Source: Candidatus Eiseniibacteriota bacterium
GTDB taxonomy: Bacteria; Eisenbacteria; RBG-16-71-46
Assembly: GCA_963707915.1 (NCBI GenBank)
Contig: OY970178.1
Location: forward strand, 1,824,001 to 1,888,000
Direction of reading: 5' to 3'
Length of the DNA stretch: 64,000 bases
The notes under the pieces were generated by a model that searched no databases, had not been told where the DNA came from, and saw only the letters and a list, made by a program, of their open reading frames with translations. Numbering within the stretch: position 1 is the first letter of the stretch; every line of letters starts with the position of its first letter. This document shows positions 1 to 64,000 of this stretch, in pieces. Both the position numbers and the translations under genes were made by a program.

Positions 1-86
1 TGCCCGCACTGCCGGTCGCCCTGCTGGTCGCGGCCATCTGGTGGCTCAGCCGTCGCGGCTTCCACCGGGCGGCCGCCATCCGCTAG
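1..86 (+). CDS. 3' end of a probable membrane protein (truncated by window edge)
   Basis: Frame from nt 3 reads PALPVALLVAAIWWLSRRGFHRAAAIR* (hydrophobic helix then basic tail), TAG at 84-86. Confidence 0.5.
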   Translation, partial: PALPVALLVAAIWWLSRRGFHRAAAIR

Positions 87-251
87 GCGCCGGTCCGAGG
101 ATTCGAGCCGAGGCCGATCTCGGCACGAGCTGCCCAGGGCGATCCGAGATCGTCGGTCCCGGGGCGTCCGCCGTCGCGCCGGATGCTCCCGGAGAACCCA
201 CCTCGTCGGAGGCGTTCGGCGCGGGCGCGGCGGCTGCGCTATGCTCCCGGC

Positions 252-1400
252 ATGGACGAGTCAGGCACTCCGCCGTCGGACCCGTCGACGAAGTCCGACG
301 CACCGGAACCCGCAGCCGCCCCGGAGCCCGACACCCCGCTGCCCACCGCCGGGACGACCCCCGCGGGCGCATCGCCGGAACCCGCGCCGGGCGAAGCTGC
401 CGGGCATGGCACGCCGCCACCGGTTGGGCCGGCCCGACCACCCGCCGCCCTCGCGACGGCCACCCCGCCCACCGCGGCGCAGGTCGCGGCCGCCGCCCAT
501 CGCGCCAGGGCGGACACGGAGCGGAAGCGCCGCGCGTGGGAGGCGCGCCGCCACCAGTCGGCCGAGGCGCGCCAGGCCATCGAGGGGCAGCTGCAGGAGG
601 CGGAGCGACTTGCGCAGGGCACCGCGGGCCTTCGCAAGGCGGAGGGGCTGCTGAGCAGGGTCCGCACCGCGCTGGACGACGAGCGGCCGGATTCCCCCAG
701 CCGGTTCCTCGTCGGCCCCGACCGCCGCGCGTGCTGGGACCTCTGGCGGCGGGTCCGCAGCACGGTGAAACAGGCGCGTGGACGACAGCAGGAACTGGAC
801 CTCCGGGCCCTTTCCGATCCGATCGCCGAGACGGCCGAGTGCGCGCGCAGCGGCGACGCCTTCGAGGCCTTGAGACGGGTGAAGGAACTGCAGGCCCGTC
901 TCGGCCACGCCGGCCTCGAGCGTGGCCAGTTCGAGGAACTGCGCCGTCGCCTGTCGGAGGCCTGGCAGGCCGCGCAGACCCGCGTCACCGCGGAGCGCCG
1001 GGAGCGCTCGGCCCACCGCGAGGAATGGCGCGCCCGCATGGAAGGCCACCTCGCGCGCTGGCGCGGGACGATCGAGCAAAAGCGGGGACAACGCGAGCAC
1101 CTGCTGCAGCAGGGAGCCAAGCTCGAGGGCATGCAGAAGGACGCGCGCTCCGAGGACTTCGCGGTCAAGGTGCGGGGCTGGCTGCAGGAGAACGCGGAGA
1201 AGCTGCACCGCACCGAGGCGTCCATCGCCGAGCTCGAGGAGCGGGTCCGCACCACCGTGAAGCGGCTCGGCGGGCGCTCCGCCGGGGCGGGCGCGGGCGG
1301 AGTTCGAGCGACGGAGCCACCGCGAGCGCCGGACCCGCAGGGCGGGTCATCGCCCGGGCCCGAAGGCCACGTTCCTCCCGATCCGATCGAGGCTTCCTGA
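252..1400 (+). CDS. Coiled-coil protein with Pro/Ala-rich N-terminus, DUF349-like repeats
   Basis: ORF 183..1400, ATG at 252 preceded by TATGCT; helical repeats with periodic W (ACWDLWRRV, LSEAWQAA, EEWRARM) reminiscent of DUF349. Confidence 0.6.
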   Translation: MDESGTPPSDPSTKSDAPEPAAAPEPDTPLPTAGTTPAGASPEPAPGEAAGHGTPPPVGPARPPAALATATPPTAAQVAAAAHRARADTERKRRAWEARRHQSAEARQAIEGQLQEAERLAQGTAGLRKAEGLLSRVRTALDDERPDSPSRFLVGPDRRACWDLWRRVRSTVKQARGRQQELDLRALSDPIAETAECARSGDAFEALRRVKELQARLGHAGLERGQFEELRRRLSEAWQAAQTRVTAERRERSAHREEWRARMEGHLARWRGTIEQKRGQREHLLQQGAKLEGMQKDARSEDFAVKVRGWLQENAEKLHRTEASIAELEERVRTTVKRLGGRSAGAGAGGVRATEPPRAPDPQGGSSPGPEGHVPPDPIEAS

Positions 1401-1517
1401 CGCCGGAGGACGGCGGGGCGGGCCGCGCGCCCGTCGCCTTGCGCGCGCCCCCGCCATCCCGCATCCTGTCCCGCCGCGTTCCCCGACGGATCTCCCCGGC
1501 CCCTCCACCTGCGAGGC

Positions 1518-3201
1518 ATGATGTCGCCCGATTTCATCTACACCATGAAGGACCTCCACAAGGTAGTCCCTCCCAAGCGCGAGATCCTCAAGGGGATCTG
1601 GCTCTCGTTCTTCGACGGCGCCAAGATCGGCGTGCTCGGGCTGAACGGCGCGGGCAAGAGCTCGCTGCTGCGCATCATGGCGGGCGAGGACCCCGACTTC
1701 ATCGGCGAGGCCTTCCTGGGCAAGGGCTACACGGTCGGCTTCCTGCCGCAGGAGCCCCGGCTCGACCCGGCCAAGAGCGTGCTCGAGAACGTCCAGGAGG
1801 GCGTGGCCGATAAGATGGCCGTCGTGCGCCGCTGGAACGAGATCAGCGCGCGGTTCGCCGAGCCGCTGGACGACGACGAGATGACGAAGCTGCTCGACGA
1901 GCAGGCCAGGGTCCAGGACCGGATGGACGCCGGCAACCTGTGGGAACTGGAGCGCCACCTCGAGATCGCCATGGACGCGCTGCGCTGCCCGCCCGCCGAG
2001 CAGGACGTGACGACCCTCTCGGGCGGCGAGCGCCGCCGCGTCGCGTTGTGCCGGCTGCTCCTGCAGCAGCCGGACCTGCTGCTGCTGGACGAGCCCACCA
2101 ACCACCTCGATGCCGAGTCGGTGGCCTGGCTCGAGCGCTTCCTCAAGGAGTACGCCGGCACGGTCGTCGCCGTGACCCACGACCGCTACTTCCTCGACAA
2201 CGTGGCGGGCTGGATCCTGGAGCTGGACCGCGGCGCGGGCATCCCCTGGGAGGGCAACTACAGCTCGTGGCTCGACCAGAAACGCAAGCGCCTCGCGGTC
2301 GAGGAGAAGCAGGAGAGCGCGCGCCAGCGCACGCTCCAGCGCGAGCTCGAGTGGGTGCACATGGCCGCGCGCGCCCGGCAGGCCAAGGGCAAGGCCCGTC
2401 TCGCCGCCTACGAGAAGATGCTGGCCGAGGAGGACCGCGAGAAGCTCGAGAACATCGAGATCTACATCCCGCCCGGCCCGCGCCTGGGCAACGTGGTCAT
2501 CGAGGCCGATCACCTGCGCAAGGGCTACGGCGACAACCTGCTGATCGAGGACCTGTCGTTCAAGCTCCCGCCCGCGGGCATCGTCGGCGTGATCGGCCCG
2601 AACGGCGCCGGCAAGACCACGCTCTTCCGCATGATCACCGGCCAGGAGCAGCCCGACGGCGGCACGCTGCGCATCGGCGAGACCGTGAGCCTGGCCTACG
2701 TGGACCAGAGCCGCGACGTGCTGCCGCCCGACGCGAACGTCTGGGAGGCCATCTCGGACGGGAAGGACACCATCGAGCTGGGCAAGCGCTCGATGAACTC
2801 GCGCTCCTACGTGGCCTCGTTCAACTTCAAGGGCTCCGACCAGCAGAAGCGCGTCAAGGACCTCTCGGGCGGCGAGCGCAACCGCGTGCACCTGGCGCGC
2901 ATCCTCAAGAGCGGCGCGAACGTCCTGCTTGCTGGACGAGCCCACCAACGACCTCGACGTGGACACGCTGCGGGCGCTCGAGGAGGCGCTGCTCGAGTTC
3001 GCCGGTTGCGTCGTGGTCATCTCCCACGACCGCTGGTTCCTGGACCGCATCGCCACCCACATGCTGGCCTTCGAGGGCGACAGCCAGGTGGTGTCCTTCG
3101 AGGGCAACTACGCCGACTACGAGAAGGTGCGCCACGAGCGGCTCGGCCGCGAGGCCGACCAGCCGCACCGCATCCGGTACCGGAGGCTCGCCCGGGGCTA
3201 G
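1518..3201 (+). pseudogene. ettA: Energy-dependent translational throttle ABC-F ATPase EttA, +1 frameshift at ~2929-2931 (sequencing error or real lesion)
   Basis: FIYTMKDLHKV start, Walker A GLNGAGKS and GPNGAGKT, LSGGE, LLLDEPTN; frame breaks at GANVLL and the remainder (LDEPTNDLD...[11 protein letters not shown]) is in ORF 2929..3201. Confidence 0.9.
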
Positions 3202-3251
3202 CGCGCCCGCAAGTCCGCTGCCCGCGGGCGATTCCCGGACTCAAACCATCG

Positions 3252-3281
3252 TTGGATTCCCCGCCTCGCTGGGGCTATGAT
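3252..3281 (+). promoter_or_regulatory. Putative sigma70-type promoter of the glycoside hydrolase gene
   Basis: TTGGAT-N18-TATGAT in an intergenic stretch. Confidence 0.4.
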
Positions 3282-3347
3282 GGAGCTGGCGTCGTCCTCC
3301 TCCCGGCCGACGGACGCGCCCGGCGTGCAATCGAAGGATGTCCCCCC

Positions 3348-4910
3348 ATGCTCGTCCCAGCTCGCGCGGTGCTCGCGTGTCTGGCCGCGTTGTTGGTCGT
3401 GGCGGAGCCGCCTGCCGTGCGGGCGGAGGCCGCCTACGGCTCGGCGCTGCCCCGCTTCGCGCTGTTCGGCTGGGTGGGCCCGCCGCGCGAATCGACGACC
3501 GTGGCGCGCTACCAGGAACTGGCGGCCACGGGGTTCAACGTGACGCTGCCGGTGCTGGGCGAGACCGGGACGCTGGCGGACAACGCGCTGCGGCTCGACG
3601 TGACCCGCCCGCTCGGGGTCCGGAACCTCCTCCTCGACAACGACCTCGACAGCGTCTTCGTGGAGGAGCCCGCCTCGCTCGAGCTCGCGGACAGCATCGT
3701 CGCCCGCTACCAGGACGATCCCGCCTTCCTCGGCTACTACCTCGGCGACGAGCCTTCCGCCGCCGATTTCCCGCGGCTGGGAGAGTGGTTCGAGATCCTG
3801 CGCCAGCGCGACCCGGCCCACCCGGCCTGGAACAGCCTGCAGCCGCGATGGGCGTTCCGCACCCGCGCCGACTTCGACCAGCACGTGCACCAGTACGTGC
3901 AGGCGACGCGCCCCGCGGTGCTGTGCAACAACCAGTACGACTTCCTGCTGCGGGGCGACTCGCATCTGCTGACCGAGAACATCGCCACGCTCGGCGCGGT
4001 CGCACGGGAGAACGGGCTGCCGTTCTGGGGGATCGTCCAGTTGACGGAGCACTGGCGGTACCGCGGCGTCACCGACGGCATGCTGCGCTGGCAGGTCGCG
4101 CAGTGGCTCGCCTGGGGCGCCACCGGCATCGGCTACTTCACCTACTGGACCCCCCCGTCCGACGCCTGGACCCAGTGGAAGCCGGCGATGATCGAATGGG
4201 CCACGGGCCAGCGCACGCCCAACTACGACCGGGTGACCGCGCTGAACGCGCGCCTGGTGCCGCTCGGCAACAAGCTGGCCGGCATGCGGTACCTCACCAC
4301 CTCGTACTCGGGCTCGGTGCCCCCCGGTGGCGTGCCGTTCGCGCCCGACTCGGTGCTCGCCGCCGTCACGGGCCGCGCGACGCTGGGCCGGTTCGCGGAC
4401 TCGACGTTCTCGGCGCTCCTGTTCGTCGCCAATTCCGACTCCCTGCTGCCGCGTGCCATCACGCTCACGTTCACGGCCGGCTGCCTGCCGTTGCAGATGC
4501 GGCCCGACGGCTCGGCGTGGGATGCGCTCCCGGTGGACGCGGAGGGTCGCGTGACGCTCGAACTCGACGCCGGCGACTTCACGCTGCTGCAGATCCCGGT
4601 CCCCGAGCGCCTGGCGTCGGTGGTCCCGCGGCCGGGCACCGCCAGGCTGAGCCTGCGGAACACGCCGAATCCGGCGAGCGGCCTGGTCCGCTTCGATGCG
4701 ACCGGCACGTCCGGCCCCGCGCGGCTCGAGGTGCTGGATCTCTCCGGGCGCGTGGTCTGGTCGCGCGCGCTCGCATCGGGTGATGGCGCTGTGACCTGGC
4801 GGGGCGAACGCGAGCGCACCGGCCACGTGGCGGCCGGCATCTACTTCGCGCGGCTGCTGGACGCCCGCGGGAGCGTGGTGCGCCGCTTCGCCTGGCTGGG
4901 TCCGCGCTGA
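3348..4910 (+). CDS. Secreted glycoside-hydrolase-like protein with C-terminal FlgD-Ig/T9SS-type domain
   Basis: AAGGA RBS before ATG 3348; signal peptide ([26 protein letters not shown]); [10 protein letters not shown] motif; C-terminal NTPNP...[11 protein letters not shown]...TWRG...AGIYFARL. Confidence 0.7.
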
Positions 4911-4948
4911 CGTCGCGGGCCGCCGGACGACGGGACGGCCTCGAGCGG

Positions 4949-4977
4949 TTGACGCTCCGCGCGGCCCTCCCTACTCT
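4949..4977 (+). promoter_or_regulatory. Sigma70-type promoter of ispG (probably leaderless transcript)
   Basis: TTGACG-N17-TACTCT, ending 7 nt before ATG 4985. Confidence 0.6.
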
Positions 4978-4984
4978 TCGCGAC

Positions 4985-6241
4985 ATGCCTCCCGTCCGCT
5001 TCGACGGCGCGCTCCCGGAGCGCCGTCCGACCGTCAGTTGCCGCGTGGGCGGCGTGCTCCTCGGCTCGGCGCACCCGGTGGTCGTGCAGTCGATGACCAA
5101 CACCGACACCGCCGACGCGGAGGCCACCGCCCGGCAGGCCGCCGAGCTCGCCGCCGCCGGCTCGGAGCTGGTCCGCATCACGGTCAACACGCGCGAGGCC
5201 GCGGCCGCCGTGCCCGGGATCCGCAGGCGCCTCGACGAGGCGGGCGAGCACGTGCCGCTGGTCGGCGACTTCCACTACAACGGGCACCAGCTCCTCGCGG
5301 AGTACCCGGAGTGCGCCCGCGCGCTGGACAAGTACCGCATCAACCCCGGCAACGTGGGCGTGGGCGACCGGCACGACGAGAACTTTCGCCGCATGATCGA
5401 GGCGGCGATCGAGCACGACCGGCCGGTGCGCATCGGGGTGAACTGGGGCTCGCTCGACCGCGCGCTGCTCACCGCGCTCATGGACGCGAACGCCGCCCGG
5501 CCGGTACCGCGTCCCGAGCGCGAGGTCATGCGGGAGGCCATCCGCGAGAGCGCCCTGCGCTCGGCCGAGCTGGCCGAGCGTTGCGGCCTCCCCCACGACC
5601 GCATCGTGCTCTCCGCCAAGGTGAGCGAAGTGGGCGACCTGGTCGCGGTCAATCGCGCGCTCGGCGCGGCCTGCGACTACCCCCTGCACCTCGGGCTGAC
5701 CGAGGCGGGGCCCGGCATCAAGGGCACGGTGGCGAGCGCCGCCGCGCTCTCGATCCTGCTCGCCGAGGGCATCGGCGACACCATCCGCGCGAGCCTCACC
5801 CCCACGCCGGGCGGAGACCGCGCCGACGAGGTGCGGATCTGCCAGCAGGTGCTCCAGTCACTCGGGATCCGCCGTTTCACCCCGCAGGTCAGCTCGTGCC
5901 CGGGCTGCGGCCGCACCACCAGCCTGGCCTTCCAGGAGCTGGCCGCGCGCATCAGCGCGCACCTCCACGCCCGCATCCCGCTCTGGCGCGCCACCTACCC
6001 GGGCGTCGAGACCCTGCGCGTCGCGGTGATGGGCTGCGTGGTCAACGGCCCCGGCGAGAGCCGGCACGCCGACATCGGCATCTCGCTGCCCGGCACGGCG
6101 GAGGACCCGCACGCGCCGGTCTTCGTGGACGGGAAGCTCGCGGCCACGCTCCAGGGCGGGCGCATCGCCGAGGACTTCGTGCGCATGCTCGACGAGTACG
6201 TCGAGCGGAGGTTCGGGGCGGGGGCGCAGGCCCGCGGCTGA
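4985..6241 (+). CDS. ispG: (E)-4-hydroxy-3-methylbut-2-enyl-diphosphate synthase
   Basis: [56 protein letters not shown] motifs. Confidence 0.97.
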
Positions 6242-6307
6242 GGCGGGCGTCCACCGGGTGACCGTCGACCGCGCCGGCAACGGGTCCGGCGCAGAACGGA
6301 GGCCAGG

Positions 6308-6643
6308 ATGAAGAAGCCGGCGATCGCGCTCCTCCTCGGGGTCGTCTCCTTCCTGCTGATGATGTTCGTCGGCGAAGCGTGGGGGCTCCCCGCGGCGTTC
6401 GCCACGCTGGCGGGCTACTTCTTCGTCTGCCAGCTCCTGCTGTCGCGGGGCAACCGCCACGCGTTGCGCACGGACACGGGCGTCATGCTGGCCCTGGGCG
6501 CCGTTCCGCTCGCGGTCGTCGTCCTGATGGCCTTCGCGGAGCGGCGGGACGTGCTCCTCACCCAGGGCGTCGGAGTCCTGCTCTCCACCGCCGCGGGCAT
6601 CGTCGCGGGAGCGTTCGCGGCATCGCGGACGGCGCGCCGGTAG
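6308..6643 (+). CDS. Small multi-TM hypothetical membrane protein
   Basis: 111 aa with about four hydrophobic segments, GGAGG upstream. Confidence 0.65.
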   Translation: MKKPAIALLLGVVSFLLMMFVGEAWGLPAAFATLAGYFFVCQLLLSRGNRHALRTDTGVMLALGAVPLAVVVLMAFAERRDVLLTQGVGVLLSTAAGIVAGAFAASRTARR

Positions 6644-6661
6644 CCACCCCGCGGCATCCGG

Positions 6662-7909
6662 TCAGCGCGCCGGCGGCCCGACCCAGAGCAGCCAGCCCAG
6701 GCCGAACGCCAGCGTGGCCAGCGTCAACGGCACGCCGATGCGCGCGTAGGCCCAGAACCCCACCCGGGCGCGGCCCCGGGACTGCTCGACCACGATCAGG
6801 TTCGCGACCGAGCCCACCAGCGTGAGGTTGCCCGCCAGCGTGCTGGCCATCGCGAGCACCAGCCAGGCCCGCTCGGGATCGGCGAACCGGCTCACCCAGC
6901 CGCGCAGCACCAGCACCGCCGGCACGTTGCTCACGACGTTGCTCAGCACGGTGGTCACCCCGGCGAGCGCGAGCTGCGAGTGGTGGGCGGCGGCCGGCAG
7001 GGCCGACAGCCAGCGGGCGGTCAGGCCCGCGCGCTCCACGCCCTCCACCACCACGAACAGCCCGGCGAACATCGTGAGCAGCGACCAGTCCACCTCGGCG
7101 TACACCGTCGCGGGGTCGATCCGGCGCGTGATCAGCAGCGCGGAGGCCGCGAGCAGCGCGGCGAGGCTGGGGGTCACCCCGGCGAGTAGCGCGACCAGGA
7201 GCAGTCCGGTCACGATCAGCGACTTGACGAGCAGGGCGCGGTCCACCGGGGCCGCGGGCGCCGGAGCGTCTTCGAACGCGGGTCCGTCCAGCTCACGGCG
7301 GAACGACCACGCGAGCCAGGCGCTGGCGAGCACCAGCCCCGCCAGGGCCACCGGGACCAGCGCCAGCGAGAAGCGCGCGTAGGAGATCCCCGAGAAGCTC
7401 GCCACCAGCATGTTCTGGGGGTTGCCCACGATCGTGGCGACGCTCCCGACGTTCGAGCCCATCGCCACGGCGAGCAGGAACGGCAGCGGCGGCCGGCGCA
7501 GGGCCGCCGCGGTCTCGAGCGCCAGGGGCGTCAGCAGGATGCAGGCGGTGTCGTTGACGAACAGCGCCGAGATCCCGCCCGCGAGCCAGACCAGCAGCAC
7601 GAGGACGCGCCGCGGCGCGTGGGCCCGGCCCACCGCGCGGGCGTCGAGCCGGGTGAAGAACCCCGCCCGCTTGAGGTGCGCCACCACGATCATCATGCCG
7701 AACAGGAGCGCCAGGGTGTGGAAGTCGATCGCGGCGACCGCCTCGTGCGGGGTGAGCACGCCGAGGCCGATCATCGCGGTGGCCCCGATCAGCGTCGCGC
7801 CGGTGCGGTCGATGCGCAGCGGCGGCAGGGAACCGAACCCGAGGACCGCGTAGGTGAGCGCGAAGACGACCAGCGCCGCGCGGGCGGGGTCGGCCGCGAA
7901 GGGACCCAC
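6662..7909 (-). CDS. Anion transporter, ArsB/NhaD/CitMHS superfamily (YbiR/Lsi2-like)
   Basis: Many TM segments; ISALFVND, SNVGSVATIVGNPQN, SNVVSNVPAV, STLAGNLTLVGSVANLIV motifs. Confidence 0.85.
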   Translation of the reverse strand: MGPFAADPARAALVVFALTYAVLGFGSLPPLRIDRTGATLIGATAMIGLGVLTPHEAVAAIDFHTLALLFGMMIVVAHLKRAGFFTRLDARAVGRAHAPRRVLVLLVWLAGGISALFVNDTACILLTPLALETAAALRRPPLPFLLAVAMGSNVGSVATIVGNPQNMLVASFSGISYARFSLALVPVALAGLVLASAWLAWSFRRELDGPAFEDAPAPAAPVDRALLVKSLIVTGLLLVALLAGVTPSLAALLAASALLITRRIDPATVYAEVDWSLLTMFAGLFVVVEGVERAGLTARWLSALPAAAHHSQLALAGVTTVLSNVVSNVPAVLVLRGWVSRFADPERAWLVLAMASTLAGNLTLVGSVANLIVVEQSRGRARVGFWAYARIGVPLTLATLAFGLGWLLWVGPPAR

Positions 7910-7913
7910 GCCG

Positions 7914-9845
7914 TCAGCTCCCCCCGAGCCGCGCCAGCACGGCGCCCGCCAGCTGCGTGAGCGAGGGGTCCCGCGCCCCCATCACCAGCACGAGGTCGCC
8001 CGCCCGCGCCTCCGCGGCGATGCGCCCGACCAGCCACTCGCGCGAGGGCGCGAACTCGGCGGCCGCGCCCCGCGCGGCGATCTCGGCGGCGATCTCGGCG
8101 GCGGAGAAGTCGCGCGTGGCGCTGCCGCCCGCGTAGAACACCTCGAGCATCCAGAACCGGTCGGCGGGACGCAGCACGGAGGCGAAGGTCTCGACGAAGT
8201 CGCCCCGCAGGAACCGCGTCGGGCCGTAGCCGTGCGGCTGGTAGACCGCCAGCACCCGCCCGCCCACGGCGCGCGCCTGCGCCGTGGCCAGGGCCGCCGC
8301 GACCTTGGCCGGGTTGTGGGCGAAGTCGTCCACCACCTCGACTCCGCGCGCCGTGCCCAGCGACTGGAAGCGACGGCCCACCCCCTGGAAGCGCCCCAGC
8401 GGCGCGGCCGTCTCCGCGAGCGGGACCCCGACGGCGCGGCAGGCGGCGATCGCGGCCAGCGCGTTCTCGACGTTGTGGCGCCCGGGCACCGGCAGCGCGA
8501 AGCGCACGCCGTCCACGGTGAAGGCCGCTCCGCCCGGCCCCAGCTCGACGTCGGTGCCGCGCACCGCCGCGCCCGCGCCGAGGCCGAACACGGTCGCGCC
8601 GGCGGCGAGCCCGGCGAGGTTCGCGCCCTCCCCCACGACGAAGGACTCGCGGACGCGCCCGCGAAGCGTGCGGAACATCGCGGCCACCTCGTCCATCTCG
8701 CGGTGATCGCGCTGCAGGTTCAGCACCACGCCCACGGCGGGCTCGTAGCGCACGACCGAGCCGTCGCTCTCGTCGGCCTCGACCACCAGCAGGTCCGAGC
8801 GCCCGGCCCAGGCGTTCCCCCACAGCCCCTGCCGCTGCAGCATCACCAGGTCGCCGCCGGTGATCACCGAGGGATCGCGCCCGGCGCCGCGCAGGATCTC
8901 GAAGATCATCGCCACCACCGTGGACTTGCCGCTGGTGCCGGTGACCGCGATCGTGCGGTGGTCGGTGACGAAGCGCGCGAGCAGCTCCGAGCGGTGCACG
9001 ACGGGCACGCCGAGGCGGCGGGCAGCGGCACAATCCGGCACCTCGCGCTCGACCGCGGTCGACACCACGAGCGCATCCGCGCCCGCGACCCCGCTGCCGT
9101 CCTGGGCCGTCACCTGGATGCCCAGCCGCTCGAGCTGGGCGCGGGCCGGGGCGCGCTCGCCGCGGTCGAAGGCCCGGTCGCTGCCGCTCGCCGCGCCGCC
9201 GCGCATGACCTGGAACTGCGCCAGCGCGCTCATGCCGCTGCCGCCGAGCCCCGCGTAGTGGAAGCGCCCGCTCCGCCAGTCGGGCGGGGGCACCTCCGCG
9301 AGCACGGCCACCAGGTCGCCCTCGGCCACGCGGTCGAACAGCTCGATCACGGCCGCGTTCGCCATCCGTACGCAGCCGTGCGACGCGGGCTCGCCCAGCG
9401 CGTCCTCGCGGTTGGTGCCGTGCAGGTAGATGGTGCGCTCGAGCGAGTCGCAACCCGGGCCGCGGTTCACGCCGTCCTCGAGGCCCTCGAGCGTGATGAT
9501 GCGCGAGAGGATCAGGTCATCGTCGCGGGTATCGCCCCGCCACACCTCGCCGGTGGGCACGCGGCTCGCGAACACCGCGCCCGCGGGCTCGCCCGCGCCG
9601 ATCCGCGCGCGGACGCGGTGCAGGCCCGGCGGCGTGCGCAACGAGCCCGACTCGCCCCCGATGCCGGCGGCGGCGGTGGAGACCGGGTACTCGGCGAGGC
9701 CCTCGCCCTGCCGGTCGAGCAGCACGAGGCGCTGGCGCGGCACGTCCACCACGAGCAGGCGTCGCCACGGGCCGGGTGGCACGGGGACCCGTGCCAGCGC
9801 CGTGCGGAAGAGGACCCCGGCGCGCCGGGGGTCGGGAATCGGCAT
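7914..9845 (-). CDS. Fusion: YkuD-family L,D-transpeptidase/carboxypeptidase domain + MurC/Mpl-like Mur ligase
   Basis: N-terminal YPVST, TPPG, IYLHGT...SHGCVRM; C-terminal GLGGSGMSALA, GTSGKST, EADESD, DDFAHNP, QPHGYGP; one open frame; ATG 9845 chosen as start. Confidence 0.88.
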   Translation of the reverse strand: MPIPDPRRAGVLFRTALARVPVPPGPWRRLLVVDVPRQRLVLLDRQGEGLAEYPVSTAAAGIGGESGSLRTPPGLHRVRARIGAGEPAGAVFASRVPTGEVWRGDTRDDDLILSRIITLEGLEDGVNRGPGCDSLERTIYLHGTNREDALGEPASHGCVRMANAAVIELFDRVAEGDLVAVLAEVPPPDWRSGRFHYAGLGGSGMSALAQFQVMRGGAASGSDRAFDRGERAPARAQLERLGIQVTAQDGSGVAGADALVVSTAVEREVPDCAAARRLGVPVVHRSELLARFVTDHRTIAVTGTSGKSTVVAMIFEILRGAGRDPSVITGGDLVMLQRQGLWGNAWAGRSDLLVVEADESDGSVVRYEPAVGVVLNLQRDHREMDEVAAMFRTLRGRVRESFVVGEGANLAGLAAGATVFGLGAGAAVRGTDVELGPGGAAFTVDGVRFALPVPGRHNVENALAAIAACRAVGVPLAETAAPLGRFQGVGRRFQSLGTARGVEVVDDFAHNPAKVAAALATAQARAVGGRVLAVYQPHGYGPTRFLRGDFVETFASVLRPADRFWMLEVFYAGGSATRDFSAAEIAAEIAARGAAAEFAPSREWLVGRIAAEARAGDLVLVMGARDPSLTQLAGAVLARLGGS

Positions 9846-10144
9846 GGGGCCACTCTGCCACAACCGACCGGCAAAGCGAACGCGACCATGAGCGGGACCT
9901 GCCGCCGGGTCCGTTCCGAAATGGTTCTCTTCATCGGTACGCCCGAGTGGTAGTGTAACGCTCAGGAGACAGGGATCCGATCGTCGACTCGAGCCACGCG
10001 TTCCCCCGGCACCCTCTCGCCTGGAGCGGTCGACTGCATCGAGCCTCCTGATTCGCGGGTGTCGCGTCGGGAGACACCGGGCCTTCGAGAATCCCGTGAC
10101 GGCCCGCGTTCGATGAACGACATCGCACGAGCCTGGAGGTGCGA

Positions 10145-13100
10145 ATGTCCCCGACGAAACGCCACCGGACCATCCGGACCCAACTCGGCAGGTTGGTCCT
10201 GGTGGTCGCGCTTCCCCTGCTCGGACTCCTGACGCTCGCGATCGTCCTCGCCGCGCAGGAGGCTCGACGCGAGGCGCTGCGGTCGAGCCTGAGACTGGCC
10301 CAACTGGGGGCCGCGCAGGTCCACGGGACGCTGGACGAGGCCTGGGCGCTCCTCGACGAGATCGCGGGGCGGCCACTGGTGCGCGAGGCGCGGCGCGGGC
10401 GCTGCGATCCCGTCTTCGAGGGCCGCACGGCCCTGCCTCGATCGCTCGGCGGCATCCTGCTCGCCGCCCCGGACGGGACCCCGCTGTGCTCGACCACGCC
10501 CACCCAGGAGTCCGACCTCGTGCTCCCCGCCGTGACCGAGTGCCTGGCGCGGGCGCAGCGAAGCGGCCGCCTGGTCATCGGTCCGCCGTTCGTCGCCCGG
10601 GCCACGGGCGCGCGGGTCGTCCTGCTGGCCCGGCCCGTGCGCAACGATGCCGGACGAACCGTGGCGACGCTGGGGATCCTCCTTCGAGTCGATCGCTGGA
10701 CGCCACGCCTGACCGTCGCCGGACTCCCGGAGGGCGGCGCGATCACGGTGCTCGACGGCGAAGGAACGATCATCGCAAGCGTGCCGGATTCCGGGCGATG
10801 GGTGGGATTGGCGACGCGGAGCGCCGAAGTCTCGCGGCTCGCGCTCCGGAGCCGGGAAGGCGTGGGGGAAGTCCGTGGCCTCGATGGCATCGTACGTTTC
10901 TATGGCTACACGACCATCCACGAAGCCGGCTGGAGAGTCGTCGCCGGCGTGCCGCCGTTCTCGGTCCTGGCGCCCTACACCAGCCAGGCGCTCCGATTCG
11001 CGATCGTCTGCCTCGCCATCCTCGTCATCTCCGCCCTGTTCGCGCTCGACATCGGCCGCCGGATCGAGCGCCCGCTCCGCGCCCTGACGGCCACGGCGCG
11101 CGCGGTGGCCGACGGGAAGGCGGAAGCCCGGGCGACCGAGGAAGGCACGGCGGAGACCCGGGAGGTCGCCGCGCAATTCAACCGGATGCTCTCGACGCAG
11201 GAGGAGGCCAGGGTCGCCTTGCGCGCCCAGCTCGCGCTCTCGGAGGAGGCCCGACGCGAGACCAAGGCCATCCACGACCGCCAGACGGTGCTGCTCGAAC
11301 GCGTGACCGACGGCTTCGTGGCCCTGGACCCCGATTGGCGCATCACGTTCGCGAACGAGACGGCCGGGCGGTTGCTGGGCCGCAGCCCCCGCGACCTGGT
11401 CGGCAGGAACATCTGGACCGAGTTCCCCGGCACCGGGGTCCGGGGGGGCTTCCAGGAGGCCTGTCACCGTGCGCTCGAGCAGCAGGTCTCCGTGCGGTTC
11501 GAGGGGGAATACCTGGACTCGGGACGGTGGCTCGAGAACCGGATCTTCCCGTCTCCGGACGGCCTCACGATCTTCTTCGCCGATGTCACCGAGCGGAGGA
11601 GGGCGAACGCGGAACGCCTCGAGGCCGCCTCCCGGCTCCAGCTCGCCGTCCGCGCAGGGAACGTCGGCCTGTGGAGCTGGGACCTGCGCACCGACCACGT
11701 CTGGTACTCCCCGGAGTGGAAGTTACAGCTCGGGTACGGCGTCGACGAGATCACGAGCGAGTTCGGCGAATGGGAGACGCGCGTCCACCCCGACGACCTC
11801 GCCCGGGCCAGGGCCACCGTCGCCGCCTACCTGGCGGCCCCGCATCCGAACTACGAGCTCGAGTGCCGCCTGCGGCACCGCGACGGCACCTATCGCAGGA
11901 TCCTGGCCCGGGCCGAAGTGCTGAAGGACGCCGCGGGCAATCCCACGCACTTGCTCGGGTGCCACAGCGACGTCACCAGGCTCAGACAGGACGAGGAGAC
12001 CCTGCGCCGCGCGAACCGGGCCCTGCGCGTGCTCAACGCCTGCGACCAGGCGGTGGTGCGCGCCAGGACCGAAGCCGAGCTGCTGCCCGAAGTGTGCCGC
12101 ATCGTGCTGACCCTCGGCCGCTACGGGGTCGCGTGGATCTCCTTCGCGGTGCAGGACGAGGCGCGGACCGCGCGCGTCGTCGCCCGGGCCGGCGACCGAC
12201 AGGGCTATCTCGACGAGGTGAGCCTCACCTGGGCGGACACGCCGCTGGGGCGCGGGCCTACGGGCACGGCCATCCGCACCGGACGGCCCTGCGTCGTGCA
12301 CGGCATCGCGACGGATCCCGGTTACGCGCCCTGGCGCGCCGCCGCGGTCCAGAGCGGCCTGGTCTCGTCCATCGCGCTGCCGCTCGTCGCCGAAGGTCGG
12401 ACCCTGGGGGCACTGACGGTCTGTGCCACCGAGCCGGACGCCTTCGACGGGCAGGTGATCCGGCTCCTGACGGAGCTCGCGGACAACCTGGCCTTCGGCA
12501 TCACGGCGCTGCGCACGCGCGCGGAGCGCGAGAGGATCGCGAACGAACTCGGCGAGCGCAACCGCGAACTGACCAAGATCGGCGAGATCGTCGCCGCCAC
12601 CGCCACGAACCTCGACCTGCCGACCGCCCTCGACCGCGTCGTGCGCGGGGCCGTCGAGCTGACCGGCCTCGAGGGCGGCGCGATCTGCCTGCTGGATCCC
12701 GCGGGACGATCGCTCCGACTCGAGACCGAGTTCGACGATTCCCCCGAGGCGGTCCCCGAACTCGCCACCACCGGGATCGAGGTCGGCACGGGCCTGTGCG
12801 GAAGATGCGCGGTCGTCCGCGAGCCGATCATCACGTGGGACGACGCCTCCGGGCGTCGCGCCGCGGCCGGGGCGAAGGCCCCTCGCGCGGGCGTCCGATT
12901 CCACGCCGCCTTCCCCTTGATGGCCAAGGACCGTTGCATCGGCGTCCTGTGCGTCTTCGCGAGGGGCCCGGTGAAGCCGACCGAACGCAGCCTCCAGGTG
13001 GTGCGCGAGCTCTGCGGCCCGATCGGGCTGGTCATTGAGAACGCCCGGCTGTTCCGGACCGCGAACCGGGAACTGACCGAGCGCCGACAGGGGGAGGAAC

Positions 13101-13810
13101 GCGAGCGCCATCTCCAGGGGCGCCTGCGCCGCGCCGAGACCATGTCGGCCCTGGGCTCGGTGGTGGCCAGCGTCGCGCACGAGGTGCGAAACCCGCTGTT
13201 CGGCATCTCCTCGACCCTCGACGCGTTCGAGGCCAGCCACGGCAAGGACGGGGACCACGCGCGCTACCTGAAGGTGTTGCGCGGCGAGACCGACCACCTC
13301 AACCGGCTGATGCAGGACCTGCTGAACTACGGTCGACCGCGCACCCTCGGTCTCGCGGCCGTCCCCCTGCGACCGCTGGTGGCGGGGCTGACCCGGGCGT
13401 GCGAGTCGCTGGCGGGCGATGCCGGCGTCACCATCGAGAACCGCGTCGGGCAGGCCCTGCCTTCCCTGCGGGCCGACCCCGACCTGGTCTTCGTGGCCCT
13501 CAAGAACCTGGTGGAGAACGCGATCCACCACTCTCCGCGCGGCGGGAAGGTGGTGGTGGACGCCGCCGAGGTCCCGGGAGACGGCGAGGGCTGGATCCGC
13601 TGCGAAGTCCGCGATTCCGGCCCGGGCTTCCCGGAGGAGGACCTGCCGAGGATCTACGACCCGTTCTTCTCCCGGCGGGCCGGCGGAACGGGGCTGGGGC
13701 TCTCCATCGTCCAGCGCATCGTCGAGGAACACGGCGGGAACGTCGTGGCCGGAGGCGGTCCGGAAGGCGGCGCGGTCGTCTCGCTGATCCTGCGTTCCAT
13801 GAAGGTCTGA
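10145..13810 (+). CDS. Multi-sensor histidine kinase (TM-Cache-HAMP-PAS-PAS-GAF-GAF-HisKA-HATPase)
   Basis: Two TM helices, PAS/PAC and GAF signatures, HEVRNPL H-box, DSGPG and GTGLGL G-boxes. Confidence 0.92.
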   Translation: MSPTKRHRTIRTQLGRLVLVVALPLLGLLTLAIVLAAQEARREALRSSLRLAQLGAAQVHGTLDEAWALLDEIAGRPLVREARRGRCDPVFEGRTALPRSLGGILLAAPDGTPLCSTTPTQESDLVLPAVTECLARAQRSGRLVIGPPFVARATGARVVLLARPVRNDAGRTVATLGILLRVDRWTPRLTVAGLPEGGAITVLDGEGTIIASVPDSGRWVGLATRSAEVSRLALRSREGVGEVRGLDGIVRFYGYTTIHEAGWRVVAGVPPFSVLAPYTSQALRFAIVCLAILVISALFALDIGRRIERPLRALTATARAVADGKAEARATEEGTAETREVAAQFNRMLSTQEEARVALRAQLALSEEARRETKAIHDRQTVLLERVTDGFVALDPDWRITFANETAGRLLGRSPRDLVGRNIWTEFPGTGVRGGFQEACHRALEQQVSVRFEGEYLDSGRWLENRIFPSPDGLTIFFADVTERRRANAERLEAASRLQLAVRAGNVGLWSWDLRTDHVWYSPEWKLQLGYGVDEITSEFGEWETRVHPDDLARARATVAAYLAAPHPNYELECRLRHRDGTYRRILARAEVLKDAAGNPTHLLGCHSDVTRLRQDEETLRRANRALRVLNACDQAVVRARTEAELLPEVCRIVLTLGRYGVAWISFAVQDEARTARVVARAGDRQGYLDEVSLTWADTPLGRGPTGTAIRTGRPCVVHGIATDPGYAPWRAAAVQSGLVSSIALPLVAEGRTLGALTVCATEPDAFDGQVIRLLTELADNLAFGITALRTRAERERIANELGERNRELTKIGEIVAATATNLDLPTALDRVVRGAVELTGLEGGAICLLDPAGRSLRLETEFDDSPEAVPELATTGIEVGTGLCGRCAVVREPIITWDDASGRRAAAGAKAPRAGVRFHAAFPLMAKDRCIGVLCVFARGPVKPTERSLQVVRELCGPIGLVIENARLFRTANRELTERRQGEERERHLQGRLRRAETMSALGSVVASVAHEVRNPLFGISSTLDAFEASHGKDGDHARYLKVLRGETDHLNRLMQDLLNYGRPRTLGLAAVPLRPLVAGLTRACESLAGDAGVTIENRVGQALPSLRADPDLVFVALKNLVENAIHHSPRGGKVVVDAAEVPGDGEGWIRCEVRDSGPGFPEEDLPRIYDPFFSRRAGGTGLGLSIVQRIVEEHGGNVVAGGGPEGGAVVSLILRSMKV

Positions 13811-13845
13811 GGCGCGACGCACCCGATCGAGCGGAGAGGGAACCG

Positions 13846-15195
13846 ATGCCGAAGAGACTGATCCTGGTGGTGGACGACGAAGAGGGGGCGCGCTTCGGCA
13901 TCCGCGAGTTCCTCGTGGCGCACGGCTTCGAGGTCGACGAGGCCGCGTCCTGCGCCGTGGCCGACGAGCTGTTTCGGACCCGTTCCCCCGACGCGGTGGT
14001 GCTCGACTTCCAACTGCCCGACGGCACGGCGCTCGACCTGATCCCCCGCCTGCGGGCGATGGACCCGGCCGTCCCGGTGCTGATCCTCACCGCCTACGGG
14101 ACGATCGAGCGCGCGGTGGAGAGCATCCAGGGCGGAGCGGACCAGTTCCTCACCAAGCCGGTCGAGCTCCCGGCGCTGCTCACGGTGCTCGAGCGGTTGC
14201 TCGCGGACCGGCGCATGCGGCAGCGGCAGAGCGCGCGACGCGCCCGGGAGGACGCGGCCGCGCAGGATCCGTTCCTCGGGACCAGCGCGGCCATCCACCA
14301 CCTGGCCGATGAAGCCCGGCGCGCCCTCGCGAGCGAGAGTCCCATCTTCATCCAGGGCGAGACGGGCAGCGGGAAGGGCGTGCTCGCCGCGTGGCTTCAC
14401 CGCAACGGCACGCGCGCGGACGAGCCCTTCGTGGACCTGAACTGCGCCGGGCTCTCCCGGGAGCTGCTCGAGTCGGAGCTCTTCGGCCACGACCGGGGGG
14501 CCTTCACCGACGCCACGACCAGCAAGCCGGGCCTGCTCGAGGTCGCCCACCACGGCGTGGTGTTCCTGGACGAGGTGGGCGACATGGACACCGCGGTGCA
14601 GGCCAAGCTGCTCAAGGTGATCGAGGAGAAGCGATTCCGCCGGCTCGGGGAGGTCCGCGACCGGCGGGTGGACATCCAGCTGGTCGCGGCGACGCACCAG
14701 GACCTGTCCGCGCTGGTGCGGGAGAAGCGCTTCCGCGAGGACCTGTACTACCGGCTGCACGTGCTCTCGCTGCGCATCCCGCCGTTGCGCGAGCGCGTCG
14801 AGGACATCCCGATCATCGCCTGCCGCCTGCTCGCCATGCTCGCGGCCGAGCTGGGCAGGACCGGGATCTCGCTCTCCCCCGACGCGGATGCCAGGCTCAC
14901 CGCCCACCCGTGGCCCGGCAACGTGCGGGAGCTGCGCAACGTGCTCGAGCGCGCGGTCCTTCGATGCGACGGCCCCATGATCGCGGCGCGCCACATCCTG
15001 CTCGACGGGCCACTGGCAGACGGTGCGCCACCCCCCGAGGCCGACCTCACGCTCGAGGAGGCGGAGCACCGCCACATCGCGCGGGCGCTCGCGGCCGAGG
15101 GCGGCCACGTCGAGCGCGCCGCGCGCCGGCTCGGCGTGCCGCGCAGTTCGCTCTACGAGCGGATCAAGAGGCTCGGCCTCACTCCGCCCTACTGA
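13846..15195 (+). CDS. Sigma-54-dependent response regulator (NtrC family: REC-AAA+-Fis HTH)
   Basis: VVDDE, VVLDF, GETGSGKG, ESELFGH, GAFTDA, FLDEV, WPGNVREL, C-terminal HTH; GGAGAGG RBS. Confidence 0.93.
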   Translation: MPKRLILVVDDEEGARFGIREFLVAHGFEVDEAASCAVADELFRTRSPDAVVLDFQLPDGTALDLIPRLRAMDPAVPVLILTAYGTIERAVESIQGGADQFLTKPVELPALLTVLERLLADRRMRQRQSARRAREDAAAQDPFLGTSAAIHHLADEARRALASESPIFIQGETGSGKGVLAAWLHRNGTRADEPFVDLNCAGLSRELLESELFGHDRGAFTDATTSKPGLLEVAHHGVVFLDEVGDMDTAVQAKLLKVIEEKRFRRLGEVRDRRVDIQLVAATHQDLSALVREKRFREDLYYRLHVLSLRIPPLRERVEDIPIIACRLLAMLAAELGRTGISLSPDADARLTAHPWPGNVRELRNVLERAVLRCDGPMIAARHILLDGPLADGAPPPEADLTLEEAEHRHIARALAAEGGHVERAARRLGVPRSSLYERIKRLGLTPPY

Positions 15196-15203
15196 GCCTC
15201 GTC

Positions 15204-15238
15204 GTCCAGTCCTCGGATTCGGGGTCCGGGGTCCGGAC
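15204..15238. promoter_or_regulatory. Tandem palindromes, candidate enhancer (UAS) for the NtrC-type activator
   Basis: GTCC-N7-GGAT (15204-15218) and GTCCGG-N3-CCGGAC (15224-15238), 20 bp apart, ~100 bp upstream of a -24/-12 element. Confidence 0.55.
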
Positions 15239-15337
15239 GGCCGCGCCCTCCCGCACCGGCTCCCTTTCGCGGCGCGGGGCCCCCAACGCCCTGCGACGCC
15301 GTGCGTTCGCGCACGGCATCGCGGGGTGACCCGCGTT

Positions 15338-15352
15338 TGGCAGGACGCTTGC
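15338..15352 (+). promoter_or_regulatory. Sigma-54 (-24/-12) promoter
   Basis: TGGCAGGACGCTTGC matches TGGCACG-N4-TTGC with exact GG-N10-GC spacing. Confidence 0.75.
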
Positions 15353-15366
15353 GTCGTAGCGTCGGC

Positions 15367-15750
15367 ATGAGCCCCAGGCTGCTGATCGTCGAGGACGACG
15401 AGGCCACCCTGTCCGTCATGCATGACATCTTCCGGGCGGACGGCTTCGAGGTGGACGGCGTCCATCGCCTGCAGGAAGCGCGGGCGTTGCACGCCGAGCG
15501 GCGGTACGCCTGCGTGATCACCGGTCTGTCCCTGGGCGCCCGGTCGAACGAGGACGGCTTCGAGGTCGCGGCGGCCGCGCGATCACGCGATCCCGCCGCG
15601 CCGGTCATCCTGCTCGCCGACGACGGCACGCCCTCGGTCGTGCAGCGAGCCCGGCAGAGCGGCGTGTACGCCGTTCTGCTCAAGCCGCTGCCCGTGTCCG
15701 AGATCGCCCGGGTCGTGCGCGAGTCGACCCGAATCGAGATCGCCGGGTGA
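15367..15750 (+). CDS. Single-domain pseudo-receiver protein
   Basis: LLIVEDD and LLKP retained; phospho-acceptor Asp replaced (VITGL) and switch Thr replaced (VILLA). Confidence 0.8.
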   Translation: MSPRLLIVEDDEATLSVMHDIFRADGFEVDGVHRLQEARALHAERRYACVITGLSLGARSNEDGFEVAAAARSRDPAAPVILLADDGTPSVVQRARQSGVYAVLLKPLPVSEIARVVRESTRIEIAG

Positions 15751-15808
15751 TGATGTCGCCGCGCGCCGCTCACCCGGTTCCAGGGAGCTTGCGAAAGGTG
15801 GTCCATTG

Positions 15809-16555
15809 ATGGCGCAGCGACGCGAGGCAAGGAAGCCGGCGTGCCGCTCGACGGGCCCGCACGGGATCATCGGCCGCGCCCGCAGTCGTTCCACGTCGAC
15901 GCGGATCCTCCTGGCCGTCCCGACGCGGCTCTATTCCGAGGCGATCCAGGCGGCGCTCTCGCCCGTGGCGGGTCTCGAGGTCGTCGGCCGGGCCAGGACC
16001 ACGGCGGAGATCACCGGCTCGGTCGAGCGGTCCTCGCCCGACATCCTGCTCATGGACCTCACGGCCGAGCTGATCCTCCGGCTCGAACTCGCGGCGACGT
16101 TGATGCGGACCCATCCCGGGTTGCGCGTGATCGGCATGCTCCCGGTGCTCCGTGCGCGCCACGCGGAGCTGGTCCTCCGCGTCCACCTGGCGGGGCTGCT
16201 CCACCCGAACGCCGAAGCGGACGAGTTCATCCTGGCCATCGCGGAGGTGTCGGCGGGGCGAACCTACCTGAGCCGCGGCTACGCGGACGACCTGCGCAAG
16301 CGGTTCGCGGGCCGGGAGCCGGCGACCGACCGGAGAACGCGGGAGAGCCTGAGCGAGCGGGAGGCGGAGGTGCTGCACCTGGTCGCCCGCGGCTTCACCA
16401 GTCGCGAGGTCGGGGAGCGGCTCTTCATCAGTCCGCGCACGGTCGAGAACCACCTCGCGGGGCTCTACCGCAAGCTGCGCCTGAACGACGGCCACCAGTT
16501 GTCGTGTGCCGTCTACCAGGACGAAGAAGCCGTCCCACCGTACGGAGAGGACTAG
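15809..16555 (+). CDS. NarL/LuxR-family regulator with degenerate receiver domain
   Basis: LSEREAEVLHLVARGFTSREVGERLFISPRTVENH LuxR HTH; PDILLMD present; acidic pocket and Lys missing. Confidence 0.85.
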   Translation: MAQRREARKPACRSTGPHGIIGRARSRSTSTRILLAVPTRLYSEAIQAALSPVAGLEVVGRARTTAEITGSVERSSPDILLMDLTAELILRLELAATLMRTHPGLRVIGMLPVLRARHAELVLRVHLAGLLHPNAEADEFILAIAEVSAGRTYLSRGYADDLRKRFAGREPATDRRTRESLSEREAEVLHLVARGFTSREVGERLFISPRTVENHLAGLYRKLRLNDGHQLSCAVYQDEEAVPPYGED

Positions 16556-16581
16556 CGCCGCTCCAGCACCGAGAGGGAACC

Positions 16582-16950
16582 ATGGACAAGTTCGGGGCGA
16601 TCAGGAGAATCGCGAGGGCGGCACTGCACCTGCGCGATTCCGAGCTGCAGGGCGCGTTGGCCACGCTCCAGGCGGCGCGCGTTCGACCCGCGGAGGAGGC
16701 TGCCCCGCAGCGGCGGCCGGCGCCGGGGCCCGGGCAGTGGCTGCGCCCCCGGGAGGAGTTGAGCTTCCGTCACGACGTCCTCTGGCGAAGGGACGGCGAC
16801 CTGGAGTCGGGTCCCCTCTGCCCGGCCTGCTGGGGCCGGGAGCACCGCGCCGTTCTCATGCAGGCGCGTGCCGGGAGTTGGTCGTGCCCGGCGTGCGATC
16901 GGGACGTGCGGATGCCCGGCTTCCCGGAGGGCGGCCTGGCTCGAAGCTGA
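16582..16950 (+). CDS. Small hypothetical protein with Zn-ribbon (CPAC...CPAC)
   Basis: GAGAGGGA RBS, ATG 16582; GPLCPACW...WSCPACD. Confidence 0.65.
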   Translation: MDKFGAIRRIARAALHLRDSELQGALATLQAARVRPAEEAAPQRRPAPGPGQWLRPREELSFRHDVLWRRDGDLESGPLCPACWGREHRAVLMQARAGSWSCPACDRDVRMPGFPEGGLARS

Positions 16951-16992
16951 GCGCGTCGCGCCGCTTCCGGCGGCGGGAGGAAGGCCCGGGGC

Positions 16993-18963
16993 TCAGTCGG
17001 CGGGCGCCACGGTCCGCCCGGCCGGCAGGGCGGCGCCCGCGTCCGGCGCGGCATCCGGCACATCGAGCAGCCCGCGCACCTCGCGCAGGAGGCTGTCCGG
17101 CGTGAACGGCTTCTGCAGGAACCTCCGCCTCGGCTGCAGCGCGCCCTGCCGTCCGACCAGGTCGTCCGTGTACCCGGAGATGAACAGGACGCACATCTCC
17201 GGGCGGCCCGGCGCCAGGGCGCGGGCCAGCTCGATGCCGCTCATCCCCGGCATCACCACGTCGGTGACCAGCAGGTGGACGAAACCGGTGTGGCGCTTCA
17301 GCCGCGCCAGCGCCTCGCGCCCATTGACGAACTCCATCACCTGGTAGCCGTTCCTGCGCAGTACCTCGGCCACCAGGTTCCTCACCAGCGGCTCGTCCTC
17401 GACCAGCACGACGGTCTCGTCGCCGCGGGCCTCGTCCGGCGCCAGCTTCGCGGTCCGCGCCGCGGGCGCCGCCTCCGCACGGGGCAGGGTGATCTCGAAG
17501 CGGCTCCCGCGCCCCCGCTCGCTGGACACGAAGACATTGCCCCCGCACTGGCGCACGACGGCGTAGACACTGGAGAGCCCGAGCCCGGTCCTCCTGCCCG
17601 GCTCCTTGGTCGTGAAGAAGGGTTCGAAGAGTCGGGCCTGCGTGGCCGCGTCCATGCCCTGCCCGGTGTCGGTCACGGCCAGCATGACGTAGGGCCCGGG
17701 CTGCACCGCGCGGCGGCGCGCGGCGGCGGCGTCGAACTCCACGTTCGCCGTCTCGATCGTGAGTCGGCCACCCTGGGGCATGGCGTCGCGTGCGTTCGCC
17801 GCCAGGTCCATGAGCATCTGCTCGACCTGGCCGGGATCCACGCGGGTCGGGTCGAGGCCGGGCGCGAGCATCAGGGTGAGCTCGATCCCCGCGCCGATGA
17901 GCTGGCGGAGCGGCTCGAGCTGTGCGCCGATGACGGGGTTGAGGTCCACGGGTCGCGGGCTCAGCACCTGCCTGCGTCCGAACGTGAGGAGCTGCTGCGT
18001 CAGGTTCGCGGCGCGCTCCGCCGCGCGCTTGATCTCGGCCACCTCCTGGTGGAGAACGTGATCGTCCGCGAGCTGGTCGAGCAGCAGGTTGCCGTAGCCG
18101 AGGATCACGGTGAGCAGGTCGTTGAAATCGTGCGCCACGCCGCCGGCGAGGCGACCGACCGCTTCCAGCTTCTGGGCCCGTTGCAGCTGGGCCTCGAGCT
18201 GGATGCGCTCGGTGACGTCCCTCCCGGTGGTGACCAGGCCGGTCTTGCCGCCGGGCTCGACGATGCGCGCCGCGCTGCCCTCGACGATGCGCCAGGTGCC
18301 GTCGCGGTGACGGAAGCGCAGCCCGGTGAGGGGCGGGCTGGCCCCGCGGATCAGCACCTCCTCCAGGGCCCGCGCCAGGATCCCGGCGTCGTCCTCGTGG
18401 ACGAACTCGCGCAGCCTGCGGCCCAGGACCTCCGCAGGCGGGTACCCGAGCACGCGGGCGACGGAAGGGCTCGCGAAGGTGACGACCCCCTGGTCGTCCT
18501 GCAGCACGATCATGTCGGCGGAGTTCTCGACCAGCAACCGGTAGCGCTCCTCGCTGGTGTCGAGCGCCGCCGTCGCCGCGCGCCGCTGGAAGGCGTCGCG
18601 CAGCTCGCGCTCGACCACGGGACCGAGCCGGAGCAGGTTGTCCTTGGTCAGGTAGTCGCTGGCCCCCGCCCTCATGCAGGCCACGGCCTGCTCCTCGCCG
18701 ATGTGGCCCGAGACCACGATGAACGGCAGGTCCTGCCCGCTGCGCCGGAGGACCGCCAGCGCGCCGGGGGCGTCGAATCGCGGCATCGAGTGGTCGGCGA
18801 TGACCAGGTCCCAGCTCTCGTCGGCCAGCGCCTGGCGCATCGCCTCCGCGGTCTCCACGACCCAGTGGTCGGGAGTGAACCCGCTGCGGCGGAGCTCGTG
18901 GAGGACGAGGTCCACGTCGTCGCGGGAGTCTTCCACGAAGAGGACGCGCACCGGGACGCTCAT
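16993..18963 (-). CDS. Hybrid sensor kinase (REC-PAS-HisKA-HATPase-REC)
   Basis: VLFVEDS, LVIADH, GGVAHDFND, NARDAM, DTGQG, PFFTTK, LLVTDVVMP, LQKPF. Confidence 0.92.
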   Translation of the reverse strand: MSVPVRVLFVEDSRDDVDLVLHELRRSGFTPDHWVVETAEAMRQALADESWDLVIADHSMPRFDAPGALAVLRRSGQDLPFIVVSGHIGEEQAVACMRAGASDYLTKDNLLRLGPVVERELRDAFQRRAATAALDTSEERYRLLVENSADMIVLQDDQGVVTFASPSVARVLGYPPAEVLGRRLREFVHEDDAGILARALEEVLIRGASPPLTGLRFRHRDGTWRIVEGSAARIVEPGGKTGLVTTGRDVTERIQLEAQLQRAQKLEAVGRLAGGVAHDFNDLLTVILGYGNLLLDQLADDHVLHQEVAEIKRAAERAANLTQQLLTFGRRQVLSPRPVDLNPVIGAQLEPLRQLIGAGIELTLMLAPGLDPTRVDPGQVEQMLMDLAANARDAMPQGGRLTIETANVEFDAAAARRRAVQPGPYVMLAVTDTGQGMDAATQARLFEPFFTTKEPGRRTGLGLSSVYAVVRQCGGNVFVSSERGRGSRFEITLPRAEAAPAARTAKLAPDEARGDETVVLVEDEPLVRNLVAEVLRRNGYQVMEFVNGREALARLKRHTGFVHLLVTDVVMPGMSGIELARALAPGRPEMCVLFISGYTDDLVGRQGALQPRRRFLQKPFTPDSLLREVRGLLDVPDAAPDAGAALPAGRTVAPAD

Positions 18964-19201
18964 GGCGATGCGGCCCCCGGTGTCGGGGAGGCGCCGGGCC
19001 CGCACCCGGTCCCGAATGACGTGGCGGCGATCATCCCGAGGGACCCCGAGGTCGAAGGCGGTTTCGAAGGGCGCGGGCGGGGCGCCCGCAACCCCGGCAT
19101 TGTCCTACCGGTTGCTCCATTCACCTAGCCGAAACCGGCCCGCGGCGGCCGCGCCCGACGCGGTCACCCGCCGCCACCGGCCCCGGCTGCCCGAGTCCGG
19201 C

Positions 19202-19507
19202 CTACGCAGCCGAGGAGTGCGACTCCAGGCCTCCGGGGGACTGTTCCTTCGGACCCGATGAGGCCGCGTTGCCGCCGCCGCTGCGGCCCCTTCCGGAGCT
19301 CTTGCCTCCGGCCCGACCGATGCGGGACATGTGATCCCGGTCCCGGCTCACCGACACGCCGCCCTTGCGGCCCGCGGCGCGTGCCTCGTCCGCCGTGAAC
19401 TCGTGCGCAGTACCCTTTTCATGGGCAGCCCGGCCGCCTCGCCGGGCGATCTCCCGTTGCTTGTCGCTATCCATCCCGGCGAATCCACCCCGTTCACGCC
19501 CTGCCAT
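19202..19507 (-). CDS. KGG-repeat general stress protein (YciG/GsiB-like)
   Basis: GFAGMDSDKQREIARRGG, HEFTADEARAAGRKGG, HMSRIGRAGG; GGAGG RBS. Confidence 0.9.
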   Translation of the reverse strand: MAGRERGGFAGMDSDKQREIARRGGRAAHEKGTAHEFTADEARAAGRKGGVSVSRDRDHMSRIGRAGGKSSGRGRSGGGNAASSGPKEQSPGGLESHSSAA

Positions 19508-19812
19508 GACATCCTCCGCTTTCGCTCCGGCCAAGTCATCGACTTCCTCCCTATGGATGAGCCTTCCTGCCGATGGGATTCGCCGACCGGTCGATTCGGC
19601 GGCCCCCGCGGAGCCCCGCGGGTGGATCGCAGCCCCCCGAAGCAGCCGTACGGCCCAACCCGGCCCTCCCGATGGGCCCCCTGCCCGCTGGGAGGCCACG
19701 ACTTGCGTCATTCGGGCCTGCCGGGCGGCGTGCGCCCGATCGCGCTTGCGGCTAGTCTGTCCGGGAAGCCTTGCAATCACCGGACCCCGGAAACCCTCCC
19801 AGGGCGATCCAC

Positions 19813-22254
19813 ATGGCCAACCGAAACGCACCATCCGCCGGCTCGAACCCCGGGACTGGCGGGACGTCCTGGTTCGTCGTGCTGTGGGCTCGAGCCCGCG
19901 CCCGGCCGCGGCGGTCCGCCGCGCTCGCCGGGCTCGCGGTGCTGGGGCTGGCCGCCCTGGCCGGCTTCATCCGCCTCTCGATCGAGGTCCGCGCGCTGCG
20001 CTCGCGGCACGCCACCGGGCCGTCGTGGTCCTTCCCCTCGCGCGTCTACTCCGACGGGGTCACCCTCGCGCCGGGCCGCGCGTGCCCGGAGTCCTACCTG
20101 CGGGCGCAGCTCGAGGCGCGCGGGTACCGCGAGGTGACGGTGGTCTCCCTCCCGGGCGAGTACCGGGCCGTGCCGGGCGGTCTCGAGATCCTGCTGCGCG
20201 GCTTCGCCGCCGCGCCCGACCCCGAGGGAGCGGGCGGTCCCGAGCGCGTGCGCCTGCGTCTCGCGGCCGGGCGGCTGGCGGCGGTGGAGCGCCTGGGAGG
20301 CCTCGCCGGCGCGCCGCCTCCCGACCTCCCGCGCCCGCCGCGACTCGAGCCCGTGGCCATCGCGCTCGTGGCCGACGACCACCTGGTCCTGCGCAGCTGG
20401 GTGCCGCTCGCGCGCATCCCCCGTGCGCTGCGCGACGCGGTCGTCGCCTCCGAGGACCGCCGCTTCCGCCAGCACCGGGGGCTGGACCTGCGCGGCAACT
20501 TCCGCGCGCTCGTCACCAACGTGCAGGCGGGCGGGCTGCGCCAGGGCGGCAGCACCATCACGCAGCAGCTGGCGCGCGGGCTCTTCCTGGGTCGCGAGCG
20601 CACCTGGGGCCGCAAGCTCTCCGAGGCGGTGATCGCCACGGGGCTCGAGGTGATCCTCTCGAAGGACGAGATCCTCGAGATGTACCTGAACTCGGTCTAC
20701 TGGGGACAGAACGGGTCCGGGGGCGTGGCGGGCGTGGCCGAGGCCGCGCGCTGGTATTTCGACGCCCCGGTCGAGTCGCTCGACGTGGCGCGTTCCGCGC
20801 TGCTCGCGGGCATCATCCCGGCGCCCAACGCCTATTCCCCGTTCCGCGCTCCCCGCCTGGCGACGATGAGGCGCAACGCGGTGCTCGGCGACATGGCCGT
20901 CACCGGCGTGCTCGACGCGGCCACGGCGGCACGGCTGCGGGCTGCGCCGCTGGAGGCGCGCCGCGGCCCGCCCCCGCCCAGCCGCTTCCCCAGCTACGTG
21001 GGCTACGTGCGCCAGCATCTCGCCGAGCACCTGCCGCGCGGCGCCGCCGAGCACTGGGGCCTCGCGATATTCACCACGCTCGACCTGGTCTGGCAGGCCG
21101 AGGCCGAGCGGGGGCTCGCCGACGGCGTGGACTCGCTCGAGCGCTGGAGCGGGCGCGGGCCCCAGCCGCTGCAGGGTGCGTTCGTGGCGCTCGACCCCGC
21201 CACCGGCCGGGTGCGCGCCGTGGTGGGGGGACGCGCCCCCGGGACCGGCGACTTCAACCGCGCCACGCAGGCGCGCCGCCAGACCGGGTCGGCGATCAAG
21301 CCGATCGTCTACGCCGCCGCCCTCGACCCCGGCCGCGGCGCCCCGCGCTTCGGCCCGGCCTCGACCGTGCCGGACCTGAGGCGGGAGTTCGCCGCCGGCG
21401 ACACGACCTGGAAGCCGCGCAACGACAAGGACGAGTACCACCCCGAGGTGACGCTGGCGAAGGCGCTCGCCAAGTCGCTCAACGTGGCGACGGCGAACCT
21501 GGTCGAGGCGATCGGCGCCGGGCAGGCGGCGCGCTACGCCGAGCGCTTCGGCCTGGGGAAGCTGAAGCCCGTCGCGAGCATCGGGCTCGGCACCAACGAG
21601 GCGACGCTGCTCGCGCTCACCGGCGCCTACGGCGTCTTCCCCGGGCGCGGCGTGCGCCACGAACCGACCCCGGTGCGCGCGGTGCTGGACGCCGCGGGGC
21701 AGGACCTGCTCCCGCCCGCCACGCCGGCGACGCAGGTGCTGCCGGCCCCGACCGCGGACCTCATGACCGGCCTGCTCGAGGACGTGGTCATCTTCGGCGT
21801 CTCCTACCCGCTGCGCTCCGTCTACGGCTTCCTGCGGCCCGCGGGCGGCAAGACCGGCACGACCAACGACTACTACGACGCCTGGTTCGTGGGCTTCGTG
21901 CCGGACCTCGTCGCCGGCGCCTGGGTGGGCTACGACACGCCGCACACCCTGCAGCGTCCGGCCGCCGAGGTCGCGCTCCCGATCTGGGCCGGGATCATGG
22001 GCGCCATGCTGAGGGACTTCCCCGCGGCGCCCTTCCCCGGCGACGCCGGGCTCACGCTGGCCTGGATCGACCCGTGGACCGGCCTGCTGGCGCGGGGCGG
22101 CTGCCCGACGATGCGGGTGCCCTTCCTGCCCGGCACCGCGCCGACCCGGACCTGCGGCGTGGTGCATCCGCCGGCGGACAGCCTGGCCGCGCTGTCCGAC
22201 TCGACCGCGGTCGCGCCGGACTCGATCGCAGCCGGCGGAGACTCCCTGCGATGA
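19813..22254 (+). CDS. Class A penicillin-binding protein (PBP1B-like, UB2H-type insertion)
   Basis: N-terminal TM; EDRRF, GGSTITQQ, RK..E, YLN glycosyltransferase motifs; SAIK, SLN, KTG transpeptidase motifs. Confidence 0.92.
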   Translation: MANRNAPSAGSNPGTGGTSWFVVLWARARARPRRSAALAGLAVLGLAALAGFIRLSIEVRALRSRHATGPSWSFPSRVYSDGVTLAPGRACPESYLRAQLEARGYREVTVVSLPGEYRAVPGGLEILLRGFAAAPDPEGAGGPERVRLRLAAGRLAAVERLGGLAGAPPPDLPRPPRLEPVAIALVADDHLVLRSWVPLARIPRALRDAVVASEDRRFRQHRGLDLRGNFRALVTNVQAGGLRQGGSTITQQLARGLFLGRERTWGRKLSEAVIATGLEVILSKDEILEMYLNSVYWGQNGSGGVAGVAEAARWYFDAPVESLDVARSALLAGIIPAPNAYSPFRAPRLATMRRNAVLGDMAVTGVLDAATAARLRAAPLEARRGPPPPSRFPSYVGYVRQHLAEHLPRGAAEHWGLAIFTTLDLVWQAEAERGLADGVDSLERWSGRGPQPLQGAFVALDPATGRVRAVVGGRAPGTGDFNRATQARRQTGSAIKPIVYAAALDPGRGAPRFGPASTVPDLRREFAAGDTTWKPRNDKDEYHPEVTLAKALAKSLNVATANLVEAIGAGQAARYAERFGLGKLKPVASIGLGTNEATLLALTGAYGVFPGRGVRHEPTPVRAVLDAAGQDLLPPATPATQVLPAPTADLMTGLLEDVVIFGVSYPLRSVYGFLRPAGGKTGTTNDYYDAWFVGFVPDLVAGAWVGYDTPHTLQRPAAEVALPIWAGIMGAMLRDFPAAPFPGDAGLTLAWIDPWTGLLARGGCPTMRVPFLPGTAPTRTCGVVHPPADSLAALSDSTAVAPDSIAAGGDSLR

Positions 22255-22354
22255 ACCCCGCGCCCGGCCGGCACCCGCGCGAACGCCGTCCGAACGCCGC
22301 GGCACTCCGCCTCACCGGCAGCGCGCGAACCCCGATGCAAGAACGGAGGCCCCG

Positions 22355-23167
22355 ATGAAGACCATGCTGGAATCGTATCTCACGCTCGAGCAGACCGACC
22401 TGCTCGGTGCGACCCTGGAGGCGCAGACGCGGGCCAGCGGGTCCGCCGAGATCCCGGTGGTCGCGGCGACCCTGAACGAACGCGGCTGCCGCGACGTGCT
22501 CGACGCCGGCACCGGCGAGGGATCGTTCCTGCTGGAGGTCGCCGTGCGGACGAAGGGCGCGCGCTTCCTCGGGATCGACCACAACGAGTTCGCGATCCGC
22601 AAGGCGGTTGCGCGACTGAGGCGGCGCTCCGTCAAGAACGTCCGCTTCAGGACGGCGTTCTTCGACGCGAAGTTCGACCGGAAGAAGCGCGACGCCATCC
22701 TCTCGCGCTACACGCTCCAGCACTCGTCCAGCCCGGCGGACTTCGTGGGAGCCGCCTTCCAGCGGCTCAAGCGAAAGGGGACGTTCATCGCGGTCGAGTC
22801 CGTGGAGGCCTACCTGGACTGCCACGTGGCGGACCCGACCTGGGAGGCCTACCGCGCGGCCCTGCTCGCCGTCCACGCGAAGATCGGCAGCGACGGGAAC
22901 ATCGGCAAGGGGCTGGCGAGCCTGCTGCGGCGGTCGGGGTTCCGTGACGTCCAGGCCGGCATCGTCCTGTGCTCCCCGTCCACCGTCGGGATCGAGCGGT
23001 TCACCTCCGTGGTCCTGTCCACCACCGCACTGGCCCACCGGCTCTTCCCCGAGCTCTTCGACCGGCGGCTGGTCCGGCGGATGGGGCGCTGGCTGGACGA
23101 CGAGGCCGGGATCGAGCGGCGGGACCCCTACATCGCCTCGGCGATCGCCAGCGGCGTGAAGCCGTAG
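22355..23167 (+). CDS. Class I SAM-dependent methyltransferase
   Basis: VLDAGTGEG motif I, LGID motif II, YTLQH, LKRKG; GGAGG RBS. Confidence 0.85.
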   Translation: MKTMLESYLTLEQTDLLGATLEAQTRASGSAEIPVVAATLNERGCRDVLDAGTGEGSFLLEVAVRTKGARFLGIDHNEFAIRKAVARLRRRSVKNVRFRTAFFDAKFDRKKRDAILSRYTLQHSSSPADFVGAAFQRLKRKGTFIAVESVEAYLDCHVADPTWEAYRAALLAVHAKIGSDGNIGKGLASLLRRSGFRDVQAGIVLCSPSTVGIERFTSVVLSTTALAHRLFPELFDRRLVRRMGRWLDDEAGIERRDPYIASAIASGVKP

Positions 23168-23199
23168 AGCCACGCCGCGGACGGCCGGGAAGCCCGGCC

Positions 23200-23227
23200 G
23201 TTGGTACTTTCGTACCGCTGTACCAAC
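23200..23227. promoter_or_regulatory. Inverted repeat upstream of the hydrogenase operon
   Basis: GTTGGTAC-N12-GTACCAAC containing three GTAC units at 8-bp period. Confidence 0.5.
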
Positions 23228-23296
23228 CCCCCCGCGAGCGTACTGTCGCGACGTCTTCCCCGTGAGGTCGGCCGCGCTTCCCCAGAGGAGGCCGTC

Positions 23297-24427
23297 ATGG
23301 CTGCCCACCGGCATCATCCCTCCACCTACGATGTCCTGCTGGCGCACGGCATCGATCGCCGAACCTTCCTGCGCTTCTGCACGCTCACCGCGGCGGCGCT
23401 GGGGCTGGACGCCTCGGGAGTGGGAAGGGTGGCCCACGCCCTCGAGAGCAAGCCGCGCATCCCGGTGATGTGGCTGCACGGCCTCGAGTGCACGTGCTGC
23501 AGCGAGTCGTTCATCCGCTCGGCCCATCCGCTGGCGCAGGACGTCGTCCTCAACCTGCTGTCGCTCGACTACGACGACACGCTGCAGGCCGCCGCGGGCT
23601 TCCAGGCCGAGGAGATCCGCCGCGAGATCATCGCGAAGCACCCGGGTGGCTACCTGCTGGCGGTCGAGGGCAATGCCCCGACCCGGGACGGCGGGGTCTA
23701 CTGCACGGTGGGCGGGCGCACCTTCGAGGACATCCTGCTCGAGTCCGCGCGCCACGCGAAGGCGGTCGTGGCGTGGGGCTCGTGCGCGTCGAACGGCTGC
23801 ATCCAGGCCGCTCACCCCAACCCCACCGGGGCGAAGCCGGTGCACCAGCTGATCCACGACAAGCCGGTCATCCGCGTGCCGGGCTGTCCGCCGATCGCCG
23901 AGGTCATGACCGGGCTGCTGGCCTACATCCTGACCTTCGACCGGCTGCCCGACCTGGACCGCGCCGGGCGGCCGCGCATGTTCTACGGCCAGCGGCTCCA
24001 CGACAAGTGCTACCGGCGCGCGTTCTTCGACGCCGGCCAGTTCGTGGAGAGCTGGGACGACGAGGGGGCCCGCCGGGGCTGGTGCCTGTACAAGATGGGC
24101 TGCCGGGGCCCAACGACCTACAACTCGTGCTCGACCATCCGCTGGAACAACGGCATCTCCTGGCCGGTCGGCTCGGGCCATGGATGCATCGGCTGCGCCG
24201 AGGACGGCTTCTGGGACAACGGACCCTTCTACCGCCGGCTCTCGGGCATCCCGGTGCCCGGCGTGCAGAGCACCCCCGACCAGGTCGGCAAGACGCTCGC
24301 CGTCGTCGCGGCCGCCGGCGCCGCGGCGCATTTCACCTCGTTCCTGGCCAAGCGGGGCATCGAGAAGTCGCGGGCCGCGAAAGCGGACCCGCCGGTGCCC
24401 CCGCCCCCCGGCCCGGACCGGGCCTAG
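23297..24427 (+). CDS. hyaA: [NiFe]-hydrogenase small subunit (group 1d type, Tat substrate)
   Basis: DRRTFL Tat motif, [47 protein letters not shown]-terminal TM helix with His. Confidence 0.96.
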
Positions 24428-24436
24428 GAGGCGGCC

Positions 24437-26158
24437 ATGGCACAGCGAGTCGTCGTCGATCCGATCACCCGCATCGAGGGCCACCTCCGCATCGAGGCGA
24501 TGCTGGACGGGAGCGGGACGATCCAGGACGCCATGTCGTGCGGCACGATGTGGCGCGGGATCGAGGTCATCCTCCAGGACCGGGACCCGCGCGACGCGTG
24601 GGCCTTCTGCGAGCGCATCTGCGGCGTGTGCACCACCGTGCACGCGCTCGCCTCGGTGCGCTCGGTGGAGAACGCGCTCGGCATCCACGTGCCGGCGAAC
24701 GCCGATCTCATCCGCAACATCATGTACCTGACGCAGACCGTGCAGGACCACGTGGTGCACTTCTACCACCTGCACGCGCTCGACTGGGTGGACGTGGTCT
24801 CGGCGCTGAAGGCCGACCCGGCAGCCACTGCGGCCCTCGCCCAGAAGGTCTCGCCGCACTGGCCCACCGCCACGACCGGCTACTTCGCCGACGTGGCCGG
24901 GACGCTCAAGCGCTTCGTGGACTCGGGGCAGCTCGGCATCTTCGCGAACGCCTACTGGGGACACCCGGCCTACAAGCTGCCGCCCGAGGCGAACCTCATG
25001 GCGGTGGCGCACTACCTCGAGGCGCTGCGCTGGCAGAAGGAGATCGTCAAGATCCACACCGTCTTCGGGGGCAAGAACCCGCACCCGAACTACCTCGTCG
25101 GCGGCATGGCCTCGACGATCGACCTGCAGAGCGACAACGCCATCAACGTGGAGCGGCTCAACCTGGTCCGGGACCTGATCGACGGGGCCATCCAGGTGGT
25201 CGAGCAGCTCTACCTGCCCGACCTGCTGGCCGTGGCCTCGTTCTACCCCGAGTGGACCCGGTACGGCGGCGGGCTCGGCAACTACCTGTCCTACGGCGAC
25301 CTGCCGCAGGCGGGGATCGGCGACCCGTCCCGCTTCCGCATCCCGCGCGGGGCGATCCTCGGCAAGGACCTCGGCAAGGTCCTGCCGGTGGACCCGGAGA
25401 GCCCGGAGCAGGTCCGCGAGGAGATCGGGCACTCGTGGTACGAGTACCCGGCGGGCCAGGACTCGCTCCACCCGTGGGACGGCGTGACGGTGCCGAAGTA
25501 CACCGGGCCGAAGCCGCCCTACGAGCAACTGGACGAGACCAGGGCCTACTCGTGGCTCAAGACCCCGCGCTGGCAGGGCAACGCCATGGAGGTCGGCCCG
25601 CTCGCGCGGATGCTGATCGGTTACGCGAGCGGCCGCGAGGACTACCGGCAGGTCGTGGGCGAAGCGCTCGGCGCGCTCAAGCTGCCGCCCGCCGCGCTCT
25701 TCTCGACGCTCGGCCGCACCGCCGCACGCGGGCTCGAGACCCGGCTCGCGGTGCGCTGGCTGAAGGAGGAGTTCGATCGGCTGGTCGCCAACCTGAAGGC
25801 CGGCGACAGCGCCGTGGCGGACACGTCGAAGTGGGAGCCGCACACCTGGCCGAAGGAGTGCAAGGGCTTCGGCTTCACCGAGGCCCCGCGCGGCGCGCTG
25901 GGTCACTGGGTGCACATCCGCGACGGCAGGATCGCCTCCTACCAGATCGTGGTGCCGTCCACCTGGAACGCCTCGCCGCGCGACGCGAAGGGCCGGCACG
26001 GCGCCTACGAGGCCGCGCTGGTCGGCACGCCGCTCGCCGACCCGAAACGCCCGGTCGAGATCCTGCGCACCATCCACTCGTTCGACCCGTGCCTGGCCTG
26101 TGCCTCGCACGTGATCGGGCCCGACGGCCGCGTGCTGTCGGAAGTCGTGGTGCGGTAG
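24437..26158 (+). CDS. hyaB: [NiFe]-hydrogenase large subunit
   Basis: DPITRIEGH, ERICGVC (L1), KNPHPN, EAPRGALGHW, SFDPCLACASH (L2) plus 15-aa cleavable tail. Confidence 0.97.
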   Translation: MAQRVVVDPITRIEGHLRIEAMLDGSGTIQDAMSCGTMWRGIEVILQDRDPRDAWAFCERICGVCTTVHALASVRSVENALGIHVPANADLIRNIMYLTQTVQDHVVHFYHLHALDWVDVVSALKADPAATAALAQKVSPHWPTATTGYFADVAGTLKRFVDSGQLGIFANAYWGHPAYKLPPEANLMAVAHYLEALRWQKEIVKIHTVFGGKNPHPNYLVGGMASTIDLQSDNAINVERLNLVRDLIDGAIQVVEQLYLPDLLAVASFYPEWTRYGGGLGNYLSYGDLPQAGIGDPSRFRIPRGAILGKDLGKVLPVDPESPEQVREEIGHSWYEYPAGQDSLHPWDGVTVPKYTGPKPPYEQLDETRAYSWLKTPRWQGNAMEVGPLARMLIGYASGREDYRQVVGEALGALKLPPAALFSTLGRTAARGLETRLAVRWLKEEFDRLVANLKAGDSAVADTSKWEPHTWPKECKGFGFTEAPRGALGHWVHIRDGRIASYQIVVPSTWNASPRDAKGRHGAYEAALVGTPLADPKRPVEILRTIHSFDPCLACASHVIGPDGRVLSEVVVR

Positions 26159-26167
26159 GAGGACGCC

Positions 26168-26905
26168 ATGGGCACCAGCGTCGAACCCCTGAACCCCGCC
26201 GACGTCTACGCCCACCCGCACCGCTACTTCCGGCGGCGCTACGTGTGGGAGTGGCCGGTGCGGGTCTTCCACTGGGTCAACGCCCTGTGCGTGGGCGTGC
26301 TGTTCACGACCGGGCTCTACATCGCCTGGCCCCAGCTCGCGCCCGCGGGCGAAGCCTGGCGTCATTTCGTCATGGGAACCGTGCGGACGGTCCACTTCAC
26401 GGCGGCGTACGTGTTCTTCGTGAACTTCGTGTGGCGCATGTACTGGTTCTGGATGGGCAACAACTACGCGCGCTCGGGCTTCCCGTTCGCCTGGCGCGCG
26501 GCGTGGTGGCGCGACCTGTTCCGCCAGGCCGGCGACTACCTGCGGCTCGAGCGCGGACACGTGCACCTCGGTCACAACGCGCTCGGGGGCCTCATCTACA
26601 CGATCTTCGTGATCGCGCTCGGCTGGTGCCAGATCTTCACCGGCTTCGCGCTCTACTCGCAGATCCACCCCGGGGGCTTCTGGGACCGGGCGCTGGGCTG
26701 GGTCATCCCCCTGCTGGGTGGCGCCTTCCAGGCCACGATGTGGCACCACACCACCGCCTGGCTGTTCGTCTTCTTCACCATCGTGCACGTCTACATCGTG
26801 TTCTACGACGGCCTGCAGTTCCGCAACGGGCTGGTGACCTCGATGGTCTCGGGCGAGAAGTTCTACAAGGAGGGCGACCTCGACAGTGAGCACTGGGTCA
26901 GCTGA
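26168..26905 (+). CDS. hyaC: Hydrogenase b-type cytochrome subunit
   Basis: YVWEWPVRVFHW, TVHF, GHNALG, WHH, IVHVY heme-ligand His pattern; four TM. Confidence 0.93.
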   Translation: MGTSVEPLNPADVYAHPHRYFRRRYVWEWPVRVFHWVNALCVGVLFTTGLYIAWPQLAPAGEAWRHFVMGTVRTVHFTAAYVFFVNFVWRMYWFWMGNNYARSGFPFAWRAAWWRDLFRQAGDYLRLERGHVHLGHNALGGLIYTIFVIALGWCQIFTGFALYSQIHPGGFWDRALGWVIPLLGGAFQATMWHHTTAWLFVFFTIVHVYIVFYDGLQFRNGLVTSMVSGEKFYKEGDLDSEHWVS

Positions 26906-27392
26906 GGGGGGGCGCGCGCCCGTCCTCGTGCTGGGCCTCGGCAACCCGCTGCTGCGCGACGACGGCGTGGGTCTGCGCCTCCTAGAGGGACTGCAGGCCC
27001 ACGCCGCACCGTGGGGCGGGCGCGTCGAGTCGGTGGACGGCGGCACGCAGGGACTGGCGCTGCTCGGGCGCATGGCCGGCCGCCGCGCGCTCGTGCTGCT
27101 CGACGCGGTGGCGCTCGGGGCCGCGCCCGGGACCGTGCACCGGCTCGACCGGGCCACGGCGCTGCAGCTCGCCGCCGTCCCCGGGAGCACCGCCCACGAA
27201 GGCGGTGCCGGCGCGCTGCTGGCGGCCTGCGACCTCATCGGCGACCTGCCCGCGAGGGTCGCCGTGGTGGGGATCGAGCCTGCCGAGGTCGCCACCGGCA
27301 TCGGCCTGTCGCCCCCGGTTCGGGCCGGGGTGCCGGAAGCGCTAGAATGCGCCCGCGCCGTGGTCGAGTCGCTGCTCGCGGCGCCCGACTGA
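26886..27392 (+). CDS. hyaD: Hydrogenase maturation protease
   Basis: LGLGNPLLRDDGVG, VDGGT, LLDAV, STAHE, GIEP. Confidence 0.92.
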   Translation: MSTGSAEGGRAPVLVLGLGNPLLRDDGVGLRLLEGLQAHAAPWGGRVESVDGGTQGLALLGRMAGRRALVLLDAVALGAAPGTVHRLDRATALQLAAVPGSTAHEGGAGALLAACDLIGDLPARVAVVGIEPAEVATGIGLSPPVRAGVPEALECARAVVESLLAAPD

Positions 27393-27427
27393 GCCGGCGC
27401 ACCCGACCGCGTCCCGAAGGCGGACCC

Positions 27428-27796
27428 TTGCACGAGCTGAGCCTCGCCACCGAGATCCATCGCACCTGCCGGGCGACCATCGACGCCCGCGGGGGCGGGC
27501 GGCTCGACGCGGCGCGCGTGGCGATCGGCGAGCTGGCCGCGGTCGAGCCCGAACTGCTGGTCTACGCCTGGGAGGCGGTGGTCTCCGGCGGGTCCGACGC
27601 GGCGGCCCGGCTCGAGGTCGAGTGGCACCCCGCGCGGCAGACCTGCGCGAACTGCGGCGACCTGAAGGAACGCGCGCCCGGCACCTGGCTGCGGATCTGC
27701 CCGGCCTGCGGCGGGCCGGTGCAGGTGGCCGGCGGCGACGAACTCGACGTGATCGACCTCACCTACACGCCCCACGAAGAGGAGACGGCGAAGTGA
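27428..27796 (+). CDS. hypA: Hydrogenase nickel metallochaperone HypA
   Basis: TTG start gives MHELSLA; CANC...CPAC; GDEL. Confidence 0.9.
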   Translation: MHELSLATEIHRTCRATIDARGGGRLDAARVAIGELAAVEPELLVYAWEAVVSGGSDAAARLEVEWHPARQTCANCGDLKERAPGTWLRICPACGGPVQVAGGDELDVIDLTYTPHEEETAK

Positions 27797-28464
27797 CCCA
27801 GGTGGACGTGCGCCAGAGGATCCTGGCCGACAACGCGGCCGCGGCCGCGACGCTGCGCGCGCGCTTCGCGGCCGGGCGCACGCTGGTGGTGAACCTCATT
27901 TCCTCCCCCGGCTCGGGCAAGACCACGCTGCTCGAGGCCACCGTGCGCGTCCTCGCCGGAAGGCTGCGGCTCGGCTGCATCGAGGGCGACATCGCCACCG
28001 AGCGCGACGCCGACCGGCTGCGCGCGCTGGGCATCCCGGCGCACCAGATCCTCACCGGCGGCTCCTGCCATCTCGACGCCCGGCAGGTGAGCGCGGCGCT
28101 CGAGACGCACGACCTCGGGCCGCTCGACGTGCTGTTCATCGAGAACGTTGGCAACCTCGTCTGCCCCACCTCCTACGACCTCGGCGAGGACTTCAAGGTC
28201 GCGCTGCTCTCGGTGACCGAGGGCGAGGACAAGCCCTTCAAGTACCCGTCCATCTTCGCCCGGGCGGCGGTGACGGTGGTGACCAAGGCCGACCTGCTGC
28301 CCTACGTGTCCTTCCGGCTCGACGACGCGCGCGAGCAGGTCGCGGCGCTGCGCCCCGGCGGCGCGCTGCTGGTGACCTCCGCCACCACCGGGCAGGGAGT
28401 CGCCGAATGGTGCGCCCTGCTCGAGGAACGCCTCACGCTCAAGCGCGCGCAGGTCGTCGGATGA
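27793..28464 (+). CDS. hypB: Hydrogenase nickel-incorporation GTPase HypB
   Basis: SSPGSGKTT, IEGD, CHLDA, ENVGNLVCP, TEGEDKPFKYP, TKAD; GTGA overlap with hypA. Confidence 0.95.
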   Translation: MTQVDVRQRILADNAAAAATLRARFAAGRTLVVNLISSPGSGKTTLLEATVRVLAGRLRLGCIEGDIATERDADRLRALGIPAHQILTGGSCHLDARQVSAALETHDLGPLDVLFIENVGNLVCPTSYDLGEDFKVALLSVTEGEDKPFKYPSIFARAAVTVVTKADLLPYVSFRLDDAREQVAALRPGGALLVTSATTGQGVAEWCALLEERLTLKRAQVVG

Positions 28465-28486
28465 CCGGGTCCGGAGCCGACTGGCG

Positions 28487-29521
28487 ATGAGCGCGGTCCG
28501 GTTGCTGGCATCGGGCATCGGGTCGGGCGTGCTCGCCCGCCTCGCGCCGCCCGCGTGCGCCGGCGTCGCGCCGCTGCCGGCGTGGGAGCCGGACGGCGAC
28601 GGCCGCCTGCGGCTCGTCGTACCGCTCGAAGCGGCGTTCCTGTCGGGCGCGGACCGCCTGGTCCCGAGCCTGTCGAACACCTCGGCGGGCGATCACGCGT
28701 TCCGGTTCGGTCTGCGCGTGCGCGTCCGCGGCGGCGGCCTGACTCCGTGGGTGCGCCTCACGCGCATCGGACGCCCGCCCGACCACGGCTTCGAGCCCAT
28801 GATCGCGGATCGAACCGGCCCCGGGGCGCCCCTGGGCACGGAGGTGGACACGTTCCGGCTGCACGAGCCCGCGGAGGGCGGCGAATTGGAGGTCCGCGTC
28901 TGGTCCGCCGATCCCGCCGGGTTCCGCCGCGCGCCGTGCCTGCTCGCCCTCTCCGCCGCGGGTGCGCCGGCATCCCCGCCGGCGCCCGCGGACCTCGCGG
29001 ACGTCCCGGCGCTCCCGGTGCCCGCGCTCTCGCAGTGCGGCGAGGCCGAGGCCATCCGGATGCGCATCTGCTCGCCCGTCAGCGTGGCGATGGTGCTGGG
29101 CTCGCTCGGCGCGCGCGCGGACAGCGCCGACGTGGCCGCCGCCGCCTACTGCGCGGAGCACGATCGTTACGGAGTGTGGCCCGCGGGCATCTGGGCCGCC
29201 TCGCGCTGGGGCGCCCTCGGCGCGGTCGTGGTCATCCGCTCCTGGGAGTGCGCGGGCGCCCTGCTGGCGCGCGGGATCGCGCTGGTGATCTCCGAGGCGC
29301 ACGGACCCTCCGCCCTGCCAGGTTCGCCGCTGCCCGAGACCGACGGGCACCTGCTCGTCCTGCGCGGGCTGCGTGCCGGCCGCGCGCTGGTGAACGACCC
29401 GGCGGCACCGACGACCGAGAGCGTCCCGCGCGAATACGACCTCGCCGACCTCGGCCGCGCCTGGCTCGGGCACGGCGGCATCGCGTACGTCTTCGCCAAC
29501 CCGAACGGAGGCCCCGAGTGA
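28487..29521 (+). CDS. C39-like cysteine peptidase domain protein
   Basis: VPALSQ...ICSPVSVAMVL (Gln, Cys), DGHLLVLRG (His), VNDPAA (Asp). Confidence 0.75.
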   Translation: MSAVRLLASGIGSGVLARLAPPACAGVAPLPAWEPDGDGRLRLVVPLEAAFLSGADRLVPSLSNTSAGDHAFRFGLRVRVRGGGLTPWVRLTRIGRPPDHGFEPMIADRTGPGAPLGTEVDTFRLHEPAEGGELEVRVWSADPAGFRRAPCLLALSAAGAPASPPAPADLADVPALPVPALSQCGEAEAIRMRICSPVSVAMVLGSLGARADSADVAAAAYCAEHDRYGVWPAGIWAASRWGALGAVVVIRSWECAGALLARGIALVISEAHGPSALPGSPLPETDGHLLVLRGLRAGRALVNDPAAPTTESVPREYDLADLGRAWLGHGGIAYVFANPNGGPE

Positions 29522-30258
29522 GATCGTCGTCCTGGATATCGCGTCTCTGCCTGTGCGCGCTCGCGCTCACCGCGTCGCTGGTCACGCCCCTCCGGGCGCA
29601 GGGGCCGACGCCCGCCCCCGCCCCCCCGGCACCCGGCCGGGGCGTCCGCACCATCATCCTCGTCCGCCACGGCGTCTACGACGAGACCGACGCCCGCGAC
29701 TCGGAGATCGGCAAGGCGCTGATCCCCCTGGGCCGCGAGCAGGCCCGGCTCACGGGCAAGCGGCTGGCAGGCTGGCCCGCGCACATCGACGCGCTGCACG
29801 CCAGCACCATGACGCGGGCCCGCGAGACCGCGGAGATCATCGCGCGCGCGCTGCCGGGGACGACGCCCGTGCCCGACCGGGACCTGCGCGAGTGCGAGCC
29901 GCCGGGGAACAGCGGGCGCACCATGGCCGGGATCGAACCGGGCGACGCCGACTCGTGCGCGGCGCGGCTGGACGCCGATCTCGCCCGCTACTTCCGGCCG
30001 TCGCCCGGGCGCGACAGCACGGAGGTGCTGGTCTGCCACGGGAACGTGATCCGCTGGCTCACCTGCCGGGCGCTGGGCGCCGATCCGAAGCTCTGGCTCG
30101 GGATGAGCCTCGCCAACTGCAGCCTCACGGTGATCCAGGTGCGGCCGAACGGCACCTTCAAGATCACCGGCGTCGGCGACCGCGGCCATCTGCCGGTCGC
30201 GCTCCAGACCTGGTCCATGCCGAGGCCCGCGGCCGCGGACTCGACGCCGCGGCGGTAG
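29518..30258 (+). CDS. Histidine phosphatase family protein, PGAM5-like, with signal peptide
   Basis: LVRHG, LGREQA, STMTRARETA, LVCHGNVIR; GTGA overlap with upstream gene; hydrophobic N-terminus ending LRA-QG. Confidence 0.85.
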   Translation: MRSSSWISRLCLCALALTASLVTPLRAQGPTPAPAPPAPGRGVRTIILVRHGVYDETDARDSEIGKALIPLGREQARLTGKRLAGWPAHIDALHASTMTRARETAEIIARALPGTTPVPDRDLRECEPPGNSGRTMAGIEPGDADSCAARLDADLARYFRPSPGRDSTEVLVCHGNVIRWLTCRALGADPKLWLGMSLANCSLTVIQVRPNGTFKITGVGDRGHLPVALQTWSMPRPAAADSTPRR

Positions 30259-30673
30259 TCCGGCCGCGAGCGGGGCCCGGCGCGCGCACCGCCCGCGCGC
30301 CGGGCCGCCACCCGAACCGCGCGAGGTCGATCCGACCGCGCGCGTCGAAGCGCACACCCTCGCGCTCGAGCCGCAGGCGCTGGGTCACGTCGGCCCCGCC
30401 GCCGGGCGGCAGGCTGATCGCGCCGCGCGCGTTGACGACCCGGTGCCACGGCGCGAGGCCCTCCCCGGGCAGGGCGTGGAGCGCGTAGCCGACCTGGCGC
30501 GCCTGGCCGGAGAGGCCCGCGAGCGCGGCGACCTGGCCGTAGGTGGCCACGCGACCGCGCGGGATGCGGCGCACCACCGCCCAGACGCGCTCCCAGCGAC
30601 CCGGGGCCTCCCCCGCGCGCCGTCCGCGCCGCTTCACCGCCCGCCGCGCGATCATGCCCAGTCCCGGCCGCAT
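30164..30673 (-). CDS. Alkyltransferase-like (ATL/YbaZ, MGMT-family) DNA-damage-binding protein
   Basis: IPRGRVATYGQVA, ARQVG, PWHRVVN (Trp in place of the catalytic Cys); TGATG overlap with hypE stop. Confidence 0.85.
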   Translation of the reverse strand: MRPGLGMIARRAVKRRGRRAGEAPGRWERVWAVVRRIPRGRVATYGQVAALAGLSGQARQVGYALHALPGEGLAPWHRVVNARGAISLPPGGGADVTQRLRLEREGVRFDARGRIDLARFGWRPGARAVRAPGPARGRTTAAASSPRPRASAWTRSGARPADGRGRRRR

Positions 30674-31746
30674 CAGCAGATGCGCGGCAGTTGCTCCCCG
30701 CTCAGCATGTCCACGATGCGCTCGCCACCGACGCGGCTGCGCATCGTGACGCGGCCGGGATGGTCGGCAACCACCTCGCCGATCAGGGCGGCCTCGCGGC
30801 CGAGCGGGTGCGCGCGCAGCAGCGCGAGCGCCTCGGGCGCGGCCTCCGGCGCGACGATCGCCAGGAACTTGCCCTCGTTCGCCACGTAGAGCGGGTCCAG
30901 CCCGAGGATCTCGCAGGCGCCGCGCACCTGCTCGGCCAGCGGGATCGCGCGCTCCTCGAGCCGCAGCCCCACCCCGGCGGACGCGGCGATCTCGTTGGTG
31001 GCACTCGCCACCCCGCCGCGGGTGGGATCGCGCAGCACGTGGACGCGCCCGCCGAGCGCGGCGAGCAGCGGACCGACCAGCCCGTTCAGCGCGGCCGAGT
31101 CGCTCTCGATGGCGGTCTCGAACGCGAGACCCTCGCGCACCGACAGGATGGCGATGCCATGGTCGGCGATGCGCCCGCTCAGCAGCACGCGGTCCCCGGG
31201 CCGCGCGCGTGACGGGGCGACGTCCACCCCCTCGGGCACCGTGCCGATGCCGGTGGTGTTGATGAACACGCCGTCGCCCTTGCCGCGGTCCACGACCTTG
31301 GTGTCGCCGGTCACGATGTTCACGCCCGCGTCCCGCGCCGCCTGCGCCATCGAGCGCACGATGCGCCACAGGTCGTCCATCGGCAGGCCCTCCTCGAGCA
31401 CGAAGCCCGCGGTCAGCGCCAGGGGCTGCGCCCCGCACATGGCGAGGTCGTTCACCGTGCCGTGCACCGCGAGCGAGCCGATGTCGCCGCCGGGGAAGAA
31501 CAGCGGGCTCACGACGTACGAGTCGGTGCTGATCGCGAGGCGGCCGGCGGGCACCTCGAGCACGGCGCCGTCGTGCAGCGGCTCCAGCGCCGGGTTCCGG
31601 AAGGCCGCCAGGAACATGCGCTCGATCAGCGCGTGGGTGAGCCGCCCGCCGCCGCCGTGGGCGAGTGTGACCTGCGGGTATTCGCTCCGCGGGATCGGGC
31701 ACTGCAGGGCCAGGGGATCGGCGGGCGGGCGCTCGGCGTCGCTCAC
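30673..31746 (-). CDS. hypE: Hydrogenase maturation protein HypE
   Basis: [44 protein letters not shown]-terminal PRIC. Confidence 0.97.
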
Positions 31747-32831
31747 GGCTTCCTCGCATACTGGTGGTAGGCCGCGCAGGCGCCCTCGGACGAGACCATG
31801 GGCGCGCCGAGCGGGTGCTCCGGCGTGCAGAGCGTGCCGAAGGCGGGGCACTCGTGCGGCCGCGCGAGCCCCTGCATGATCCGGCCCGCGATGCACAGCG
31901 GCGACTCTTGGGCGGTGATGGCGCCGACGTCGAAGCGCTGCGCGGCGTCGAAGCCGGCGTAGGCGGCGCGCAGCGCCAGGCCGCTCCCGGGGATGACGCC
32001 GATGCCCCGCCAGGCGCGGTCGCAGACCTCGAAGACCTCCTTCATCAGCGCCTGCGCCGGCCGGTTGCCCTCGCGCGTGACGGCGCGTGCGTACTGGTTC
32101 TCCACGCCCGCGCGGCCCTCCTCGAGCGCCCGCACCGCGAGGTAGACGCCCTGCAGCAGGTCGACCGGTTCGAAGCCGGTCACCACGATCGGCACCCGGT
32201 GGCGCGCGGCGATCGGCTCGTACTCGCGGGTGCCCATCACGGCGCAGACGTGCCCGGCGGCGAGGAAGCCCTGCACGCGGTTCGCCGGCGAGCCGAGGAT
32301 GGCCTCCATCGCCGGCGGCACCAGCACGTGCGAACTGAGGATCGAGAAGTTCGCCAGGCCGAGCTTCGCCGCCTGCCAGACGGCCATGGCGTTGGCGGGC
32401 GCGGTGGTCTCGAAGCCCACGGCGAAGAACACCACCTGGCGGTCGGGGTGCCGCTGCGCGAGCTTCACCGCGTCGAGCGGCGAGTAGACCATGCGCACGT
32501 CGCCGCCGCGGGCCTTCACGCCCAGCAGGTCGCTGGTGCTGCCCGGCACGCGCAGCATGTCGCCGAACGACGTGAAGACGACCCCGGGGCGCCCGGCGAT
32601 GGCGAGCGCGCGGTCGATCAGCTCGAGCGGGGTCACGCACACCGGGCAGCCGGGCCCGTGCACCAGCGTCAGGGACCCCGGCAGCAGGCGGTCCACGCCC
32701 GACTTGACGAAGGTGTGGGTCTGCCCGCCGCAGATCTCCATCAGCGTCCACGGCCTCGTCACCGTGCGGCCGATCAGCGCGGCGTACCGGCCCGCGGCGT
32801 CCGCGTCGCGGTACTCGTCGACGAACCGCAT
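31743..32831 (-). CDS. hypD: Hydrogenase maturation protein HypD
   Basis: [34 protein letters not shown]. Confidence 0.97.
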
Positions 32832-32833
32832 GC

Positions 32834-33172
32834 TCAGCCCCGGCCGGGCGGCCGGGGCGTCCCGTCCGGCCGCCCGTCCGTGGCCGCCGGGCCCGGGTCG
32901 ACCTCGGCGCCGGGTGCGCCGTCGCCCGCTTCCGCCGGGTCCGCCAGCTCACCCATCTGGCGCAGCAACTCGAAGGTCTCCTCGGCCTCGCGCTCGTCCA
33001 CGATGCTGATGGCGAAGCCCGCGTGCACGATCACGTAGTCGCCGGGCTTCGCCTCCGGCACGTAGGCGAGGCAGATCTCCTTGTTCACGCCGCCGAAGCT
33101 CACGTTCCCCATGGCCATGCCCAGGGCGTTCCCTTCGACCGTGAGCACCTTGCCCGGCACGCCGAGACACAC
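32834..33172 (-). CDS. hypC: Hydrogenase chaperone HypC
   Basis: GTG start gives [20 protein letters not shown]. Confidence 0.93.
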
Positions 33173-33174
33173 GT

Positions 33175-35520
33175 TCAGTCTCCTCCCTCGATCTCCAACT
33201 GCGCCGCGGCCACCACGGCCTGTCCCAGGCTCACGCCGCCGTCGTTCGGCGGCACGAGCGCGTGCAGCAGCACGGAGTGGCCCGCCCGCCCGAGCGCCGC
33301 GGCGAGCCGCTCGGTCAGCAGCCGGTTCTGGAAACACCCGCCCGAGAGCGCCACGCGCTGCTCGCCCACCGCCGCCGCGACCCCCACCGCCGCACGCACC
33401 AGGCCGTTGTGGAAGCGTGCCGCGATGGCGCCCCTCGGCACGCCGCGCCGCAGGTCCTCGAGCACGGCCTCCAGCATCGGCCTCCAGTCCAGCACGATGG
33501 GAGGACGCACCCCCGGGGAGGGCGCGCCGGGCGACGAGTCTACAGGATACGCGCCACGCTCCGCCGGGTCGGCCAGCCACTCGAGCGCCATGGCCGCCTC
33601 GCCCTCGAAAGTGGCCTTCGGATGCAGGCCCACGAGGGCCGCGACCCCGTCGAAGAGCCGGCCCATGCTGGTGGTGACCGGACAGTTGAGTCCGCGGTCC
33701 ATCATCCGGCCGATGACCTTGAGTTCGCCACCATCGAACATACCCGTGATTCCCGGACCGTGCTCGTCCAGCGCCACCCCCCCTCGGGCCTCCCACAGCA
33801 GGCCCAGGGCGGCCCTGCGCGGTTCCCTGACCGCCGCCTCGCCTCCGGGCAGCCGGAAGGGCCCCAGGTGGGCCACGCGCTCGAATCCGAAGGCATCGCC
33901 CAGCAGGAACTCCCCGCCCCAGACCGTCCCGTCGGTCCCGTAGCCGGTACCGTCCCAGGTCACCCCCAGGGCGCGGCCCTCGACACCGTTCTCGGCCAGG
34001 CACGAGGCGAGGTGGGCATGGTGGTGCTGGACCCCGATCCGGCGGGGCGCACCGGCGCCGGCGTCGGCCGCGCTCGACCGGGCCCAGCGGGTCGAGAGGT
34101 AGTCGGGATGCAGGTCGTGCGCGATGGCCACCGGCCGCACGTCGTAGAGCCGCTGGAAGTCGGCGATCACGCGCTCGAAGGCGCCCATGGCCTCCCCGGT
34201 CTCGAGGTCCCCGATGTGCTGGCTCAGGAACACCTGCCGGCCCACGGCCAGCGCCACAGTGTTCTTCAGGTGCGCCCCCACGGCGAGGATGACCGGCGAT
34301 TCGCGCCTCACCGTCACCGGCAGGGGGGCGAAACCGCGCGCCCGGCGCAGCAGCCGCATCCTCCCCGCCGCGATCCAGGCCACGCTGTCGTCCACGTGCC
34401 GCTCGATGGCGCGGTCGTGCACCAGGAACAGGTCGGCGATCGCGCCGAGCCTGCCCAGGGCCCGGTACTCGTTGGTGCAGATCGGCTCGTCGCTGAGGTT
34501 GCCGCTGGTGGCCACCACCGGGAAGCCGCAGGCGCGCAGCAGCAGGTGGTGGAGCGGCGTCGCCGGCAGCATCACGCCGAGGCACGGGTTGCCGGGCGCC
34601 ACCTCGTCGGCGACCGGCGCCGACGCCCGGCGCGGCAGCAGCAGGATGGGCGCCTCGACCGAGGCGAGGTGCCCGGCCGCGAGCTCCGAGACCTCGCACA
34701 GTTCGCGGGCCTGCTCGAGGTCGCGCACCATGAGGGCGAGCGGCTTGCCGAGACGCAGTTTCCGCTCGCGCAACCGCGCCACGGCGGTGCCGTCGCGCGC
34801 GTCGCACATGAGGTGGAACCCGCCCAGTCCCTTGACCGCCACGATGCGCCCCCGGGCCAGGGCCCGCGCGGCGGCGGCGATCGCCGTCTCGCGGCACGCG
34901 AGCGTGCGGCCGTCGCCGTCCCACAGCGCCAGGGCCGGGCCGCACGACGGGCAGGCGATGGGCTGCGCGTGGAAGCGGCGATCGCGCGGTTCCTGGTACT
35001 CGGCCCGGCACGCCGGGCAGAGGATGAAGCCGAGCATCGTGGTGTTGGGCCGGTCGTAGGGCAGTTCGCGCAGGATGGTGAAGCGCGGGCCGCAGTTCGT
35101 GCAGTTGGTGAACGCGTAGCCGTGGCGCCGTTCGGCCGGGTCGAGCACCTCGGCCAGGCAGTCCGGGCAGGTCGCCAGGTCCGGCAGCACGAGCGCGGTC
35201 TTCGCGCCGGTCTCGCTGCTGTGGCGGATCTCGAAGGCCGTGAACCCCGCCGGCGGCAGCCACGTCGCCTCGACCCCCTGCACCAGGGCGCGCGGCGGGC
35301 GCTCCGCGACGATCCGTTCGCGGAAGCGCTCCAGGGCCGCGCGTGGGCCGTCGACCTCGATGAAGACGCCGCGGGCGTCGTTCAGGACCCAGCCCGGCAG
35401 GGCCATCTCCCCGGCGAGGCGGAAGACGAAGGGACGGAACCCCACGCCCTGGACGGCCCCCCGGACCTCGAGCCGCAGGCGCTGTGGCGAAACCGGGTGC
35501 TGCTCGGGCGTGGCCTCCAC
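33175..35520 (-). CDS. hypF: Carbamoyltransferase HypF (start uncertain)
   Basis: GAVQGVGFRP, CPDC/CTNC/CPAC/CPSC zinc fingers, KGLGGFHL, TSGN, QHHHAH, DGTGYG, SGGCFQN. Confidence 0.96.
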   Translation of the reverse strand: MEATPEQHPVSPQRLRLEVRGAVQGVGFRPFVFRLAGEMALPGWVLNDARGVFIEVDGPRAALERFRERIVAERPPRALVQGVEATWLPPAGFTAFEIRHSSETGAKTALVLPDLATCPDCLAEVLDPAERRHGYAFTNCTNCGPRFTILRELPYDRPNTTMLGFILCPACRAEYQEPRDRRFHAQPIACPSCGPALALWDGDGRTLACRETAIAAAARALARGRIVAVKGLGGFHLMCDARDGTAVARLRERKLRLGKPLALMVRDLEQARELCEVSELAAGHLASVEAPILLLPRRASAPVADEVAPGNPCLGVMLPATPLHHLLLRACGFPVVATSGNLSDEPICTNEYRALGRLGAIADLFLVHDRAIERHVDDSVAWIAAGRMRLLRRARGFAPLPVTVRRESPVILAVGAHLKNTVALAVGRQVFLSQHIGDLETGEAMGAFERVIADFQRLYDVRPVAIAHDLHPDYLSTRWARSSAADAGAGAPRRIGVQHHHAHLASCLAENGVEGRALGVTWDGTGYGTDGTVWGGEFLLGDAFGFERVAHLGPFRLPGGEAAVREPRRAALGLLWEARGGVALDEHGPGITGMFDGGELKVIGRMMDRGLNCPVTTSMGRLFDGVAALVGLHPKATFEGEAAMALEWLADPAERGAYPVDSSPGAPSPGVRPPIVLDWRPMLEAVLEDLRRGVPRGAIAARFHNGLVRAAVGVAAAVGEQRVALSGGCFQNRLLTERLAAALGRAGHSVLLHALVPPNDGGVSLGQAVVAAAQLEIEGGD

Positions 35521-35809
35521 CTCCTCTCGCGGGACCGCCCGGCGGACCGGGCGCGCATCCCCCGGACAGTAGACCACAGGGGCCGGGGGACACGCGAAAG
35601 TCCGTGCCAGGCGGGCACTGCCGCGAAGCGGCCGGGAGCCGGGCACGGGCCGGCGGCGGCGGGCTCTGCCGCCCGCTTGTGGGCCGCCGGAGCAGACGGT
35701 ACGTTTCCGGCGTCTTCGACCGCCGGTCACCGGCCGGCACGACATCCGAGACCCAGGGAACGATGGTCCGCCCGAACCCGGCCGGGCCCGCTCCACGACA
35801 GGAAGGCCC

Positions 35810-36967
35810 ATGCGCTACGGCATCTTCACCGGCGGCGGCGACGTCCCCGGGCTCAACTCCACGATCAAGGCAGCGGTCTACCGGGCGGCCGACGAGGGAC
35901 ACGAGGTCGTCGGCCTGCGGCGCGGCTGGGCGGGCCTGCTGAACCTGAACCCCGCCGATCCGCGGACCCAGGAGCAACTCGTCGTCCCGCTCAACCGGGC
36001 CAACACGCGCACCATCGACCGGAGCGGCGGCACGTTCCTGCACACTTCGCGCACCCACCCCGGCCGCGTGAGCCCCAAGGGCCTGCCCGACTTCCTCCGC
36101 GGCGACTACACCACGCCCGGCCCCGACGGCCTCTTCGACTGCACCCCCCACGTCCTGAAGGTGATCGAGCACCTCGGCCTCGACGGCCTGATCGCCATCG
36201 GCGGGGACGACACCCTCTCCTACGCCGTGCGGCTGCACCGCGAGGGCGTGCCCATCGTCTGCGTGCCCAAGACCATGGACAACGACGTCCACGGCACCGA
36301 CTACTGCATCGGGTTCTCGACCGCCGTCACGCGCAGCGTCGAGTTCATCCACTCGCTGCGCACCGCCGCCGGCTCGCACGAGCGCATCGCGGTGATCGAG
36401 CTGTTCGGGCGCTACTCGGGCGAGACCTCGCTCATCTCGGCCTACCTGGCCGGCGTGGACCGCGCGATCATCTCCGAGGTGGACTTCGACGTGGACAAGC
36501 TGGTGGAATTCCTGGTGGAGGACCGCCGGAACAACCCCAGCGCCTACGCCATCGTGACGATCTCCGAGGGCGCCAAGCCGATCGGCGGCGAGATGCACCT
36601 GAGCGGCGAGGCCGACGCCTACGGCCACAAGAAGCTCGGCGGCGTCGGGCTCTACCTCTCGGGCGAGATCGAGAAGCGCTCGGGCGTCAGCACGCTCTAC
36701 CAGCAGGTCGCCTACCTGATGCGCAGCGGCGAGCCCGACGCGCTCGACCGCATGGTCTCGACCACCTACGGCTACCTGGCCACCGACCTGCTCCTGAAGA
36801 AGCAGAGCGGACGGATGGTGGCGCTGCGCGACGGCAAGTACACGACCGTCTCGGCCAACGTCATCGCCGAGGGCCGCAAGCGCGTGGACGTGGACGAGCT
36901 CTACGACATCGAGCACTACCGGCCGAAGGTCGCGCACCTGCTCGGCAAGCCGATGTTCCTGTACTAG
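35810..36967 (+). CDS. pfkA: 6-phosphofructokinase (PfkA family, probably PPi-dependent)
   Basis: [36 protein letters not shown]. Confidence 0.92.
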
Positions 36968-37070
36968 GCGGGCTCCCCGGGGGCCGCCGCGGGCACGGGC
37001 CGCGCGGCGGCCCGCATCGTGCACGGCGCCCCGCATCCTCCGGCGCGGTCGCCCGGCAAGGAGGCGAATC

Positions 37071-38777
37071 GTGGTCCGCTCCCTGGCGCTCGTCGCCCTG
37101 CTCGCCACCGGCCTCGCGCCGGCGCCGGGGGCACGCGCGGGCCCTGCCGCCGGGACCGGCGCCCCGGTCCTCGAGCGCGGCGTCGTCGCGGCCCCGGAAT
37201 CGGTGGCCTCCGAGGTGGGCGCGGCGGTCCTGCGCGCCGGGGGCAACGCCGTGGACGCGGCGGTCGCGGTCCATTTCGCGCTGGCCGTCACCTACCCGCG
37301 CGCCGGCAACCTGGGCGGCGGCGGGTTCATGCTGGTGCACACGGATTCGGGCGACGTCGCCATCGACTACCGCGAGACCGCGCCGGCCGCCGCCTCGCGC
37401 GACCTGTACCTCGACGCCTCCGGCGAGGTGGTCGCGCGACTGAGCCTCGACACGCACCGCGCGGCCGGTGTGCCCGGCTCGGTCGCCGGGATGTGGCTCG
37501 CCCACGCCCGCTTCGGCTCCCTGCCGTGGGCGCGGCTCCTGGCGCCCGCCATCCGGATCGCCGAACGGGGCTGGCGGATCGACGAACGGACCGCGGCGAC
37601 GTTCGCCGACCAGCGGCGCGATGGTTTCCGTGACTACTTCCACGGGACCGCGGGCGACCTCCTCGTCCAGCCCGAGCTCGCCGCCACGTTGCGCCGCATC
37701 GCGGCCCGCGGCCCCGACGGCTTCTACCGGGGCGAGACCGCCCGGCTCATCGTCGCGGAGATGGCGCGGGGCAACGGTCTCATCACGCTCGCGGACCTGG
37801 CCGCGTACCGGCCCGTGGTGCGCGCCCCCGTCGCCGGCACCTACCGCGGGCTGCGCGTGGTCTCGATGCCACCGCCCTCATCGGGTGGCGTGGCGCTGCT
37901 CGAGATGCTGAACCTGCTCGAGCGCTACGAGCCCGGGCGGCTGATGGCGGACCCGGACGGCACCGTGCACCCCCTCGCGCCCGGCTACGTGCATCTCGTC
38001 GCCGAGATCGAGAAGCGCGTCTTCGCGGACCGCGCCGAGTATCTCGGCGACCCGGACTTCGTCCCGGTGCCGGTCGAGTCGCTGATCTCGAAGGCCTACG
38101 CCGCGCGGCGGGCGACCGGGATCGCGCTCGAGCGCCGCACGGCCCCCGGCGCGGTCCGGCCGGGGCTCGCGGCGCACGAGAGCGAGCAGACCACCCACTT
38201 CTCGATCGTGGACCGGCACGGCAACGCGGTCGCGAACACCACCACGCTCAACGACTCGTACGGCTCGGGCATCGTGGTGCGCGGGGCGGGCTTCCTGCTC
38301 AACAACGAGATGGACGACTTCTCCGCCAGGCCCGGCGCGCCGAATCTCTACGGCGTGACCGGCGGCGAGGCCAACGCCATCGCCCCCGGCAAACGCATGC
38401 TCTCGTCGATGTGCCCCACGTTCGTGTACCGCGGCGACCGCCTCTGGCTGGTGCTCGGCACACCCGGTGGGCCCACGATCTTCACCACGGTCTTCCAGGT
38501 CATCGTGAACCGGGTGGACTTCGGCATGTCGCTGGAAGAGGCCGTCGCCGCCCCGCGCTTCCACCACCAGTGGCCACCGCGCGCGATGGACGCCGACCCC
38601 ATCGACTTCGAGCGCGGCAACGAACCGTACGCGGCGGCGCGGCGCACGCTCGAAGCGCTGGGCTACGTCATCCGGGCGCGGGGCCCGCTGGGCGACGTCC
38701 AGGCCATCGAGATCGCGGACGGCCGCGCCCGCGGCGCGAGCGACCCGCGGGGCACCGGGCGGGTGACCGCCGAATAG
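37071..38777 (+). CDS. ggt: Gamma-glutamyltransferase
   Basis: Signal peptide, GGNAVDAA, IDYRETAP, EQTTHFS catalytic Thr, LNNEMDDF, KRMLSSM, SDPR. Confidence 0.95.
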   Translation: MVRSLALVALLATGLAPAPGARAGPAAGTGAPVLERGVVAAPESVASEVGAAVLRAGGNAVDAAVAVHFALAVTYPRAGNLGGGGFMLVHTDSGDVAIDYRETAPAAASRDLYLDASGEVVARLSLDTHRAAGVPGSVAGMWLAHARFGSLPWARLLAPAIRIAERGWRIDERTAATFADQRRDGFRDYFHGTAGDLLVQPELAATLRRIAARGPDGFYRGETARLIVAEMARGNGLITLADLAAYRPVVRAPVAGTYRGLRVVSMPPPSSGGVALLEMLNLLERYEPGRLMADPDGTVHPLAPGYVHLVAEIEKRVFADRAEYLGDPDFVPVPVESLISKAYAARRATGIALERRTAPGAVRPGLAAHESEQTTHFSIVDRHGNAVANTTTLNDSYGSGIVVRGAGFLLNNEMDDFSARPGAPNLYGVTGGEANAIAPGKRMLSSMCPTFVYRGDRLWLVLGTPGGPTIFTTVFQVIVNRVDFGMSLEEAVAAPRFHHQWPPRAMDADPIDFERGNEPYAAARRTLEALGYVIRARGPLGDVQAIEIADGRARGASDPRGTGRVTAE

Positions 38778-38876
38778 CCGGGTCCCGGGAGCGCGAGGTT
38801 CACCTCGCCGACCCGCGGCGCCATGGCCGGGAGCCCGTCCGCTTCGCCGCCGGTCCACACGGGTGGCAGGACAGGC

Positions 38877-39512
38877 TCACGTTGCCTTCCTCCGGTCGGG
38901 GGCCTCGCGTTCGGTCCCGCGCAGCAGCGATTCCAGGGCCGACCAGACGCTGGTGGTCGTCCTCCGCGCGTCCGCCCGGCTCCCGCCCAGGTGGCCGAAG
39001 GCGAAGACGGCCCCCTGGACGAGCAGGGCCCCCTCGCGGGGTTCCAGGGGGCCCCGCAGCAGACCCCGCTCCCGGGCCTCCACCAGGCACGACTCGATGG
39101 TCTCCCGCGTCCGCCGCTTGAAGCCCCTCATCCGCTTCGCCCGGTCGGGCCCGCAAAGGTGGTCGAGCTGGTCCGAGAACAGCAATCGCGCCAGGTGGGG
39201 ATGCGCCGCGAGCACGGCCACCCTGTCCCGGAAGAAGGCGCCGAGCCGCCCGATGGGGTCCGCCTCGGCCGGCGGGACGACCGCGAAGAGCATCGCCTCC
39301 ATCCGCTCCACGACCGCGTCCGCGATGGCGTCCATGTTGGGGAAGTGCCGGAAGAGGGCACCGTCCGTGACGCCGACCTCGCGCGCCACGGCGAGGGCCG
39401 TGAAGCTCCGCGCACCCCGCCGGGCCATGACCCGCAGCGCCGCGTCGACGATCTCATCCCTGCGGACCGCGGTGGGCTTGCGGCGTCGTGGCGGCGGCGG
39501 GCTCGGTCCCAT
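38877..39512 (-). CDS. TetR/AcrR family transcriptional regulator
   Basis: RRDEIVDAAL...FTALAVAREVGVTDGALFRHF HTH. Confidence 0.9.
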   Translation of the reverse strand: MGPSPPPPRRRKPTAVRRDEIVDAALRVMARRGARSFTALAVAREVGVTDGALFRHFPNMDAIADAVVERMEAMLFAVVPPAEADPIGRLGAFFRDRVAVLAAHPHLARLLFSDQLDHLCGPDRAKRMRGFKRRTRETIESCLVEARERGLLRGPLEPREGALLVQGAVFAFGHLGGSRADARRTTTSVWSALESLLRGTEREAPDRRKAT

Positions 39513-39519
39513 GCCGCCC

Positions 39520-39566
39520 ACCCTACACAAGTAAGTGTTTACTTACAATCGCGCGCGTGGTATCCC
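39520..39566. promoter_or_regulatory. Overlapping divergent promoters with palindromic operator GTAAGT-N4-ACTTAC (39531-39546)
   Basis: Minus strand TTGTAA-N17-TAGGGT; plus strand TTTACT-N17-TATCCC; AT-rich patch in a GC-rich context. Confidence 0.65.
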
Positions 39567-39632
39567 TTCCGGACGCCGGCGGTGCGCTGGCCCCGGCACG
39601 CTCGGCCCGCACCCAACCCACAGGAGCCCCCG

Positions 39633-40580
39633 ATGAGCGAGACCTGGCAGAGCCTGCTGATGCGCGACCACGAGATCACCGAGAAGGTCTTCGCCGCCAT
39701 GGAGAAGCCCTTCGCCTCCGCCGCGGGGCCCCCACCCGGGCTGGTCGCCAGGTTCTTCGACTACGTCCACCACTACGTGGACCGCTGCCACAACCAGAAG
39801 GAGGAGCAGCACCTCTTCCCGCTCCTCGAGCAGCGCGGCATCTCACGCCAGAGCGGCCCGCTCGGCGTCATGCTGGCGGAGCACGAGGCGGCGCGCGGAC
39901 TGCTGGCCCGGCTCGAGCCGATGGTCCGGGCCTACGTGGCCGGCGACGCCACGGCACGCGAGGCCCTGTGCGCCACGTTCGGCGAGTACGTGGGGCTCTG
40001 CAAGGACCACTACTGGAAGGAGAACGACGTCCTCTTCCCGATGGCCGCGCGCGCGATGAGCGAGGCCGACGACGACGCGGTCGTGCGCGGCATCGGGCAG
40101 GTCGAGGCCGCGCTCGGCGCGAACACGCGGGCGGATTACTACCGGCTGGCGGAGGAGTTGATCCAGTCGGGCGGGTTGAAGGACCTCTCCTTCGGGATCG
40201 AGCGAGAGGTGCTCGCGGCCATCCTGAACACGCTGCCCGTCGAGCTATCCTTCGTGGACGCGGACGACACCGTTCGCTACTTCAGCCACGAGCAGGGCGA
40301 GAAGATCTTCCCGCGCACCCGCGGCGTGATCGGCGGGAAGGTACAGAACTGCCACCCGCAGAAGAGCGTGCACGTCGTGAACCAGATCCTGGCCGACTTC
40401 AAGGCCGGGAAGCGCGAGGTGGCGGAGTTCTGGCTGGAGCTGGGCCCGCGCTTCGTCCACATCCGCTACTGGCCGGTGCGCGACCCGGGCGGCCGCTACC
40501 TGGGCTGCCTCGAGACCGTGCAGGACGTCGCGTCCATCCGCGCTCTCACCGGGCGGAAGCTCCTGCTCGACCAGGGCTGA
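39633..40580 (+). CDS. Hemerythrin-like (HHE) + PAS domain protein
   Basis: DH, HNQKEE.LFP, EH, HYWKEN.LFP metal-ligand pattern; C-terminal LSFVD...FPRT...NCHP PAS_10-type domain; AGGAG RBS. Confidence 0.88.
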   Translation: MSETWQSLLMRDHEITEKVFAAMEKPFASAAGPPPGLVARFFDYVHHYVDRCHNQKEEQHLFPLLEQRGISRQSGPLGVMLAEHEAARGLLARLEPMVRAYVAGDATAREALCATFGEYVGLCKDHYWKENDVLFPMAARAMSEADDDAVVRGIGQVEAALGANTRADYYRLAEELIQSGGLKDLSFGIEREVLAAILNTLPVELSFVDADDTVRYFSHEQGEKIFPRTRGVIGGKVQNCHPQKSVHVVNQILADFKAGKREVAEFWLELGPRFVHIRYWPVRDPGGRYLGCLETVQDVASIRALTGRKLLLDQG

Positions 40581-40610
40581 GGCGGGCGGGGTCCCGCGGG
40601 CTCGTCTCTC

Positions 40611-43031
<2,421 letters not shown>

Positions 43032-43088
43032 GTCGGGATCGGTCCGGTGCGGGACCCCGCGCCGGAGAAGGCGCGGCGGGAACGACGA

Positions 43089-43120
43089 GACCCCGGGGGG
43101 GCCATCCCACCCCCGGGGTC
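43089..43120 (-). terminator. GC-rich hairpin downstream of tRNA-Asn
   Basis: GACCCCGGGGG-N10-CCCCCGGGGTC 11-bp stem; weak U-tract. Confidence 0.5.
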
Positions 43121-43161
43121 ACGCGCGGGAAGCGAACCGCCGAAGCCGGCGGAGTGGATTC

Positions 43162-43236
43162 TGGCTCCTCGGGTAGGATTCGAACCTACAACCCTCCGGT
43201 TAACAGCCGGATGCTCTACCATTGAGCTACCGAGGA
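43162..43236 (-). tRNA. tRNA-Asn (GTT)
   Basis: 75 nt: TCCTCGG acceptor stem, AGCTCAATGGTAGAGC D-arm, CTGTTAA anticodon loop, GGTTCGAATCC T-arm, encoded CCA. Confidence 0.97.
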
Positions 43237-43298
43237 ACGACATGGGCCCAGGGACCGGGAAGCCGCCCCGCGCCGCCTGAGTCGAAACGAGGCCAAGT

Positions 43299-43328
43299 AG
43301 TCTACTGAGCGGCGGCGTGCCGGGTCAA
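43299..43328 (-). promoter_or_regulatory. Sigma70-type promoter for tRNA-Asn
   Basis: TTGACC-N18-TAGACT on the minus strand. Confidence 0.6.
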
Positions 43329-43413
43329 GCGGGCCCGCCGGACGGCCCGGACGGCCCCCGTCCGCCCGCCGTCCGCCTCTCCGTGCCGCCCTCACGGGGC
43401 GAGGCCCTCACCC

Positions 43414-44067
43414 TCAGGCACTCTTGCGCTTCTCCGGGCAGATGGCCGGGTAGTGTGCGACGCGGCAGTCGGGACAGATCCCGTGGGTGAAGTCCGCCTG
43501 GCTCATCCGGGCGACGTACTCCTCGAGGGTGTGCCAGCTCCCCTCCGCGTCCCGGACCTTGCGGCAGAAGGCGCAGATCGGCAGCAGCTCGTGGCTGAGG
43601 CGCTCGACCTCGCTGCGGGCGCTCTGCAGCTCTGCGTTCGCGACCCGCAGCTCCTCGACGGTGCCGCGCAGCTCCTGGGAGAGGAGCACGATGCGCAGGC
43701 CGGCGCGCACGCGCGCCATGAGCTCGCCCTGGTCGCAGGGCTTCACCAGGTAGTCGTCGGCCCCGGTGTCCAGCGCCAGCAGCTTGTTGCTGATCTCGCC
43801 CTTCGCGGTGAGCAGGATGAAGTAGGGCGCGGCCTCCCGGAGACCGGTCTTGACCGACTGGCACAGCTCGAGTCCGTCCACCTCGGGCATCATCCAGTCC
43901 GAGATGACGAGGTCGGGCTCGAAGGACACGATGGCCTTCATGCCCTCCCGCCCGTCGCCGGCGGCGTACACCTGGTAGCCCTCGGCCTGCAGGCGCTTGG
44001 TCAGCACCCGCTGGAAGAACGGGTCGTCCTCGCACACCAGGACCTTGATCTCCGCCGCGGCTTTCAC
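43414..44067 (-). CDS. Response regulator with coiled coil and C-terminal Cys/His (putative Zn-binding) domain
   Basis: VCEDD, ISDWMMP, LVKP; LPICAFC...THGICPDC; GTGA overlap. Confidence 0.88.
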   Translation of the reverse strand: MKAAAEIKVLVCEDDPFFQRVLTKRLQAEGYQVYAAGDGREGMKAIVSFEPDLVISDWMMPEVDGLELCQSVKTGLREAAPYFILLTAKGEISNKLLALDTGADDYLVKPCDQGELMARVRAGLRIVLLSQELRGTVEELRVANAELQSARSEVERLSHELLPICAFCRKVRDAEGSWHTLEEYVARMSQADFTHGICPDCRVAHYPAICPEKRKSA

Positions 44068-44465
44068 GCGGCCTCCGGCAGGCAGGCCAGGACGCGCCGC
44101 ACGAACTCGGCGTGGTCCACGATCGGCTTCGCGACGTAGTCGTCGGCCCCGCTGTCGGCCATCAGCGACTCGGCGTCCCCGCGCATCGCGTGGGCGGTCG
44201 CCAGCACGACCGGGACGTGCGCCGTGACCGGGTCCCGCTTGAGCAGCTGGCAGATCTCCACGCCGGTGACGGCGCGGTTCTCCCAGCGCGAGTTGTTGAG
44301 GGAGACATCCATGATGACCAGGTCGACCGCGCCCGAGCGGCAGAGCCCGAGGATCTCCTCGACCGACTCGGTCAGCGTGACTTGGCAGCTGCAGCGCTTC
44401 TCGAGCAGCTTGCGGAAGAGCACCGCGCTGTGCGCATCGTCCTCGACCACCAGGACGCGCCTCAC
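44064..44465 (-). CDS. Single-domain response regulator (DivK-like)
   Basis: VVEDD, VIMDV, ATAHAM, VAKPI; GTGA overlap. Confidence 0.88.
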   Translation of the reverse strand: MRRVLVVEDDAHSAVLFRKLLEKRCSCQVTLTESVEEILGLCRSGAVDLVIMDVSLNNSRWENRAVTGVEICQLLKRDPVTAHVPVVLATAHAMRGDAESLMADSGADDYVAKPIVDHAEFVRRVLACLPEAA

Positions 44466-47400
44466 GCGGCCTCCTGCTGCGGCTCGGCGTCCGCCGCCGG
44501 CCCATCCGGCCGCCCCGTCGACTCGGCGGACACCTGCAGGTGCCAGTCGATGATGTGCGGCAGCAGCTGCGGGTTCTCGTGCACCGAGGACTTCGGCAGC
44601 ACGTCGAGCACGAGCCCCTCGCCGAGCAGGCGGCGCTCGTCCTCGTTGCGTGCCTCGGGGAAGTTCGTGAGCACGAGCACCGGCAGGTCCGGGGCGAGCC
44701 CGGCGAGCGTCATCTCGCGCAGCACGTCGTAGCCGCTGACCTCCGGCATCATCAGGTCGAGCAGCAGCAGGTCGAAGCCGCGGGGCTGCGTGCGCAGCAC
44801 GTGCAGGCATTCCTCGCCGTTCGCGGCCATCTCGATGTGGTAGCGGCTCTCGGGCAGGACCTTGCGGATGTAGGCGCCCACGGCCGGATCGTCATCGGCC
44901 ATCAACAGCCGCACGACGCGTCCATCTGTCGCGCCGATCAGCTCCCCGATCCGCTCGACCAGCACGCTCCCCTCCACCGGCTTCATCAGGTGCGCGGGCT
45001 GCCGCGCGAAGGCGGTGGCCTTGAGCTTCTCGGTCAGCTCGCCCGCGAACCCGGTGACGAACACCAGCGGGATGTGCCGCGTCTTCGAGTCGGCGGTCAG
45101 GCGCTCGGCCAGGTCCCAGCCGGTGCGCAGGCTGGCGTTCTCGCCGCAGGTCAACGCGTAGTCCAGGATGATGACCGACGGCCTCAGCCGCCGCGCCAGC
45201 ACCCAGCCGACCTCGGCGTTACGGGCCTCGACCGAGCGGTAGCCGTGCTTGTGGAGGACCGCGCTGAGGAAGTTGCGGAACACCGCGTCGTCCTCGACCA
45301 CCAGCACGAGCGGGCCGCCGACCGGGCCTTCGATCCGGTCGTCGTGGTCGCCCTCGGAGGGCCGCTCCTCCTCCTCGTCGTTCCAGACCGGCAGCGAGAA
45401 GTACATGCGAGCCCCGTGGCCGGGGCCCTCGCTCTGCACGCCGATGATGCCGCCCATCAACTCGACCAGGCTGCGCGTGATCGCCAGCCCCAGGCCGGTG
45501 CCGCCGTACTTGCGGGTCGTGCTGCCGTCCGCCTGCGTGAACTTCTCGAAGATGGCCTTCTGGCGGTCGGCGGGGATGCCGATGCCGGTGTCCACGACCT
45601 CGAACATGCAGTGGCCGAGCTCCACGTGCGGCACGGCGCGCACCGTGACCGAGCCCTTGGGCGTGAACTTGAGGCTGTTCCCCACCAGGTTGATGAGGAT
45701 CTGCTTGATCTTCCCGAAGTCGCCGCGCGCGCGGAAGTCGTTCTCCTGCGGCGGCTCGAACGCCAGCCGGATGCCCTTCTGCGCGGCCTGGACGTGGGTC
45801 AGGGTGTAGACCTCGTCGAACACCGCGCTGACGTCCACCGGCGTGATCTCGAGGCTGAGCTTGCCGGCCTCGATCTTCGCGATGTCCAGCACGTCGTTGA
45901 TGAGCCCGAGCAGGTGCCGCGAGCACTCCAGCGCCTGGCGCTGGAAGTCGCGCTCCTCCTCGGGGGAATCGCACATGCCGTCCAGCACGAGCTGGAGGAA
46001 CCCGATCATCCCGTTGAGCGGGGTGCGCAGCTCGTGGGAGGTGTTCGCGAGGAACTCGCTCTTGAGCCGCGACGCTTCCTCGAGCTGGGCGTTCAGCTCC
46101 TCGAGCCGGCGGTTGCTGGTCTCGAGGCTCCGGGCGGCCTCCTCGATGCGCCGCTCGTCCTCGACCCGCCGGCTGATGTCCCGCACGATGGCGGAGTAGA
46201 GGAAGTCCTCGCCCTCGCCCGAGCTGCCCAGGGCGAACTCCACCGGGCAGGTGTCCCCGTCGATCCGCATCGCCTCGGCCCGGACCACCTCGCCGATGAC
46301 GGGCAGGCCGGTCGTCGGCCGTCCGTCCTCGCTCCACGACAGGAACCGGTGGAGGGGCCGCCCCTCCATCTCGGCGGCCGGCCGGCCGAACAGCGCCTCG
46401 GCCGCCCGGTTCACCGTGCGCACCAGGCCGCCGCGGTCGAAGGTGACGATGGTGTCGAAGGCGGTGTCGAACACCGCCCGCACGCGTTCGGCGTGGCGCT
46501 GCGTGACCTCCAGCTCGCGCCGCGCCAGCCCCGACTGGTACTGGCGGCGCCAGAACCATAGCGCGCCCGCGCTGAGGACCAGCAGGGCGAGGTCGAAGGC
46601 CAGCAGCCCGTAGAGCGTGACTCCCATGCCCTGCACGAGGTCGCTCCGGTCGACCTGCCCGACGATCCCCCAGCCCAGGTCGGGCATGAAGCGCGTGACC
46701 ACCGCCTTCGGACTCCCCTGCCGGTCGGGCAGGATGAGGGCGGACTCGACACCCTCCACCGCCATCGCGGCGGGGCGGACGAAACGGGCCGATTCCGCGA
46801 CCCGTTCGCCGGCCCGCAGGCCGTAGCTTTCCGGCGGCGCGGTCAGGAACTGCACCGCGCGGCCCTGCTTCCGCACGAGGTACGCGCCCGCGGTGGGGCC
46901 GAATCCCGGCCAGCGTTCCAGCACCGGCAGGAGCGCCTGGCTCGCGTTGAGCTCGAACGCCACGACGGCCACCACGTCGGCACCCGCGTCGCGGACCGGC
47001 AACGCGAGGGTCAGGGCCTGCTGTCCGGTGTCCTCCAGCCAGGCGTCGATGACGACGGGCTCGGTGGTCGCCACGATCTGCCGGGCGAGCCCGGCGAAGC
47101 GCTGGCCCCCTTCGCGGGCCTCCTCGCTGGGCAGGAGCCAGCGGCCGCGGGGATCGAGCACCTCGATGGCGTGGAACCCGAAGAGCGTCTCGGCGCGGTC
47201 GAGCTCCCGGCGCAACGCGGCCCGCTGGGCCGGCGACGCGCCGCGCGGCAGGGCGAGCAGTGCCGCCCGGTTCCCGGGCTGCTCCAGGACCGACCGCGCC
47301 TCGCTGGTGAAGCGCGCGACCAGGTCGTGGACCTGGTCACGCCGCATTTCGGTGTTGATGGTGAGCTGGTCCCAGCGCTGGCGGACCAGGTGCCCCTGCG

Positions 47401-47611
47401 CGCTCTGGTAGATGCCGACATTGAGCACGACCACGGCGAGCACCGCCAGGACCGCGAGCCCCGCGGCGATGCGACGGGAGTCGCGCCGGCCGCGGGGATC
47501 CCCGCCGGGCACCGGGGCGGAGGCGTCTCCAGCGGTGAGCGCGAAGTCGAGGGGTGGCGACGCAGGCCGGCCCTCGGCCCACCTCCTTGTGCTCCGTCTC
47601 TCAGGATCCAT
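44462..47611 (-). CDS. Membrane hybrid sensor kinase (TM-periplasmic-TM-PAS-HisKA-HATPase-REC-REC)
   Basis: FLANTSHELRTPLNG, NSLKFT, GGTGLGL, two receivers; start uncertain. Confidence 0.92.
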   Translation of the reverse strand: MDPERRSTRRWAEGRPASPPLDFALTAGDASAPVPGGDPRGRRDSRRIAAGLAVLAVLAVVVLNVGIYQSAQGHLVRQRWDQLTINTEMRRDQVHDLVARFTSEARSVLEQPGNRAALLALPRGASPAQRAALRRELDRAETLFGFHAIEVLDPRGRWLLPSEEAREGGQRFAGLARQIVATTEPVVIDAWLEDTGQQALTLALPVRDAGADVVAVVAFELNASQALLPVLERWPGFGPTAGAYLVRKQGRAVQFLTAPPESYGLRAGERVAESARFVRPAAMAVEGVESALILPDRQGSPKAVVTRFMPDLGWGIVGQVDRSDLVQGMGVTLYGLLAFDLALLVLSAGALWFWRRQYQSGLARRELEVTQRHAERVRAVFDTAFDTIVTFDRGGLVRTVNRAAEALFGRPAAEMEGRPLHRFLSWSEDGRPTTGLPVIGEVVRAEAMRIDGDTCPVEFALGSSGEGEDFLYSAIVRDISRRVEDERRIEEAARSLETSNRRLEELNAQLEEASRLKSEFLANTSHELRTPLNGMIGFLQLVLDGMCDSPEEERDFQRQALECSRHLLGLINDVLDIAKIEAGKLSLEITPVDVSAVFDEVYTLTHVQAAQKGIRLAFEPPQENDFRARGDFGKIKQILINLVGNSLKFTPKGSVTVRAVPHVELGHCMFEVVDTGIGIPADRQKAIFEKFTQADGSTTRKYGGTGLGLAITRSLVELMGGIIGVQSEGPGHGARMYFSLPVWNDEEEERPSEGDHDDRIEGPVGGPLVLVVEDDAVFRNFLSAVLHKHGYRSVEARNAEVGWVLARRLRPSVIILDYALTCGENASLRTGWDLAERLTADSKTRHIPLVFVTGFAGELTEKLKATAFARQPAHLMKPVEGSVLVERIGELIGATDGRVVRLLMADDDPAVGAYIRKVLPESRYHIEMAANGEECLHVLRTQPRGFDLLLLDLMMPEVSGYDVLREMTLAGLAPDLPVLVLTNFPEARNEDERRLLGEGLVLDVLPKSSVHENPQLLPHIIDWHLQVSAESTGRPDGPAADAEPQQEAA

Positions 47612-47796
47612 GTCTCACCAGGGTAAGGGGTTGGAAACCTCCTTACCGTCATCGGCCCGGACCCCCGCGGGCTTGAGTCGGAATCGGGGCCCCGGGCCGA
47701 CGGCGAGCGCTGGGACCGGCGCGCGCCGGCCGGCGCACGGGGCGGCAACCGGCTGGCGGGCAGCCGCTTGCCGTCCCGGCCGGGTGGCGCCGCCGC

Positions 47797-49668
47797 CTAC
47801 CCCCGCTGCCAGTACTTGGGGCGGTGGACCGCCTGCAACACGCGCTTGCGCATCCTCAGGCTGGTCGGCGTGACCTCGAGCAGTTCGTCCTCGCGGACCC
47901 ACTCGAGCGCGTCCTCGAGCGACTTCCGGTGCACCGGGAAGAGGTGCACGCTCTCGTCGGCGGTGGAGGAGCGCATGTTGGTGAGCTTCTTCTCCTTCAC
48001 GATGTTGACGTCGATGTCCTCCTCGCGCGGGTTCTCGCCCACGATCATCCCCTCGTAGACGCGCTCGCCGGGCTCGACGAACATCTCGCCCCGGTCCTGC
48101 ACGTGCTCCAGTGCGTAGGCCGTGACCTTGCCGGCGCGGTCGGAGACCAGCGCGCCGGTCACCCGGTGCGGGATCTCCCCCGCCCACGGCTCGTAGCCGT
48201 CGAACAGGTGGTTGAGCAGGCCCGTCCCGCGCGTGTCGGTGAGGAACTGGTTGCGGAAGCCGATGAGCCCGCGCGAGGGGATGTGGAACTCCAGGCGGAC
48301 GCGCCCGGTGCCGTGATTGACCATGTTGGTCATGCGGCCGCGGCGCGTCCCCATCTTCTGGGTCACCACGCCGATGTACTCCTCCGGGCAGTCGATGACC
48401 AGCTTCTCGAAGGGCTCGTGGCGCGCGCCGTCGATCTCGCGCGTGATGACCTCGGGCTTGCTCGCCGCCAGCTCGAAGCCCTCCCGCCGCATCATCTCGA
48501 TGAGGATGGCCATCTGGAACTCGCCCCGCCCCGACACCTTGAAGGAGTCCGGCGTGTCGGTCGGCTCGATCCGCAGGCTCACGTTGGTCAGCAGCTCCCG
48601 CTCGAGGCGCTCCTTGAGGTTGCGCGAGGTGACGTAGCGGCCCTCCTGGCCCGCGAACGGCGAGGTGTTGACCTGGAACATCATGCTCACCGTGGGCTCG
48701 TCGATGACGACGTGCGGCAGCGGCCGCGGGTTCTCGGCGTCGGTGATGGTCTCGCCGATGTTGACCACGGAGAATCCCGCCAGCGCCACGATGTCCCCCG
48801 GCCCCGCCGTCTCGACCTCGGTCCGCTCGAGGCCCTCGTAGACATAGAGATTCGTCACCCGGGCCCGCTCGGCCTGCCCGTCCAGCCGCACCAGCGCCAC
48901 GTCCTGGCGCGCCGACACGGTCCCGTTCACGATGCGGCCGATGGCCAGGCGCCCGACGTAGTCGGAGTAGTCGAGGTTCAGCACGAGCATCTGCAACGGC
49001 GCCTCGGGCTCGTAGTTCGGCGCCGGGATGGTGCGCATGATCTCCTCGAACAGCGGCTTCAGCGGGAGGTCCTCGCCGTCCGGCTTGAGCCGGCAGATGC
49101 CGTCGCGGGCGATGGTGTAGAGCACCGGGAAGTCGAGCTGGTCCTCGGCGGCGTCGAGGTCGATGAACAGGTCGTAGACCTCGCTCAGCACCTCGTTCGG
49201 GCGCGCGTCCTTGCGGTCGATCTTGTTGATGACCACGATCGGCGGCAGCCCCAGCTCGAGGGCCTTGCGCAGCACGAAGCGCGTCTGCGGCAGCGGGCCC
49301 TCGCTGGCGTCCACCAGCAGCAGCACGCCGTCGACCATCTTGAGCGTGCGCTCCACCTCGCCGCCGAAGTCGGCGTGCCCCGGCGTGTCCACGATGTTGA
49401 TCTTGGTGGACCCGAAACGCACGGCGGTGTTCTTCGCCAGGATGGTGATGCCGCGTTCGCGCTCGAGGTCGTTCGAGTCCATCACCCGCTCCACGACCTC
49501 CTCGTTCTCGCGGAACACACCGCTCTGCCAGAGCATGGCGTCCACCAGCGTGGTCTTGCCGTGGTCCACGTGGGCGATGATGGCGATGTTGCGCAGGTCC
49601 TGGCGCACGGCGAGGCCGGCCACCGGGGTCTTGCCGCGCGCGTCGCGCGGCTTCACAGGCTTGGTCAT
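47797..49668 (-). CDS. typA: Translational GTPase TypA/BipA
   Basis: [35 protein letters not shown]. Confidence 0.97.
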
Positions 49669-50966
49669 CGTGACCCCTTGGAGGGGAGCGCCGCAGGCGG
49701 CCTCCCGAGGAAGCCGAAGAGCGCGTCCCAGTAGCCGGCGCGCCCGTCGAGGGAATCGTAGGAGTAGAGCGCGAGCGTGCGGTAACCGAGCTCGATCGCG
49801 CCCTTGATCTTCGCGGCGGTCGCCGCGGCGCTGGAATTGAAGACGGCGATCCCCGGCACGACGCGCTCCGTGCCGGGATCGGAGGAATAGGCCAGCATCT
49901 GCGCGAGCACGGTCTGCACCCCGGGCGCGTAGCACATCACGAACGCGCGATCGAGCAGGCCCTCGCGCACCCAGGCGCGCCAATCCTGGGCGTGTCCGCG
50001 CTCCGCCGAGACCGTGTCCGCCAGCACCGCGGCGCTGAGCGCGAGGCCCGGGCGGCTGCGCTCGAGCGAGTCGCGCACCCCGCGCACGACGGCCGTGATC
50101 TGCGCGCGCTGGAACGCCGTCCAGGCCGAGTCGAGCGCCGCGCGCCGGGCCGGCGCCTCCCGCCCGAAGCGCGCCGGGTCGGCACCCTGCTCGAGCGCGA
50201 AGATCGCGCGGGCGTTCGCGTCGAGCCCGGCGAAGGCGCCGGGCTCCCGGATGTAGTCGAGGTGGATCCCGTCCACGGCGTAGCGCGTGGCGATCTCACG
50301 CGCGATCGAGGCGATCCAGGCACGCACCGCAGGGCGCGTCGGGCTCAGGTAGACGCCCTCGACCCCCAGCCGGGCGCGCTCCCGCGCGCTCAGCCGGGTC
50401 ATCGGACGGCCGTCGGGCAGGTGCGCCACCCAGTCGGGGTGCGCGTTCAGCACGTGCCGCGGGTCGCGCGGCGGGGCGGGCGCCGACCATACCAGCACGC
50501 AGTTCATCCAGGCGTGGACCTCGAGGCCGGCCGCGTGCGCCCGCTCCAGCACGAGCGCGAGCGGATCGAAGTCCGACCGGTCCAGCGCCTCGGAGCGCGG
50601 CAGCAGGTCGGAGCGGTAGAAGGCGTCGCCGCGACCCACGACCTGCACCAGGAGCCCGCGCACGCCGGCCGCGCTGGCGCGCGTCACCAGGCGCCCGATG
50701 GCGGCGCTGTCGAGCAGCGCGGAGCGCGTGACCCAGAGGTAGTCCACCCACGGGGCGCGCCGGACGACGGAGTCGGCAGCGGCCACCGCGTCCCCCGGCG
50801 AGACCGGGTCGGCGCCGGGCGCGGAGGACGCCACCGTGTCGGGGGTGCTCGCGGCGCCGGTGCGCGGCGTCACGACCACCGCGCCGTCCCCCGGCGGGCC
50901 GGCGGCCGCGCCGGCGGTCACGCCGGCGAGGTCCAGGGCGAGGGCCAGGGCAAGGAGCGGGAACAT
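49665..50966 (-). CDS. Secreted GHL10 (YddW/DigH-like) glycoside hydrolase
   Basis: Signal peptide; [33 protein letters not shown] motifs. Confidence 0.82.
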
Positions 50967-51066
50967 GGATCGCGGGGATCGCGGAGCGCCGTCGCGGCCG
51001 GCGCGCGAACGCGGGCGGATGGGAACTCCTCCGCCCGCGCGCTCCAGCCTCGGGATGCGGGCGGCG

Positions 51067-51642
51067 CTATCCGGTCTTGACCCCGGTGCGCGTGCGCTTC
51101 TTCGCCGGGGCCACGGGAGCGCCTTCTTCGCGACGCCGTCCGCCCCGCTTGGTCTTCTCCTCGGCACTCGCTTCCTCGTCCTTGTCCTCGGCCTTCTTCG
51201 TCTTCTTCTTCTCGCCGCCCTTGAGGGCCTTCTCCCGGGCCTCCGCCGCGGCGATGCGATCCTTGCGCTCCGTCTCCTTCTGCTCGGTGGTCTTCACCAG
51301 CTCGAGGTAGGCGGTCTCACCGGCGTCGCCCAGCCGACGGCCGATCCGCACGATGCGCGTGTAGCCGCCCTGGCGCTCCTCGTACCAGGGCGCGATCGTG
51401 GCGAACAGCTTCGCGGTGACCGCGGGCCGCATCACGAAACGCGCGACGTGACGGCGCGCCGCCAGGTCGCCGCGCTTGGCGAAGGTGATCAGGCGCTCGG
51501 CCAGCCGCCGCGATTCCTTGGCCTTCGCGACGGTGGTCTCGATGCGCTCGTACTGGAACAACGCCGTGACGAGGTTGCGCAGCACCGCGCGCCGGTGGGA
51601 CGCCGTGCGGCTCAGCTTGCGATGGTCTTTACGGTGTCGCAT
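51067..51642 (-). CDS. rplQ: 50S ribosomal protein L17 (charged C-terminal extension)
   Basis: MRHRK...LSRTASHR, IETTVAKAK, GGYTRI. Confidence 0.97.
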   Translation of the reverse strand: MRHRKDHRKLSRTASHRRAVLRNLVTALFQYERIETTVAKAKESRRLAERLITFAKRGDLAARRHVARFVMRPAVTAKLFATIAPWYEERQGGYTRIVRIGRRLGDAGETAYLELVKTTEQKETERKDRIAAAEAREKALKGGEKKKTKKAEDKDEEASAEEKTKRGGRRREEGAPVAPAKKRTRTGVKTG

Positions 51643-51698
51643 GTCAGTCCGATTCCCTTTCGACCGGCCGCGCCGGCCGCGTCATCCCGCAGGCCCGG

Positions 51699-52694
51699 TC
51701 AGCCCTCGACTGTCGTCGGCGTCTTGTGCTGATAGTACGGGGTCACGTCCATGCCGAAGGACAGCCCGCTCTCGGCCAGCAGGTCCTGGATCTCCTTCAG
51801 GGACTTGCGGCCGAAGTTGCGGTACTTGAGCATCTCCGATTCGGTCTTCTGGACCAGGTCCCCGATGGACTTGATCTCGGCAGCGCGCAAGCAGTTGCTC
51901 GAGCGCACCGACAACTCCAATTCCTCGACGTTCTTGTTCAGCTGGGTGAGCATGCGGGCGACCTGCGGATCGTCCGGCTCGTCACCCTCCATCTCGATCG
52001 GCTCCTCGAAGCGGATGAACATGTCGAAGTGGTCCCGCAGCAGCTTCGCCGCCCAGGCGACCGCGTCCGCCGGAAGGATGCCCTGGTCGGTCCACACCTC
52101 GAGGGTCAGCTTGTCGTAGTCGATACGCTGCCCGACGCGCGTGGCCTCGACCTGGTAGTTCACCTTGGTGACCGGCGAGAACAGCGAATCGATCGGGATC
52201 ACGCCGATGGGCCGGTCCGCCTGGGAGTGCGAATCGGCGGAAGCGTAGCCGCGGCCGCCGTTCAGGTCCACTTCCATGCGCAGATCGCCGTCCCGGTTCA
52301 GGGTGGCGATGTGGAGGTCGGGATTGAGGATCTCGACGTCCGCGTCCGCCTTCATGTCGGAGGCCTTCACGTCGCGCTTGCCGCTCACCTCGAAGATGCC
52401 CTTCTTCGGGCCGTCCCCGTGGAGCTTCAGGCGCACCTGCTTGAGGTTGAGGATGATCTCCGTCACGTCCTCGATCACGCCGGGCAGGGTCGAGAACTCG
52501 TGGAGCACGCCCTCGATGCGCACGGCGGTGATCGCCGCGCCCTGCAGGGACGAGAGCAGCACACGCCGGAGGGAATTGCCCAGCGTGATCCCGAACCCCC
52601 GCTCCAGCGGCTCGATGACGAACTTTCCGTACCCGGTAGTATTGCCGGGATCCGCGACCACCTGTTTCGGCATGGTCAGATTCTTCCACTTCAT
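51699..52694 (-). CDS. rpoA: RNA polymerase alpha subunit
   Basis: [38 protein letters not shown]. Confidence 0.98.
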
Positions 52695-52724
52695 CAGGGA
52701 GCCCCCCAGAGGAGAAGGCGTGGG

Positions 52725-53354
52725 CTACTTCGAGTAGAGCTCGACGATGAGCTGCTCGTTGACCGGCGCGGCGATGGCCCCGCGCGAAGGAACGTTGAGA
52801 ATACGGCCCGCCAGCCGCTCGGGGCTCAGCTCGAGCCACTCGGGCGCCGTCTGGCCCTTGCGCGCCTCGAGCGCGTTGACGATGACCGACAGCTTGCGGC
52901 TCTTCTCGCGCACCACGACCTCGTCGCCCGGCTTCACCAGGAACGAGGGGATGTCCACCTTGCGGCCGTTCACCGTCAGGTGGCCGTGACGCACGAGCTG
53001 CCGCGCCTGGCTGCGGTTGGACGCGAAACCGATGCGGTAGACGACGTTGTCGAGACGGCGCTCGAGCATCTGGAGCAGCACTTCGCCGGTGACGCCCTTG
53101 GACTCCGCCGCCTTCTCGAAGTAGTTGCGGAACTGGCGCTCGAGCACCCCGTACATGCGGCGCACCTTCTGCTTCTCGCGCAGCTGCACGCCGTAGTTCG
53201 TCTCCTTGATCCTGCGGGTCTTGCCGTGCTCGCCGGGCGCGTACGAGCGGCGTTCGATCGCACACTTGTCGGTGTAGCAGCGGGCGCCCTTGATGAAGAG
53301 CTTCATGCCCGCACGCCGGCACATGCGGCAGCGTGCACCTTGGTAGACTGCCAT
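52725..53354 (-). CDS. rpsD: 30S ribosomal protein S4 (Zn-binding type)
   Basis: CRMC...C...C, QLREKQK, LERRLDN, IVELYSK. Confidence 0.98.
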
Positions 53355-53363
53355 GTCGCTCTC

Positions 53364-53750
53364 CTAGACCCGGCGCCGCTTGGGCGGGCGGCAGCCGTTG
53401 TGCGGGATGGGGGTGACGTCCTTGATGGCCGAGATCTCGAGCCCCGCCGCCTGCAGCGAACGGACGGCCGCCTCGCGCCCCGCGCCGGGACCCTTCACCC
53501 AGACCTCGACGCGCTTCATGCCGAGATTGAGGGCTTCGCGCGCGCTGGCTTCCGCGGCCACCTGGGCCGCGAACGGGGTGCTCTTCCGCGAACCCTTGAA
53601 GCCGACCTTGCCCGCGCTGCCCCAGGTGACCACGGCACCATCCATGTCCGTGATGGTGATGATCGTGTTGTTGAAGCTCGCCTGCACGTGGGCCACCCCG
53701 TTGGTGCCCACCTTGCGGTCGCGCTTCTTCGTCTTCTTGACCTCAGCCAC
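53364..53750 (-). CDS. rpsK: 30S ribosomal protein S11
   Basis: [31 protein letters not shown]. Confidence 0.98.
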
Positions 53751-53768
53751 TCGGTACCTCCTGGACGG

Positions 53769-54164
53769 TTACTTCTTGGGCGCGGGCTTGGCGACGGTGC
53801 GCTTCATCACGCCGGCGGTCTTCTTCGGGCCCTTGCGGGTGCGCGCGTTGGTCTTGGTGCGCTGACCGCGCACCGGCAGTCCCCGGCGGTGTCGCAGGCC
53901 CCGGTAGGCCCCGATGTCCATCAGACGCTTGATGTTCATCGCCATCTCGCTGCGCAGCGCACCCTCGACCTTGTACTCGCGCTCGATGATGTTGCGCAGC
54001 TTACCGGTGTCCTCATCGGTCAGGTTCTTCACCCGGATGGAGCCCGAGACGCCGGCCGTGTCCAGGATCTTGCGCGCGGTCGCGCGACCGATGCCGTAGA
54101 CGTAGGTCAGCGCGATCTCGATCCGCTTGTCGTTCGGCAGATCAACGCCGGCAATGCGTGCCAC
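53769..54164 (-). CDS. rpsM: 30S ribosomal protein S13
   Basis: [34 protein letters not shown]. Confidence 0.98.
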
Positions 54165-54179
54165 GAAACGCCTCCTTCG

Positions 54180-54296
54180 CTACTTCTGACGCTGCTTGTG
54201 CCGCGGATTGCGCTTGCAGATCACGCGGATCACGCCCTCGCGACGCACCACTTTGCAGTGCTCGCAGATCTTCTTCACTGAAGTACGAACCTTCAT
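54180..54296 (-). CDS. rpmJ: 50S ribosomal protein L36 (not in ORF track)
   Basis: Manual translation [38 protein letters not shown]. Confidence 0.96.
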
Positions 54297-54355
54297 CGCC
54301 ATGCCTCCGGCAGGCCACCCAGGGTGCAGGCGACCTGCGACCGGTGCCGCCCCGC

Positions 54356-54574
54356 CTACTTGTAGCGGTACACGATCCGGCCGCGCGTCAGATCGTACGG
54401 CGACAGCTCGATCGTGACCTTGTCGCCCGGCAGGATCTTGATGAAATGCATCCGCATCTTGCCCGAGATGTGGGCCAGCACCTTGTGACCGTTCTCCAGT
54501 TCCACCCGGAACATGGCGTTCGGCAGCGGCTCGATCACGGTGCCTTCGACCTGGATGCCTTCCTCTTTCGCCAA
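54356..54574 (-). CDS. infA: Translation initiation factor IF-1
   Basis: [31 protein letters not shown]. Confidence 0.98.
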
Positions 54575-54586
54575 GAGCTCCCCTCG

Positions 54587-55342
54587 CTACTCTCCTTCGG
54601 CCACCGAGAGGATCTCGGGGCCGTTCGGACCCAAAGCCACGGTGTGTTCGAAGTGGGCGCTGAGGCTGCCGTCCTTCGTCACCACCGTCCAGCCATCCGG
54701 CTGGGTGACCACTTCCGGTCCACCGACGTTCACCATCGGTTCGATGGCGAGCACCTGCCCGATCATCAGCCGAGGTCCACGGTCGGGCGGCCCGTAGTTC
54801 GGCACCTGCGGCTCCTCGTGCATCTCGCGTCCGATGCCGTGCCCCACCAGCGCGCGCACGATCGAGAAGCCGTGGTGCTCGACGTGCGTCTGGATCGCGT
54901 GGGAGATGTCCCCCACACGGTTCCCGCCCCGGGCCCGCGCGACCCCTTCCAGCAGGGCCTCGCGCGTCACCTGCATCAGGCGCTTCACCTCCGCGCTCGC
55001 CTCCCCCACCGCGAAGGTGCGGGCCGAGTCGCCGTAGTACCCGTTCATCTCCACGCCCACGTCCACCCCGATCATGTCGCCGTCTTCCAGGCGCCGCGGT
55101 CCGGGGATCGCGTGGACCACCTCTTCGTTCACCGACGGGCAGATGCTCGCCGGGAACCCGCGGTAGCCCTTGAACGCCGGCCGTCCGCCGTGGTCCCGGA
55201 TGAACGTCTCCGCCAGCCGGTCCAGCGCGGCGGTGGTCACGCCCGGCCGGATCTCCCGGCCCAGCATGTCGAGTGTCCGCGCCACGAGCTGGGCCGAAAC
55301 GCGGATGGCCTCGATCTCCCGCCGATCCCTCAGGTATACCAT
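54587..55342 (-). CDS. map: Methionine aminopeptidase type I
   Basis: [36 protein letters not shown]. Confidence 0.97.
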
Positions 55343-55343
55343 C

Positions 55344-56015
55344 TCAGCTCGGCTGGGGCGTCCGCGAGTCGCAGCCCGCTTCCCGCCGCAGCGTCTCGAA
55401 CACCTCGTCCACCGTGCCCATGCCGGCCACCGGGCGCAGCCGACCGCCGCCCGCGTAGTAGTCCGCCAGGGGCGCGGTCTTGGCCCGGAACTCCGCGAAC
55501 CGCCGCCGCACCGCCTCTTCGCTGTCGTCCGGCCGCTGCAGCAGCTCCGCGTCCGGATGGTCGTCGCAGTGACGTCCGTCCCGCGCCGGCGCACCCTCCG
55601 GGTTGTAGGCCCGCTTGCACACCGGGCACTCGCGCCGCCCCTGCAGCCGCCGGACCAGCTCGTCCTCGTTCACCGTGAGCGAGAGCACCGCGTCGATCCG
55701 CTGCCCCCGCTCCGCCAGCATCGCGTCCAGCGCCTCCGCCTGCGGCACGGTGCGCGGGAACCCGTCCAGCACGAATCCTTCGCGGGCGTCCGGCTCGGCC
55801 GTGCGATCGCGCACCAGGCCGATCATCACCTCGTCGTCCACCAGCCGCCCCGAGTCCATCTGCCGCCGCGCCTCGAGACCGAGCGTCGTGCCGCGCGCCA
55901 CCGCCTCGCGGAGGATCTCCCCCGTCGAGATCAGCGCACAGCCGCACGCGGCCGCCAACCGGCGTCCCTGCGTGCCCTTGCCGACGCCCGGAGCCCCGAG
56001 CATGACGAGGCGCAC
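55344..56015 (-). CDS. adk: Adenylate kinase
   Basis: GAPGVGKGTQ, STGEILR, LDGFPRT, LID CPVC...CDDH. Confidence 0.97.
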   Translation of the reverse strand: MRLVMLGAPGVGKGTQGRRLAAACGCALISTGEILREAVARGTTLGLEARRQMDSGRLVDDEVMIGLVRDRTAEPDAREGFVLDGFPRTVPQAEALDAMLAERGQRIDAVLSLTVNEDELVRRLQGRRECPVCKRAYNPEGAPARDGRHCDDHPDAELLQRPDDSEEAVRRRFAEFRAKTAPLADYYAGGGRLRPVAGMGTVDEVFETLRREAGCDSRTPQPS

Positions 56016-56016
56016 G

Positions 56017-57342
56017 CTACATCCTCTGGCGGCCGCGGATGCGACCGCCCTTCACGAAGCCCTCGTAGTGCCGCATCAGCAGGTGGGACTCGACCTGCTG
56101 AAGCGTGTCGAGCGCCACCCCCACCACGATGAGCACGCTGGTCCCGCCGAAGCCCATGAACGGCATGTTGGTCGCGCCGATGATGAGGTCCGGGAGCACG
56201 GCGATGAGCGCCAGGAAGATCGCACCCGGCAGCGTGATGCGCGACAGCACCTTGTCGATGTAGTCGGCGGTCTTCCGTCCCGGCCGGATGCCCGGCACGA
56301 AGCCGCCGTGCTTGCGCATGTTCTCCGCCAGGTCGTTCGGGTTCAGCACGACCGCGGTGTAGAAGTAGGTGAAGAACACGATGATCAGGCCGTAGAGGAC
56401 GTTGTAGATCCAGCCGGTGGGGCTGAAGACCTGCCCCAGCCCGGCGAGCGGGCTGTCCGCCTTGACGAACCCCGCGACGGTGGCCGGCAGGATCATCACG
56501 CTCGACGCGAAGATGATCGGGATGACGCCGGCCGTATTGACGCGCAGCGGGATGTGCGTGTTCGCCCCCCCGTACATGCGGCGGCCGACGATGCGCTTGG
56601 CGTACTGCACCGGGATCTTGCGCACCGCCTGGGTCATGAGGATCACGGCCGCGATCACCGCGACCATCATCGCCACGATGGCGACGAGGATCGGCCAGCT
56701 CAGCGACCCGCCGCGCAGGCTCTCGAACGCCGCCAGGATGGTGTTCGGCACCCGACCGACGATGTTGATGAAGATGATGAGCGAGATGCCGTTGCCGATG
56801 CCGTGCTCGGTGATCTTCTCGCCCAGCCACATCACCAGGATGGTGCCGGTCGTCTGCGTCACGATGGTCGAGAAGGTGAACAGGAAGCCGGGATCGGGCA
56901 CGATCGGGAGGCCCTGGGTCTGGCCCAGGTTCGTCAGGAACACGCTGTACGCGTAGGACTGGATGAACGAGATCAGCACCGTGCCGATGCGGGTGTGCTG
57001 GGTGATCTTCTTCTGCCCCTCCTCGCCCTCCTTGCGCAGCTTCTCGTAGTACGGGACCACCGCACCGAGCAACTGCAGGATGATCGAGGCGGAGATGTAC
57101 GGCATGATGCCCAGGGCGAAGATCGTGGCCCGGGAGAACGCCCCGCCCACGAACAGGTCGTAGAGCCCGAACAGCCCGCCCGCAGCGCCCGACGCGGCGA
57201 AGGCCCCGGCCAGCGCGCGCGCATTGACACCCGGCGTGGGCAGGTGCTCGCCCAGCCGGTAGATCACGATGAGCGCCATCGTGAAGAAGATGCGGCGCTT
57301 CAGCTCGGGGACCTGGAAGATGTTCCGGATCTTCTCGATCAT
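56017..57342 (-). CDS. secY: Preprotein translocase subunit SecY
   Basis: FALGIMPYISASII, GIGNGISL, PGIRPG, FGGTS. Confidence 0.98.
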   Translation of the reverse strand: MIEKIRNIFQVPELKRRIFFTMALIVIYRLGEHLPTPGVNARALAGAFAASGAAGGLFGLYDLFVGGAFSRATIFALGIMPYISASIILQLLGAVVPYYEKLRKEGEEGQKKITQHTRIGTVLISFIQSYAYSVFLTNLGQTQGLPIVPDPGFLFTFSTIVTQTTGTILVMWLGEKITEHGIGNGISLIIFINIVGRVPNTILAAFESLRGGSLSWPILVAIVAMMVAVIAAVILMTQAVRKIPVQYAKRIVGRRMYGGANTHIPLRVNTAGVIPIIFASSVMILPATVAGFVKADSPLAGLGQVFSPTGWIYNVLYGLIIVFFTYFYTAVVLNPNDLAENMRKHGGFVPGIRPGRKTADYIDKVLSRITLPGAIFLALIAVLPDLIIGATNMPFMGFGGTSVLIVVGVALDTLQQVESHLLMRHYEGFVKGGRIRGRQRM

Positions 57343-57357
57343 GGCTCCTCGGCGCGC

Positions 57358-57822
57358 CTAGGCCCCGGCCTTCGGCCTGGGCGTCTCCACGGTGCCGCCG
57401 GCGGTCTCGACCGCGCGGCGAGCGGCTTCACTCGCGGCGTCCACACGAACCGTGAGCGCCACCTCGAGCTGTCCTCCGGCCAGCAGCTTCACCGGCAATC
57501 TGCCACGCACCAGCTTGCGCTTCGCGAGCCACGCGCGGTCCACCGTCGTGTTCGCCGCGGCCGCGGCCAGCCGGCCCACCGGCACGACCTGGTATTCGAC
57601 CCGGCCCGGGTTCTTGAACCCGCGCTTGGGCAGCCGACGCTGGATCGGCATCTGGCCGCCCTCGAACCAGGCGGGGATGCCTCCGCCGGCCCGCGCCTTG
57701 TGGCCCTTGTGTCCGCGTCCCGCCGTGCCACCCAGGCCGCTCGCGGCGCCCTTGCCGCGGCGCTTGCGGGTCTGCGTGGCTCCCGAGGCCGGACGAATCG
57801 TCCCCATGCGGATCATCGCCAT
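57358..57822 (-). CDS. rplO: 50S ribosomal protein L15
   Basis: GRGHKGHKAR, FEGGQMP, RRLPKRGF. Confidence 0.97.
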   Translation of the reverse strand: MAMIRMGTIRPASGATQTRKRRGKGAASGLGGTAGRGHKGHKARAGGGIPAWFEGGQMPIQRRLPKRGFKNPGRVEYQVVPVGRLAAAAANTTVDRAWLAKRKLVRGRLPVKLLAGGQLEVALTVRVDAASEAARRAVETAGGTVETPRPKAGA

Positions 57823-57828
57823 CCCCCT

Positions 57829-58011
57829 CTAACCCTCCACCACTTCGACGAGGTGGCGGACCTTGAAGATCATGCCCCGGATCTGGGGCGTATCGTTCTG
57901 CTCGATCACCTGGTGCAGCCGGTGGATCCCGAGGGCCGTGATGGTCTGCTGCTGGTCCTTCGGGTGCCCGCTGGCGCCCTTGATCTGACGGATTCGGATC
58001 GTCTTAGGCAT
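57829..58011 (-). CDS. rpmD: 50S ribosomal protein L30
   Basis: [17 protein letters not shown]; position between rpsE and rplO. Confidence 0.93.
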
Positions 58012-58555
58012 GAGGCTCACTCCGGATCCCGAACAATTCGTCCAGGGTGATGCCGCGCATGGCGGCGATCTCGGAAGGCCGACGCAGGCGCTGCAACCCG
58101 TTCACGGTGGCCTTGACGAGGTTGTGGGGATTGCGGCTGCCCAGGCACTTGGTCAGCACGTTCTGCACCCCCGCCACCTCGAGCACGGCGCGCACGCCCG
58201 AGCCCGCGATCACGCCGGTACCGGGCGACGCGGGCTTCAGCAGCACCTCGCCCGCGCCGAACTTCCCGACGATGACGTGCGGGATCGAACTGCCGCGCGT
58301 GATCGGGACGCGGAACATGCTCTTCTTGGCGACCTCACCGGCCTTGCGGATCGCGTCCGCGACCTCGTTGGCCTTGCCCAGCCCCACACCCACGCGCCCC
58401 TTCTGGTCGCCCACCGCCACGATGGCGTTGAACGAGAACCGCCGCCCGCCCTTCACGACCTTGGCGCAGCGGTTGACGTTGATGACCCGCTCGACGAATT
58501 CGGACTTGGGGGCTTCCGACTGGCCGCCCCGGCCCCGGTTATCCTGGCCTCGCAC
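58004..58555 (-). CDS. rpsE: 30S ribosomal protein S5
   Basis: [28 protein letters not shown]. Confidence 0.98.
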
Positions 58556-58564
58556 GTCGTCCTC

Positions 58565-58924
58565 CTAGAATTCCAGGCCGCCGGCCCGCGCGCCGTCGGC
58601 GAGCGCCTTGACGCGCCCGTGGTACAGGTAACCGCCACGATCGAAGCTCACGCGCGCCACGCCCTTCTCCTTCGCGCGCGCAGCCAGGCGCTTGCCGACC
58701 TCGGCGCAGATGCCGAGCTTGCCCTTGCCCTCGAGCGCCATGTCCTCGCGGCTCGAAGCCGCCGCCAGCGTGACGCCATGAAGGTCATCGATGATCTGGG
58801 CGTAGATGTGCCTGGAGCTCCGGAACACCGAGAGTCGCGGACGCTCCACCGAGCCCGTGACCCGCTTGCGGATGCGATAGCGCCGGATCCGGCGCCGCTC
58901 GTACTTGTTGTGCTGACCACTCAT
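58565..58924 (-). CDS. rplR: 50S ribosomal protein L18
   Basis: [25 protein letters not shown]. Confidence 0.97.
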
Positions 58925-58925
58925 A

Positions 58926-59465
58926 TTATGCCGACCCCGCGGCCTTACCGGCCTTGCGACGGACGTATTCGCCCTCGTAGCGCACGCCCTTGCCCTTGTA
59001 GGGCTCGGGCGGGCGGAATCCACGGATGTTCGCGGCGGCCTGGCCGACCTGCGCCTTGTCCGCGCCGCTCACCTTGATCCGCGTAGGAGACTCGACCTTG
59101 ACGGTGATGCCCTGCGGCGCCTCGTACCGGATGGAGTGCGAGAAGCCGAGCTGCAGGACCAGCGTGCCACCTTCCATCGCGGCCCGGTACCCCGTGCCCT
59201 GGATCTCGAGGCTCCGGCTGAATCCGGTGGTCACGCCCAGCACCATGTTGTTGAGCTTGGCGCGCATCGTCCCGAAGGCCGGGTTGCGGACGATGCGTTC
59301 CGCCGACACGCGTGCCTCTGCGCCGTCGACCACCACCTTGGTGCCGGCCAGCACCGGATGCGTGAGCTCTCCATTCGGCCCCTTCACGCGGACCAGGCGG
59401 TCGTCTTCCACGACCACCTTGACGCCGCTCGGGATGGGGACCGGGAGCTTTCCGACTCTCGACAT
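58926..59465 (-). CDS. rplF: 50S ribosomal protein L6
   Basis: [18 protein letters not shown]. Confidence 0.98.
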
Positions 59466-59474
59466 TCCGACCCC

Positions 59475-59873
59475 CTACCAGACCTGGCAGACGAGCTCGC
59501 CGCCGAGACCCGCTTCGCGGGCCTCACGGTCGGTCATCAGCCCGCGTGACGTGGACAGGATCGAGGCTCCCAGGCCGCCCATCACCTTCGGCAGCCGGGC
59601 CTTCCCGAGGTACACGCGACGGCCGGGCGTGCTCACGCGGCGCAGGCCGGTGATGACAGGCACGTCGTCGGTCGCGTACTTGAGGTAGACGCGCAGGGTC
59701 CCCTGCTGGTCGTTCTCGATCACCTTGAAGTTGTTGATGTAGCGCTCGCGCAGCAGCACGCGGGCCAGCTCCGTCTTGAGCTTCGAGGCGGGCACGTCCA
59801 CCTTGCGATGCTTGGCGCGGATCGCGTTGCGCACGCAGGTCAGGAAGTCCGCCACCGGGTCACTGACCGACAT
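59475..59873 (-). CDS. rpsH: 30S ribosomal protein S8
   Basis: DPVADFLT, STPGRRVY, STSRG, GGEL. Confidence 0.98.
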   Translation of the reverse strand: MSVSDPVADFLTCVRNAIRAKHRKVDVPASKLKTELARVLLRERYINNFKVIENDQQGTLRVYLKYATDDVPVITGLRRVSTPGRRVYLGKARLPKVMGGLGASILSTSRGLMTDREAREAGLGGELVCQVW

Positions 59874-59977
59874 TCACGTCCTCCCGGAACCACCGTTCAG
59901 CGCGCGGACCACCCGCGCCCTGCTGCCTGGTCCCGTCGTGCCCCGGCCCCGCGCCGCGCGCGGGTGCCCGGGCGGGT

Positions 59978-60163
59978 TCACCAGCTCGACTTCACGACAC
60001 CCGGGATCTGACCCGACAGCGCCAGCTCCCGGAAACAGATGCGGCACATCCCGAAGTCCCGCAGGAACGCGCGGGGCCGTCCGCAGCGATGACAGCGGGT
60101 GTAGGCGCGCACCTTGAACTTCGGCGTCCGCTTCCACTTCTCGATGATGGACTTCTTCGCCAC
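59978..60163 (-). CDS. rpsZ: 30S ribosomal protein S14 type Z
   Basis: 61 aa, RCHRCGR...[14 protein letters not shown]. Confidence 0.97.
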
Positions 60164-60173
60164 GAGCGCCTCC

Positions 60174-60872
60174 CTATTGCGGCCGGAAGGGCATGTTCAT
60201 GAGCCGCAGCAGCTCACGCCCTTCCTCGTCCGTTCGCGCCGTCGTGACGATCGTCACGTCCAGGCCGCGGACCTTGCCCACCTTCTCGATGTTGATCTCC
60301 GGGAAGATCGTCTGCTCCTGGAGCCCCAGCGAGTAGTTCCCCCGGCCGTCGAACGACCGCGGCTTCACGCCGCGGAAGTCGCGGATGCGCGGCACCGCCA
60401 CGTTGACCATGCGGTCGTAGAATTCGAACATGCGCGCCCCGCGCAGGGTCACGGCGCAGCCGATGGGAACGCCCTCGCGCAGCTTGAAGTTCGAGATCGA
60501 CTTCTTCGCCCGCCGCACCGTCGGACGCTGGCCCGCGATGGCGCACAGCTCGTTCGCGGCGGCGTCCAGCAGCTTCGCGTCCACCAGCGCGTCGCCCACG
60601 CCCATGTTGAGCACGATCTTCACCAGGCGCGGCGCCTGCATGACGCTGGTGTACTTGAACTTCTCCATCAGCGCCGGGCGCACCTTCTCCTCGTAGAACA
60701 CCGCGAGCCGCGGCTTCTCGACCGGCCCCTTCGGGCGGCCCATCTCGACCGAGCCGCTCTTGGCGCCCTTCTCGCCCGCACCGCCCTTGCCGGCCTTGCC
60801 CGCCTTCGGCGCCTTCTCCTGCTTGGGCGCCTTCTCCTGCTTCGCCGCCTTGGGCTTCTTCTCGTCCGCCAT
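60174..60872 (-). CDS. rplE: 50S ribosomal protein L5 (Lys-rich N-terminal extension)
   Basis: [30 protein letters not shown]. Confidence 0.98.
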
Positions 60873-60969
60873 GCTTCATTCTCTCCAGGGTCCAGTTCGC
60901 ACGGCCCATCTGACCCTGGTCAACCAGGACCGTGCCCGGGAGCGTTCCGCTCCCACGTCTCGATTCTGC

Positions 60970-61296
60970 CTAGTCCGACTTCGACAGCGTCTCGCCGCTC
61001 GAGCGCGAGACCCGCTCCCGCCGTCCGTTCGGCAGGACCCGGACGCCGACGCGCGTGCCGCGACCGGCCTTCGCGTCGTAGATCAGCACGTTCGACAGGT
61101 GGAGCGGGGCCTCCTTCTCGATGATCCCGCTCTGCACTCCCTGCTTCCGTGCCTTGGTGTGGCGCTTGACGAAGTTCACCTTCTCGACCACGACGCGCTG
61201 CTTCTCGGCGTCCACCGCGAGCACGCGCCCGGTCTTCCCCTTGTCGTCGCCGGCGATCACCATCACGACGTCGCCCTTGCGGATCTTCATGGCCAT
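60970..61296 (-). CDS. rplX: 50S ribosomal protein L24
   Basis: IRKGDVVMVIAGDDKGK KOW motif, EAPLHLSNV. Confidence 0.97.
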   Translation of the reverse strand: MAMKIRKGDVVMVIAGDDKGKTGRVLAVDAEKQRVVVEKVNFVKRHTKARKQGVQSGIIEKEAPLHLSNVLIYDAKAGRGTRVGVRVLPNGRRERVSRSSGETLSKSD

Positions 61297-61664
61297 CAGA
61301 TCACCTCCGGAGCCAGCGAGATGATCTTCATGAACTGCTTCTCGCGAAGCTCGCGCGCCACCGGGCCGAAGATGCGGGTCCCGCGCGGCTCCTTGTCGTC
61401 GTTGATGAGCACCACTGCGTTCTCGTCGAAACGGATGTAGGAACCGTCCTTGCGGCGGCCCTCCTTCACGACGCGCACCACCACCGCCTTCGCGACGTCG
61501 CCCTTCTTGACCGCCGCGCCGGGGATGGCGTCCCTCACCGACACGACGACGATGTCGCCGAGCCGGCCATAGCGCCGGTGATGGCCGCCCAGCACCTTGA
61601 TGCACTGGGCGCGCTTCGCGCCCGAGTTGTCGGCGACGGTCACCATCGTTCTCAACTGGATCAT
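61296..61664 (-). CDS. rplN: 50S ribosomal protein L14
   Basis: [25 protein letters not shown]. Confidence 0.98.
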
Positions 61665-61682
61665 GGCTCGACTCCCGGAGCG

Positions 61683-61949
61683 CTACTTCGCGCGCTCGAC
61701 GAACTCCACGAAACGCCAGCGCTTCTCCTTCGAGAGCGGCCGCGTCTCCATGAAGCGGATCACGTCCCCGATGTGACACTCGTTCTTCTCGTCATGGACC
61801 TTGAAGGTCGCACGCCGCCGCACGTAGCGGCCGACGGTGGGGTGCTTGACCAGGCGCTCGATGGAGACCACGACCGTCTTGTCCATCCGGTCGCTCACCA
61901 CCTTGCCGACCCGGGCCTTCCTGCGATTGCGCTCGGCTTCTTCGTTCAT
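61683..61949 (-). CDS. rpsQ: 30S ribosomal protein S17
   Basis: GKVVSDRMDKT, HDE, ETRPLSK. Confidence 0.97.
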   Translation of the reverse strand: MNEEAERNRRKARVGKVVSDRMDKTVVVSIERLVKHPTVGRYVRRRATFKVHDEKNECHIGDVIRFMETRPLSKEKRWRFVEFVERAK

Positions 61950-62152
61950 TTGGCGACCTGCTCCTTCTCGCGCAGCACGGTCAGCAGGCGCGCCATCTCG
62001 CGCCGGCTCTCCCGGATCTTGAGCGGGTTGTCGAGCTGCTTCATGGCGTTGCGGAAGCGCAGGTTGAACAACTCCTCGCGCAACTCCTGGAGCCGCGTCC
62101 GGATCTCGTCCGGGGACATGTCCCGCATGGCCTTGGCCTTGACGTGTGGCAC
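61946..62152 (-). CDS. rpmC: 50S ribosomal protein L29
   Basis: ELFNLRF, ARLLTV; position. Confidence 0.95.
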   Translation of the reverse strand: MPHVKAKAMRDMSPDEIRTRLQELREELFNLRFRNAMKQLDNPLKIRESRREMARLLTVLREKEQVAK

Positions 62153-62155
62153 GGC

Positions 62156-62578
62156 TCACTCCCTCCCGAGCTCGTGGCGCTCGACGAAGCGCGTACGGAC
62201 CGACAGCTTCGAGGCGCCCAGCTTCATCGCTTCCTGCGCCGCCGCCCGCGAGATGCCTTCGAGTTCGAACATGATGCGGCCCGGCTTGACGACTGCGACC
62301 CAGAACTCCGGGGCGCCCTTGCCCTTGCCCATGCGGGTCTCGGCGGGCTTCTTGGTCACGGGCTTGTCGGGGAACACGCGGATCCACATCTTCCCGCCGC
62401 GCTTGATCGAGCGGGTGATGGCGACACGGGCGGCCTCGATCTGCCGGTTCGTGACCCACGCCGGATCGAGGGACATCAGCCCGTACTCGCCGAACGTGAC
62501 CGACGAGCCGCGGTAGGCCTTGCCGTTCATGCGGCCGCGCTGCTGCTTGCGGTACTTGACGCGCTTCGGCATCAGCAT
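62156..62578 (-). CDS. rplP: 50S ribosomal protein L16
   Basis: [25 protein letters not shown]. Confidence 0.98.
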
Positions 62579-62590
62579 GACGGATCCCCC

Positions 62591-63250
62591 CTACCTGGCG
62601 GCCGGCGGAACGACGGCCGCGGGCTTGTCCAGGACCTCGCCGTGGAACATCCACACCTTCACCCCGCAGGTACCGTAGGCGGTGTTGGCGGTGGCACGGG
62701 CAAAATCGATGTCGGCGCGGAGCGTGTGCAGAGGCACCCGCCCCTCGCGGTAGGTCTCGTAGCGCGCCATCTCGGAACCGCCCAGGCGGCCCGAGGCCGC
62801 CACGCGGATGCCCTGCGCGCCGGCGCGCATCGAGGAGGCGATCGCCTTCTTCATGGCGCGGCGGAACGAGACGCGCTGCTCCAGCTGCTTGGCGATGTGC
62901 TCGGCCACGAGCTGGGCGTCGAGGTCGGCCCGCTTGATCTCCTCGATGTTCAGCTGGACGTGCTTCTTCGTGAGCGCCTTCATCTCCTCGGAGAGCTTGT
63001 CCACCTGCTCGCCCTTGCGGCCGATGACCAGGCCCGGGCGCGCGGTCTTGATGCCGACCGTGATCTTGTCGCCCTTGCGCTCGATCGTGATCTTGGCGAT
63101 GCCGGCCTGGTAGAGGCGCTTCTTGAGGTACCGCTTGATGAGCAGGTCCTCCTTCAGCAGCTCCGCATACCCGCGCTTGGCGAACCAGCGCGAGTCCCAG
63201 GTCTTGACGATGCCCAGGCGCAGGCCGATGGGATGTGTCTTCTGACCCAT
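62591..63250 (-). CDS. rpsC: 30S ribosomal protein S3
   Basis: [33 protein letters not shown]. Confidence 0.98.
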
Positions 63251-63252
63251 GA

Positions 63253-63588
63253 CTACTCCCTCGTGGCCACGGTCACCGACACGTGGCTCGTGCGCTTCAG
63301 CATGGGGGTGGCGCGCCCCTGGGCGCGGGGCAACCAGCGCTTGAGCGTGGGTCCCGCCCCGACGATCGCTTCCTTGATGTACAGGTCCTCGAGCCGCACC
63401 TTGCCCTCGTGGAGCGCGTTCGCGACCGCCGACTTGAGCACCTTCTGAACGATGCGGGCTCCCGCCTTGGGCGTGAACTGCAGCGTGGTCTGGGCGCTCT
63501 CCACGGCCTCGCCGCGGATGAGTTCGAGCACCTGGTTGCACTTGCGCGGGGTGATCCGCACGTACCGCTGGATGGCTTTCGCTTGCAT
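63253..63588 (-). CDS. rplV: 50S ribosomal protein L22
   Basis: SAVANA, PRAQGRA, KRTSH. Confidence 0.97.
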
Positions 63589-63592
63589 GGCT

Positions 63593-63883
63593 CTACTTTC
63601 CGGGCACCGGGGTCTTCTCGGCCACGTGCTGACCGTGACCGCGGAAGACCCGGGTCGGCACGAACTCGCCGAGCTTGTGACCGACCATGTTCTCGGTGAT
63701 GTAGATCGGGATGAACTTGTTGCCGTTGTGGACCGCGAGCGTGTGGCCGACGAACTCGGGCAGCACCGTCGAGCGCCGCGCCCAGGTCTTGAGCACGCGC
63801 TTCGCGCCGCTGCGATTCAGCGTTTCGATCTTCCGTACGAGGGACTCGACGACGTACGGTCCCTTCTTGATTGAACGCGCCAT
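63593..63883 (-). CDS. rpsS: 30S ribosomal protein S19
   Basis: [19 protein letters not shown]. Confidence 0.98.
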
Positions 63884-63898
63884 GGAGTCCTCTCCCCG

Positions 63899-64000
63899 CT
63901 ACTTCGTCCGGCGGCGCACGATGAGCGCGTCGCTCAACTTGCGCTTCCGCGTCTTGAGACCCTTGGACTTCTTGCCCCACGGCGAGCACGGATGCCGCCC
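63899..64000 (-). CDS. rplB: 50S ribosomal protein L2, 3' end (truncated by window edge)
   Basis: [34 protein letters not shown]; position upstream of rpsS. Confidence 0.93.

Follow-up and report, generated by a model that had tools for sequence, protein, structure and literature searches.

In Acinetobacter baumannii, the harm that follows when ElsL is lost is mediated by Mpl and is suppressed by null mutations of mpl, as described in the passages on ElsL in PMC8649774. Bacteria that possess neither Mpl nor LdcA, such as Caulobacter and Agrobacterium, are said in the relevant passages of three further papers probably to degrade their stem peptides rather than to re-ligate them (PMC13046382, PMC9790009, PMC11980594). 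In the MurC of Haemophilus influenzae (HiMurC), the part of the work of Das (2011) concerned with the active site lists Tyr346, His348, His376, Arg377 and Arg380 as the L-Ala-binding residues (PMC3060825). The murC2 gene of Frankia is treated in PMC7231273, which concerns a plant-like MurC. We found no published description in the literature of a protein in which a YkuD domain is fused to a Mur ligase. The gene described here has this architecture and may indicate that bacteria believed to lack cell-wall recycling have an unrecognised route for it.

The gene lies within the window, by which we mean the whole stretch of 64,000 nucleotides that was analysed, and its features are collected in Table 1. 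The list of open reading frames contains an open frame at 7914..10376 (-) that spans the gene, and translation from the ATG at 9845 yields 643 residues with zero internal stops. This start is supported because the relatives measure 641-682 residues. According to the initial annotation, the gene was one uninterrupted frame of about 643 residues with a YkuD domain at about 9770-9290, the motifs HGT...SHGC, DDFAHNP and QPHGYGP, and no signal peptide. All of this was borne out by the translation and by Pfam, and the N-terminus, read from the translated sequence, has no hydrophobic stretch. With such an N-terminus, and with the YkuD domain fused upstream of an ATP-dependent ligase, the protein is predicted to be cytoplasmic. 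Pfam recognises four domains (YkuD, Mur_ligase, Mur_ligase_M and Mur_ligase_C), and the YkuD match exceeds the PF03734 gathering cut-off of 23.4 bits. An AlphaFold2 model built with 51 fused homologues reached a mean pLDDT of 92.1 and a pTM of 0.84.

Table 1. Coordinates of the YkuD-Mur ligase fusion gene and its features within the window.
Feature	Residues	Position	Strand	Basis or remark
Whole fusion gene	643 aa	7914..9845	(-)	Stop codon 7914-7916; translation and Pfam
YkuD domain, ElsL-like predicted L,D-carboxypeptidase	29-181	9303..9761	(-)	Pfam PF03734, 78.3 bits
YkuD active-site motifs	142-145, 155-158	9372..9422	(-)	HGTN (142-145) 9411-9422; SHGC (155-158) 9372-9383, including catalytic Cys158
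Linker from YkuD to ligase	182-194	9264..9302	(-)	Gap between Pfam domains
Mur ligase N-terminal domain (nucleotide-sugar binding)	195-295	8961..9263	(-)	Pfam PF01225
Mur ligase middle domain (ATP-binding)	301-469	8439..8945	(-)	Pfam PF08245
P-loop GTSGKS	303-308	8922-8939	(-)	Within Mur ligase middle domain
EADESD motif		8763-8780	(-)	Within Mur ligase middle domain
Mur ligase C-terminal domain (incoming amino acid or peptide)	491-625	7971..8375	(-)	Pfam PF02875
DDFAHNP motif	506-512	8310..8330	(-)	MurC: DDY[AG]HHP; Mpl: DDFAHHP
QPHGYGP motif	536-542	8220..8240	(-)	MurC: QPHRY[ST]R; Mpl: EPRSNTM
MGARDP motif		7965..7982	(-)	Arg625 in place of Gly in MurC GAGD

The same architecture, YkuD followed by three Mur ligase domains, is shared by all 120 relatives among the matches listed (66-87% identity). 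The claim that both domains share one frame was also examined in the best 80 genome loci, where it stood in 71 (67 with YkuD and ligase complete within one open frame, and four single-frame fusions truncated at a contig end) and failed in four, which are split into adjacent genes by a stop codon and a spacer of 42-92 nt placed at the linker between YkuD and ligase. Four other loci have a frame break within the ligase part, and one terminates directly past YkuD. Because the join is retained in the 120 listed relatives and in 71 of the best 80 loci, the fusion is not an accident of assembly. In the 51 fused homologues, the YkuD residues His142, Gly143, Thr144, Ser155, Gly157 and Cys158 are invariant, as are the P-loop, EADESD and DH motifs of the ligase. 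Cultured carriers of the fused gene include Holophaga foetida DSM 6591, Methyloceanibacter superfactus and M. methanicus. Five distant fusion loci have no common neighbours apart from YkuD and the ligase, and, among the 80 related loci, IspG/GcpE recurs as a neighbour solely in 12 loci of Eisenbacteria. A CitMHS permease begins 4 nt past the stop codon of the fusion gene; it was considered as a peptide importer of a conserved operon and rejected, as it adjoins the gene in 0 of the 80 related loci.

The initial annotation pointed to separate murC, ldcA and mpl genes as informative about the function, and a profile search of the host genome found a murC in the mur gene cluster, no S66/LdcA gene and no Mpl above the cut-off. 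Upstream recycling genes are represented by AnmK (349 bits) and a GH3 NagZ-like enzyme, together with a match to an AmpG-like permease that is below the cut-off; no AmpD-type Amidase_2 was found. Three independent comparisons across genomes favour a recycling role. The first is pairing with S66 (LdcA-type) L,D-carboxypeptidase genes. In three of three Pseudomonadota genomes, a stand-alone ligase stands back to back with such a gene, which is complete, divergent and 105-214 nt from the ligase, in surroundings that are otherwise dissimilar. In 20 judgeable metagenome loci, S66 is adjacent in 10, YkuD is fused or adjacent in 3, and neither is present in 7; at one locus with no adjoining carboxypeptidase (L162), the ligase lies downstream of a PBP gene, as a ligase of the cell-division (dcw) cluster would. 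All of the S66-adjacent ligases form one clade in IQ-TREE; therefore, that linkage may have arisen once. The second comparison is occurrence within the phylum of the host, where none of the 121 genomes yielded Mpl. Of these genomes, 78 contain the ligase, and all 78 also have a carboxypeptidase (YkuD only in 43, S66 only in 34, both in 1 and neither in 0). Another 12 genomes have a carboxypeptidase and no above-threshold ligase, and 31 have neither gene; when one unpublished genome (G080) is left out, the table reads 77 with ligase and carboxypeptidase, 0 with the ligase only, 12 with the carboxypeptidase only and 31 with nothing. The third is occurrence in 61 genomes of Pseudomonadota, where the ligase is present in four, all within the 20 that lack Mpl, and where 33 genomes carry ElsL-like proteins, 31 of them with Mpl, one with the YkuD-ligase fusion and one with neither. 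The Fisher tests of these co-occurrences ignore phylogeny, and the sampled genomes are mostly metagenome bins. Weighing against the recycling reading are the 7 of 20 metagenome loci at which no carboxypeptidase adjoins the ligase, the S66 genes of the host phylum, which are not adjacent to the ligase, the missing AmpD-type Amidase_2, the weak AmpG-like match and the 12 genomes that have a carboxypeptidase only.

With a probability of roughly 65%, we consider the fusion to be a cytoplasmic enzyme that trims the tetrapeptide to the tripeptide and re-ligates the tripeptide to UDP-MurNAc. The ElsL-like YkuD half, with its catalytic Cys158, would act as an L,D-carboxypeptidase on the cell-wall stem peptide; the ligase half, an ATP-dependent MurC-like enzyme, would re-attach the trimmed peptide; and MurF would thereafter complete the pentapeptide precursor. 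An untrimmed tetrapeptide, if ligated, would give a dead-end precursor, and the two steps may be fused or linked because a ligase without a trimmer would yield such precursors. Fusion or tight linkage would always keep the ligase together with its trimming partner, in inheritance as in expression. We infer both activities, what they act on and which step comes first, and we observe the architecture, the conservation, the motifs, the separation of the ligase group and its coupling to carboxypeptidases. The proposal in the initial annotation that the fusion couples trimming to re-ligation draws its support from comparison, and the recycling role that it suggested for this family of MurC paralogues is favoured by the S66 pairing, the tracking of carboxypeptidases and the exclusion of Mpl.

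The two steps might also occur in the opposite order. The ligase would then attach any stem peptide, including the tetrapeptide, and the tethered YkuD domain would trim UDP-MurNAc-tetrapeptide in the manner of a proofreader. The LdcA of E. coli acts on UDP-MurNAc-tetrapeptide too, and the single-chain model would be compatible with a hand-over of product between two fixed sites. In addition, Mpl takes tetra- and pentapeptides, at lower efficiency, according to the part of Das (2011, PMC3060825) that concerns its substrates. However, the S66 partners in the host phylum are encoded by unlinked genes, which would suit a pool of free peptide equally well, and the passages on ElsL in PMC8649774 leave the substrate range of that enzyme undefined. 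We regard this order as unlikely and retain trimming before ligation as the preferred reading.

The ligase half carries three Mur ligase domains together with the P-loop and the catalytic acidic motifs, and it scores 280.5 bits against the MurC model TIGR01082, under the cut-off of 335.1, and 129.5 bits against the Mpl model TIGR01081, under the cut-off of 388.7; the separate murC of the host genome scores 528.6 bits against TIGR01082. In IQ-TREE, a MurC clade (13 sequences, support 98) and an Mpl clade (support 100) both exclude the fusion ligase. By profile and tree it is neither the housekeeping MurC nor Mpl, and it falls within a large group of MurC-like ligases, here termed AHNP/QPHG, which is defined by DD[FY]AHNP and QPHG[YF]xP with K514, G574 and R625, all of which the fusion ligase has. 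The initial designation as an atypical MurC/Mpl ligase was thus right in that the Mur ligase is complete and its motifs are atypical, but not in its placement, since it falls in a separate group outside both clades. Each defining feature is conserved in 99-100% of 150 members; residue 511, for example, is Asn in 99% of the 150 and His in 27 of 27 MurC sequences. FastTree placed all 141 AHNP/QPHG sequences on a single branch with a support of 90, but the backbone lacks resolution in the more careful IQ-TREE analysis, and we make no claim that this third family is one clade.

Ten positions separate the group from MurC, six of them in the C-terminal domain. At the L-Ala-binding places of HiMurC, which were mapped through the motifs rather than by alignment to HiMurC, the fusion ligase has Phe, His, His, Gly and Pro; Gly539 and Pro542 stand where HiMurC has Arg377 and Arg380, and Mpl has Ser and Met there. 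The Arg377 place varies in true MurC enzymes, two of which with solved structures have Thr (Roseburia) or Leu (M. bovis), and its replacement by Gly is accordingly weaker proof that the substrate is new. Because of this variation, the argument rests on the full set of six C-domain changes, and by these residues the predicted substrate pocket of the group is changed relative to MurC.

These comparisons also bear on the suggestion that the ligase half acts as an additional MurC isozyme, which would add L-Ala, Gly or L-Ser to UDP-MurNAc, with a separate or regulatory role for YkuD. By score and fold the ligase is nearer MurC than Mpl, and MurC is its best family and its best fold match: the model superposes on the substrate-bound H. 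influenzae MurC 1p3d with a TM score of 0.87-0.88 and an rmsd of 2.4-2.5 A, and less well on Mpl (TM 0.67). Moreover, 49 ligase positions, 15 of them in the N-terminal domain, are conserved and identical to MurC, and 11 of 65 stand-alone relatives lie above the NCBIfam MurC cut-off; judged by sequence, the ligase may therefore add L-Ala. However, a canonical murC is always present as well (in the host genome, in five of five other fusion-bearing genomes and in four of four ligase-bearing genomes of the Pseudomonadota sample), the ligase stands outside the MurC clade, and the family-wide substitutions fall on L-Ala-binding positions. Furthermore, there would be little reason for a spare MurC to accompany two unrelated families of L,D-carboxypeptidase in all 78 genomes that have the ligase. 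Such an isozyme is quite improbable in our judgement.

Less probable still is that the ligase uses an acceptor other than UDP-MurNAc or a different peptide, such as the tripeptide of another polymer, in a pathway distinct from murein recycling. The group-specific changes do extend to the N-terminal domain (Q248 and D249, where MurC has G and H, and L208) and to the P-loop (S305, where MurC has H), and Mur ligase folds have been recruited elsewhere, as NCBIfam matches to cyanophycin synthetase, FolC and CfbE illustrate. On the other hand, the glycine-rich motif of the N-terminal domain and the SGSD motif are common to MurC, and the entire modelled chain superposes on MurC with UDP-MurNAc-Ala bound. 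We know of no substrate other than the murein tetrapeptide that is common to ElsL-type and LdcA-type enzymes.

The likeness of the YkuD half to ElsL, which the initial annotation had suggested, was confirmed. Its best NCBIfam match of the YkuD type is the ElsL model NF040925, with 129.7 bits over model positions 9-158 of 164, and the runner-up, LdtE, reaches 20.1 bits. The match is below the curated ElsL cut-off of 270 bits; this cut-off is narrow, since none of the 33 ElsL-like proteins from the 61 Pseudomonadota genomes attains it (119-188 bits). The YkuD half shares 38-54% identity with small ElsL-like proteins that lack a leader, and it scores 21.9 bits against the sole other YkuD gene of the host genome. 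A search of solved structures returned weak Ldt matches alone (21-30 bits), and a protein atlas search returned generic small YkuD clusters alone (score 0.90). The Pfam YkuD family is defined by transpeptidases with the identical catalytic motif, but the gap between the ElsL and LdtE scores, together with the S66 hydrolases that sister lineages place beside the ligase where YkuD would be, makes it scarcely credible that this half is a cytoplasmic L,D-transpeptidase that swaps the fourth stem-peptide residue and is no hydrolase.

Beyond the single gene, we lean slightly towards a wider joint reading, in which the AHNP/QPHG proteins would constitute a third family of UDP-MurNAc:murein-peptide ligases that has gone unrecognised, non-orthologous to Mpl and always paired with an L,D-carboxypeptidase, be it a fused or adjacent YkuD of the ElsL type or an S66 enzyme of the LdcA type. 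They would provide a route of stem-peptide re-use where lineages without Mpl are now presumed to degrade the peptide, namely in Eiseniibacteriota, in Holophagae and other Acidobacteriota, in some Alphaproteobacteria and probably in Bacteroidota and Fibrobacter, and the fusion would have been transferred between phyla as a self-contained module. If the group does the job of Mpl, direct re-use of peptides would be far commoner than assumed, since it would occur in 78 of the 121 genomes sampled from a phylum in which Mpl was found in none, and the names "MurC" or "L,D-transpeptidase family protein" would be wrong for thousands of database entries. The fusion would be a natural bridge between trimming and ligation and would illustrate the need to keep both together. 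The hypothesis is directly testable, as cultured strains carry the fused gene and a reporter strain already exists in E. coli K-12; a delta-dapD delta-mpl strain of E. coli K-12 is described in PMC9928106.

Among known systems, MurC (TIGR01082; structures 1p3d and 7bva) is the nearest family to the ligase half in sequence and fold, with common nucleotide and ATP motifs. The fusion ligase differs in scoring below the MurC cut-off, in lying outside the dcw cluster and the MurC clade, in its altered amino-acid pocket and in being always accompanied by a true MurC. With Mpl it has in common a three-domain, MurC-related structure, the absence of the two L-Ala-binding arginines of MurC and, as predicted, a functional dependence on an L,D-carboxypeptidase and the same reaction. 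However, it is not an orthologue of Mpl: it has QPHGYGP in place of EPRSNTM, it lies outside the Mpl clade, and Mpl and the AHNP/QPHG ligase are mutually exclusive across the sampled genomes. The MurC-Ddl fusion (NF011171) is likewise a natural fusion in which a MurC-type ligase is joined to another cell-wall enzyme, but there the partner is a C-terminal D-Ala-D-Ala ligase that serves de novo synthesis rather than recycling, and the YkuD-ligase fusion scores 168.9 bits against a cut-off of 1015 for that model. LdcA (Peptidase_S66) is the alternative partner of the ligase group, adjacent or co-occurring, and presumably performs the same trimming step, although it is a serine peptidase whose fold is unrelated to YkuD and which was never found fused to the ligase. 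ElsL (LdtK of A. baumannii; NF040925; PMC8649774) is, like the YkuD half, a compact leaderless YkuD protein with a His/Cys site that is genomically linked to a murein peptide ligase, and its model is the best-scoring curated match to that half, aligned over nearly its full length. The YkuD domain described here differs from it in scoring below the ElsL cut-off and in being covalently attached to its ligase, which is not Mpl.

The frame encoding the fusion protein is open from 7914 to 10376 on the minus strand of the window, and the ATG at 9845 is favored as its start because the related proteins are 641-682 aa long. From this codon the frame runs without a stop for 643 residues, as the initial annotation had proposed, and every motif that it quoted was found in the translated protein. 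No hydrophobic stretch was found in the N-terminal sequence. An AlphaFold2 model derived from 51 fused homologues was confident along its whole length (mean pLDDT 92.1, pTM 0.84). Among the matches listed, the four-domain architecture was shared by 120 of 120 relatives at 66-87% identity.

Features of the fusion protein (residue numbers) and neighboring genes (window positions, strand)
YkuD	residues 29-181		Pfam, 78.3 bits
HGTN	residues 142-145		motif
SHGC	residues 155-158		motif
Mur_ligase	residues 195-295		Pfam
Mur_ligase_M	residues 301-469		Pfam
GTSGKS	residues 303-308		motif
Mur_ligase_C	residues 491-625		Pfam
DDFAHNP	residues 506-512		motif
QPHGYGP	residues 536-542		motif
IspG/GcpE	4949-6241	+	
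CitMHS/ArsB-type permease	6662-7909	-	415 aa
Sensor histidine kinase	10139-13810	+	1223 aa; dCache, HAMP, PAS x2-3, GAF x2-3, HisKA, HATPase

When one genome per species was scanned, the same kind of YkuD domain turned up at no fewer than 588 loci, and the best 80 of these were labelled Pseudomonadota (43, including 20 Methyloceanibacter), Candidatus Eiseniibacteriota (21), Acidobacteriota (12), Chloroflexota (1) and Actinomycetota (1) or were unlabelled (2). The initial annotation had regarded a stop or frameshift between the domains of relatives as an argument against the fusion. At 67 of the best 80 loci, the YkuD domain and the ligase were complete in a single frame, and at four more the single frame was truncated by the contig end; four loci had two adjacent genes, with the ligase beginning 42-92 nt past the YkuD stop, four had a frame break within the ligase part, and one terminated directly past the YkuD domain. 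No YkuD locus with enough room but without a ligase occurred among these 80. Stand-alone forms of the YkuD half, of approximately 194 aa, are also common.

The best NCBIfam match of the YkuD half was the ElsL model (129.7 bits, E 8e-38, model positions 9-158 of 164), at a score under its narrow 270-bit cut-off, and the second-best YkuD-type model, LdtE, reached 20.1 bits. The YkuD half shared 38-54% identity with ten short ElsL-like ORFs of Pseudomonadota that lack a leader, and it matched the sole other YkuD gene of its genome at 21.9 bits, and the earlier assignment to an ElsL-like type is upheld. The structure search returned no solved structure of a close relative. Small ElsL-like proteins are present in 33 of 61 Pseudomonadota genomes (L211-L220 among such proteins) and score 119-188 bits; because none reaches 270 bits, the curated ElsL model misses most of the family.

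The ligase half scored 280.5 bits with the MurC model (cut-off 335.1) and 129.5 bits with the Mpl model (cut-off 388.7). The genome has a separate, true murC (C1:1207796-1209124; 528.6 bits), the neighbors of which match other mur ligases; the ldcA and mpl genes about which the initial annotation had asked were not found there, with no Mpl above the cut-off and no S66 (LdcA-type) carboxypeptidase. Among 1.84 billion representative proteins, the closest relatives were a large set of mostly stand-alone proteins of ~460 aa and not MurC proper, named MurC or "Mur ligase family protein" in databases, with Bacteroidota, Caulobacteraceae and Fibrobacter among the sources. When 65 relatives were scored, 53 fell under the MurC cut-off, 11 fell above it, and one had no family at E <= 1e-60.

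A FastTree phylogeny (160 rows, MurD root) separated housekeeping MurC of mur clusters (support 100; DDY[AG]HHP and QPHRY[ST]R), Mpl (100; DDFAHHP and EPRSNTMK) and a branch of 141 rows (90; DD[FY]AHNP and QPHG[YF]xP) that held all representatives and the fused and split forms, referred to here as the AHNP/QPHG group. The more careful IQ-TREE analysis (60 rows) recovered MurC (98) and Mpl (100) clades, neither containing AHNP/QPHG sequences, and gave the latter no resolved backbone; a single origin is thus only possible. The YkuD-linked ligases formed two separate clades (94 and 100), and the S66-adjacent ligases all fell in one (100). The Methyloceanibacter fusion was nested within the fusions of Eisenbacteria (98), whereas the murC genes of the same genomes are widely separated, and this comparison of sequences suggests that the fusion module moved between phyla. 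A second clade (100; P0244, L131 and P0270), whose YkuD-fused ligases are just 43-46% identical to the window protein, also has a stand-alone Fibrobacter-labelled member; either fusion happened a second time or a loss took place. Ligases at three loci (L157, L161 and L189) have a mixed signature, DDYAHNP and QPHR[FY][ST]R; because L157 groups with MurC proper, the Asn of AHNP is insufficient as a group marker.

The predicted structure superimposed on substrate-bound H. influenzae MurC (1p3d) with a TM of 0.87-0.88 (rmsd 2.4-2.5 A) and fitted Mpl (3hn7) more poorly (TM 0.67). When 150 members of the group were set against 27 MurC and 12 Mpl sequences, 49 positions were conserved and identical between the group and MurC, and 10 were conserved in both yet different. 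Six of these 10 lie in the C-terminal domain: N511 (His in MurC), K514 (Glu), G539 (Arg), P542 (Arg), G574 (Glu) and R625 (Gly). According to the excerpted text of Das et al. (2011, PMC3060825), HiMurC binds L-Ala through Tyr346, His348, His376, Arg377 and Arg380. The motifs place Arg377 opposite G539 and Arg380 opposite P542 of the group, and Mpl has Ser and Met there; in two solved MurC structures, those from Roseburia and M. bovis, the Arg377 position is Thr or Leu, which weakens this residue as a marker. That the ligase half is a spare L-Ala ligase, a reading to be set beside the closer fit to MurC on one side and the replaced arginines on the other, is unlikely.

Across 121 genomes of its own phylum, Mpl was found in none, the group ligase in 78, ElsL-like YkuD in 48 and S66, which is unrelated to YkuD, in 43. 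The ligase occurred with YkuD only in 43 genomes, with S66 only in 34, with both in one and without a carboxypeptidase in none; 12 genomes, some cut at contig ends, had a carboxypeptidase without a ligase above threshold, and 31 had neither. These tallies include an unpublished genome (G080), without which ligase with carboxypeptidase, ligase alone, carboxypeptidase alone and neither number 77, 0, 12 and 31. Families f1, f3, f5, f15 and f16 were uniformly of the YkuD type and f2, f7, f8, f10 and f14 of the S66 type, and f4, f6, f9, f11, f12, f13 and f17 had neither carboxypeptidase. The S66 and ligase genes of the S66-type genomes do not adjoin. The sole sampled genome of the phylum with both carboxypeptidases alongside the group ligase, G183, belongs to f10.

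In the 61 Pseudomonadota genomes, the group profile gave three clean bands: group members scored 491-621 bits (4 genomes), MurC proteins 302-347 bits (all 61) and Mpl proteins 169-220 bits (41). All four group-bearing genomes fall among the 20 that lack Mpl (Fisher p = 0.009, genomes treated as independent). One has a Methyloceanibacter fusion; the other three have a stand-alone ligase without an ElsL-like protein, and in 3/3 a complete S66 gene lies 105-214 nt from the ligase on the opposite strand, with the remaining neighborhood unlike. The ElsL-like protein occurred with Mpl in 31 of its 33 genomes, with the fusion in one and with neither in one (p = 1e-6, kinship ignored). Therefore, all four pairings exist: each trimmer type, LdcA and ElsL, occurs with Mpl and also with the group ligase. 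A metagenome scan yielded 25 group loci, 20 of them judgeable by upstream sequence: a divergent S66 lay directly upstream at 10 (several of which are kin to one another), YkuD was fused or adjacent at 3, and neither was present at 7.

Individual loci varied in context. At L147:742-5372, a stand-alone group ligase lies between genes for an SLT lytic transglycosylase and an APH-family kinase (AmgK, the MurNAc kinase, belongs to this Pfam family). This context of cell-wall recycling is a different one, and no carboxypeptidase gene adjoins the ligase. At L136:3-2642, such a ligase directly follows asd and dapB of the diaminopimelate pathway. An S66-like remnant of 31 residues (L133:2963-3055), beside a ligase from the S66-adjacent clade, looks like a decaying partner gene. 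On a gut metagenome contig (L162:671-4518), a long-branched group member lies directly behind a PBP transpeptidase gene, as for a dcw ligase, and is a possible counter-example to a recycling role.

The host genome encodes AnmK (349 bits), a single NagZ-like enzyme of the GH3 family (209 bits) and a permease resembling AmpG, whose score of 179 bits is under the cut-off; an AmpD-type Amidase_2 was not found. Free peptide could be supplied, for example, by periplasmic amidases together with an importer of peptides. The CitMHS/ArsB-type permease gene is probably co-transcribed with the fusion gene because it starts 4 nt past the fusion stop codon; it adjoined the fusion gene at 0 of the 80 related loci. 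An IspG/GcpE homologue lay within a few kb at 12 of these 80, all Eisenbacteria-labelled or unlabelled. The histidine kinase gene is divergent from the fusion gene, and its first codons overlap a spurious upstream extension of the fusion frame.

We believe that the simplest account of the fusion, judged from sequence, is a cytoplasmic enzyme that would do the job of Mpl: the YkuD half would trim the tetrapeptide to the tripeptide and the ligase half would join the peptide to UDP-MurNAc, with the steps in either order. A tight linkage of trimmer and ligase would make sense because ligation of the untrimmed tetrapeptide is harmful. In the excerpted text of PMC8649774, null mutations of mpl or ampG suppress the defects of elsL loss in A. 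baumannii. Caulobacter and Agrobacterium, according to excerpts of three papers, lack Mpl and LdcA, and the peptide is probably degraded (PMC13046382, PMC9790009, PMC11980594). No published description of the fusion or of the group ligase was found in the main texts of open-access PubMed Central papers and bioRxiv preprints. In A. baumannii, ElsL works as an L,D-carboxypeptidase in the cytoplasm, and the YkuD half of the fusion is likewise leaderless and nearest to the ElsL model.
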